A stretch of 64,000 nucleotides of DNA from the human T2T-CHM13v2.0 reference genome, Homo sapiens, in NCBI RefSeq assembly GCF_009914755.1, contig NC_060926.1, one strand, 5' to 3'. Under the pieces are notes generated by a model, which was not told where the DNA came from, did not search any database, and was given only the letters and a program-made list of their open reading frames with translations. Every line of letters begins with the position of its first letter. Within the stretch, counting starts at the first letter, position 1. Shown here in pieces: positions 1 through 64,000 of the stretch. Position numbers and translations under genes: made by a program.

Positions 1-84
1 CTCTTATTCCAAACCTTGAGTGCTTAACCGCCCCATTTTATTTTTTTCTTGGAATCTAAGTATTTTGTTTGAAAACTGTAACAT

Positions 85-280
85 GCTATATTCATATGGT
101 TATAGTTTCTAAACTAAATGTTTACATATTTGTATATAACATTGTATATAATTGTATATACTTATATATTATGATATACTCTATTATAGATTTATGTTGT
201 ATAATGTACATGAGAAATATTATATATAAAATATATATATATGTATTTTTACATATTTATATATATTGCATATACATGAT
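85..280. repeat. AT-rich (TA)n-like low-complexity tract
   Basis: Degenerate tatata/tatatt runs; explains the spurious Y/I-rich ORF 69..533. Confidence 0.75.
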
Positions 281-449
281 GCTGTTCCTGACTGACTTTA
301 TTACCTTCAAAACAACTCACCACTTCCACTCCACCCTCAATGAATATATGCATTCTATAGGTGACAGTTCTTTCCTTAAATTATCCAGTAAATATTATCA
401 GTTATGTCCTCCAAATGTATCCTTAATTCACTTTTCTTTCCATTCTTCC

Positions 450-800
450 GTCATTAATTTATTCAACATAAATCAGAATCAATTTACTGAATGTCTACTA
501 TATGCTCAACCCAGTTCTGGAACCCACAGGTAGTTATCTCTACCCTTAAGGAACTCAGTGTACTAGAAAAGAAAGATACTCAAGAGAGTACATTACCATC
601 CAGTGTGAAAAGGGCATCCATAGAAACCATATACAACACATTGGCAGCCATCAGGAGGGCATAAGAGTTATGGGAGCTTTCCAGGGGAGGCTGCATTGAA
701 GCTGAGTCTGGAAGGTGACAGGTGGGTAAAACTAAGTGGAAGCAGAAAAGACAAAGGAGGATTGCCAAGAAATGGAGGTCATACAGGGGCATGAAACAAG
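450..800 (-). mobile_element. L2 LINE fragment (approximate limits)
   Basis: attcaacataaat...aatttactgaatgtctactatatgc resembles the antisense L2 3' end, followed by purine-rich L2-like sequence. Confidence 0.5.
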
Positions 801-2449
801 CACTCGAACTCTTTCCAATTCATTCCTGAATTACCAAGCCAGTCACCAGCAGGTCTCAACGCTCCCCCATTATCCAAGCCCACCTGAACACTGCTGACAA
901 ATAGATCCTCCAAAAGCATAACTTTGATCATCCCACTTCCCTTCTCATTAATCTAATATCGCCATATATCATCAAAGTATGCCCACACTGCCACCTCTTG
1001 TTAGAGACCTCATGATGTGTTCCCACATATCCTTATCTTGACTGTTACTTACCAGTGCCCCTCAAAAACTGCTAATGAGTCTGCTCCTTGTTGACAGGAG
1101 GCACAACTTCTATTTGTCTTATTCCCCAGCCAAATTCTATCCAGGCTTAGGATCCAGCTCATGTGCCACCTGTTCTTGGCCCTTTTTTACCTGCTCCAGT
1201 TGCCAACACTGTTGGGCAGTTTCCATCACAGACTCAAAATTGTATCTACAGAACAAATTTAGCCCCAGTGAGTTCAACTTCCTCATCAATCCACAGTTAC
1301 TCAAGTTGTGATGCATTCCTTCCTTTACTCATTCAAGAAGTATTTGTGGGTCATCTTTTATATGGAATTCTTTTCAAACTAAATGTCCCATACCAAATTA
1401 ATTATCTTTCCCATTTTCTCCTTTCCCTTCCTCCTTTCTACCAGCATTCTCCAAACTTGTTTCCTCTTCCTGTATTCTATATAACACATCCCAAGCTGGA
1501 AAATTCAGAAGCATTCTTTACTTCCTCCTCTCACTTTACTCCCATATCCAATTGGTCACCCAGTTATGTTCATTCTTTCTCAGAAAATATACTTAAACTC
1601 ACTCTGTTCTGACCCTGTGAGCTTCATAACATCCCTGCTGAACTGTTGTAACAGTCACCTGATTGATCATCTCACCTCCATGCTCTCCACTGCTACCAGA
1701 AAGCATCTTCTTAAAACAGGATGCCAAACATTTATTGAGTGCCCACTAAATGCTAGGAAATATGTGGGGCATTAGAAGTCTAAATGTGACTAAACATGTC
1801 TTTGACTCTTATCAAAGCATGAGCATTTTGAAGATGAGCGCTTTGGTTAATTTCTCTCTATCCCTAGCACCTAGACAATTTCCCAGCATATTATCGTTGA
1901 TAGTCAATAATGGTTTGAAAATATGAATGAATGGAAAGTTCTAAGTGTGAGTGGTCTCTAAAGATAAATGAAATAACATTCCTGTCCTCAAGTAGGTAAA
2001 ATTAGCTGAGACGTTATAACACAGGAAGGTAGTTTGATAGATTTCATGAAAGCAGTTGCTGGGGAATCAGAATTCTCATTCATTTTGTTGGAGTAAAATA
2101 GCTAGGTAGAGGGTTGGGATCTAGTAGGTGCTTCCCTAAACTCATTCTCCAAAAGTGGTCCGTTTTCAAAAATGTTTAAGGAAATAAGTTGGTGGGATGA
2201 TTGTAAAAATTATTATGAAAGGATGATCATGTAAAAATACCAACACTACTTCAAGAGGGTAAGGGGTTGGCATGGAGGAGGGAGACCATAGGTTCTACTA
2301 GGTAAAGTGAAGAAAGAGTTAAAAAAAAATGTGGTAAGGACTATGGGGTGGAAGTTAGCTTCTGGCTGGTAGTCACACCCCTCATTTATTCCCAAATACA
2401 AATTGTTTAGGAAATGGCAAAAGTCACATTTCAGAAAATTTTCTACATA

Positions 2450-2496
2450 CAATATGGTAACCTGGATTAGATCCTGAGACAGAAAAAGGAAATTAA
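2450..2496 (+). mobile_element. Old L1M (L1MB/L1ME-like) 3'UTR, left part; target of the L1PA8A-like insertion
   Basis: ctggattagatcctgagacagaaaaagga continues seamlessly at 9754 as agaaaaaggacattagtggaaaaact. Confidence 0.6.
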
Positions 2497-3050
2497 GTGT
2501 AAGGAAGAGGTCCAGTTTCAGTTTTCTGCATATACAAAAAAATAACTCAAGATGGATTAAAGATTTAAATGTAAAACCCAAAACCATAAAAACCCTAGAA
2601 GAAAACCTAGGCAATACCATTCAGGACATAGGCATGAGTAAAGACTTCATGACAAAAATGCCAAAAGCAATTGCAACAAAAGCCAAAATTGACAAATGGT
2701 ACCTAATTAAATTAAAGAGCTTCTGCACAGCAAAAGAAACTATTATCAGAGTGAACAGGCAACCTACAGAATGGGAGGAAACCTTTGCAATCTACCCATC
2801 TGACAAAGGCCTAATATCCAGAATTTACAAGGAAATTAAACAAACTTACAAGAATAAAACAAACAACCCCATCCAAAAGTGGGTAAAGGATATGAGCAGA
2901 CACTTCTCAAAAGACGACATTTACGCAGCCAACAAACAAATATGAGAAAAAGCTCAACATCACTGATCATTAGAGAAATGCAAATTAAATCCACATTGAG
3001 ATACCATCTCATGCCAGTCAGAATGGTGATTATTAAAAAGTCAGGAAACA
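2497..3050 (+). mobile_element. L1PA8A-like LINE-1, 5'-truncated with short 5' inversion, left part
   Basis: ORF2 C-terminal homology (ORF 2634..2945 [21 protein letters not shown]); 2497-2533 is the reverse complement of the L1 sequence that normally precedes 2531; sequence resumes at 9098. Confidence 0.85.
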
Positions 3051-3960
3051 GGAATAGGAACAGCTCCGGTCTACAGCTCCCAGCGTGAGCGACGCAGAAG
3101 ACGCTCATTTCTGCATTTCTGCATTTCCATCTGATTTCTGCATCTCCATCTGAGGTACCGGGTTCATCTCACTAGGGAGTGCCAGAGAGTGGGCGCAGGT
3201 CAGTGGGTGCGCGCACCGTGCGCGAGCCGAAGCAGGGCGAGGCATTGCCTCACTTGGGAAGCGCAAGGGGTCAGGGAGTTCCCTTTCTGAGTCAAAGAAA
3301 GGGGTGACGGATGGCACCTGGAAAATTGGGTCACTCCCACCCGAATACTGCGCTTTTCCGACGGGCTTAAAAAAACGGCGCAGCACGACCTTATATCCCG
3401 CACCTGGCTCCGACGGTCCTACGCCCACGGAGTCTCGCTGATTGCTAGCACAGCAGTCTGAGATTAAACTGCAAGGCGGCAGCGAGGCTGGGGGAGGGGC
3501 GCCCGCCATTGCCCAGGCTTGATTAGGTAAACAAAGCAGCCGGGAAGCTCCAACTGGGTGGAGCCCACCACAGCTCAAGGAGGCCTGCCTGCCTCTGTAG
3601 GCTCCACCTCTGGGGGCAGGGCACAGACAAACAAAAAGACAGCAGTAACCTCTGCAGACTTAAATGTCCCTGTCTGACAGCTTTGAAGAGAGCAGTGGTT
3701 CTCCCAGCACGCAGCTGGAGATCTGAGAAGGGGCAGACTGCCTCCTCAAGTGGGTCCCTGACCCCTGACCCCCGAGCAGCCTAACTGGGAGGCAACCCCC
3801 AGCAGGGGCACACTGACACCTCACACAGCAGGGTACTCCAACAGACCTGCAGCTGAGGGTCCTCTCTGTTAGAAGGAAAACTAACACAAAGGACATCCAC
3901 ACCAAAAACCCATCTGTACAACACCATCATCAAAGACCAAAAGTAGATAAAACCACAAAG

Positions 3961-4977
3961 ATGGGGAAAAAACAGAACAGAAAAACTGGAAACTCTAAAA
4001 AGCAGAGTGCCTCTCCTCCTCCAAAGGAACGCAGTTCCTCACCAGCAACGGAACAAAGCTGGATGGAGAATGACTTTGATGAGTTGAGAGAAGAAGGCTT
4101 CAGACGATCAAATTACTCTGAGCTACGGGAGGACATTCAAACCAAAGGCAAAGAAGTTGAAAACTTTGAAAAAAATTTAGAAGAATGTATAACTAGAATA
4201 ACCAATACAGAGAAGTGCTTAAAGGAGCTGATGGAGCTGAAAACCAAGGCTCGAGAACTACGTGAAGAATGCAGAAGCCTCAGGAGCTGATGCGATCAAC
4301 TGGAAGTAAGGGTATCAGCGATGGAAGATGAAATGAATGAAATGAAGCGAGAAGGGAAGTTTAGAGAAAAAAGAATAAAAAGAAATGAGCAAAGCCTCCA
4401 AGAAATATGGGACCATGAGAAAAGACCAAATCTACGTCTGATTGGTGTACCTGAAAGTGATGGGGAGAATGGAACCAAGTTGGAAAACACTCTGCAGGAT
4501 ATTATCCAGGAGAACTTCCCCAATCTAGCAAGGCAGGCCAACGTTCAGATTCAGGAAATACAGAGAACGCCACAAAGATACTCCTCGAGAAGAGCAACTC
4601 CAAGACACATAATTGTCAGATTCACCAAAGTTGAAATGAAGGAAAAAATGTTAAGGGCAGCCAGAGAGAAAGGTCGGGTTACCCTCAAAGGGAAGCCCAT
4701 CAGACTAACAGCAGATCTCTTGGCAGAAACCCTGAAAGCCAGAAGAGAGTGGGGGCCAATATTCGACATTCTTAAAGAAAAGAATTTTCAACCCAGAATT
4801 TCATATCCAGCCAAACTAAGCTTCATAAGTGAAGGAGAAATAAAATCCTTTACAGACAAGCAAATGCTGAGAGATTTTGTCACCACCAGGCCTGCCCTAA
4901 AAGAGCTCCTGAAGGAAGTGCTAAACATGGAAAGGAACAACCGGTACCAGCCGCTGCAAAATCATGCAAAAATGTAA
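3961..4977 (+). pseudogene. L1 ORF1p, disrupted by one premature stop (CGA->TGA at 4288-4290)
   Basis: MGKKQNRKTGNSK...RSLRS* then same-frame MEDEMNEMK...REKG...YPAKLSF...NHAKM. Confidence 0.95.
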
Positions 4978-5025
4978 AGACCATCGAGACTAGGCAGAAA
5001 CTGCATCAACTAACGAGCAAAATAA

Positions 5026-8868
<3,843 letters not shown>

Positions 8869-9097
8869 ACAGTGAGATCACATGGACACCAGAAGGGGAA
8901 TATCACACTCTGGGGACTGTTGTGGGGTGGGGGGAGTGGGGAGGGATAGCATTGGGAGATATACCTAATGCTAGATGACAAGTTAGTGGGTGCAGCGCAC
9001 CAGCATGGCATATGTATACATATGTAACTAACCTGCACAATGTGCACATGTACCCTAAAACTTAAAGTATAATTAAAAAAAAAAAAGTCAGGAAACA

Positions 9098-9753
9098 ATA
9101 CACGCTGGCGAGGCTGTGGAGAAATAGGAACACTTTTACACTGTTGGTGGGAATGTAAATTAGTTCCACCATTGTAGAAGACAGAATGGCGATTCATCAA
9201 GAATCTAGAAGCAGAAATACCATTTGAATCCATAATCCCATTACTGGGTATATACCCAAAGGAATATAAATCATTCTACCATAAAGACATATGCACATGT
9301 ATGTTTATTGCAGCACTATTTACAATAGCAAAGTCATGGAACCAACCCAAATACCCATCAATAATAGACTGAATAAAGAAAATGTGGAACATATACACCA
9401 TGGAATATTATGTAGCCATAAAAAGGAATGAGGTCATGTCCTTTGCAGGGACACAGATCAAGCTGGAAGCTATCATCCTCAGCAAACTAACACAGGAACA
9501 GAAAACTGAACATCACATGTTCTCATTCATAAGTGGGAGTTGAACATTGAGAACTCATGGATACAGAGAGGGGTACAACACACACCAGGGTCTGTTGGGG
9601 GGTTGAGGGTGAAGGGAGGGAACTTAGAGGATGGGTCAATAGGTACAGCAAACCACCATGGCACACATATACCTATGTTACAAACCTGCACGTTCTGCAT
9701 GTGTATCCCTTTTTTTTTTAGGAGAAATAAAGAAAAAGAAGAAGAGAAAAAAA
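9098..9753 (+). mobile_element. L1PA8A-like LINE-1, right part with 3'UTR and A-rich tail
   Basis: Resumes ORF2 C-terminus after the TSD; 3' end gggagggaacttagaggatgggtcaatagg and tatcccttttttttttaggagaaataaa match my recollection of L1PA8A; TSD agaaaaagga(a/c)atta at 2481-2495 and 9754-9768. Confidence 0.85.
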
Positions 9754-9965
9754 AGAAAAAGGACATTAGTGGAAAAACTAGTGAAATCTGAATAAAGTCT
9801 AATTTAGTTAATAGTGATTCACTAACGTTAATGTCTTTATTTTGATAAATGTATAACGGCTACATAAGTTGTTAACGTTAGGGAAAACTGGGTAAAGGGC
9901 ACTGTTTTTGCAACTTTTTTGCAAGTCTAAAATTATTCCACATAAGAAGTGTATTAAAAATAAAT
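9754..9965 (+). mobile_element. Old L1M (L1MB/L1ME-like) 3'UTR, right part
   Basis: ggacattagtggaaaaactagtgaaatctgaataaagtct...gcaactttttt...ctaaaattattcca. Confidence 0.65.
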
Positions 9966-11157
9966 TCATTTCCATCCTCTTATTTCCGCAACATACTGTA
10001 CAAGCAAGACTCAGTCTGTGATTCAATCATCAGTGGTCAGACTATGACTCGAAGGGAAGGAAGTCAAATGCAGTTCATTTTAACATTGTCACTATCCCCT
10101 TATTCACTCAAGCCTGACCCAGCCCCTAGACTCTTTCCCCCTGCAAATCTCCTCTTATGCTCCTGACTACAAATCTGCTCTTGATCCCTTGAATTGTTAC
10201 TTAATAGCATATTAAGACTTGTCTTTGACAGCCTTTTCTCTGACCTTAGATCTTTGCCTCCTCAAAAAATACCTCCCACCTGAATAGCATGCTGTCCTGC
10301 CCTCCCACCCATCCCTCTTTATTATATTGCATTGTCTGGTTGTAATGTCTTCCCAGCATTTAGCTTCATGCAAAGGTATCTTGTTCAATCACAAGGTTTA
10401 CTTATACCTGTCGTCTCTTATCCAGGCTGTAATCTCCCTGGAAATGAGGACTTTTCCTGTCTTGTTTACTGCTGATCCCTGAGGCCTAAAACAGTACCTG
10501 GAATGGATAGATGGTATTTTTTTAAATTAATAAATGAATAAACTTCTTGACAGAAAAGTTTCTGTTATATGTTTCTGTATCCTCTCCAGCTCCTAGGACC
10601 ACTGCAATAATGACTTGTCATGAATTGTGGTGATGCTCTTTAAAATAATCTCTCACTCTTATGTCCATCAGTTCACTGAAGAAAACCTTTCTTAAGTACC
10701 AGCCATCTGCTTTCTACAATGTAGAAATACACAGAACCAGATGCTGGTCCAGGAAAGTCAGGTAATGTGAAGGAGGCAACATCATGCTTATTTACAATAA
10801 CATAGCACTTTTTAAGTTCCAATACACAACAGAGTGGTTAACCTTATAGAAAATAGCATTTGAAAGTTCCTAGAAAATCACTTCAAGAGTCCTAATGCAG
10901 TGATCCGAGAGGATGAGTCAGTTATTTCTGGCTCACAATTCTATGATGTTGGTGAAATAGATTGATTTCTTTTCCCAGTGAAGTGGGACGTTTTTAATTT
11001 GAATGACAAACTACACAAATCTGCGTTTTATTTTACAAACACTTGTCTCAGGTTTAAGGATCTCAAGTGAAAACTGAAAAACAAAACAGCATGAATAAGA
11101 CCTGTTCTATGTTAAACTTAATTATTTTTAGTCAGGAGGTAAAAGACAGAAACTCCT

Positions 11158-11467
11158 GGCCAGGTGCGGTGGCTCATGCCTGTAATCTCAGCACTTTAGG
11201 AGGCTGAGGCGGATGGATCACCTGAGGTCAGGAGTTCGAGACCAGCGTGAATAACATGGAGAAACCCTGTCTCTACTAAAAATGCAAAATTATCTGGGTA
11301 TAGTGGTGCATGCTTGTAATCCCAGCTACTTGGGAGGCTGAGGCAGGAGAATCACTTGAACCCAGAGGCGGAGGTTGCGGTAAGCCAAGTTCGCGCCATT
11401 GAACTCCAGCCTGGGCAACAAGAGCAAAACTCTGTCTCAAAACACACAAACAAACCAACAAAAAAAA
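11158..11467 (+). mobile_element. Alu, AluSp-like
   Basis: Full dimer; catggagaaaccc, gttgcggt and gcaacaagagc diagnostics; TSD aaaagacag(a/c)aactcc. Confidence 0.92.
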
Positions 11468-13380
11468 GACAGCAACTCCCTTCCTGCTTCTGCCTGCTGC
11501 TGGCTCAGTCCCTATGCATAATGAATATTGAATGACAGACTCCATCCCCAGACCCCTTCCCAAGGCTAGGATGTTGCTCCTGTGATGTGCTTCCTTTTCA
11601 CTGCATTCATCATAGTTTACCATAATCGTTTAATTTTCTGTCTTCCTTGTAAGCTCTGTAAGCTCCACCTAGGCGAGCCAGGTCTATCTTGTCCACCATT
11701 TTATACCCAGGATTTGGCACATGCCTACCACACACTCTTAGCACAAAAATGCTCAAAAAATAGTTGCATAATGACTATATTATGCGATTGTTTTATGGCG
11801 AATGACCATATTCTGAAGAGAGAGACCTCTGTGATGGAGAGCCCAAGCAAGAAGTTTTAAAGACTGAAACGCATTCTGAATAGATACTGGGATAGGCTCC
11901 AGCTGTGAGGAACAACAGGCTTTTCAGAAGCACGTGATTGTTACCTCATCCTCACAGGTAATTTTTGAGTAGCTAACCCAATGACATTGTTTTCTTTGCT
12001 AGAGTAACTGATGATGTGGCCTTGGAAATTCACTCTGTTAAAAATAACTCTCAACCCTAATTTTGAGAGTTGATTTGAAGTTATAATTTCTCATTCTTCT
12101 TCTAAAAATCCAGAAGAATTGGCATCAGTAGCTTTATCTATGTTTCTTAAAAGGTTATCAATCCCTAACGTTAAGCATTTCCATGCACCTGAAAGGATCG
12201 GCTTCTCTGATCTAAATGTCTTAAACACCTCGTAAATGTGGGTTTTTTTGGTTTTGAGGAAATGACTGCCAATCTTCACTACTAGCTAGAAAAAGTCACA
12301 CTCTAGAAAAAAGGGAGTACCTTTCCATTACTACTACCAAAACATAGCCCCACAAATTTAAGTTACAACATAAAAGAAATAACAAATTTTGAGCACTTTC
12401 TATATATACTTCAGTTGTATCTATTTCAAAGTCACAGACCCAAAACTCACACATGTAATCAGGTAAATATATATGTATGTACATAGAGCTATAGAAATAG
12501 ATACATATGTGTATATGCATATATATACTGATATATGCATAAATTTAAACTGGCATATATATTTACACTGAGATAAATGTTTGCGTGTGTGTGTGCGCTC
12601 TTACATTTCTGAATCATTCTTCAGCCTGCCTGATCATTAACAAATTAATCTAAGCACATTATTATTTGTTTGTCTTAGTTTTCCAGTCCAATCCAATGTG
12701 ATTTCGAAGTCAATTCCTTCACATTCTGTTTAAACTCCCTCCCAAGTTTTCTCCCTCTCTGTTCCTCACTATGATCAGGTCTAATCTCCAGGGTCTCATG
12801 TTCTGCCCCTCCAAGTAAACAAATTAATCCAGGTTTCATGGACTCTTCCAGTTGTTCAGCTCAAATTGATTACTGTTAAGGGGAATTTGAGGGCATTGGG
12901 CCAATTTTTAAAGACAAATATGAATTTTTATGGAAATCTCCAAGTATTTTAATGTTGATAACAATTTTTTTAAAAATTAAATACTATATGCATACCCCTG
13001 TCTTCCTCCCCATCCCAAAAAAGAGATGACTATTAGCTAGCCACATTGCAATTTCTGTCCTGGACTGCTGAAGGGTCCTTGGGTATACTTAAGGAATATA
13101 TAAACCTCTTTTTCAAACTGCAGTCAACCTATTATTAATGTAGTAAAGTTAATTTAAATTCATAGGAATCAGTATTTTTAGTAAGCTAAAAAGAATAATT
13201 TAGGATGGAATGAATGGAATTGAAGGAAAAAGAGTGAAAAGCAAGAATATTATTTTGAGAAATGTTATATTTATGTGTGTATGTGTACCAAGTGACACAG
13301 AAATTGTATTTCTGAGGAGAGTGGCCAAACAAGTTTGGAAATGCATATATATAATTTAGTTCTATTCAGTTTCCCAAATA

Positions 13381-13674
13381 CAGTTGTCCCTCAGTATCCA
13401 CAAGGGATTGAGTCCAGGACCCTCTATGGGTACCAATATCTTAGGATACTCAAAACCCTTATATACAATAGTGTAATATTTGCATTTATTTTACACACAA
13501 CATCCTGTATACTTTAAATCATTTCTAAATGACTTATAATACCTTATACAACCTAAATGCTATGAAAGTAGTTATCACACTGTATTATTTTTAATTGTTT
13601 TTTTTTTAATGTTTTCAATGGGGGAGTTGGTTGAATCCACAGACAGGGAATTCAGGTACAGGGAGGGCCAACTC
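13381..13674. mobile_element. MER2-like Tigger/TcMar DNA transposon
   Basis: TA-flanked termini cagttgtccctcagtatcc ... gggagggccaactc. Confidence 0.7.
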
Positions 13675-13799
13675 TAGTTCTGCACCCACAGAGGATAGGA
13701 ACATAAAAATGCGGACTCCCTAAGGCCTCCTTCCCCTCCACGTTCTTTCTTCAGTCTTCCTCTAGGGGGAGCTCAAGTTAGCTTTAGCACAGTGTGAAG

Positions 13800-14330
13800 C
13801 CAGTGCAGCGTCTCGCTTCCACTTCTCCAGGGGGCGCTGCAAAGATTTTGGTCGCCAAAGATATCACGGTGCGCGCGTCTGGAAGCATTTCCGCTCTGGA
13901 GCATTTTCGTTCCGCCGGGTGCCAGCGTTCCTGTGACGCGTTTCCTGTTGGCCGAGCTGCGCACGTGCGGCCGGAAGGGAAGTAACGTCAGCCTGAGAAC
14001 TGAGTAGCTGTACTGTGTGGCGCCTTATTCTAGGCACTTGTTGGGCAGAATGTCACACCTGCCGATGAAACTCCTGCGTAAGAAGATCGAGAAGCGGAAC
14101 CTCAAATTGCGGCAGCGGAACCTAAAGTTTCAGGGTGAGATGCGTTGACTCGCGGTGGCTCAGAAGACCCACGCGCGAGCCCTGGCGCGTTCGGGCGGCC
14201 GGGGGCCCAGCTGCTCTGTGTGACGGAGGCAGCTTCCCCTGCAGCGTGTGTGATTGGGGAGAGTGAAAAGGCAGCTTCCACTCGGGACCCGCGCTGCTGC
14301 CCACTCGTCGCGTGGCTCCAGCGCTGCTCC
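13800..14330. promoter_or_regulatory. DDX18: CpG island promoter of DDX18
   Basis: Dense CpG; E-box CACGTG 13962-13967; ETS CCGGAAG 13971-13977; CRE half-sites; spans exon 1. Confidence 0.9.
14050..14134 (+). CDS. DDX18: DDX18 coding exon 1 of 14 (ATP-dependent DEAD-box RNA helicase, Has1 orthologue)
   Basis: ATG 14050, MSHLPMKLLRKKIEKRNLKLRQRNLKFQG; donor gtgaga; the 14 exons splice in phase to 2013 nt = 670 aa + stop. Confidence 0.95.
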
Positions 14331-15077
14331 TGACCTTTCTGAGCAATCAGTGTCTTCTTACAACGTTAGAGCGGGAGGACTCCCCGTTCACTTCTAGGCT
14401 TACGACTAACCCTGCCTTTTGCATTTCCACCTTAGCTTTTGGTTCCCTCACCACCTGCAAGTCGCACCTCACCTCATCCCTCATTTCCGGTTATGCTGCA
14501 TGAAACGTCTCATTTCCACCCACTTTTCACATCTATTTAATTCCCGTATTTCTTTCCCCAAAAGCCCGTCTGGCTGTTTCCACAGAGCTTCTTTGATACT
14601 ATTGCCTTCCTCTACCCACTTCCACACGTTCTCGTAGCACTTTCTCACCAGAGCTTCTACGTATTTGTGTCCCGCACAGTGACCTAAATGAAAAGGATTT
14701 TATCTGAATGTCACCTTTCTTACCTACCTCATTTGCAGTCCCAGTGTCCTGACAGTGGGGCCACAGATCTTGAAGTAATTGTGTTAACCTGTTGTCCAGG
14801 TTAAGATACAAACTCCCCGAGGGAAAGTTTGGAGGCACAGTGCCTTGCCCCAGTTGGTTTTCAACAGACATTAATTGAAAAAAAATTCTGCAGGAGGCAA
14901 TAGGTTTGTGAATTTTAGGAATATGTTTTGAAATACTCTTGTATTTCTAATTCCTATAGAATAATACTACAGCATTACTACTTTTCAGCGCATATGTAAG
15001 TAAATTTGAACAAAAGATGGTGTTTTATCTTTTTCAGTAAACAAACAGGGAACCTTTGGTAAGGACATTCTCAGGTA

Positions 15078-16198
15078 CAGTCATGCATCGCATAACAGGA
15101 GGGGGGATACATTGTGAGAAATGTGTCATTAGGGGCTTTTGTCGTTTTGCGAACTTTATCTAGTTACACAAACCTAAATCTACTACACACCCAGGCTACA
15201 TGATATAGCCTGTTGCTCGTAAGCTGTCATCCTGTACAGCATGTTACTGTACTATACTCAGAGAATTGTAACACAATGGTAAGTGTATGTATGGCTAAAT
15301 ATATCTAAACATAGAAAAGGTACAGTAAAAAGACTATGACATGAGAGATTTAGAAAATGGTACCTCTGTATACAGTACTTACCATGAATGGAGTTTGCAG
15401 GACTGGAAGTTACCCTGAGCGAGTCAGTGAGCGGTGAGTGAATGTGAAGGCCTAGAACATTACTGTACACTATAGACTTTATAAACACTGTACACTTGGG
15501 CTACACTGTTGAGTTTTTTAATACTTTTATTCTTAAATTAACCTTAGCCTGCTGTAACTTTTACATTATAAACTTGTTAAATTTTAACCTTTTGACTTTA
15601 ATAACACTTAGCTTACAACACAAGCACATTGTACATACAGCTGTACAAAAAGTTTCCTTTTGTCCTTATTCTATGTGATTTTTATTTTATTTTTTTTTCT
15701 TTTTAAGCTTTTTGTTAAAAATGTAAAGACACAGACACATTCAGTTTCACTGTCTTCCGCTTCCACATCTTGTCCCACTGGAAGATCTTCAGGGGCAACA
15801 ATAGGCATGGAGCTGTCATCTCCTATGATAACAGTGCCTTCTAAAATACCTCTCTCCCTGAGGCTCTTTTACAGTCGACTCATTTTTTTTTAATAAGTAA
15901 AAGGAGTAAACTCTAAAATGATGATCAAAAGTATAGTAAACACATAAACAAGTAACATAGTTTATTATCACGTATTATGTATTGTACATAATTATGTGTG
16001 CTGTACTTTATACGACTGGCATTACAGTAGATTTGTTTACACTAGCATCACTACAAACATGAGTAATATGTTGCACTACGACATTGCAGTTACTGATGGC
16101 ACTAGGTGATAGGAATTTTTTAGCTCCGTTATAATCTTATGGAGCCACTATATATGTTGTCCTTAATTCACAGAAATGTCATTGTGCACGCATTACTG
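15078..16198 (-). mobile_element. Tigger3b-like DNA transposon in DDX18 intron 1
   Basis: TA-flanked imperfect TIRs cagtcatgcatcgcataac ... gtgcacgcattactg; internal tacacaaacctaaa / cctgtacagcatgttactgtact. Confidence 0.75.
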
Positions 16199-16715
16199 TA
16201 TTTGCATATGATAAATATTGGAGCAAATAAGTGGTCTTATCAACTGAATTTTCAACTCACTGCAGTCTAGAAGAGTTGGGGTTGAATGTTTTGAAGTGGT
16301 ATGAAAAATAGTACTTGTGTGAATGAGTTGTAAATGTCTTTTTCAATATATCAGTTAATCATATGTTTATCAAATACTTATGTTTATTCTGTAACTGCCA
16401 TTATCTGACCTCATCTGTTTAAATATTTGACCTCATTGAAGTTTTCCTGTCCTAGAGTCCTTAAAGTCAGATGTACGGTCTTTTGCAGTTAAGAAATCAA
16501 TATAGCTTTCCCTTTTCCAGTATTTTTTCTTTAAGATAACTTACTTTCCCTATAAGGGAACACCATAAAACTATAAGTTGTTTTAATTACATGAAAGAGA
16601 AGAAAATCTAAATAATTTGTGTCAGGAAGCCATGGAAGTTCTCATTTGGGATTTCAGTGTTTCTAAGTAAACTTCTCCTTCTTTGTCACAGTATATGTTC
16701 TGTTTATTTAAACAG

Positions 16716-17000
16716 GGGCCTCAAATCTGACCCTATCGGAAACTCAAAATGGAGATGTATCTGAAGAAACAATGGGAAGTAGAAAGGTTAAAAAATCAAA
16801 ACAAAAGCCCATGAATGTGGGCTTATCAGAAACTCAAAATGGAGGCATGTCTCAAGAAGCAGTGGGAAATATAAAAGTTACAAAGTCTCCCCAGAAATCC
16901 ACTGTATTAAGCAATGGAGAAGCAGCAATGCAGTCTTCCAATTCAGAATCAAAAAAGAAAAAGAAGAAAAAGAGAAAAATGGTGAATGATGCTGAGCCTG
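16716..17000 (+). CDS. DDX18: DDX18 exon 2
   Basis: aacag|GG GCC TCA AAT ... GAG CCT G|gtaggt; polybasic KKKKKKKRK. Confidence 0.95.
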
Positions 17001-17541
17001 GTAGGTATTTATTATCTTTGAACTTCAGCCATTTAGTTTTTCACAGACGGTTATTGTTCCTCTTTCTATTACTATTGTGTGCACATGACATGAGAATTCC
17101 CTGTACTCACCAGTATGTTAGAGATTAGCCTGGTAGCTAATGGAAACATTTTATTGGCAGAAGTGGGGAGTCCATTTCAACTTTTCTCAAAATATTGAGG
17201 AATATATTTTTAATTTCACTAACCTTGAAGAAAACCTCTCTCAGAAAAGACTCTCCTTAGAATTCTAGAAATTTTCTCTTCTTTTTAAGTTACCTTTTTT
17301 CCTGCTTGATTCTTCCCATTTTCCTTCCATAAATTCCTCCCTTTGAAAGGAATATTAGTTACAAAGTATATAAAGTAGGAAACTTCTGAATAAATGGAAC
17401 ATTAATTTCCAAGTGCTAAGAATGGCAGGAGGAAAAGGAAGGAATGTTTTTTGAAGATGATGGAATTTCAGTAAGCTCGGATGAAAGAATGGACATTATA
17501 ATTGAGATTTGTATAAGCAGAGATATCAAGGTAGGATAAGA

Positions 17542-17706
17542 TAGGGGTCAGCAAACTATCCCTCCTTCTACCTGTTTTTGTAAATAAAGTTTTACTGGGT
17601 CATAGCAATGCCTATTTGGTTGTGTTTATGGCAACAGAGATCATATGACCTGCAAAGCCTAAACTATTTACTATCTGGCCCTTTGCGGAAAGTTTGCCAG
17701 CCCCTG
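17542..17706. mobile_element. MER58A-like hAT-Charlie element
   Basis: aggggtcagcaaact ... aagtttgccagcccctg TIRs; gtttttgtaaataaagttttactgg core. Confidence 0.7.
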
Positions 17707-17932
17707 AGTTGGAACATCCTATTCATGTATTTTACCTGAAATAAGGGTTTTATTTAGAAAGGGACTTTGAACTTTTCCAAACATGCATTACTGTCTTCAT
17801 GATGCCTACACACAGAAGTCATTGTAATCCTGTTCTAAAATTATTGCCTTCACAATTCTTGTTTTGAGTATGCCCCAGGAAGTAGTATTATTTCTGCTCC
17901 CAAGCATTGAATCACAATGCTGGGCATTTTAA

Positions 17933-18136
<204 letters not shown>

Positions 18137-18920
18137 TAAGCCATGGAGACCAGCTGAAGATATCTGTGGCTTTTGAACATGTAGGTCCTACAAAGTTGAC
18201 TCTTTCCTGGAAGGGTGGCCGTCAGGTACAGGGAGGAGACCAGTACTGAGCTACAGAGAGTCCTGGGTTGTGGTCTAAGTTCTTTTCAAACATCACTAAT
18301 TGCCATATAGTTTTATATAAACACAGCATGTGGTTAATCCATTTGACCCAGAGTCGAACATTGAAAAGAGAAGTGAGAGGTAGGACTGAAAAGGTAGTTG
18401 GGGCCACATGAAAGTTGTGAATGTAGAAATGAGGGTGGGAAGAAGCCCTGCCTTTCCTCCCACCCTCATCCCTGATAGCCAAGGCACAGTCCAGTGTATG
18501 TCAGCCAGGCAAGTGGGTTGTTGCCCTTCCTTTACAGTCTATCTCTAGTAACATGAAGAGCCTTTGATAGTGATTGGCGTGGGAAGAAAAATGACTACTT
18601 ATAATGAGTTTTTAAGGATTATGTTAATCAGGTATGCTTCCTTTCCCCTCAGTGGAGTATGTGAAACTTATAATTGGTATGTTTATACTGTTTAGTTGAA
18701 CAAAAGCCTAAAAGGTTTTGTCACCAAGTCTGTCTGTACCCTGGGTTTTTAAATACAACCACTCATTTTTCACCAAACAGAATTCTTAACAAATTAATAC
18801 AGCATATACTTAGCTTTTGAAAATATACGTCTTTATATCAGAGATCTTCTGTTTGTTGATCTCATTTGGAATTCTATTTTAAGGAAAAATTTTTTCGGAT
18901 TTTGTCTTTTAAAACCAAAG

Positions 18921-19064
18921 ATACGAAAAAAGCAAAAACTGAAAACAAAGGGAAATCTGAAGAAGAAAGTGCCGAGACTACTAAAGAAACAGAAAATAAT
19001 GTGGAGAAGCCAGATAATGATGAAGATGAGAGTGAGGTGCCCAGTCTGCCCCTGGGACTGACAG
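18921..19064 (+). CDS. DDX18: DDX18 exon 3
   Basis: caaag|AT ACG AAA (DTKKAK...LPLGLTG)|gtaacg; acidic stretch. Confidence 0.93.
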
Positions 19065-19571
19065 GTAACGTCCAGGAAGTTTTCTAGAGGTAACTTCTTT
19101 AAAATGTGCCTCTCTTAGAGGATTATAGGTTTGAAGGTTCAGTTGTGACTTTCAGTTTACCTGAAAAAAGTAACTATCAACAAGAAACTTTTTTTATATC
19201 TTTCTGCTGCTTTTTCTCTTTATCTTCTATTTTGTGGTGTTTTAGTTCTTTTTGTTCCCTGTTTTTTTCCTTTTGTTCATTCCTGACACCAAATATTTTA
19301 TATGCACACTAGCAGCTTCTAGGATTCCTTGGTTTGTCCTTTTCTGAGTCTCATTCTATGTTGTAATAGGAAAATGATTGGCCCTGTACGAGGTTAACCT
19401 CCTTTGGCCTTTGTTCCTTTATAAAGTTGAGTTTAGGCTAGAATTCACTGCTCCTAACCAGATATGTCTAGGAGTTACTTGAGTTGTTTATTTGGTTTGG
19501 GTTGGTTGGTTTGTTAAAATGTTGAGGCCCAACCCTAGACCTGCTTAATCCAAATTGCAAACGTTTTGGTA

Positions 19572-19880
19572 GTAGCTCTCGAGCAGGGAAATTCGCCCCC
19601 CGAGTAAGAAGAGTAACTCTTCCTGGTTTGCCCAGAACTTTAACAGTTTTAGCACTGAAAGTTCTGAATCCCAAGAACCTCCTCTGTCCCTAGCCTACTG
19701 AGAAGATTGGTCATCCTAAGCCTAGGAGACATTTTTGGTTCTCAGAGCTAGGAGCAGTCTGCTGGGATCTGGTGAGTAGAGGTCAGAAACACTGCATAAT
19801 ATCTTATAAGGCACAGGATAGTGTTTCACAGCAAAGAATTATTCAGCCCAGATGTCAGCAATGCCAAGGTCAAGAGTGAT
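19572..19880. mobile_element. MER20-like hAT element, apparently interrupted by a MER94-like element (~19609-19718)
   Basis: ggagacatttttggtt...gtagaggtcag...aaagaattattcagcccagatgtca; insert with tcctggtttgcccagaac...ttggtcatccta. Confidence 0.45.
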
Positions 19881-20431
19881 TGGTTTACACCCTGGGCATG
19901 TGGAGTATGGGGAACCCCCAGGTGATTTTGATGCCTTCTGCTGAACCACCACTGTATTACTTGATACGTAGGCTCAGCCTAACATTCTGTGGCTGTATCT
20001 GACTCTTCTGTGTCTTGTTGGAGTGAGGTTAACAGGTTTTTTTTTTATTATTGACTTCACACTCAGTTTTTATTAATGCTCAATGTTTTCACTTTTATAT
20101 CAGATTTCTTAAACATTTCATTTATCTCTGGACTCTCATTATTTTCCTTGTTTTGGTATTTTTATTTTATATAAATTCCTTGGTTATACCTCCTCTCTAC
20201 CCCTTGTTTTGTTATAGTATGGTCTCTGGACTATAACTCACACAGCCGTTAACAGTGGAGAAACTTGAAAGATATAGGGTCTTTTTCTTGATATTATCAC
20301 ATATGAATAATTAAGGTTTAGCCTTTTCTTACTGCGGGAAGCTTTTCTAAGCAAAATAGATTTAGGCAACTGTAGCAATACTTTTTTAAAAAAAAGATAA
20401 ATTTGCTAATGATAAATTGTCTTCTGTTTAG

Positions 20432-20567
20432 GAGCTTTTGAGGATACTTCGTTTGCTTCTCTATGTAATCTTGTCAATGAAAACACTCTGAAGGCAATAA
20501 AAGAAATGGGTTTTACAAACATGACTGAAATTCAGCATAAAAGTATCAGACCACTTCTGGAAGGCAG
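20432..20567 (+). CDS. DDX18: DDX18 exon 4 (Q motif)
   Basis: GAFEDTSFASL...MGFTNMTEIQ...LEGR; AG/GT boundaries. Confidence 0.95.
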
Positions 20568-20920
20568 GTATGATTAACATTGAAGCTTAGATATTGGCAT
20601 CTATTTTTAGAACTAGTAGATGATAAAGAACATACCAGTATATTCTGTTGATTTTGTACTATATGTTGGGTCATGTATCCAGCATACATTAAAGGCTTTA
20701 AGTTAATTACTGATGTTTGAAGGAAAGTGTTCGAAAGGTGTTCTGCTTCTGTTGTAGCACAGTTCTGACTTATGATTTCAGTATATAACCCAGGTGATCA
20801 ATTTCAGCACTGTAGACGTTTCTTGTTCATGTTCTAGCCGTAGTGCCTAAGGTGTGTGTATGTAGTACGTCGTAAATGAGTAGGCTAAATGTCTTTCTCC
20901 TTTCCCTTTTTAATATTTAG

Positions 20921-21021
20921 GGATCTTCTAGCAGCTGCAAAAACAGGCAGTGGTAAAACCCTGGCTTTTCTCATCCCTGCAGTTGAACTCATTGTTAAGT
21001 TAAGGTTCATGCCCAGGAATG
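20921..21021 (+). CDS. DDX18: DDX18 exon 5 (Walker A, AKTGSGKT)
   Basis: [16 protein letters not shown]...PRNG|gtaagc. Confidence 0.97.
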
Positions 21022-21132
21022 GTAAGCGTTCATCTGCTTGTTTCTGCCATTATTTCACTAGAGGTTTATTGTAGCTGTTACGGACTCAGTGGTGACAGCC
21101 ACATTTAGACTTCTACCATATATCATTTTTAG

Positions 21133-21332
21133 GAACAGGAGTCCTTATTCTCTCACCTACTAGAGAACTAGCCATGCAAACCTTTGGTGTTCTTAAGGAG
21201 CTGATGACTCACCACGTGCATACCTATGGCTTGATAATGGGTGGCAGTAACAGATCTGCTGAAGCACAGAAACTTGGTAATGGGATCAACATCATTGTGG
21301 CCACACCAGGCCGTCTGCTGGACCATATGCAG
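21133..21332 (+). CDS. DDX18: DDX18 exon 6 (motifs Ia PTRELA, GG, TPGRL)
   Basis: [15 protein letters not shown]...[11 protein letters not shown]|gtaaga. Confidence 0.97.
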
Positions 21333-21417
21333 GTAAGAGATGTAGTGCTTGTCTCATTGTCTTGTATGAAACATAAACTGACAACTAATGGTTGTTCTTT
21401 GTCCTTTGTTTTGTTAG

Positions 21418-21532
21418 AATACCCCAGGATTTATGTATAAAAACCTGCAGTGTCTGGTTATTGATGAAGCTGATCGTATCTTGGATGTGGGGTTTGAAGA
21501 GGAATTAAAGCAAATTATTAAACTTTTGCCAA
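21418..21532 (+). CDS. DDX18: DDX18 exon 7 (DEAD motif)
   Basis: [26 protein letters not shown]...KLLP|gtaagt. Confidence 0.97.
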
Positions 21533-21919
21533 GTAAGTAGGTAGCATCTGCATTTGGTTTGCAAAGTATCTGTTGGAGGTAGATAAGAGTTGTTCCTATA
21601 GAAAAACTGTACTAATGCCAGAACTTTACCATAGCCAAGTGAGGTAGTTGTGCCAATTAACCCGAAAGGTAATTTGGAATACAAGCATCAAATGTATTAT
21701 AACTTGATATAATAGTTTTGCTGTTTTAGAAGTTATAAGGCACGTTAAGCAGTCTTCACATAGGTCCTGTCCTCCACCTCTTGCCCATTCTTACCTCATC
21801 TAACATCCCCCAAGAAGCCGCAGATTTTTTGCCTTACTTGTACATACCTTGGTTATAGTACTTGCAACATTATGAACTGGTTATAACTAAGACCATGGTT
21901 TCCTTCATTATATAATTTA

Positions 21920-23760
21920 TTTTTAAAAGCTTTGTCAAAGTATAATTATATCTACCCATTTATAATGTACAATTTGATGTTCTTTGATTTGTTTACCACT
22001 GTGACATCATCGCTGCAATCAAGAAAATGAACATGTCCATCACAGTCAAAGGTTTCCTCCTGCCCCTTTTCAATTTCTCCCTCCCACCCCTCCTTACACG
22101 TATACCTTGTCCCCAGGTGAGTATTGATCTGTTTTCTGCTGCTAGATTAGGTTGCATTTTCTGGAAATAAAGTTGCTGTGAACAGTCATCTACAACTCTT
22201 TGTAGAGGCATATATCTCCTTTTCTCTTAAGTAAACCTAGGAGTGTCCTAGTTGGTATATGTTTAGTGTATGTTTAACTTTTTAAAAAACTGCCAGATGT
22301 TTTCCAAAGCGGCTGTACCATTTAACATTCCTATGAGCAGTGTATGAAAGTTCCAGTTCCTCCTATTAAGTCTTGACCATCAGGTAATGTTAGCCCCAAG
22401 TTTGTTCTCTTTTAAAGTTGTGGTATTCTTGTCCTTTGCTTTTCTATATAAATTTTAGAATTGGTTTGTCAGTTTCTCCCCCTTCCCTCCAAAAAAGTCT
22501 CAGATCTTGACTGAGATTTTATTGAATAGAGATTATTGGAGGAAGACAGTATTGAGTCATGTAACCCATAATAAGGTATATCTCCATGTATTCGATATTT
22601 TCTCTATCATATTTAGGGGGGTTCGGGATACAGGTTTATTCACATCTTTTGTCAGATTTATCTCTGAGTGTTTCATTAAAATTTCAAGTTCCAATTGCTC
22701 GTTGCTTTAATATATACATATATACACACACACATATACACACATATATATGCACACACAGTTGAATTTTATATTGATCTTGTATCTAGCAAGACAGTTA
22801 ATCCTGTACCGAATGATTATTCAGTATGACTTTCCAGATGACTGTAGCCTTTTGGATTTTCTATATAGGCAATCATGTGCAGATAAAGACAGTTTCACCT
22901 CTTTATTTAATTTTTTTTTCCTGCCTGATTGCCCTGGCCAGAACCTCCAGTATGGTGCTGAATAGAAGTGGTGAGAGCAGACATCCTTGTCTTGGTTCTG
23001 ATCTTAGGGGAAAGCATTCAGTCTTTTACCATTAACTACATATGAAGTTAGCTGCAGGTTTTATATAGATGCCTTTTATCAGATTGAGGAAGATCCCTTC
23101 TGTTCCTAGTTTGCTGAGGATTTTTAATCAGAAATAGATGGTCAAATGTTTTTTTTCTGTCTGCTGAAATAATCATGTTTTTTCTTTAGTTAACATAGTG
23201 AATTGTATTGGTTGATTTTTCAAATGTTGAACCAACCTGCATTTCTAGAATAAACCTGATCCATTTCTAGAATAAACATGAGCCATTATCCTTTTTATAT
23301 ATTGCTGAATTCACTTTACTAAAATTCTATTTCAAATTTTGTATATGTGCTCACGAATTGTATTGGTCCATAGTTTTCTTGTCATGTCATGTCAGGTTTT
23401 TGTATAGTGTAATGACTGACTTCGAAGAATGAGTTGACATGTAAGCCCTCTTTTTAATTTATTGGAGAGTTTGTGAATAATTGATGTTTTTTTCTTAAAT
23501 GTTCAGTAGAATTCACCAATGGAATCCATTTGGGCCTGGAATTTTCTTTACATGAAGGTTATAACTAAAATTTCTTTAGTAGATATAAGGCTATTTAAAG
23601 TTTTCCTATTTTCTTCAGTTGTTTGTCTTCAAAGGAGTTTGTCCATTTCATCTAAGTCCTCAAATTTATAGACCTAGTGTTTCATGATATACCCTTTTTA
23701 CCTTTTGTAATATTTGTAGATTCTGTAGAAACATCATATCTCCCATTTCTGATATCTCTA
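21920..23760 (-). mobile_element. Old L1M (L1MC/MD-like) fragments, antisense in DDX18 intron 7
   Basis: T-rich antisense L1 motifs e.g. gaatagaagtggtgagagcagacatccttgtctt, ttttccaaagcggctgtaccatttaacattcc. Confidence 0.75.
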
Positions 23761-23839
23761 CCTAGAATATTTGTAGTTGTGAGGCAATTGTAAAGATTCC
23801 CTAAAAGATTGGGGTTATTTTTATATGTATCTGTTTCAG

Positions 23840-23979
23840 CACGTAGACAGACTATGCTCTTTTCTGCCACCCAAACTCGAAAAGTTGAAGACCTGGCAAG
23901 GATTTCTCTGAAAAAGGAGCCATTGTATGTTGGCGTTGATGATGATAAAGCGAATGCAACAGTGGATGGTCTTGAACAG
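23840..23979 (+). CDS. DDX18: DDX18 exon 8 (motif III SAT)
   Basis: [13 protein letters not shown]...GLEQ|gtactt. Confidence 0.96.
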
Positions 23980-24210
23980 GTACTTTTTATCAATAACTGA
24001 AAACTGTAGGGATCTTACTTGGTGTTTTTATGTAATTGTTGGAAGGATCATTCAGAAAGCAAATGGGTTAATGAACTTTTAAAATGCTGTAGGTGAGGCA
24101 TGACAGTTTACACACTGTGTTTATCAGTGCTCTTGATGAAATTACACAAGTTAGGAAATGGAAAATGTCCACTTGGTTCATTTGTATCTGTCTGCTTAAA
24201 CGCTTTCTAG

Positions 24211-24372
24211 GGATATGTTGTTTGTCCTTCTGAAAAGAGATTCCTTCTGCTCTTTACATTCCTTAAGAAGAACCGAAAGAAGAAGCTTATGGTCTTCTTT
24301 TCATCTTGTATGTCTGTGAAATACCACTATGAGTTGCTGAACTACATTGATTTGCCCGTCTTGGCCATTCAT
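24211..24372 (+). CDS. DDX18: DDX18 exon 9 (motif IV)
   Basis: [33 protein letters not shown]...LAIH|gtaagt. Confidence 0.96.
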
Positions 24373-24722
24373 GTAAGTGATGATGATGAGCTCATTGAAA
24401 ACAGGGTATGCTTATTAAATCCTATAGATTGTAGGATTGGAGGTATTGCCCTCTCCTGGAAACATTGTTCTGAGTAGTTTGATCACCACTAGATGATGGA
24501 TCCTGTGTGGGGGAGCGCTGCTGGGTGTGGAGGGGTATGAGGACTTTCGAAGAGTGCAAGACACCATCCTCCTTGAGGGGCTTGCGGAACAGTTGGGGAA
24601 ATAGGACATAGGCCAAGGGATGAGCTCGAAATAAAGTAGGGTAACAGTTCCACAATTTGGGGGTTCTACTGCTAGTCTTCCTCAAGATTCCAGCTCTAAT
24701 GGATGTTTTTATTTAATTCTAG

Positions 24723-24875
24723 GGAAAGCAAAAGCAAAATAAGCGTACAACCACATTCTTCCAGTTCTGCAATGCAGATTCGGGAACACTATTGTGTACG
24801 GATGTGGCAGCGAGAGGACTAGACATTCCTGAAGTCGACTGGATTGTTCAGTATGACCCTCCGGATGACCCTAAG
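24723..24875 (+). CDS. DDX18: DDX18 exon 10 (motif V ARGLD)
   Basis: [12 protein letters not shown]...[26 protein letters not shown]|gtaact. Confidence 0.97.
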
Positions 24876-25542
24876 GTAACTGGCATCTTTGGAATATCTT
24901 CAGAATGACTCTGCATTAAAAGTTCACTTATTCTCCCAGTTCCCTGACGGAAACTGCATTCCACATTCAAGGTAAAGATCCCTACTATACAGTGACTGCA
25001 GTATTTCTCTGGTATTGAAAAGTACTTAAGGCTTTTCAGGGCTCAAACGGGCTGTGCCAGAGGATTGAAAAGGATCAGTGGGACTTAAGTTATGAAAATG
25101 AGATCCTTGGAATGATCTCTTAAGAACAGCAGATGCCTGAAGGAAATAAAATTGCTTAAGGAAGTAGATAAACTTCTGTAGTATATGTGGTAGAATAAGC
25201 TTCATTGAGAAGTATTTTCAACAAACACTGGATTAAAGCCGTTTTGATGATGAAGCACACATAATACTCATTTTATTAGATCGCTGTTAATGCAAACATC
25301 ATGTCCAGCCTTTTTTTTTTTTTTTTTTTTTTTTTTGGGCCTCAATCATTGGCCTATTGGGGGTGATGTGCACAGAGCGATTGCTGGCCCAGCTTTGTGG
25401 GGGTGTGGTGAAGGTGTGTGTGGCCCAGCACCGTGGGACTACACCATCTCAGTACAGACATGCACATACTCAGGATGCAGATACGCAAATGGGCTCATGT
25501 GGAAGTCACTGCGTTAACTCAGATTTTCTTTCTCCACCAAAG

Positions 25543-25656
25543 GAATATATTCATCGTGTGGGTAGAACAGCCAGAGGCCTAAATGGGAGAGGGCATGCCT
25601 TGCTCATTTTGCGCCCAGAAGAATTGGGTTTTCTTCGCTACTTGAAACAATCCAAG
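25543..25656 (+). CDS. DDX18: DDX18 exon 11 (motif [10 protein letters not shown])
   Basis: [12 protein letters not shown]...LKQSK|gtaaag. Confidence 0.97.
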
Positions 25657-26599
25657 GTAAAGATCTGTACTTGGAGAAAGATTTCTCTTGGTGTAGGGAT
25701 TGTTAGCAAGCAACATTTCTACATGTGTCAGAGGAGTCTCGAGTCTGGCCAGTGCTGTTACAACCATTCTTATGGCAATTAAGCAAGTAAGGTTTTATGT
25801 ACTTCTAGCCCAAGAAGTGAGCACAGAAGGAACTGCCCACATGGCTCGGCTTTCTAGCTCTGTTACCCAGCAACACCTCTGTGTCCCAGCCTCTCCTTTC
25901 CTGTTCCCTCCAGCCCTCTTTGAAACCTTCTCCACTCCTTTGAAGCTCCCTCACACCTAGTCATCTCTGCTTCTGCTCCCCTTCTTTCCTCTTACCTCAT
26001 GTGAAGCAGTGGGGAATCCTTGTTCGCTCTAGCCTCTGCCTCCTCCCCTGCCCTCTGTCTCCTATTCATCAACTCTTGGCCTACAGTCTCTTCCTTGCGG
26101 TTGGCGCTTTACCATCTCAAATTTCTCACTGTAAAAAAGTAACTTCAACCTTAAACCTGTTCTTCTACCCCTGCCTGCAGGAGCTACTGTCTGTTGCCTT
26201 TCCTCAGTCAGCCTTACTGGAAAAATGGCTTATATTCTTGCCATTTACCTCCCTCTCAGTCCCTAACCAGCCTAATTTGGCTTTAGCTTTCTACTATCAC
26301 ACCAGAATTGAATCCATCAGGACCCTAAGTGGCCTCTTCATTGCTAGGCCATGTGGGGGATGCATATCAGGCCTTCTCCTGCCTGACATTTACATCCTCA
26401 TTGGCCTTTCTGGCATAGTCTTGATGATAGGCTTCCTCTACCCTGTAACTGCAGGCAGTTCCCTGAAATTGCTCTATAGCTTTTGCACACTTTGTCCAGA
26501 ATGCTTGGTTTCAGCTCGCCTCTGTCTTTGCTGGGAAGCCATCGCTGATCTCCTGCCTCCTTGTTCCCACAGCACAGGTGCTCATCAGGTTGACATTTC

Positions 26600-27697
<1,098 letters not shown>

Positions 27698-28222
27698 TGA
27701 GGGCAGAGTCCATGAGTTAGGTACCTATTTTCTCTCTAGCACCTGGCACAGGCCTGTTGCTTTTCTAGTTATCTAATGAGTGATAACTGATGGCAGATCC
27801 ATCCTGTAGGAGTTTGTGGTCATCATGGCCTCCAGTGTCACAAGCCTCAATACAGGACTGTGGGGGTATTAGGGCCCCTCTTCTGACATGGAGAAAAGGG
27901 GCTGATGGCCCTTCTGACTAGAAGCTTCAAGCTGATTCATGGTTGCAAATAGTCAGGATTATAGAGATTCTTACAGAAAAGTGCTTTACTGACTGTGTCC
28001 CTATCCAGTTCCTTGCCTTTCAGAAAGAAAGAAGTGCAGATTGCCTAACTCAGCAGAGCAAAGATGTAACTTTCCCATCAACATTGGGAGACTAGAAAAA
28101 GCAGATTTTCCTTTCTGTCCTGAGGGAATTTCATAGGCCGGTTCATCCTTCCCTGTCTTCAGTACCCAGTATCGGAATGCTGATCATCCTGGTTTACTAA
28201 TCTTAATACTTTTGATTTCTAG

Positions 28223-28279
28223 GTTCCATTAAGTGAATTTGACTTTTCCTGGTCTAAAATTTCTGACATTCAGTCTCAG
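28223..28279 (+). CDS. DDX18: DDX18 exon 12
   Basis: tctag|VPLSEFDFSWSKISDIQSQ|gtatgt; 57 nt, phase 0/0. Confidence 0.93.
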
Positions 28280-28562
28280 GTATGTGCTTTTTAAACGTTT
28301 GTGAGTAAACAGGAACCTTGTCCCAGCACTCTGTTTGTAGTGATTCACTGGGCAATCACTGTCCTTTGAAGTCTACCCTGTCCTAAAGTGAGGATCAGGC
28401 TGTGTAGTGTATAAGGTTTCTTGCTATTCTAGTTATCACCACTCTGTGCCCTCTTTAAATGTTTTCCATGGAGTGGCTTTGCTCTAGGATATTTAAAATC
28501 TGGTGTTTTGGAGGTTTTTGTTTGTTTTTGTTTATTAAAACCAGTGTTTCTTTCTATTTCAG

Positions 28563-28740
28563 CTTGAGAAATTGATTGAAAAGAATTACTTTCTTCATAA
28601 GTCAGCCCAGGAAGCATATAAGTCATACATACGAGCCTATGATTCCCATTCTCTGAAACAGATCTTTAATGTTAATAACCTAAATTTGCCTCAGGTTGCT
28701 CTGTCATTTGGTTTCAAGGTGCCTCCCTTCGTTGATCTGA
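28563..28740 (+). CDS. DDX18: DDX18 exon 13
   Basis: [29 protein letters not shown]...VPPFVDL; ends at U12-type donor gtatcctttt. Confidence 0.95.
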
Positions 28741-29855
28741 GTATCCTTTTCTTTAATGAAGTTATCCTGTGACTAAGGAACAAAAGCTTGACAGAGGGGC
28801 ATTTGGGGCTTTGCAGTGGATTGGTATGTGTTCTGGCTCAGACTGGAGGCTCCAGTGTTCACCCTGGTCGATGTCTGCTTTTCTGTGCTAGCACAGGACA
28901 TAGAGGTTGGATGGGGTAAGCAGGGCTTAATCATTAGGATGGGGTTACAGGGACAAGGCAGCTTATGCCTTGAGCCTTCAAAAGACAAAGAAATTTGACT
29001 GTCAAGGAGAGACAGAGACAGTTGTGTGTTCCAGGCAGAAACACAGGTTAAAAAAATCAAAACTTCAGTGTTTGCTGAGGCTGCACTGTGCAGGGTACTT
29101 AGGTGAATGGGGTGTTTTGAAGCTAAAGAGAGGATGGGACCTTTCAAGGAGTTTTAATCATCTTAGAACCCCTGAAGGATTTTATGCAAGAAAGTGGCAA
29201 GTTCAGCAAAAGAAAATAAAACTTAGGTGTTGCTTAAGATAAAAGGCAGGAGTACTTCCAGTTGCTTCAGTTGTGATTTATAATTTGTGCCTTTCAGAAG
29301 AAGAAACTGAGCAGCTGAAATGAGGCCTGTGCTTCAGTGCCATAGGGGTAACTTCTGAGGGAACTAGAGGACCAAATTTTGGGTCACCATCCCCATTGTC
29401 AGCATTGAGTAAATGTCAGCTGAAATGAATGTATGTCGAGTCCTGTGGAAGGAAGAGCAGCTCCTTCACTTAGGCATTCCTAAATCAATTCCGAAGAGAA
29501 ATGATAGTCATTTGTTTTGACACAGGAGGTGTTTTTTTAATGTGCTCCTACCAACTTCCTGATTAAACTCATAAATCCTTATTCACTGTCATGAATTTCA
29601 TCGTGTGGAAGAAATAATTAATATGACTATTACACACCGAAGTTTAAAATCATACCTGCTAATTTAAGTCCACAGTCACGTGGCCACTCCTAATTTTCTG
29701 GAAATTTATTGCATAGGCTTATGTTCCCACATTTTCATTGTTGAGAATGGGGTTGTGGAGGAACAGTAGTGTTCATGCCGGTTTTTTTCTCTGTGTAGAT
29801 GTTAGATTGGAGTTCATTATCTTTTTTGCTTGATTTCCTTAATGTTTGCCTCCAG
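28741..29855 (+). other. DDX18: U12-type (minor spliceosome) GT-AG intron, DDX18 intron 13
   Basis: 5' splice site GTATCCTTTT; branch site TTTCCTTAAT at 29834-29843, branch A about 13 nt from the CAG acceptor; no long polypyrimidine tract after the branch site. Confidence 0.92.
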
Positions 29856-29998
29856 ACGTCAACAGTAATGAAGGCAAGCAGAAAAAGCGAGGAGGTGGTG
29901 GTGGATTTGGCTACCAGAAAACCAAGAAAGTTGAGAAATCCAAAATCTTTAAACACATTAGCAAGAAATCATCTGACAGCAGGCAGTTCTCTCACTGA
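29856..29998 (+). CDS. DDX18: DDX18 exon 14, coding part
   Basis: (N)VNSNEGKQKKRGGGGFGYQKTKKVEKSKIFKHISKKSSDSRQFSH-TGA. Confidence 0.95.
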
Positions 29999-30646
29999 AC
30001 ACATGCCTTCCTTTCATCTTGAATAACTTTGTCCTAAAATGAATTTTTTTTCCCCTTGATTTAACAGGATTTTTGTAGACTTTAGAATTTGGACTTACCT
30101 AACAAGAGTATAAATTGACTTGGGTTGCAAGCACTGAGCACTGTTACTTCTATCACGTCTCTCTTTTATTTCTGGGATATAAAACAGGCTTTAAGTTTCT
30201 TGGTTGCCCAAGGGCAGAGCAAGGAATATCTGGTGTTTCTTGTGATGATAATATTTTAATTTTAAATATCCCTCCCTCATACAAGTGTATGTTACCATTT
30301 TAATATAATTCTTTTTGTATCTTTCCTTCTTGTTTTGTGAAGATTTTTGTGGCATGGATTGCTGTGCTCACTGCTGTAAAAGGTGACCTAGTGTACTGGG
30401 CAGCTGGTGGTGGTGCAGAAAAGAGTCTCAGGTTATTTTTTGTTTTTAGTTATTTCTTGGACCTTGACAGTATCTAATGACTCCTCCTGAAAATGCTGCA
30501 GTATAAAAGAGCAAAGAGCTTTGGGAAATACCTAAGAAGCACCTTAAGATTAGGGTGGCATTGCTTTTATAGATTCTTGATTTTAAAGCAACAGGCCTTT
30601 CTCAGGTGTTGCATTTTTTGGAGCAAAAACTATGGGTTGTAATTTG

Positions 30647-30652
30647 AATAAA
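30647..30652 (+). terminator. DDX18: Candidate proximal polyadenylation signal AATAAA of DDX18
   Basis: Canonical hexamer with upstream TGTA in an AT-rich 3'UTR. Confidence 0.55.
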
Positions 30653-31628
30653 GTGTCACTAAGCAGTTATAACGTTTGATGGCTGGGGGGTAGGAAGAGG
30701 ATGGAATTGAGATGTTTGAGCCTCATTTACATCAATAGAGGTGTAATGTACTGCATTTCTTCATTTGGTAACATAACAAAGACTTTCATACAAAGAACGA
30801 TGATGCTCCTCATTAAGATTTGTTTAATTCAAGGTGGTTTGGATTTGGTAAGCCTTTGCACTCTGTAGAGTACTTAGAAGACAAGGGCAACTTACTTGGA
30901 GTTAGAGCCAAGCTGTCAGACGGTGCCCAGCACACATTAATGTTAGCTTCTTTCTGAGAAAAAAATACCTCTTCCAGGCCCTGAAACAAAAAATACATTT
31001 GCTGTGAAGATTGAAAATGAACAAAGTTAGAAAAAAAAACAGCAAAATCAGTGATTTAGTCAGATGAGTTTTTCGTTGTAGGAGCACTTGATTTCTAGTG
31101 TGTTTTGTACAGTATATAACTACAAGATAGTACATTTTGTAGCAGTTCAAAGCCAAAGTTGCTAGCATCATTTTGCTGTTGTGCCAGTTAATCATAGGAT
31201 CCCATTAAATAAGTGTGCTAACATCGAATATAGAGAAAACTGGTAAAGAACATTCCAGTAGGAAAAGAAAAGAACAATCTTCCATTTCTGGGCTTGGCCA
31301 CCATCACCCTGGTCGGACCTGTCCTGGACTTCCAACCTTGACTGCTGAGCTCCTGGCTTAGCTTCTTGGGTTCCTAATTCCTGGTGTTTAATAATTCTCT
31401 CCACGATCATGTTTTTCTGATTTTTTTTTTCAGAAATAATGTTTTTTAAAAGACAAAAACAAAGGGAAGAATATTTAATTACTGAGCAGAAGTAAATACT
31501 GTTGGTATTTTGTACATAATCTAATTTTTATATGCATGTTCATGCTTTTTAATTTTTTTATCAAAAATTAAGTCATCTACCTACTACTTGTAACCAGCTT
31601 GTTTCATAGCATGTTATTTTCCTGTGTC

Positions 31629-31634
31629 ATTAAA
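31629..31634 (+). terminator. DDX18: Candidate distal polyadenylation signal ATTAAA of DDX18
   Basis: Variant hexamer followed by GT/T-rich downstream sequence (gttgtatttcgttt). Confidence 0.6.
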
Positions 31635-31917
31635 TAATTACTTCAATGTTGTATTTCGTTTATGGATGCTTTGTTGACCCTTGTTTGGTCTGCCAGGATT
31701 TAGGTTCAAGATACCTACCTGAATGTGCCAAACTGGCTGTCCCTATCTCAGTATGTCTTGTGCTCAGTAGTCTTGAGATTGTTTACCTCTAGTATGAGTC
31801 AGTCTCTAGAGGTTTTGTGAGAAAAGCATATAAACAAAGTGGACAGGGTTGGCCCTGCTGTATGAGAACTTACTTCAGGTCCATTAGCAGCCTCATCTAT
31901 GATCTCCATTACCTGTA

Positions 31918-32134
31918 GTCACAATAAGATACTTTGAGAGGCCACATTTACATGACTTTTTTTACAGTATATTATAATTGTTTTATGTTAATCTCAGTGT
32001 GCTAATTTATAAACTAAACTTTGTCACAGGTAATGTATAGGAAAGAACAGAGAGAGGGTTCAGTGTTGTCCACAGTTTCAGACATCCACTGGGGATCCAG
32101 GAATGTATCCCTGGAGGATAAGGGGGAACTACCG
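31918..32134. mobile_element. MER44/Tigger7-like DNA transposon fragment
   Basis: cagtttcagacatccactgggg...ggataagggggaactaccg-ta terminus. Confidence 0.65.
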
Positions 32135-33672
32135 TATTCGCTGGGTGCTGTTTGTGATTGTAGTGGCAGGATGGTCCAGGCTAGGGACAAGAGACAACCA
32201 GACTTGACCAGCCTGGCCAGATTCAGATATGAAGGAGCCAGTTACTGGTATCACGTACAGTGAGTGAAAGCAGCACCATCTGCAAGGCTCGTGCACAGTA
32301 AGAGCTTCATTTGGTGGCAAATGTGAGCGTTTGACAGGTGGAATTAGGTGGCTGCAGCCATGAAGGTTCGAAGGCAGAATGTGAGGTGGGGGAGCCAAGC
32401 ACATCACTACATGCAGGTAAGTCTTTGGGTCCTGTGGGCTGCAAGTGATGACACTGCTATGTCTAAATTTATTTAGTCTCAGCCAGCTTTGTATAAATAA
32501 AACAAGATACCCAAAACAGGATCCCTAAGTTATACAGGGCTTAAAAGTGAGAGCTCTGTAACTAGAATGCCTGGATTCAAATTCCAGCTGTGCCACTTGC
32601 TAACCTCAGGGCCTGATTCATGAGTGAAGCAAAAGTAATACCTCCTTCAGAAGGCAGTGCTCAGGACAGTGCCCTGGTGCTGAGTGCTCTGTCCATGGTA
32701 CCGGCCTCCGTGCATCCTACGTGAAAAACTTGCTGCCATACAGCAGCAGGTACAGAGGCTCATCCCAAACCGTGAGCCAGTCTGGGCTTTGGCATACAGG
32801 ATTTCTAACAGTCTGGATCTCTTGGAATTCTGGAGAGCAGACTTGGGCTTTGGAAAGCGGTCCAGTCCTGCAGCACCTTCCTAAGGTAGCTGTCAAGTAT
32901 ATTAATGCTGTTTTCAAGGTTACTGTACTGAGTATGGGGTGGCAACAACAACAGTGTGCGTTTGGATAACCTAATTCATCATAAATTAAAAGCCTGTTAG
33001 ATGTCATAAACTGCAGAGGACACAGAAGAATACGCCCAGATCCTTCTTGGGATGGATACAGATTAGAGAAGGTAGGCATAAACAGTTGCAATATTGTTTT
33101 CTAAATGATGTGATAGATGCAGGCAAATATTCCAGCTATTTTTATTAAGCCTAGAAATCCTGCATCCTCGGGTCCTAGTGGACTATGATTTTCTTGCCCC
33201 ATCTCTAGGAGATTCTGATTCAGTAGGCCTTTGCCAGGGCAGAGGTATGTAGGTGATGCTCACGCTCAGCTAGGTTTGGGAGCAACCAGACTAGAACCCA
33301 TTCACATACAGACTCTTAGTAAATGTTTTCTGCTCTCATCTTGCAAAGTGAAAGTGCCCAGCACAGGCAATGGTGTTAGTACGTTGTAGTCATTCACAAA
33401 CTAGGGCTGCCCAGAAGAGAGACAGGCTGGGACTTTCGAGAGAGAAACAGCTGTTTCATTTGAATGCCTGGTGTGGGAAGAAGAAGGACAGCCTAGCTTC
33501 ATGGAACCTTCTTGCACCAAACAAAGCCTCCAGATCCCTCCACAGTGCTCCATTCAATCCCTGTCCATTGGTGGTGGACCAAAGAAGAAACCAATTTGCC
33601 TTGGCCACATGTCTTTGAGAAAAAAAGCCACTCTCCCTTCTGGGACTCAGAGCATCTGTACCTGTAATATAA

Positions 33673-34222
<550 letters not shown>

Positions 34223-35329
34223 GCATCCAACCTTTTATTTGGAGACAATACCTTTCAAGTACTGGTGGGTTACTGAGATCACCTCCCATCAGACAAGCAA
34301 AAACGCCTCCCATGCAGCCAGGGTGGGGCTGTGACCTGGGTTTGGCTAATCACATACATTTGCCCAGAGTGAATCAGATACTAACTAATAAAACAGGAGC
34401 AGAAACAGTAGATGTAGCAGCTTTCTCATCCAGGGTCCAGAGGCAGCTGTGTTGGGAACAGGCAGCTCCAGCTGTGGCACCCCGCAGCAGCCGTGCTCAC
34501 ACCAGGTTGAGAGTGACTGAGTGTGTGCCATGACTTTGTCCAGGGTCCTGCCCTTTAGCTACCTGCCCTTGTTCCTGCCTATTTTGCAAGCCTAGTTCTG
34601 CAGCCATTTCATATCCTTTCAATTAATTCTGTTTCAGTTTAAATTACTGAGTGGCTTTTTGTTGCTCATAATTAGCCCAAGGATACAATAACCGCTAAGG
34701 TCTGGTTTCTCTCTCCCTCTTTTTGTCAAAATGTCCAGGTTGCTTGCCACCATTCTTGTCCTCCCTGCCTGGAGCCTCCTGCCCCTCGGCACAGGGAAAA
34801 TTGGACATTTTGAGCAAGGCCAGGACTTTGAAACATCTAGGGCAAGGATGCGTCGAAAAAAGAACAAGTGGCAAACTCACCACCTCGGGACAGGTCATGG
34901 GGAAGCTGCTCTGGAGGTTTGGGAGGCAGGCAAAAGCAGGATGCTTGGCATCGCTGAGAGCCTCTAGAGGAGTGTCCACAGCTGGGAAAGGGGGAACCAA
35001 GGGTTGTCAGACCTCCCAAGGCAGCACTTTCTGGAGTCAGGCAGAATGTACAGGAGCCTTGGAGCAAGTGAATTCCCTGCTCTGTGCCTCAGTTTCCTCA
35101 TCCGTAGAATGGAAGGAATGAAAACACAAGGATTAGGTGTACAGTCAGGCCAAGTCAGATCTTAGAAACAAGACCTAACGACACTATTATCAGGAACATC
35201 AGGAAAAGGGGAAGAAGGTCAGAAACAAGAGTTTTCTAGGACTTACCGGTTTCTCACACCCTCTCCCCACCATCAAAATCATGGTTTCAGAGGCATTAGG
35301 CCAAAAAACTGCAAAAGGGAGCCTCCTTC

Positions 35330-36500
35330 TGGGAAGTCTCCGGCCCTTCCGCGGCTCCCGGCGTCTCCAGCAGAGGGCTCTCGGCTGTGCCGACTCAGGA
35401 CAGCTGCTGCGACGGGGCCGGCTACGCTTGTCAGAGCAGCAGCTGGTGATTTTGGACTTGCCTTTGCTGGCAGGGGAGCGCTATCGAGGGTTCATTTTAT
35501 CCAGCTTGAGGAAAGAAAGGTCGGAGTGTAGGGGAAGAGTGGGACAAACACGCGACCCAGTCATGCCGAGAGCATGCGCTGAGGGGGACGTGGAGCGAGG
35601 AGTGGGGCTCCAGGCTGCTGAGGCTCCGGACCAAGTGCCCCCTGCACTTTCAACGCCGTAGGTCTCCCGGCAGCCCTGGAAGGACAGTCTTACCCGGACG
35701 CCACGGTGGTCTCCCGGCAGCCCTGGGAAGGACAGTCTTACCCGGACGCCACGGTGGTCTCCCGGCAGCCCTGGGAAGGACAGTCTTACCCGGACGCCAC
35801 GGTGGTCTCCCGGCAGCCCTGGGAAGGACAGTCTTACCCGGACGCCACGGTGAGGGAGGAGAAGCGCAGAGTCAGCCGCAGACGGGAGGGCGATGGCCTA
35901 ACCCGGACGCCAGCGCGGTTTGCTCAGCCCTAGGGCCGGGCGCTTTCCCGCTCCCTGACCGCCTCCTGTTCCTCCGCAGGCCGAGCTGCCCTTCCCTCCC
36001 TGCTGCCCCCAGGGAAGGCTGCTGGTGTCCTCAGATGCGGGCAGGAGGAACCCGCCAGCGCCTGAGAGCCTGGCCCGAACCAGGCCTGGAGGTGCTGGGG
36101 CGAAGACACAGAGGATGTGGCCTCCATCCCTGGTAACAGATGGTTACCAGGGCGGCTTTGGGTGAGGACATTGAAAAAGGTCAGACTCCCTGGGAGCAGC
36201 GCCCTGGACTCCATTCTGATCACAGGTATATTTGTGTGGCTACTAAGAGTAAGAGCCTGGGGGTGCAGGAGTGATTCCAGCCCCCTCCTACAAAGTCATG
36301 TGAGAGGGATCTGAAGAAAATCCAGGGGAAAATGTACCACAGCGAGGAAATCGCCATCTAAAGGGCTGAACGCTCAAGAACGGCGTTGGGTGGGCTCCGC
36401 GTTGGAGTTGAGTCCCGAAGGATGTTCTAACAGCAAAGGGGAGAAAGGAAGAGAGAAGCCAAGGCGTGCGGGCAACGTGAACCGCATGAGCCGAGGCAAA
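35330..36500. promoter_or_regulatory. CpG island with no protein-coding gene evident (candidate lncRNA promoter / CTCF site)
   Basis: CpG-dense, not a recognisable interspersed repeat; CTCF-like CCAGCAGAGGGCTC at 35367. Confidence 0.7.
35661..35851. repeat. VNTR, 4 x 48 bp (first copy 47 bp)
   Basis: Unit ggtctcccggcagccctgggaaggacagtcttacccggacgccacggt at 35661, 35708, 35756, 35804; copies 2-4 identical. Confidence 0.97.
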
Positions 36501-36984
36501 GGGGCAGCGTGGGGCTGGACCCTGGAGTCTGCTCCTGTCTGAATTCTAGTGCTGTCACTGACTAGCAAGGAACTTCCCTGTGCCTCGTGGCTGTCACATG
36601 GAAAGACAGCACCGCCATCCAGCCCTTATACCGTAAGGGTTATATGAACTAGCACTGTGGGCATTAGCAGAGCATGCTGTACACTTTGGTATATTGTGAG
36701 AATGAAATAAATCAACAAATGCAAAGCAGGTTTTGCATAACAAAGACTAAACAAGTGTTAGTTAGCTCCTTTCCTCCTTCCCGCCTGTGAAAATGCTGTC
36801 TTATGATGTCCTTTAATTATTTCGTGTGGTTAAGCTTCAGCTTATTGGCCAGTTCATCCTTGTAGATACAAGTATTTTTAAAGCCTCCAATTTTAATTTC
36901 CTCACAGACCATTGCTGTACTTGTCCTTACATCTACTTCATACTGAAATTTTCTTTCTGTTTCTTTATGTCTCTGCATCTAGAC

Positions 36985-37196
36985 CAGTGGTTCCCAATTG
37001 AAGTCAGTTTTGCTCCTCAGGGCACACTTAACAACATCTGGAGACATTTTTAATTGTCCTGACCGAGAGGACAATGCTACTGGCATCTAGTGGACAGAGG
37101 CCAGGGATACTGCTGAACATCCTGCAGTGCACAGGACGCCTGCAACACAGATTATCCAGCCCCAAACGTCAATAGTGCCGGAGTTATGGAACCCTA
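36985..37196. mobile_element. MER20 hAT-Charlie element
   Basis: cagtggttcccaa...ggagacattttt...gctactggcatctagtggacagaggccaggg...ccaaacgtcaatagtgcc. Confidence 0.8.
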
Positions 37197-37429
37197 ATGA
37201 AGACAATTCTTGAAGGCATAGACTGAATCTTATTTATCTTTGTTTCCCTCATGTCTCACAAGCAGAGTATGAGTTCAGCAAATAGGAGTTGAACAGAAAT
37301 CAGGAGGAGGTGCTGATTGACAGGAAAAAAGAAAGATTTAGTTTAGAGCTGAGAATTCAGCTGGACAGCCATAGGGGCTCTGGCATGGAGACTGGAAGTC
37401 AGAAGAGAATTTGCAGCAAGACATTTAGA

Positions 37430-37830
37430 GCCATTTATCCAGCCATCATAATTTTATTGAGTAACTATTTTGTGTGAGGCACTGTACTGGATGCTTTGGC
37501 AACAGAGATAAGCAAGGCAACCCCTGTGAATAAGGCACTCCTGGTCTACACACAGTGGGAGAAACATAGAAATTCATCTCTTCTGAGCGGAGCCTGTGGG
37601 AACCCAGAGGATGGACACCCAGCGTGGTCTGAGGAATCATGGGCCAAAACAGGAGGCATCAGGAGAGATCTCTTGGGTAAAGAAGAGTGAGGGCTGGAAG
37701 GATATTCCAGGCAGTGGGAACAACTTACATAAAGTGAGAATATTGCAAATGCCTAGCGGGTCTGTAGTGAGAGGGTCATGAGGCGGAGGAGTGAGGTGCG
37801 TAGCAAGGAATAGCAGGTGGGGCCAGAGCA
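37430..37830 (-). mobile_element. L2 fragment (approximate)
   Basis: tttattgagtaactattttgtgtgaggcactgtactggatgct ... attccaggcagtgggaacaac. Confidence 0.5.
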
Positions 37831-38312
37831 GTAAAATTAACCATTGTTCTATTTGAAGAAGGGTAGCACGCATTTTTAGGTTTTTTGGCTATTTCTCCTT
37901 TTGGTAATAGCATCTATTTTCTTTAGAGAATTATCTCTTCCCCCTCACTCCTCTCCTAGTGGAGGTACAGGCATGAGAAAAAGCTAAACCAATGACATGT
38001 TCTCAAATATAACTTACAATCCCAGGAGTCATGATGAAATGGTTGAAAAAAAAAATAGTTGAAGCTCACTAACCTTAGCATCACATTTCAATGAGATTGT
38101 CAAATAATTCTTGTTTCCCAGGCCCCCAGAGCTGCCGAGTTTCTGACTTCTCTAAGCCAGGTTCACAAGCCTTCCCTTCAATTCTGTGAGGATTTTTTTC
38201 CCCATTTTTCCTGAAGTTACGTGGTCACTTTCTGTTACTTGCAACCAGAGTAACTTAATTGATAAAGTCAGTGAGGAAGGAATAGAATACAACAAATGGC
38301 TTAAAAACAGAA

Positions 38313-38591
38313 GGCCAAGCGTGATGGCTCATTCCTGTAATCCCAGCACTTTGTGAGGCCGAGGCAGGTGGATTGCTTGAGCTCAGGAGTTCAAGACCAA
38401 CCTGGCAACATGGCAAAACCCCATCTCTACCAAAAATACAAAAAATTAGCCGGGCGTGGTGGCTCACACCTGTAGTCCCAATTTCTCAGAAGGCTGAGGT
38501 GGGAGGATCACTTGAACCCAGGAGGAGGAGGTTTCAGTCAGTAGAGATTGAACTACTATACTCTAGCCTGGATGACAGAGTAAGACCTTGT

Positions 38592-38621
<30 letters not shown>
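38313..38621 (+). mobile_element. Alu, AluJ-like
   Basis: Dimer with ggattgcttgagctcagg and gggaggatcacttgaaccc; long polyA. Confidence 0.9.
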
Positions 38622-38624
<3 letters not shown>

Positions 38625-38719
38625 AGGATAATCAAGACAATGAGCTAACACAGAAGCCATAGTGGACTTTCTTCAATATTTTAAGAAAGGTGAAAAATAG
38701 CAGGAATTTAACCTCTCAA

Positions 38720-39225
38720 AAATGCTATTCCCATTATCTATTCTTCCTCAGCTACAAAGCCCCTGATTTCACCTAGGCACATGGCTGCCCAAAAAGGACA
38801 ACCCTGTCTGGCCCCCCTTAAACCTGATTGTAGCTATCTAAGTTGTAGCCAATGAGGTGTCAGAGGAAGTACCATGCAGTGCAACTTCTTAAGTAGCCTA
38901 GAAAGATGGGGTCACATCCCCCTGGGTTGTTTCCTTCTTTGTGTCATTTTGATCTCTCTCGCTGGAAAACAGAAATGATGTCTGGAGTGTAAGCAGCCAT
39001 CTTGGGCTAGGAGACTACATGCTGACATGGTGACACACCACCCAGAAAGAATCTGAGTAGTCGATGATCACAGAGCTACCATATCAGCACTAGACTCTCT
39101 ACCTCCACATTTTATTTGTGTGACATAGAAATAAAGTTTAAGCTTTGTTTTTTCTGGGGTGTATGTGTGTACACATGTGCGTCTCTGTCTGTCTCACATG
39201 CAGTGAGACCTAATTCTAACTGATA
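38720..39225. mobile_element. MaLR LTR, MLT1H/J-like (approximate)
   Basis: gcacatggctgccc, gcagccatcttgg, gaaataaag and ...cctaattctaactgata motifs. Confidence 0.5.
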
Positions 39226-39748
39226 TGCCGGTAGGATGGGGGGACCTTGCCACAAGGTATAATTGTGGTGGGATGGCTGTGTCTTGCTCCCATTCAGGAT
39301 CCATGGAAAGCTCCTCCTCCTTCCTGTTCCCCTGGATGCCAAGCGATGGGCCTGAGACCCTGGCTTTGCCATGTGGATGCTCCCCCTCAGGACTTTGGAT
39401 GTGCAGTGATTGCTACAAAAAGGGCAATGAAGATGCCTGGACCACAGCCACACAGTCTCCATCACAGCAGTGGTATTCTGTGGAATGAGTACTAATTTTC
39501 TGGCCACATTTTCTGTTAAAAACTGGTTGTTGAGCTGCCCACTTGTCTTGGTCAAGGGATGCTGGAGTGGCCTGGGAAGGCAGTGTTGTTTGCTTTTCTT
39601 AGGATGGAACACACTTAGGCATATTTTTGGTCAAAGCAAAAGAAGAATTCAAAGGTGAGAGAAGTTGAAGATAAAAAGGGGAAAATGAGGGTAGCAGATG
39701 AAGCAAAGTCACACAGAAAGCTGGCAGGCGAGTAGTAGAATCAGAGTA

Positions 39749-39992
39749 CAGGCTGAGCATCCCAAATCTGAAAATCCAAAATCGGAAGTGCTCCAAAACC
39801 TGAAACTTTTGGAGCACCAACACAATGCTCAAAGTAAATGCTCAGTGAAGCATTTTGGATTTCATATTTTCAGATTTGGGTTTGCCCAACCGGTGTAATA
39901 CAAATATTCCAAAATCAAAAAAAAAAAAAAAAAAATCTAAAGTCTGAAACACTCCTGGTCCCAAGCATTTTGAATACAGGATACTCAACCTG
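39749..39992. mobile_element. Tigger4a (MER46/Zombi-like) DNA transposon
   Basis: TA-flanked TIRs caggctgagcatccc ... ggatactcaacctg. Confidence 0.85.
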
Positions 39993-40191
39993 TATGACAC
40001 TTTCCTATTGGACCCTCTTTCCTACCCCAAATAATACTTAATAAGTTTTTGTTTCAAAAGTGCCACTCTGAGCATCTTTGGCTATAAGGAGCAGAGTCAC
40101 ATTCTAGCTCCCCTGGCACCTGCTTCACAGGAGCCCATGTGAGAAGACCAGGTTCTGGTCAGGACAGGCATACCTGAGAGCTGTTGGGGTC

Positions 40192-40550
40192 TGTGATCTG
40201 CTGAAAAATGACTTCTCAATGTTCTTCACATCCTAATCCTCAGAAACTGTGAATATATTACTTTATATGACAACAGGGATTTTAAAGATGTGATTAAGTA
40301 AATAGTTTGGAGATGGACAGATTATCCTGGATTATCCAGATGGGCCCAATGTAAACACAAGGGCCCTCATGAGAGGGAGGCAAGAGGGTCAGAGAAGATG
40401 CTGTGACAGCAGAAGCAGAGGACAGAGAGTCGCAGAGAGATTTGAAGATACTACACAGCTGGCTTTGAAAATGCAGGAAAGGGCCATATCTGTTGCTTCA
40501 CACCACTAAGTTTGTGATAATTTGTTACAGCAGCAGTGGGAAACTAATAG
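40192..40550 (+). mobile_element. MaLR LTR, MLT1C/D-like with internal deletion
   Basis: gattatcctggattatccagatgggcccaatgtaa; ccactaagtttgtgataatttgttacagcagca. Confidence 0.75.
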
Positions 40551-41509
40551 AGCATCTTTCCTTTTTTTCTAGTTAAAGGACTCACTTGTACGTGTACACA
40601 TTTCTCAGGAGTCCTGTCAACCACTGGGAAGAAAGAGGCTGGACTTCTGCATTGAACCCAGGAACGGGGTTTCACAGCAATGGAAACCTGGGGTTAAATA
40701 TCAATGGAACCTTACATGACTTGAAGAATCTTTAATACAAGCTAGGTTTTGACCCCAAATTAGACATTTGGCAGCCTCTCATTACAGTCTATCTTGCAAA
40801 CCTCAGTGTGGCAAGGAATCAGATTCACCCACACTCCCTAGTCTAAAGGATTGTCCTCTGATCCTTCCAGGTGGATTAAGCCCTTTCTAATCTGTCATGG
40901 ACAGAGCAATGTACCTGCCTTTGTTTGTTTTCCTTAATTCTTTCAAGTGCCTTTGGGTAATAAATGGTTGCGTACTCAGGTTTTTAGTCCAAATTTTTTT
41001 TCTTCAACTCTAGGTAATTGCTTTACTTGCCAGAATAGGTTACCATAGCAATATTTTCTGAGCAATAGGTGAACTGAATTGTACTATTGAGGAAGCCCAG
41101 GAGAAAAATACTAATAACAACCTGAGAAAGTCTAATCACTTTATGGAGCCTCAGGGCTGTGAAGAGGGGGATAAGACGGACTCCCTGGGTGATTAGGAAG
41201 TGCTGCTGCCAGCTCACACAGGACGCAATGTGAGAAGCCACCCATGGTCCCCAAATTCCCCCATCTCCTGATATCCAAGTCCCCCATCCAAGCTGCTTAA
41301 ATGACAAAAGACAAATGTAAACTGGGGAAACATTTGAAATGCATATCAAAAAGGGGTATTTCACAAAGCTCTCCAACAGGAGGCCTAGGAAGATGGTAAC
41401 AGCGATACCAGAATAATGTTTGGATCTTCCAGAGTGCCCATGTGAAAACAGAGCAACCAAACTGAAAAGCCATGGACAACAAAAGTCGGTGACAAAGTGT
41501 CACCTTGAA

Positions 41510-43878
<2,369 letters not shown>

Positions 43879-44609
43879 GCAAGTACAACTTTTTAAAGAA
43901 TTAGAAACAATACCCGGAGGTTGTCTTGTCCCTTCTCCTATTTCATGCTCAAGCCATGCAGGAAAGGGAATCAAGTTTTATTTTCTACTGTGATTAACCG
44001 TAATTAGCCCTTCTTGACGTCATTAGTGAAAATAATAGTTAATATTTGCCCAAGAAAATGTTTAAAGAACAACAGAGAATTTCCAGAATTTGTCTTGGAA
44101 ATTTGTCATGACAGAGTGAGGGCTGGGGCTGGTTGTGTGACTTCCATCACCTGTATCATTTCACCTAGAATACACTAGGCGTTTCATATCTTGGCAATAG
44201 AATATAAATGTTACTCAAAAAAGACAATAAGGACTAGCATCTCTTTTGACTAGATGAGTTCAACTGTCAAATGGCTCAGGAAACAGCGAAATCTCCAATG
44301 GACCGTACAGGCAAACACAAGAAACTTGAAAAAGAAAAACAGAGAAAACAAGAAAATCCTCCATGACAAGATCATCTGGGAGCTGAAAAGCAATTTGGAT
44401 GTAGTGCTTCATAACACAAAACATAAGCTCCTTTAAAGCAGTGCAAGTCCCATTAAGTCTTTGTGATATTTTTGCATTTCTTCACACATGATTTAAAATT
44501 CACCTATTTCCAAAAAGATGTACAATGAAAAAAGAAGACAATAAACAATAAAAATAGAGATAATTTATAAAAGTACAACAAAGGAAGGGAAAGATATATG
44601 CAATTAATA

Positions 44610-45395
44610 ATTAAATATGAGCCACAGTGAGATACAAGGAACACTGACTGAGATGGCTATAATTTAAAAAGAAAAGAAAAAATGGAAAATAACAAATGTT
44701 GCAAGAATGTGAAGAAATTGTAACCCTTATACACTGCTGGGGGAGTGTAACATGGCACAGCCACAGTGGAAAACAGTTCACCAGTTCATCAATAAGTTAA
44801 ACATAGAATTATCATATGACGCAACAATTCCACTCCAAAGGAAATGAAAACAGGGACTCCACCAGATACTTGTATGTCTATGTCTTTGCAGCCTTATTTA
44901 CAATAACCAAAAGATGTAAACAGCCCAAATGTCCATCAACAGATGAATCCAGAAATAAAATGAGGTTTATATATTCCAACGGAAGATGAAAAGGGATGAA
45001 ATTCTGACACATGCTACAAGATGGATGAACCTTGAAAACACTTTGCTAAGTGAAAATAGCCAGACACAAGAAGACAAATACTATACAATTTTACTTAAAG
45101 TATCTAGAATAGGCAAAACTAATAGAAAAATAAAGTTAATTAGAGGTTACCAGGGGTTGGGAGAAGGGAAAATGAGGAGTTATGGCTTCATGGTTAGACA
45201 GTTTTTGTTTGAGGTGATAAAAAAAAGTTTGGGAATAGTAGTGGTGGTTGCATATGTTGTGAAGGTAATTAATGCTGCTGAATTGTACACTTTAAAATGT
45301 TTAAAATGATAAATTTTATGTTTATAAAATGTAATATGTATATATGTGTGTATATATATACATATATATATATGTAAAACCACAATAAAAAATTA
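44610..45395 (+). mobile_element. L1MB-like 3' end
   Basis: ORF 44986 MKRDEILTHATRWMNLENTLLSE resembles the L1 ORF2 C-terminus; gaattgtacactttaaaatg 3'UTR end. Confidence 0.8.
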
Positions 45396-46246
45396 AATTA
45401 AATACCGCTCTAAGCATCCTGATGCCCAAGGCAAAGCGGGGAAATGAGGCTTCCATGCTAACAAGTTCAAGGCTGCTGGCTCTTGTCCCCATGGGCTAGA
45501 TACCCTCCAACTGAGGACAGTTCTGATACCAACTGCGTCCTAGTCGCACACCAGATCTGCAACCCTATTCACACCCTTTGGTCACAAGTTATAGCGACTG
45601 TGCATGGCTCAGGGCAAACCATTTGCCTTCATGAGAAAGAAACTCAGAGTGAGGGGGTGTGGCCTCCTTGTTGAGGTCAGTTCATTTTACCCCAAATATG
45701 TGAAGTGGGATAATTTGGGAAGCAAGAGTGAAAGGGACAGATATGCTCTGGGCCTTACCAGGCGACAGCACTTTTGGTCCATTGGAAGGATGGGGTCTGG
45801 AAGCCCCTGGAGCCTCAGATTCCAACTACCCACTCCTACCCCCATCTTCCCTGTTTAAAAGTTCCATCAGGCAGAATTGAGCTCTCTTTGGCAATTCCAA
45901 TTAATCTGGCCAATTCCCTCGAAATGTTTGTTCTTGTCCTTCTCCATTGCCCTTGCCTGGGTCCTTGTTCCTTTCACTCCCCGCTTGGATCCGTGGAAAT
46001 TGTCACCCAAAAGGTTTCCTCCCTTCAAAGTAATCCCAGCACTAACTCATCATATAGACTGCTGGTAAAATAATACTCCTGCACACACAAATGCAACAGG
46101 AAAAGTCTGGTGGTGCCGTCAAGCAGCCTCTCTCAAACTCCCATCATAATGTGCCAACAGCCGGGAGGGGGAGGTGTCACTGCAATGGAGCTGTCGACAG
46201 TTGCTAAAACAGCCACACACCTTGTGAGACTTGAGTCACTGTTCTA

Positions 46247-46306
46247 TTAGGTTGGTGCAAAATTAATTGCGGTTTTGCAAAACCACAATTAATTTGGCAC
46301 CAACCT
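46247..46306. mobile_element. MADE1 (Hsmar1-derived MITE), internally deleted
   Basis: ttaggttggtgcaaaa...gcaccaacct TIRs preceded by TA. Confidence 0.88.
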
Positions 46307-46932
46307 CGAATGTTGTAATACTCTACAACAAAATGAAAATGTAGTAATTTTCTTAAAAATAAGTAAAATTAGGAGTGATTGTTTCAACTACTGGTATCAA
46401 CTATGATCATGAAATCTCTGCCACCCAGCCTAAACAATTATTCAGCATCACCTCCACCTAAATAACATTCAAGTCCCTCTTCTGCACCACTATGTCTCAT
46501 TGTTCCTCACTGCTTGGGGGAGCTCAGGCATCTCAACCTGGCTGTCAAAATTCTTCCAAATCTAACTAAACACCATCTAGCTTATCCAAACCACATGTCT
46601 GCTTTGCCCACATAAAACTCGCCGTATCACAAACTAAGGATGTTCATTTTCAAATTGCTTAAGCAATTCCCTACCTAAAGTCCTCAGCGTTGTTCCTCCT
46701 CCTTTTCAATTCCTACTACCCACGAACAACAGCTCTCACTCCACCTCCTCCAGGAAGCTTCCCCTGACTACTCTCTCCCATTGATTTTTTTCCCCATAAA
46801 TATGTTGTTTGAATGGAATGCTAAGTGATGACCTTTCATTGGTCACCATCTTTTATCACGATGGACCTGTTGAGTGTAGATTTCTTTTGTCCATTGAATT
46901 GTGCCTTCTTTATCCTACCTCATCATGATTCT

Positions 46933-47650
46933 TGTAGGTCAGGTTCGCTAGGACACAGACACTGAGACGGGGATTGGTATGCAGGGAATGTAGGAAGATT
47001 TGGGCCAAGGGGGAAGCTGAGGCATGACAGTTTCGACAAAAGTCACAGCTAACCCCACTGGGAAGTTGTGAAGCTGATCAGACCCTTCTGAGCCTCAAGT
47101 TGGGGCTGGGGCCTGGGCCTTTATATGCTGTGTTGATCATGTCTGAGGGCTGCTCCTGGAACAGGCAGCAGCCTTGTGTGAGGTGATTCCAGAAGAGGCT
47201 GTGTGGTGAGGTGAAGGCTGTTTGTGGAAGCTTTCCCAGCAGCCGAGAAGGGGAGTGATACGGTTTGCCTGTGTCTCCACCCAAATCTCAACTTGAATTG
47301 TATTTCCCAGAAAGGGACCCAGGGGGAGGTAATTGAATTATGGGGGCCAGTCTTTCCCGTGCTATTTTCATGATAGTGAATAAGTCTCATGAGATCTTAT
47401 GGGTTTATCAGGGGTTTGCACTTTTGCTTCTTCCTCATTTTCTCTTGCCGCCGCCATGTAAGAAGTGCTTTTCACCTCCTGCCATGATTCTGAGGCCTCC
47501 CCAGCCATGTGGAACTGTAACTCCAATTAAACCTCTTTTTCTTCCCAGTCTCGGGTATGTCTTTATCAGCAGCTTGAAAATGGACTAAAACAGGGAGGGA
47601 GGGACAACTCAGTCCTTCAGTCCTGAAAGGGGGATCTTGGTGTCAACTAT
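46933..47650. mobile_element. Old ERVL-class LTR (LTR16/LTR33-like), split by the THE1 insertion; approximate
   Basis: tgtaggtcaggttcgct...cagacactgagacggggattggtatgcaggg, gggcctttata motifs. Confidence 0.45.
47256..47592 (+). mobile_element. THE1A-like MaLR solo LTR
   Basis: tgatacggtttgcctgtgtc...atggactaaaaca; 5-bp TSD gggag at 47251-47255 and 47593-47597. Confidence 0.88.
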
Positions 47651-48124
47651 GATGGCCTTAAAAAAAAGAGAATGAAAGGAAAGGAGGAGAACGGAGGAAG
47701 AAGAGGAAAGACAGGAAACATCCATCACACTTGTTTGTCAGGTCTTATTTGGAACAGAGTGTGCCAAGGCAGTCACTCCCTGGAGGAGAGAGGCAAGCTG
47801 CAAGAAGGCCATGGGGACAATGTGCAGAGCAATGAAGCCTCCTGCCCATAGTGACTGTACCCGCGACCTGGTGGTGACCAGGCAGGCATTTGCACCTGCT
47901 GGGCTCCAGAGCTCCCCTTCTTTCTTCACTCGGTGACAGCAAACCAAGACTTGGGTCACATCATTTCTGGGTAAGTATGCAGAGATGCTGAAAGAACAGT
48001 GGGAGCAAAAAGAACAAGAATCTTGAACGTCTTCTGTTTTCTCTATGACCCTTAGAAACCCAAAGAAAATTTCACAGTAGGAAAATAATCCATTGCACAA
48101 ACTGTATTTTTAAAGGTGAGAGCT

Positions 48125-48545
<421 letters not shown>

Positions 48546-51484
48546 TTATAAACATCAAAGAAACTCTGAGGAGGAGGCGTGGTAAAGACTCTCTCCTACC
48601 ACCCATAGGAAATCAAATTCCAGCAAAGACAAAGATCAGTACAGGAGAAGAAAGCCTGGGCGGAGAAAACGAGGGAACCCTGACGGAACCTGGGCAACTG
48701 GAAAGTATTACTCCTTCGAAATTCTGAAGTTCATTTACAGCTGCCAGTCAGCACACCAGGGAATCAGAAACCACCAGAGCCTTTCTCTGCAGCTGGAGAA
48801 TTTGAATTCATTTCAGAAACTTCCTGGAGACGAATGAAAGGCAAGGGCTTCCAGAAATCAGAATACCTTCTGCCCCAGGGTCTTGGGCAGAATTGCCATT
48901 TTCATCACAGCACGTGAAGTAAGATAGTGAGTGAGGGGTTTTTCTTAGAATCTATACTTAAACTCATGCATTTTTCAAAATATTTCATGCTTTTCTCTAA
49001 AACCTTATAGCTATCATTCACTGACAAGCAATGCATGGGTAAGATATTTCTTTATGGCCCTCTATTGTCATCCTATTAATCTAGACATTAAACTTATAAG
49101 TATCATCTTGTCTTGATTTATTTTTCTAATCTATACTTTTCTCAATGATGTGTTTCCTAATTGACATTTCCAAATTACGAGCCTTGGGGTTCTTTTAATC
49201 ATTTTGGTTTTTAAGCACTTTTTTATTTTGCTTCTCCGAAGTTAGTTAGAAATTGCAACTACTGGTTATTCCAGGGCTGATGGTTCAGTTACAGGCTCTG
49301 GGGCTAAATCCCCTGGTCCTGGCTACCCTGAACTTCACGCAGCTCTGAGTAGGGGAGTAAATTAGCCTGCAGGGGGAATGTGGGTAATTCTCGACCTCAT
49401 TACAGCCCTCCTTTCCAATTTCGCCTTCCTACGAGCAGCTTAAAATGCAGAAGAGATCAGCTGAGACACACACTCTCCTCCACGTGCTCCCTCTCCCTCC
49501 CCACCTGATCCTGCTTCTATCCCCTCACCCCTCCTGATGAGGGAGGGAGGAGAGCACAACAGGTGGAAAGATGAGCCAGTGAGAATTTCAAACCCAGCGG
49601 AGTCCCCGCCCATGGGATGTGACCTGTTTGTACAGGATTCTTGCAGTTATTGGGTGGTCTTTATTATCATTGTTGACTCTGGGAAACTTTTCATTCTTGA
49701 CCCAGAGTCTTCATTAGAGATCTTTTCATGAGAAAAAGGGCATTTTTAAGAGCTGAGGTTTGAATGCATGGAAATTTTTAAAAACTACCTTTGGTCATGT
49801 GAAAAGAAAGCAGCTGGCAGGTGGTGGGGGAAGGAGCCCATCTGCTAATTAAAACTCCAAGAGTAGTAGGAGGAACAACTACTCTAAGGCACTATCTTTC
49901 CCCACGTTCCTGCAAACAAATTAGCTTCAACACCCACACACAGTAGGAAAACAAATGCCAATTATGCCTCGATGTTTCCTTGAACCTGTTTTCTTTTCCC
50001 TGTCTCCAACTGATCCTTAACACTGCTTTGATAGTGGGCTGGAGATAAGCCCATTGCTTATCTGGAGAAATGATTTCCACCCACTTTTATTCTAAAGCAA
50101 ATCCGCAGCACTGAGGAGGCTGGGACCAACATCAAGCCCAGATCCGTTTCCACACATAGAGCAAAACTCTTCATTTTGGTTGAGTACCAACAATAGTAGT
50201 TTATAACATAGGAAAGGAGTGTGCCTTTAATTATTGTATTTCAGTGTAAAACATAATCAGAGGTTAAAACAGTTTTATGAAGGCAGATAACATTATGGCA
50301 TATATTAATGTATAGAGGATGCACATCCATTTATTTCCAACTGCAGATATAATGGGGTACCTGACTGGGACTAGATCAAATGATTTTGGCTTTATTCTTG
50401 GTTGCTTCCCAGTTTTGGCAAGTACGCAATTATGAATAAATATGCTACAAACAACGATGTGCAGGATTTTTTGTGTATATAACTTTATTTTCTCCATATG
50501 ATTTTCTAAAATCTTGGTGGAGACAAGCAGTGGGTGAGGAAGAAAGATGGCTAAAGTTGCAGGCACTTTTTCAGTTTCTCTGGAGGCAGAGGTCTGAATT
50601 TCACCTGTGATGTCAAGCAATTTCTTTGTCTAAGCCTTTTGGTAATGCCAAAGTAAAGCAGCAATCCCTTCTGGAACAGAGAGGTTTAGGAGCAACAAGG
50701 AGGGAAACAGGGCTGCTTGGCCCCATAAAAGAGCATTTCCCTATATGTGGCAGGCTTCTCTGTTCATCACATTCCCTTTAGGGGAAAAAAATTTCTCTAA
50801 ATGTGGATTTAGACTATCCCTAAAAAAATTTTGCTTGTTTCCCAGAGGGGTGTGTGTGTGTGCATGTGTGTTGGTGTGTGCACACCGACTTTCTTGTTCA
50901 GGAACTCACCCGTCTGTGTGGTTAGGAGCAGAATGAAGCTATGAAGGGAGCAGGAAGGATGAGGTGGCATGTCTTCATGACATGCTCTCTTTTTTAAACT
51001 TCACACCAGGTATCCTGGCAGATTTAATAACTCTGACCTCAGGAAAGTTCCCTCTTTTGGGGGTTTTGCACTGTTTAGGTGAGGAGAAGGACTAAGGCAA
51101 GGCCTTAGAAGGATCCTTTGTTTCTGATGGGAGTAGACATTCTGGGTACCAGATACCCTGGAGATGGGCTGGAATGTGAGGTCTGAGGAGTTGAGTCTCA
51201 AACTTGAAGGTGGAGAGAAATCCTCAAGGACCTTTGTGTTGAGATGTTTAACCCTTCCAATATTGGTCATTTGGAACAGCCATATCCAGTGTCTGGCGGT
51301 TTTCTCTGATTCCTTGTGAAAAACATTGATTATCACATAGAGCACTAAGGCAAGGGCTGTGCCAGTGCTGCAGACCTTTCTCTGGGAAACCACAGGAGGG
51401 AAACCTGGCAGGACTAACACTTCCTGGTTGAACGGGATGTTTAAGAGAGGAAATGCCTGCTAGAGACATCTGAATTATCTAGAT

Positions 51485-51677
51485 CAATGGTTCTCAACTG
51501 GGTTGATTCTGCTCCCAGGAGATAACTGGTGGGGTCGGTGGTGGCTACTGGCATCCAGGGAGTAAAGAACAAAGAAGCTGCTAAACATCCTACCACATAC
51601 TTGATAGCACCCACCCCACCCCCAACAAAGAATTATTCAGCCCAAAATCTCCATAGTGCTTAGGTTGAGAATCCCTG
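51485..51677. mobile_element. MER20-like element
   Basis: caatggttctcaactggg...gctactggcatcc...aaagaattattcagcccaaaat...ggttgagaatccctg. Confidence 0.7.
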
Positions 51678-52357
51678 ACTCAGGAGGAGTTAGTGAAAAC
51701 ATTTAGATGTTCATATGTAAATACAATAAAAGCTGAATCTCAAAAGTAGGAATAATGTTGATCTAAAAAGAAAAGTTTACCTGGCGAAAGACAACACAAG
51801 GGATATTTATTGAGAGTCTAATATGCGCCAAGTTTTGTTCCGGTTTCTAGCAACCAACAAGACAACTTCTCATTCTCATAGAATTGATGTTCTGGTTGGG
51901 AGGGAAGACCTCTAAAATATCATATATATTTCAGATCATAATTACAATAAGAGCCCCCTTGTGAATTGTTTCATTTAGTCCTCCCAACAACCCTATGAGA
52001 TTTGTGCTATTATAATCTCCATTTTAGAAGACACTGAGGCAGAGGTAAGTGGCTTGTCCAAGGTCCACAACAGATAGACTCCGTCTGGCTTCTTCAGAGC
52101 ATTTAAAGTTCCTCTTATGGTCAACGGACTTTAGAGCTTAACTAGCTACATGATGTGGGGGGTATGACTTAATTTCTCTTGATTCTTCCTTCATGTGTGG
52201 CATGGAGGTAATAAAAGTATCTCATAAGATTGTGTAAAAACTGAGTATTTTGATTTATAGAGAGTGCTTAGAACAGTGTTTGGCATACAGTGAGAGCTTA
52301 TAAGTTATATAAGAAAATGGAAAGTAGGTAGAGAATGACTGAGAATCCTACTTTACA

Positions 52358-52937
52358 CCCGTGGTTCCCAAAGCATGGTCCCTGGATCAGCAGGACCAGC
52401 ATCCCCTGGGTACTTGTTAGAAATGCAAATTCTTGGCCCCTAGCCCATGTAACAAGAAAAACCCAGAATCATACAGAAAAACCATCTCCCAAGCTGGGAG
52501 GAAGCACAGAGACCAAAAAGTGACTCAAACAAGTACAGCTTGGTGAGTAGATGAGTTTATTAGAGCTTGCATACAAGGCATTCTGGGGCAGCAGCAGGGC
52601 AGCTCTAGAGATGTGTGCCCTCTCCCATCTCTAAGCTGTTTTAAGCTAATTTTCTGGCTCTTTGCCTACTGTGTGTGTGTGTGATGGGACTGTTTTCCTT
52701 AGTAGGGTCTCAGATACTCCCTGGGATGTTTGAGTTATCAGGGACATCTGCTCCTCAGTGGGGCACCATGGCCTTGGCTCATCACCTCTAGGGTTCCGGC
52801 AGCAGACACATACCTTTAAGTAATCTGATGGGGGACTCATCACATTACAGCCCAGACATGACTCTGGGGTGGCCCCAGCAATCTGCTTTAACAAGCTTCC
52901 CAGGTGACTTTGATGTCAGCTGAAGTTTGAGAACCCG
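52358..52937. mobile_element. MER5A-like element split by an LTR
   Basis: gtggttccccaaag...cttgttagaaatgcaaattctt and gggtggccccagcaatctgctttaacaagc...aagtttgagaacc. Confidence 0.7.
52448..52849 (-). mobile_element. Solo LTR, ERVL-type (LTR47-like, family uncertain)
   Basis: TG...CA termini; 5-bp TSD gccca at 52443-52447 and 52850-52854; minus-strand AATAAA (tttatt near 52556). Confidence 0.75.
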
Positions 52938-53283
52938 TGAATTAGGCCATTCTGAGGAGGTGATGTTTGGACTGTGATAAAGGAGTTTGTCTTGACCCTG
53001 CCCTAATGCCTTCCCTGACTACAAACCTTTAAAAAGAACCAAAACTCTGTATATGTCCTCCCTTCTCTTGTGCTATTTAATTCTACTTGGCTTTAGGCTT
53101 AGATAGCTTCTTCTCGGCTTCTAAGACCAGATGTCTTCCTTGATATCCTTAAACACCCTCAACTGTTCTCCATCCTCAGTAAGCTGGTTCTTGGTTCTCT
53201 TCATATCTTTCCTCATTCATTCATTCATGTGAGTTTATTAAGCCTAATCCAGGCCTTGGGTGAGGTGGAAGTGGGGTGCATGG

Positions 53284-53439
53284 CAGGGAAAGCTGAGAGA
53301 CACTTGGTGCCCAGCCATATCCTCGGGGAGCCTGCCAGGGAAAGCTGAGAGACGCTTGGTGCCCAGCCATATCCTCGGGGAACCTGCCAGGGAAAGCTGA
53401 GAGACGCTTGGTGCCCAGCCATATCCTCGGGGAGCCTGC
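53284..53439. repeat. VNTR, 3 x 52 bp
   Basis: Unit cagggaaagctgagagac(a/g)cttggtgcccagccatatcctcgggga(g/a)cctgc at 53284, 53336, 53388. Confidence 0.96.
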
Positions 53440-54679
53440 CATCTAGTAGAGAGGCAGAAGTGCATCCCTGTGTCAGCACTCGCTTCTGGGGCCAGTCACA
53501 GCAGGGGCACCAGCTAGGACTGGGACTGGGGCAGATGTAGGGATCAAGACCACCTTCTCGAAAGCGGTAACGCTTGATCTGAGACTCAATGAGCAAATAG
53601 AAATAAAAAAGCCCCGATAAAACAATATTAAAAATCATCTGGAAGAACACACAAGGGAAATAATATTGAAGAATGAATGTTTTTTAATAACAGCAAAAAA
53701 GGTAACTATGGGAGATACATGGAATTACTACAGGCAAGGAATCAGCTGAGTGAAAATGATAGAAATGTTCTACGTATACTTTCTTTAAAATCAAAAATTG
53801 ACAAGCCTGAAGTGAATGAACAGCCATCTAGTCAACATTGGGTACTCACTGATTATTCTTATGGTTTTGTTTTGTTGTTGTTCTTTTGCCTCCAGGCATT
53901 TGCTCACCCTCCTCTCGCCAAGTATTCCTCCATCCTCTTCTCCCCACACTTGCTGGTGAAAATCTTCCTCATATTTAAGGTTCAGATCAAAAGCTGCCTC
54001 CCTCGGAGGACTTCTCTGATCCTCCTCATTGGAGGTGATTTCTATCCCCAGCAAGGCCAGAAACCCTTGTTGGTGCTGCTAATCAACTGTTAGCACATTT
54101 TGCTGCGTCGTGGTTATTCGGTAAGCAGATTTTATTCTGTGATAGATGAAAGAGCCTCTGAGATCAGGAAAGCATCACACCTATCTTTGTACGACCAAGA
54201 TGTCTTGCCCTCAGTAATCAGTCCCTTCCCTAGATAAGATTATATACAACATGCAGGTAAGAGGCCCGAGCCACCACCTCCTGCTACATTCAACAACCAC
54301 CACAGGGGGATCAAAGAATTACACTTTTAATCTAGTCATAAACTTTAATAACACAAATGGAGGACAGGAAAGTGATTTATGATTACTGAGTAAGTTGAAG
54401 ATATTAATGGAGACAAGAATTAATGTGTTTTATTACATAAAAAATTTATTCGACAAAATGTAATAAACACGAAGAGTAATAGAGAAAAATTACGTGACAA
54501 AAAACTGATTAAAATATGCTCTCTAAATGCATTAAAGTTGATAAATATTCATAAAATCAACACCCATATTCCTTTATAGAGTAGTTTAAAGTGAATAAAC
54601 AGCTTTTATGCAAGAATACATAGATAATAAACACCATATGGAAATATGCAGCAGTTTTAGCAATTAAAAATGCAAATCA

Positions 54680-54985
<306 letters not shown>

Positions 54986-55232
54986 AGCAAATCAAAACAA
55001 TTAAAATACATCATTATACACCAATTGAACATTGTTTTTAATGATAAAAAATTTGCTTTAGCAAGGCTGTTCGTTTCTTTCTTGTTTCTCCAAAGCCAGG
55101 GCTAAGAAAACTGACACCATTAAATTTTTCTGAGGTACAATTTGAAAATGCATAAAAAGAACGGTTACACCATTCCTATATTTTAACTCCATAATTAAAT
55201 TTGGGAGAAAATGTATCAAGAAAATAAACCCA

Positions 55233-55530
55233 GGCAGAGCACCTGTAATCCCAGCACTTTGGGAGGACTAGGTAGGCGGATCACTTGAGGTCAGGAGTTT
55301 GAGAGCAGCCTGGACAACATGGTAAAACCCCATCTCCACTAAAAATACAAATATTAGCCCAACGTGGTGGTGCATGGCTGTAATCCCAGCTATTTGGGTG
55401 ATTCAGGCAGGAGAATCACTTGAACCCAGGAAGTGGAGGTTGCAGTGAGCCAAGAAGACGCCACTGCACTCCAGCCTGGGTGACAGAGGGAGACTCCATC
55501 TCAGAAAAAAAAAAAAGAAAGAAAGAAAAG
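55233..55530 (+). mobile_element. Alu (AluS-like) with degenerate 5' end
   Basis: cacctgtaatcccagcactttggg...gagactccatctc + A/GAAA tail; approximate TSD agaaaa(t/g)aaaccca. Confidence 0.88.
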
Positions 55531-55597
55531 AGAAAAGAAACCCAAAAGAGAAAAAAAGTGCTAATTGTAATTTTTAAAAATCAGTAAACTGAATGCC

Positions 55598-56067
55598 TGT
55601 CATGTACTGTGCAGGGTTGAGATTTTACCCTACTTGCAAGCTCACAAGCCACCCTGTTACAATTTCATAGATGCTGGCAGAAGACATTAGACTCCTGAGT
55701 CAGAGAAAACAAACTTTAATACACTAGGCAAAAGCCATAGCCAGAGCTTCACCTTTGCTTGTGATAGCTCTCCATGTTTCCCAGTTCTCATGCGGGTGAT
55801 AGAAAGGGCTCATGCTGAATTCCTGCCCAGTAGTGAGCAGAGTCACAGAGAGAAATGCTGAGCTTGGAATTCACCACTTTGACATTAAGTGGAAGCAAGC
55901 ATGCCCCTTGCCCAGAGGAGAGGTTACTTCATCTTTTAAGGTTGCTTGCTACAAACACAACACTCAGGAATGGCCTAGGAAATGAGCAGTCAGGGCCTTG
56001 CATTCTTGGCACACACGAGGAGAAGGTTCAGGGGATGCTCAGGGCCTATGAACCACGTCTCCCAACA
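55598..56067. mobile_element. Solo LTR (ERVL-type, MER77-like, family uncertain)
   Basis: TG...CA termini; 5-bp TSD atgcc at 55593-55597 and 56068-56072. Confidence 0.6.
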
Positions 56068-56340
56068 ATGCCTCATTTATTTATTTAACTCATTCCAATG
56101 TATTGAGTCAACTACTATGTGCCCGGCACAGAATAAGATGCTAAGGATATTGCAGTGAACAAATTCCCTGCCCAAGAAGAGCTTATATTTTAGTGGGGGA
56201 AGGCATTTAGATAATGGAAAGGGAATTAAATAATAATATGATGTCACTTCTGTGAAGAGCTATGAAAAGAGAGTGGTAGGATAGAGGGGTGGGAAATGGG
56301 GGTCAGATAGTGGAGTCCCAGCTATCAGTCTCAAAGCAAG

Positions 56341-56684
56341 TGTCTTGGTCTGCTCAGACTGCTATAACAAACACCTTAGACTGGCTGCCTTAGACAACAG
56401 AAATTTATTTCTTACAGTTTAAGGGGCTGGGAAGTCCAAGATCAAGTTACCAGCAGATTCATTTCCTAGTGGGTACCCTCTTCCTGGCTTGTGGGCAGAA
56501 TCCTTTTCACTGTGTCTTCATATGTTAAGGAGAGACAGAGTGAGGTCTCTGGTGCCTCTTATAAGGACACTAATTCTATCAAACCAGGGTATTACCTCTT
56601 TGTAGGCCCTCTCTCCCCATACAGGCACACTGAGAGTTAGGGCTTAAATATATGAATTTGGGGCAACACAATTATGTCCATAGC
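56341..56684 (-). mobile_element. MaLR LTR, MLT1A-like
   Basis: tgtcttggtctgctcagactgctataacaaa...gaaatttatttcttacagtt...gggaagtccaagatcaag...ccatagca. Confidence 0.8.
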
Positions 56685-57158
56685 AGAAAGTCAACAAATC
56701 TCTCTTCATTTCTTCTTCTGCAAATGAGAATGATGCCTAAAATGACTGTGGGTAAGATCAACTGAAATAAAGTGGTGAAAGTGTTTTGTTGTTACAAATA
56801 TTTTAGAGAATATACCTATCTAAAAACATAATCTACCTCAAAGATCAGAAGATAACTGAATCTAAGGTTTAGACTAGAAGTTAGAAAGAGCAGGAACAGT
56901 CATTATTTATTGAACACTTACTCCTGTGCTACTGGCTCTAACTCTAGTTTTATAATGATCTCATGACAAGTATAATTATCCCCACTTTTAAGATAAGGAA
57001 AATGTGTCTCAGAAAGCCTAAGTTGCTCAGAGTCTCCCAGCTGATAAATGGTACCCTATAACAAGTGGAACTATGAAGACAATATATAATAACATGAAAA
57101 GTGCTAACAGAAATCTGTAAATAAAAAATTGATTTTACCTATAGAAAATGTACGTGGA

Positions 57159-57549
<391 letters not shown>

Positions 57550-58142
57550 TTATAATGTTTTCAATAAAATGGAGAGATATTGTAAAAATATTTCAAAGGC
57601 TAGTCTTCCTTTTCTTCTAACAAATTCTCTTCATCAGGTCAATTTTCTCAAAATCTTCTCAATTCCAGCTTTCTCCATGTTGGAAACTGAAAGGACAGGG
57701 CTGGGTGGAGAGTGCGCGTATGTGGGGGGTGAGGACATGATAGGGGAGGTTAGAGCTGGCGAAGATGATGTTATAAAGGGTTCCTCTTCCAGATCTCTGC
57801 CAGATTGCTCAGAAGCCGCGTTCTTTCCTCATAGAGCCAGGGAGTGAATTTCTCAAGGCGTCACCAAGCCCTCGCCGGGCAGCAGTGCTGGAAGCAAAGC
57901 GGCGGCAGGATGGGGCTGGGCTTAGGAGCTTTCTGTTTTATATACCCCAATACCTGGGTTTCCCATTTCGGGTATAGGTAGAATCGAGATTACAGGAAAC
58001 CCGAAGCCCCCTGGCCGGGGCAGAGCGGGACCCTTGTTTCCCAGTGTCAAACCGTGCCACCAGCAGGTCCGAGGGGTCCGCAGAGGTGGTGGCAAGGGAC
58101 TTTCTCCCCATTGTAAACCTTTCCCGGAGACCACCTCAGTTA

Positions 58143-58316
58143 GGGTTGTCTCTGCTTGGCACAGTCAGGGAGACCAGCGGGGACAGTGTTGAAGGCCTGG
58201 CTCCTGTTGGTGGGCTCTCCAGCTACCCCGGGTTGTCTCTGCTTGGCACAGTCAGGGAGACCAGCGGGGACAGTGTTGAAGGCCTGGCTCCTGTTGGTGG
58301 GCTCTCCAGCTGCCCC
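58143..58316. repeat. 87-bp tandem duplication (2 copies, 1 mismatch)
   Basis: gggttgtctctgcttggcacag...ctccagct(a/g)cccc at 58143-58229 and 58230-58316. Confidence 0.97.
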
Positions 58317-58750
58317 TTGCTCCCGCCCACCCCCGCCCACTGCAGGTGCAGCTCGTCTCCCGACGCCGCTGGGTGGGGGAGGGGCAACTCTCCAAGCACA
58401 ACCCGCGCTCGGTCCCTCGGCCGCGCTGATTCCCAACCCCCTGGCGGCCGGTGGCACCCGGGACCGCTAAGAGAGGTGGTAGGAGGGACTGGCGAGCCGA
58501 GCGGAGCTAGACTGAGGGGTCCTGCTCTCTCTTACTCATTCTCCTGGAAAAGAGGATCTACGGGGGCTGCAGGCATACGTGCCAAAGGTGGGCTGCTGCC
58601 CGCAGGAGGGATCAGGATAGGACGACCTGGACCCCTCTTCCAGCCTCCCCCGGCAGGCAGTACCCCCTCCACGCCCGCACCTGCCCGGTCCACGCCGAAC
58701 TCACTGAGGACTCGTGTGCCCCCTGCCCTGGAGCTGCGATCCCAAGCGCC

Positions 58751-59568
58751 GTGGAGGCCGCTAGCCTTTCAGTGGCCACCGCCGGCGTTGCCCTTGCCCT
58801 GGGACCCGAGACCAGCAGCAGGACCCGGGACCCCAAGCCCGAGAGGGATACTCGGTTCGACCCCGAGCGGCGCCGTCCTGCCGGGCCGAGGGCCGCCCTT
58901 CTCTGTCTTCACGGTCCTGGTGGTGACGCTGCTAGTGCTGCTGATCGCCGCCACTTTCCTGTGGAACCTGCTGGTTCCGGTCACCATCCCGCGGGTCCGT
59001 GCCTTCCACCGCGTGCCGCATAACTTGGTGGCCTCGACGGCCGTCTCGGACGAACTAGTGGCAGCGCTGGCGATGCCACCGAGCCTGGCGAGTGAGCTGT
59101 CGACCGGGCGACGTCGGCTGCTGGGCCGGAGCCTGTGCCACGTGTGGATCTCCTTCGACGCCGGAGCCTGTGCCACGTGTGGATCTCCTTCCACGGCTGT
59201 GCTGCCCCGCCGGCCTCGGGAACGTGGCGGCCATCGCCCTGGGCCGCGACGGGGCCATCACACGGCACCTGCAGCACACGCTGCGCACCTGCAGCCGCGC
59301 CTCGTTGCTCATGATCGCGCTCACCCGGGTGCCGTCGGCGCTCATCGCCCTCGCGCCGCTGCTCTTTGGCCGGGGCGAGGTGTGCGACGCTCGGCTCCAG
59401 CGCTGCCAGGTGAGCCGGGAACCCTCCTATGCCGCCTTCTCCACCCGCGGCGCCTTCCACCTGCCGCTTGGCGTGGTGCCGTTTGTCTACCGGAAGATCT
59501 ACGAGGCGGCCAAGTTTCGTTTCGGCCGCCGCCGGAGAGCTGTGCTGCCGTTGCCGGCCACCATGCAG
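58751..59568 (+). pseudogene. HTR5BP: 5-HT5B serotonin receptor pseudogene, exon 1 (TM1-TM5); no exon 2 seen in the window
   Basis: Class A GPCR segments [85 protein letters not shown] in three frames; start GTG in Kozak context; +1 shift at ~58820; 35-bp duplication with a 1-bp deletion at 59125-59196; donor CAG|gtgagg at 59568. Confidence 0.93.
59125..59194. repeat. 35-bp tandem duplication inside HTR5BP TM3
   Basis: gccggagcctgtgccacgtgtggatctccttc(g/c)ac twice. Confidence 0.96.
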
Positions 59569-60249
59569 GTGAGGGGTGGGCTGAGGAACGTTGCTTTGGG
59601 GAAGCGGTTGCTAGAGAAGGAGGCGGCTTCGCGAATGGGAGAGTGGGCGGAAGCTTGTACTAATGGAGCGCGCGCCCAGAGATCACCTGGGGCGCACGAG
59701 GACAAGTTTGCCATCAGTTCTTCTGAAGCGGGCACCGAGGGGCTTGTCACCGGCTCACCTGGCACGCAAGTGAGGGGTTCGCCAGCTGCGTACTTGGTGC
59801 GCGCAGAGGAAAGGGTTTCACAATCTGCACGTTAGGGAGGCAGATCTGACACCGACCCACGACGCACGATATGGCCGGAGGGGCTTGTAGGTTCAGCCCG
59901 TCTCAGTAGCGATGAGGGCACATCTTGTTACCTGCACTATCTGTTGTTTTCCCCCTCAAGTGCCCCTGTCCATGTGAGTCCTGGAGCCGCCGGCTTCCTT
60001 GTCCCAACTAGACCTAGAGGGGATGCAGTGGACTGGGAATTCGTCTTTCAGAAATTCCTGTGACCAATCACGCCTTATTTTCTGTCTCCACCGTACCCCA
60101 GTCTATCCTCTGCAGTTCAGAGACTATTCCCCAACTCCATTAGCCAGCACCCTGCCAAGGGGAATAGTGAGGATTTTAAAATATAATAATTGGTGTCACT
60201 TTGCTTTCCTTATCTCAACCCCGGAGCTATCCTCTAGTGATTTAGGAAA

Positions 60250-60420
60250 GAGAACCATGGATTCAAATCCCAGCTTGGGACATTAGGACAGTTGCTTAAT
60301 ATCTGTGGGTCTCATTTCTTCATCTTTAAACATGTTCATTCGTAATTGATAGGGCTCTTGGTGAGGATTACGTGAGATGAAGAATGTAAAGCACCTGGCA
60401 TAGTGGCTGGCACACACTGG
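60250..60420 (+). mobile_element. MIR SINE
   Basis: ggattcaaatcccagct...tctgtgggtctcatttcttcatctttaaa...gtgaggatta...gtaaagcacctggcatagtggctggcacac. Confidence 0.7.
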
Positions 60421-62404
60421 GTGGCAGACTGGCTGGAGAAAGAAGGGGTTCAACAGGATATTGCCTGGCAGTCCATAAGGAGGAGGAAGATAATGCTGGA
60501 AATGTAATGAGATGAGCAAAATTGCAGTCGGCAGATCTTCTCTCACCGTATTTATTATTCTGTCTGAAGCTTTCTGCCTTTTGGCCAGGATCTAATAGGT
60601 GCTCAGCATCCTTCTCACTCTGGAAGCCTCAACTTTCTCTTTTGAGGGTATCAGGTGTTTCAAGTAACATGCTCCTGGTCCTATAGATTAACAGGATTTA
60701 TTGCCCTTTGCAAATACAATACATGGGTGAGGGAAGAGGTGCATATGAGAGCAAAAAGAGACAAGGAAAGTTTTTTGTTGCTAGTTTTGTTTTAATTTTG
60801 GAAAATTAACTCAGATACTTAGAATACAGGACAAATACATGTGATTTTTAAAGTAGGCCTTTTTTCTTCTACATTAAATGGCAGAGGAATTTTGCAGCAT
60901 AAAATAGGAATGTCAAGACTATAACTGGAAGTGTTGGTGAGGGAGAGTTTTATTCAGAATTAATGATGTTCTTTGAAAGGTCCCTTGGAAATGCCTGGGG
61001 TGATTATAGCTTTTCTGTCTGATTGCCGAGCTAGGGCTGACTTTTAATAGCTACGTCAATCCAATGCGCACTTAGAGAAATCACGGTGAAATGGATGCCG
61101 GAAAACCTTGCCAAGCCTGATTTTAGTGTTCATTTTTGACAGTTCCCATTCAGGCAGGTGACACAGGGAAGAGGTGCCTGGATGAGAGGCTGGCCAATCT
61201 GGAGTGTCCATTGGTGGATAGAGAGAGCTCTGAGAGGAAGAGGAACTGTTAAAAATTTAGCCACTCCCGGCAGGAGGACCTGGGGCAAGCCCTTCCCCAC
61301 TTTGGGCCTCAACTTCTCTAACATACAGTATTCTTCTAAGTCATGTCTAAGGGCCTTGAATCACAGGATGCTGAGATTGTAGATGGGGTAGTGTTCAGGA
61401 GCATGCTGCTTCTACGGGTCACAGCAAGCCCTCACTCAAACTTCTGGGTAATGTTCCTGAGTCCACGTTTGCAAGCCTTCTGGAAACAAGACATCTAAAC
61501 AAAAGTGTAAAACACCGCGCCAGGAATACTTCCTCTCTACTTTCCCCCACCTGCATCATTCTACACTCCAGGCGAAATGAGTTGTATTGTGTTTAGGCTC
61601 TGCAAAGTGTCTGTACTGTTTTCTGCAGGGAACAGGAGCCTATGTGAAGCCTGAAGGCCTCTGTTGATGAGGCTGTGTAAGACCTTCATCTTTTTCAGAA
61701 TTCCGTGTCTAGGTCCCAACACTAACATATTATAAGACAGGGGTCTTATCAGAATGTAGTTTTTGGGCAATGATTAATCCTTTGGGGCAAAATGCAGTTT
61801 TTCAAAGTTGAGAAGGGAAAAAAATGTTTATTGAGTGAATTGTCTCTTCCAGACACATTTCTGATGCTTTACATTCACCCTTTCATTTCATTCTCACAAT
61901 TCAGTAAAGTTGGCATTAAGTCTCTATTAGTCAGGATAAGCTAAGGCATGCTGTGGTAACATGTAACCCCAAACCAGAAGTTTATTTCACTCTGACTTAA
62001 AGTTCAATGTGGGTCTGCATACCTGCACAGCTCTCTTCCAGGCAGTCTCTCATGATTTTGGGCCATTTATCATTTTTAGCTATGCTGCCTTGCACATGTG
62101 CCTTCCAGATTTATTGTGGGAGAAGAGCTATGTATGGAGATATGCCAGCTTTTTACTGCCTTACCCTGAACTGGAAGCATGTCATCACTATTTGCAGCCC
62201 ATTGGCCAGCCATTGGCAGTGAATTGGAAGGGAGCATGTAGCTATCTGGTGAGCACTGTCTTTGCCATAAGGCCCTCATTTTACAGATGAGAAAACTGCA
62301 AGAGAAAACTATGGTAAGGCACCACAAACCTAGTTCATCCAAAACCACGCAGTTACTGGGTAGAGAGTCTGAAGGTTGTACCAGATCTAAGAATCACTAT
62401 TTTT

Positions 62405-63154
<750 letters not shown>

Positions 63155-63504
63155 CTATTGCTTGTTTGATTTCTGTGTGCAATTTGATGCTGGGACCTAG
63201 TTATCCATCAGGCGTAGTAGTCATACTACTTAGAACCAGAATTCTTTTAGGGACCCATAGAAATATTTTAATTTTAATTTCTTTTAAAATTAGAGGAAAA
63301 ATGAATATAACACTAATGAATATATTATAATGAATCCAGTCTTGCTTATACTTGCTTATACTAATGTTTAACATAATTTTCAGTATTTCTTAATGAAGGA
63401 AGGGATACATTAAGGCAAAGATGTCTAGGGACCACACAAATTATAATGAAGCCTTGGTTAATATCTTGCCCTCATTCTTTTTTTTAATCGTACTATTGCT
63501 TTCT

Positions 63505-63917
63505 TTTTAAAATTTTTAAATATATTTTTTAATAGCTTTGGGGCTACAAGTGGTTTTTGTTTACATGGATGAATTATATAGTGGTTAATTCTGAGACTTT
63601 AGTGCAATTGTCACCAGACTAGTGTCCCCTTCTAAGTCTCCAAAGTCCATTATATCACTCTGTGTGCCTTCCCATATATTCATAGCTTAGCTCCCACTTA
63701 TAAGTGAGAACACATGGTATTTGGTTTTCCATTCCTGAGTTACTTCTCTCAGAATAATGGCCTCTAGCTTCATCCAAGTTGCTGCCAAAGACATTATTTT
63801 ATTCCTTCTTATGGCCAAGTAGTATTCCATTATGTATATATACCACATTTTCTTTATCTACTCATTCGTCAATGGGCACTTAGGTTGGTTCCAAATCTTG
63901 GCAATTGTGAATTGGGT
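63505..63917 (-). mobile_element. L1PB-like 3' end, antisense
   Basis: ggtttttgtttacatggatgaatt, catagcttagctcccacttataagtgagaac, ccattcctgagttacttc. Confidence 0.8.
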
Positions 63918-64000
63918 TCTTGCACTCATTCTTAATAAATATATATTGGGAGATAATGTACACAGTGGTTAAGAGCATGGGACTTGGAAACAAAGAAACG

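What the first reader, a model, noticed from the sequence alone, without database searches (positions are those of the whole stretch)
58751..59568. HTR5BP seems to have decayed by a burst of A/T->G/C substitutions (GC-biased gene conversion signature)
Seen codons, compared with my recollection of rodent Htr5b and aminergic GPCR consensus: start ATG->GTG; Leu->Pro ctg->ccg (LVP, TIP, MPP, RVP, VVP); Val->Ala gtg->gcg twice and gtc->gcc; Trp->Arg tgg->cgg four times (RRR, TRV, FGRG, VYRK); Trp->Gly tgg->ggg twice; CCTASIWN->[12 protein letters not shown]->GRDG; Tyr->His twice, Tyr->Cys, Cys->Arg, Gln->Arg, Lys->Glu. Roughly two dozen inferred single-base changes are nearly all weak-to-strong, and include transversions. 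There are no nonsense codons and CpGs are retained, the opposite of normal pseudogene decay. Known: gBGC at recombination hot spots fixes W->S alleles even when deleterious. Inference: a hot spot may have eroded, or even helped kill, this receptor gene; the adjacent 35- and 87-bp duplications fit frequent break repair.
Basis: partly seen in the sequence, partly recalled or inferred. Interest (0 to 1): 0.8.

Follow-up and report, generated by a model that had tools for sequence, protein, structure and literature searches.

The report
Human-lineage GC-biased burst in HTR5BP
The first exon of a dead human serotonin-receptor gene took about ten times more changes than expected on the human lineage, nearly all A/T to G/C, which is the known footprint of recombination-driven biased gene conversion and not of ordinary decay.

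Summary
Window 58751-59568 is exon 1 of the unitary pseudogene HTR5BP. I compared it with real orthologue proteins: chimpanzee, gorilla and gibbon gene models and 17 non-ape mammals.

- Exon 1 carries 28 amino-acid changes found only in the human sequence, in 257 codons. Of these, 26 are inferred weak-to-strong (W>S), 1 strong-to-weak and 1 weak-to-weak.
- The chimpanzee-only count is 3.
- Exon 2, 43 kb downstream, has 0 human-only changes in 111 codons.
- 24 of the changes lie within 451 bp (59053-59503).
- About 3 changes are expected under neutral evolution.
- The paralogue HTR5A carries the ancestral base at 23 of 26 aligned sites, so it was not a donor.
- The exon lies 4.27 Mb from the chromosome 2 fusion junction. 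It was therefore subtelomeric for most of the human branch.

Best reading: GC-biased gene conversion (gBGC) at a human-lineage hot spot eroded an exon that had already lost constraint. The kind of event is known (biased clustered substitutions, gBGC tracts, CpG beacons). I found this locus in no text I could search.

Limit: no ape DNA was available, so synonymous and flanking sites are untested.

The parts
58751..59568 (+). Exon 1 of the unitary pseudogene HTR5BP (former start codon to splice donor). Its control, exon 2, lies outside the window at G000:C2:118336361-118336693 (window place 102361-102693): an open frame of 111 codons with 0 human-only changes.
   Evidence: Translations. Best protein matches are HTR5B orthologues. 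Only this locus and HTR5A match in the genome. CAG|gtgagg donor seen.
58751..58753 (+). Former start codon, now GTG (inferred ATG>GTG, W>S, human-only)
   Evidence: All 17 non-ape orthologues and the three ape models have Met.
58820..58829 (+). Ten bases where the ape models have one Ser codon: net +7, a frameshift that looks like a short tandem copy
58977..59503 (+). Core of the burst: 26 of the 28 human-only substitutions, 24 of them W>S. At most 24 in any 500 bp and 19 in 300 bp.
59125..59195 (+). 35-bp tandem duplication (frameshift). The copies differ at one base (59157 G against 59192 C), and none of the 24 W sites in the two copies is changed.
59195..59196 (+). Two bases left of the Val codon that follows Phe-Asp in all orthologues (1-bp deletion). 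The chimpanzee model keeps the Val.
59242..59253 (+). Codons of the former DRYW motif, now GRDG (three human-only W>S changes)
59432..59444 (+). Single match to the PRDM9-type 13-mer CCNCCNTNNCCNC. The inferred human-only T>C at 59435 completes it. Not statistically notable.
   Evidence: 3 matches in the window, 1.16 expected, 12 of 100 shuffles reach 3. for the substitution.
57900..60000 (.). GC-rich CpG-island-like block around the exon (GC 0.58-0.72). CpG observed/expected is 0.97 in the exon and 0.52 and 0.62 in the 800-bp flanks.
58143..58316 (+). 87-bp tandem duplication upstream of the exon; the copies differ at one base (58225 A against 58312 G)

Best explanation
The stretch is exon 1 of the dead serotonin receptor gene HTR5BP. 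After this sequence separated from the chimpanzee and gorilla sequences, the exon fixed at least 28 amino-acid-changing single-base substitutions where about 3 are expected. Of these, 26 are A/T to G/C, and 24 are packed into 451 bp. Exon 2, 43 kb away, fixed none.

The most likely cause is GC-biased gene conversion at a recombination hot spot. That hot spot would have been active on the human lineage while this part of chromosome 2 still lay about 4.3 Mb from a chromosome end, before the 2q fusion. In heteroduplex DNA formed during meiotic recombination, mismatch repair favours G/C alleles. New W>S mutations are then transmitted more often and go to fixation whatever their effect.

The gene had already lost constraint, so the drive eroded a dead exon and did not kill it.

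Shown here: the counts, their polarity, their branch, their confinement to exon 1, the absence of a paralogous donor, and the distance to the fusion junction. Inferred: the hot spot, the conversion bias as the mechanism, and the order of events.
For: (1) Direction. 26 W>S, 1 S>W and 1 W>W among 28 human-only changes. The null W>S share is 0.434, P = 5.9e-9.

(2) Rate and branch. 28 human-only against 3 chimpanzee-only changes, P = 4.6e-6. Against the chimpanzee-only plus chimpanzee+gorilla-shared total of 7, P = 5e-4. The neutral expectation is 3.2 changes at a recalled 0.006 per site, Poisson P = 2e-17; at double that rate P = 3e-10.

(3) Locality. Exon 1 has 28 changes in 257 codons and exon 2 has 0 in 111, Fisher P = 4.7e-5. 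26 of the 28 meet the 300-bp clustering rule and lie in windows with at least 80% W>S.

(4) Polarity at base level. HTR5A has the inferred ancestral base at 23 of 26 aligned sites and the derived base at 1.

(5) No strand effect. W>S changes start from T 16 times and from A 10 times, against transition opportunities of 135 and 84. The transition to transversion ratio is 22:4, as expected if ordinary mutations are filtered by a fixation bias.

(6) Position. A unique head-to-head telomere junction lies at chr2:114027649-114027668, 4,265,083 bp from the exon. Capra et al. [quoted passage not shown] Poszewiecka et al. 2022 (PMC9413910, abstract and passages) date the fusion to 0.9 Mya.

(7) Constraint already lost. 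Chimpanzee-only (3-4) and gorilla-only (5) changes fit the neutral rate and reject dN/dS of 0.1 (P = 0.012 to 0.0001). The DRY arginine is lost in chimpanzee and gibbon, and a conserved TM3 Trp is lost in human, chimpanzee and gorilla.
Against: - Only amino-acid-changing sites could be seen, because no ape DNA was reachable. The key prediction that synonymous, intronic and flanking sites share the bias is untested.
- The two crude flank comparisons show no strong skew. For intron 1 against a Rhinopithecus read-through model, human-S/other-W is 10 and human-W/other-S is 5, with 14 multi-step and partly mis-framed positions. For the 5' flank against a Callithrix model the counts are 5 and 3. Both comparisons are unpolarised and span long branches.
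- The chimpanzee region is still subtelomeric, yet its branch has only 3-4 changes here. Position alone does not explain the burst; a lineage-specific hot spot has to be assumed.
- About 11.7% of replaceable W sites changed (26 of about 223). That needs a very strong or long-lasting drive, or some added mutation.
- The exon is not in the Consensus HAQER tables.
- The ape sequences are gene-model translations with gaps: chimpanzee lacks 11 residues, gorilla 12 and gibbon more.
- The human side is a single haplotype.
Confidence: 0.7

Rival explanations
1. A local mutational hot spot with a W>S-biased spectrum, for example error-prone repair synthesis at recurrent breaks, raised the input of A/T>G/C mutations, and these then fixed neutrally.
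For: The share of W sites changed (26 of about 223) is very high for a fixation bias alone. Three tandem duplications of 7, 35 and 87 bp lie in or beside the exon. Luo et al. (bioRxiv 10.1101/2025.10.20.683446, section read) report elevated mutation rates in the fastest-evolved human regions.
Against: From recalled general knowledge, no known germline process gives 26:1 W>S, and recombination-associated mutations are reported as mainly S>W or C>G. There is no strand asymmetry. The transition to transversion ratio is ordinary (22:4).
Confidence: 0.1
2. gBGC supplied the changes, but selection for a denser CpG island (a human-specific regulatory element, a 'CpG beacon') helped to fix the changes that create CpG.
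For: 15 of 22 W>S transitions create a CpG, against a null share of 0.434 (P = 0.017). Overall 16 CpG were gained and 1 lost, against 8 GpC gained, which is 21 CpG gains per kb over 58751-59503. Abeykoon et al. 2025 (bioRxiv 10.1101/2025.11.30.691411, abstract and passages) propose this model for 107 HAQER CpG Beacons, including loci near the fusion (DPP10, SLC35F5).
Against: The CpG excess is modest. It could equally reflect stronger repair bias at T:G mismatches in CpG context (recalled: MBD4 and TDG). The exon was already CpG-rich before the burst, at 0.90 observed/expected. The annotation supplied lists no regulatory element here. No expression or chromatin data were available.
Confidence: 0.1
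3. The biased drive was the cause of death: it fixed the first disabling substitutions while the receptor was still functional.
For: The non-human African-ape branches also lean W>S, 7 against 2 by the strict rule (P = 0.04) and 10 against 2 with the set-aside sites (P = 0.006). They hit conserved residues, namely the Trp at 59218 and the Leu at 59332. The 35-bp duplication carries no W>S hit at 24 W sites (P = 0.05 if it is older than the burst), so at least that frameshift may be younger than the burst.
Against: Chimpanzee and gorilla branches evolve at the neutral rate, and all three ape models have lost key residues or need gaps. This points to loss of constraint before the human burst. 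Changes on the older hominoid and hominine stems are mostly S>W by hand count. Frameshifts in the apes cannot be seen from protein models.
Confidence: 0.07
4. Ordinary neutral decay of a pseudogene in an unmethylated CpG island, with no special process.
For: The gene is dead, and the exon lies in a CpG-rich block, which would spare CpGs.
Against: The rate is about 9 times the neutral expectation and the direction is 26:1. Exon 2 of the same dead gene has 0 human-only changes. The chimpanzee copy of the same exon has 3.
Confidence: 0.01
5. Artefact: wrong ape gene models, an assembly error, or a haplotype private to this genome.
For: The chimpanzee, gorilla and gibbon sequences are automatic models with gaps. 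Only one human haplotype was seen.
Against: Two independent ape assemblies agree with each other and with 17 other mammals at the sites where they have residues, and each carries private changes of its own. Errors would not restore ancestral residues at 28 sites. RefSeq places HTR5BP at exactly this start. Secondary sources say the human gene has insertions and is broken (PMC5613149, passage).
Confidence: 0.02

Closest known systems
Biased clustered substitutions and phastBias gBGC tracts around the chromosome 2 fusion (Dreszer et al. 2007, recalled and quoted in PMC9413910; Capra et al. 2013, PMC3744432)
   Same: A dense cluster of human-branch substitutions with at least 80% W>S, on a scale of a few hundred bp, in the formerly subtelomeric region beside the 2q fusion.
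   Different: This case sits on a highly conserved GPCR exon, so each hit is polarised by 17 orthologues and a paralogue. I could not check whether the exon lies in a published tract.
HAR1
   Same: An element conserved in other mammals, with an extreme run of changes on the human branch in a region of biased conversion. The figure of 18 changes in 118 bp is as quoted in Bell et al. 2012, PMC3469460.
   Different: HAR1 is a functional non-coding RNA and is denser. Here the element is a dead coding exon, with 19 visible changes in 300 bp, and no function is claimed.
CpG beacon clusters (Bell et al. 2012, PMC3469460) and HAQER CpG Beacons (Abeykoon et al. 2025 preprint)
   Same: Human-specific gain of many CpGs in a CpG island, attributed to biased conversion. 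Both are enriched at chromosome ends and at the 2q fusion point. Here 16 CpG gains are visible in 753 bp.
   Different: The thresholds are 17 or 20 per kb. Only amino-acid-changing sites were visible here, so membership is undecided. The locus is not named in the text of either paper. Their tables could not be read.
HTR5BP as described by Grailhe et al. 2001 (not held; known through PMC5613149, and the search listing)
   Same: The same gene: the human 5-HT5B coding sequence is interrupted and non-functional.
   Different: The secondary account speaks of stop codons and insertions. In this assembly exon 1 has no in-frame stop within the three frame pieces. It has three indels and a lost start codon, and exon 2 is an intact open frame. 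I found no mention of a W>S bias or of a human-branch burst.
gBGC-driven fixation of deleterious amino-acid changes in primate genes (Galtier et al. 2009; Berglund et al. 2009; both recalled, not read here)
   Same: W>S clusters that change conserved residues regardless of fitness.
   Different: Those scans used intact protein-coding genes. A pseudogene such as this one would have been left out.

Membership tests
Biased clustered substitutions (definition quoted in PMC9413910) | [quoted passage not shown] | tested here: met
   26 of 28 inferred human-branch substitutions qualify, with a maximum of 19 in 300 bp. Only amino-acid-changing sites are counted.
Biased clustered substitutions (definition quoted in PMC9413910) | At least 80% of the substitutions in the window are weak-to-strong | tested here: met
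   26 of 28 lie in such a window; 18 of 19 in 59206-59505 are W>S.
gBGC tract | W>S excess polarised to one lineage | tested here: met
   Human-only counts are 26 W>S, 1 S>W and 1 W>W; chimpanzee-only counts are 2 W>S and 1 S>W.
gBGC tract | The same bias at synonymous, intronic and flanking sites (a selectively blind process) | tested here: inconclusive
   No ape DNA was available. Crude unpolarised flank comparisons give 10 against 5 and 5 against 3.
gBGC tract | Located in a region or hot spot of high recombination | tested here: inconclusive
   The exon lies 4,265,083 bp from the fusion junction, so it was formerly subtelomeric (literature). No recombination map could be consulted. There is one PRDM9-type motif, which is not significant.
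gBGC tract | Derived-allele-frequency skew, or overlap with a phastBias tract | not testable with these tools
   No polymorphism data or tract files are held.
HAQER (Mangan 2022; Luo et al., method read) | At least 29 divergences from the human-chimpanzee ancestor in a 500-bp window | tested here: inconclusive
   24 visible substitutions in the best window, plus up to 2 indels. Synonymous changes are unseen.
HAQER (Mangan 2022; Luo et al., method read) | Listed in the published Consensus HAQER set | tested here: not met
   No entry with the coordinate strings 11829 (this assembly) or 11785/11786 (my recalled GRCh38 estimate) on chr2 in the 4 supplementary tables of PMC13689511. The 2022 list is not held.
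CpG beacon cluster | At least 17 (refined) or 20 (extreme) human-specific CpGs per kb | tested here: inconclusive
   16 CpG gains are visible within 753 bp from amino-acid-changing sites alone. The polymorphism filter and the silent sites were not testable.
Unitary pseudogene of HTR5B | Single orthologous locus with the exon structure kept and no functional duplicate | tested here: met
   Exons 1 and 2 match HTR5B best. The DNA search finds only this locus and HTR5A at 71% identity.
Unitary pseudogene of HTR5B | Disabling lesions | tested here: met
   GTG in place of ATG, indels of +7, +35 and -1 bp, and the DRYW motif destroyed.
Human accelerated region (concept) | Conserved in other mammals and accelerated on the human branch | tested here: met
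   21 of 28 sites are invariant in all 17 non-ape orthologues. The relative-rate test is 28 against 3. Formal phyloP or phastCons tests were not run, and published sets exclude such elements or could not be checked.

The most novel reading that the evidence does not exclude
The same subtelomeric drive was already acting in the African-ape ancestor. The non-human ape branches also lean W>S (7-10 against 2) and hit conserved Trp and Leu residues. On this reading the drive fixed the first function-destroying substitutions, so biased gene conversion and not relaxed selection cost the hominids a serotonin receptor. The human burst then turned the dead exon into a denser CpG island that may now act as a human-specific regulatory element.
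Probability: 0.1. Interest if true: 0.75.

Novelty: new member of a known kind. Interest (0 to 1): 0.5.

Why it matters
This is an unusually clean natural example of how a recombination-linked transmission bias can rewrite a sequence. Each of the 28 hits falls on a residue fixed across mammals, so direction and branch can be read without a model. A second exon of the same dead gene serves as an internal control.

It shows that the shape of pseudogene decay (no stop codons, CpG gain, Trp>Arg, Leu>Pro) can be set by local recombination history and not by mutation alone. That matters for dating gene losses and for scans that read human-specific acceleration as adaptation.

It also adds a datable marker to the formerly subtelomeric region beside the chromosome 2 fusion. 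If archaic genomes share the changes, they bound the activity of the hot spot.

Tried and rejected
- **Ape or other primate DNA.** No collection holds it. A scan of genome contigs with alignment A1 gave 28 pattern matches and 0 confirmed loci.
- **Unnamed metagenome-derived proteins.** I compared 23 of them with named species. None is primate; the nearest are Lynx, Bos, Rattus and similar.
- **Second protein search.** A search with the chimpanzee model found no further apes among the 120 listed of 343 hits.
- **Interlocus conversion.** HTR5A has the derived base at 1 of 26 sites, and no other paralogue exists. Rejected.
- **Strand-specific mutation (editing, transcription-coupled).** The origin bases match the opportunities. 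Rejected.
- **PRDM9 motif as evidence for a hot spot.** 3 matches in 64 kb against 1.16 expected, and 12 of 100 shuffles reach 3. Not used as support.
- **Flank comparisons through read-through gene models.** Noisy and unpolarised. Inconclusive.
- **HAQER look-up.** Not listed.
- **Papers and tables not reachable.** Mangan 2022 and Dreszer 2007 are not held. Supplement Table S1 of Bell 2012 could not be opened, because the supplement road closed. The exon could therefore be in their lists without my knowing.
- **Literature searches for this locus.** HTR5BP gave 13 papers, none on evolution of the sequence apart from a pseudogene catalogue (PMC7555810, passages). 'HTR5B' with 'biased gene conversion' gave 0. 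'HTR5B' with 'human accelerated' gave 0. 'Unitary pseudogene' with 'biased gene conversion' gave 6, none relevant by title or abstract.
- **Earlier findings of this scan.** Not open.

Full report
**What is there.**

Window 58751-59568 (+) is exon 1 of HTR5BP. It reads without stops in three frame pieces: 58751-58819, 58830-59159 and 59197-59568. Three indels separate the pieces:
- ten bases at 58820-58829 stand where the ape models have one Ser codon (net +7);
- a 35-bp tandem duplication lies at 59125-59195;
- two bases at 59195-59196 are what is left of a Val codon (net -1).

The first codon is GTG. The donor CAG|gtgagg is kept. The exon lies in a GC-rich block (GC 0.58-0.72). CpG observed/expected is 0.97 in the exon and 0.52 and 0.62 in the 800-bp flanks. 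An 87-bp tandem duplication lies upstream at 58143-58316.

**Comparison sequences.**

The protein database holds eukaryotic proteins. A search with the third frame piece gave 169 hits at E <= 0.001, of which 120 were listed. From these I chose 20 HTR5B sequences:
- chimpanzee, gorilla and gibbon gene models;
- two Old World monkeys, one marmoset and two lemurs;
- 12 other mammals.

I added human HTR5A and aligned all of them with the human conceptual translation. The remaining listed hits were not used. They are further orthologues of the same clades, HTR5A sequences, or unnamed metagenome proteins. I checked 23 of the unnamed ones and none is primate. A second search with the chimpanzee model found no further apes. 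The green monkey protein is full length (370 residues) with all motifs, so the gene looks intact in Old World monkeys.

**The central result.**

The human translation is only 76-80% identical to chimpanzee and gorilla over exon 1. The reason is that the apes keep the ancestral residues.

I assigned changes to branches with a strict parsimony rule. A state counts as ancestral if it is seen in gibbon, an Old World monkey, marmoset, or the majority of the 17 non-ape orthologues. Under this rule the 257 exon-1 codons give:

| Branch | Changes |
|---|---|
| Human-only | 28 |
| Chimpanzee-only | 3 |
| Gorilla-only | 3 |
| Chimpanzee+gorilla shared (human ancestral) | 4 |
| Human+chimpanzee shared | 1 |

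The rule set aside five columns as homoplasic or three-state: codons at 58854, 59218, 59245, 59422 and 59563. The 10 inserted bases and the second copy of the duplication were not analysed as codons.

For each human-only change, exactly one single-base neighbour of the human codon encodes the ancestral residue. This gives 26 W>S, 1 S>W (CGC>TGC at 59290) and 1 W>W (at 59053). At 26 of the 28 sites none of the 17 non-ape orthologues has the human residue, and 21 sites are invariant in all 17. Human HTR5A has the inferred ancestral base at 23 of 26 aligned sites and the derived base at one.

**Is it more than chance?**

- **Direction.** If all single-base replacement changes were equally likely on the inferred pre-burst exon, W>S would be 0.434 of W>S plus S>W. 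Finding 26 of 27 gives P = 5.9e-9. A realistic S>W-biased mutation spectrum would make this more extreme.
- **Branch.** 28 human-only against 3 chimpanzee-only changes gives P = 4.6e-6.
- **Allowing for a different local tree.** If the local tree groups chimpanzee with gorilla (see below), the fair comparison is 28 against 7, P = 5e-4.
- **Rate.** At a recalled neutral human-branch rate of 0.006 per site, about 3.2 replacement changes are expected in about 536 replacement sites. The Poisson P is 2e-17, and at double that rate 3e-10.
- **Clustering.** The changes are clustered: 26 lie in 58977-59503, at most 24 in any 500 bp, and 19 in 300 bp, of which 18 are W>S.

**Internal control.**

Exon 2 was found in the window's own genome at G000:C2:118336361-118336693, 43 kb downstream. 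It is an intact open frame of 111 codons with all conserved motifs. It has no human-only change and one K>R shared with gorilla. Exon 1 against exon 2 gives Fisher P = 4.7e-5. The burst is therefore a local event, not a property of the dead gene as a whole.

**Extent of the burst.**

Two gene models happen to read into the flanks. A Rhinopithecus model runs into intron 1 and a Callithrix model starts upstream. Compared with the human DNA they show no strong skew: 10 against 5 and 5 against 3 for human-S/other-W against human-W/other-S. Parts are mis-framed, and the comparisons are unpolarised over tens of millions of years. I take this only as a hint that the burst is confined to roughly 58977-59503.

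**Nature of the process.**

- The W>S changes start from T 16 times and from A 10 times, matching the opportunities of 135 and 84. No strand-specific process is indicated.
- Transitions outnumber transversions 22 to 4.
- Fifteen of the 22 transitions create a CpG (null share 0.434, P = 0.017).
- Overall 16 CpGs were gained and 1 lost, and 8 GpC were gained.
- Only 1 of 62 stop-creating single-base changes is W>S. This explains the lack of nonsense codons. By itself that lack is not significant.
- The exon was CpG-rich before the burst, at about 0.90 observed/expected. CpG retention is therefore not special, but CpG gain is.

**Chromosomal setting.**

A unique head-to-head telomere-repeat junction lies at chr2:114027649-114027668 of this assembly. 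There are 13 TTAGGG units on its left and 43 CCCTAA units on its right within 3 kb. The exon is 4,265,083 bp distal to it.

- Capra et al. 2013 (PMC3744432, passages read) describe a dense cluster of predicted human gBGC tracts at the fusion. [quoted passage not shown]
- Poszewiecka et al. 2022 (PMC9413910, abstract and passages) date the fusion to 0.9 Mya (0.4-1.5).
- Bell et al. 2012 (PMC3469460, two sections read) note CpG-beacon peaks at the fusion point and their overlap with biased-conversion regions.
- Abeykoon et al. 2025 (preprint, abstract and passages) tie such CpG gain to gBGC, possibly with selection.

**Order of events.**

Chimpanzee-only (3-4) and gorilla-only (5, both exons) replacement changes fit the neutral expectation of 4.6 and reject a constrained rate of dN/dS 0.1 (P = 0.012 to 0.0001).

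Key residues are gone in the other apes too. The DRY arginine is lost in chimpanzee and, in parallel, in gibbon. The conserved Trp at 59218 is Gly in human and chimpanzee and Arg in gorilla. All three ape models need gaps. I therefore infer that constraint was lost before the human burst.

Against this, the 35-bp duplication has no W>S hit at its 24 W sites (P = 0.05 if it predates the burst). At least that lesion may therefore be younger than the burst. The non-human African-ape branches also lean W>S: 7 against 2 by the strict rule, and 10 against 2 with the set-aside sites. A role of the drive in the original loss cannot be excluded.

**Odd feature.**

Four sites by the strict rule (five with 59422) show a derived residue shared by chimpanzee and gorilla while human is ancestral. 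One or two sites are shared by human and chimpanzee. The two kinds are interleaved along the exon. This fits incomplete lineage sorting with a chimpanzee-gorilla tree, or parallel fixation of old polymorphisms. Luo et al. (section read) note that such regions can mimic human-specific divergence. It would lengthen the human branch by a modest factor, not nine-fold, and it would not produce a 26:1 direction.

**Known or new.**

The kind is well known. I found no text that ties HTR5BP to it:
- HTR5BP gave 13 papers, none on this;
- 'HTR5B' with 'biased gene conversion' gave 0;
- 'HTR5B' with 'human accelerated' gave 0.

The exon is absent from the four supplementary tables of the Consensus HAQER paper. 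With 24 visible substitutions per 500 bp it sits just under the cut of 29, unless silent changes add to the count. Lists that might hold it could not be seen: phastBias tracts, the Dreszer top regions, Table S1 of Bell 2012, and the 2022 HAQER list.

**Verdict.**

This is a new, very clean member of a known kind.

Noticed in passing
window 59091, 59269, 59305, 59422, 59512 (codon starts): Chimpanzee and gorilla share a derived residue while human keeps the ancestral one (4 sites by the strict rule, 5 with 59422). These sites are interleaved with 1-2 sites shared by human and chimpanzee. This looks like incomplete lineage sorting or parallel fixation within one exon.
   Followed up: partly
window 59218 and 59245: Recurrent hits at the same conserved codons. 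The Trp at 59218 is Gly in human and chimpanzee but Arg in gorilla. The DRY arginine at 59245 became Gly independently in chimpanzee and gibbon, while human keeps it.
   Followed up: no
outside the window, G000:C2:118336361-118336693 (window place 102361-102693): Exon 2 of the pseudogene is still a perfect open frame with the CWxP and NPxxY motifs, an intact acceptor and its stop codon, although the gene seems to have been unconstrained since before the African-ape split.
   Followed up: partly
window 59432-59444: The only PRDM9-type 13-mer near the exon is completed by one of the human-only T>C changes (59435). The count in the window is not above chance.
   Followed up: partly
window 57978-59663: A 561-codon stop-free frame on the + strand runs through the upstream CpG island and the exon. 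It is most simply a by-product of the high GC content, not a gene.
   Followed up: no
window 58143-58316: An 87-bp tandem duplication in the upstream CpG-rich block; the copies differ at one base (A/G). Its age and any link to the burst are unknown.
   Followed up: partly
chr2 of this assembly, 113927218-113929176, 117486817-117487921 and 117508115-117509085 (outside the window): Three published Consensus HAQERs, seen in part 1 of 8 of the first supplementary table of PMC13689511, lie between the fusion junction and this locus. The nearest is about 0.8 Mb away. The neighbourhood therefore holds other fast-evolved human elements.
   Followed up: no
protein P0032 (Rhinopithecus) and P0019 (Callithrix): These database gene models read through into intron 1 and into the 5' flank respectively, so they are not true protein ends. 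They were useful here as accidental samples of non-coding sequence.
   Followed up: yes
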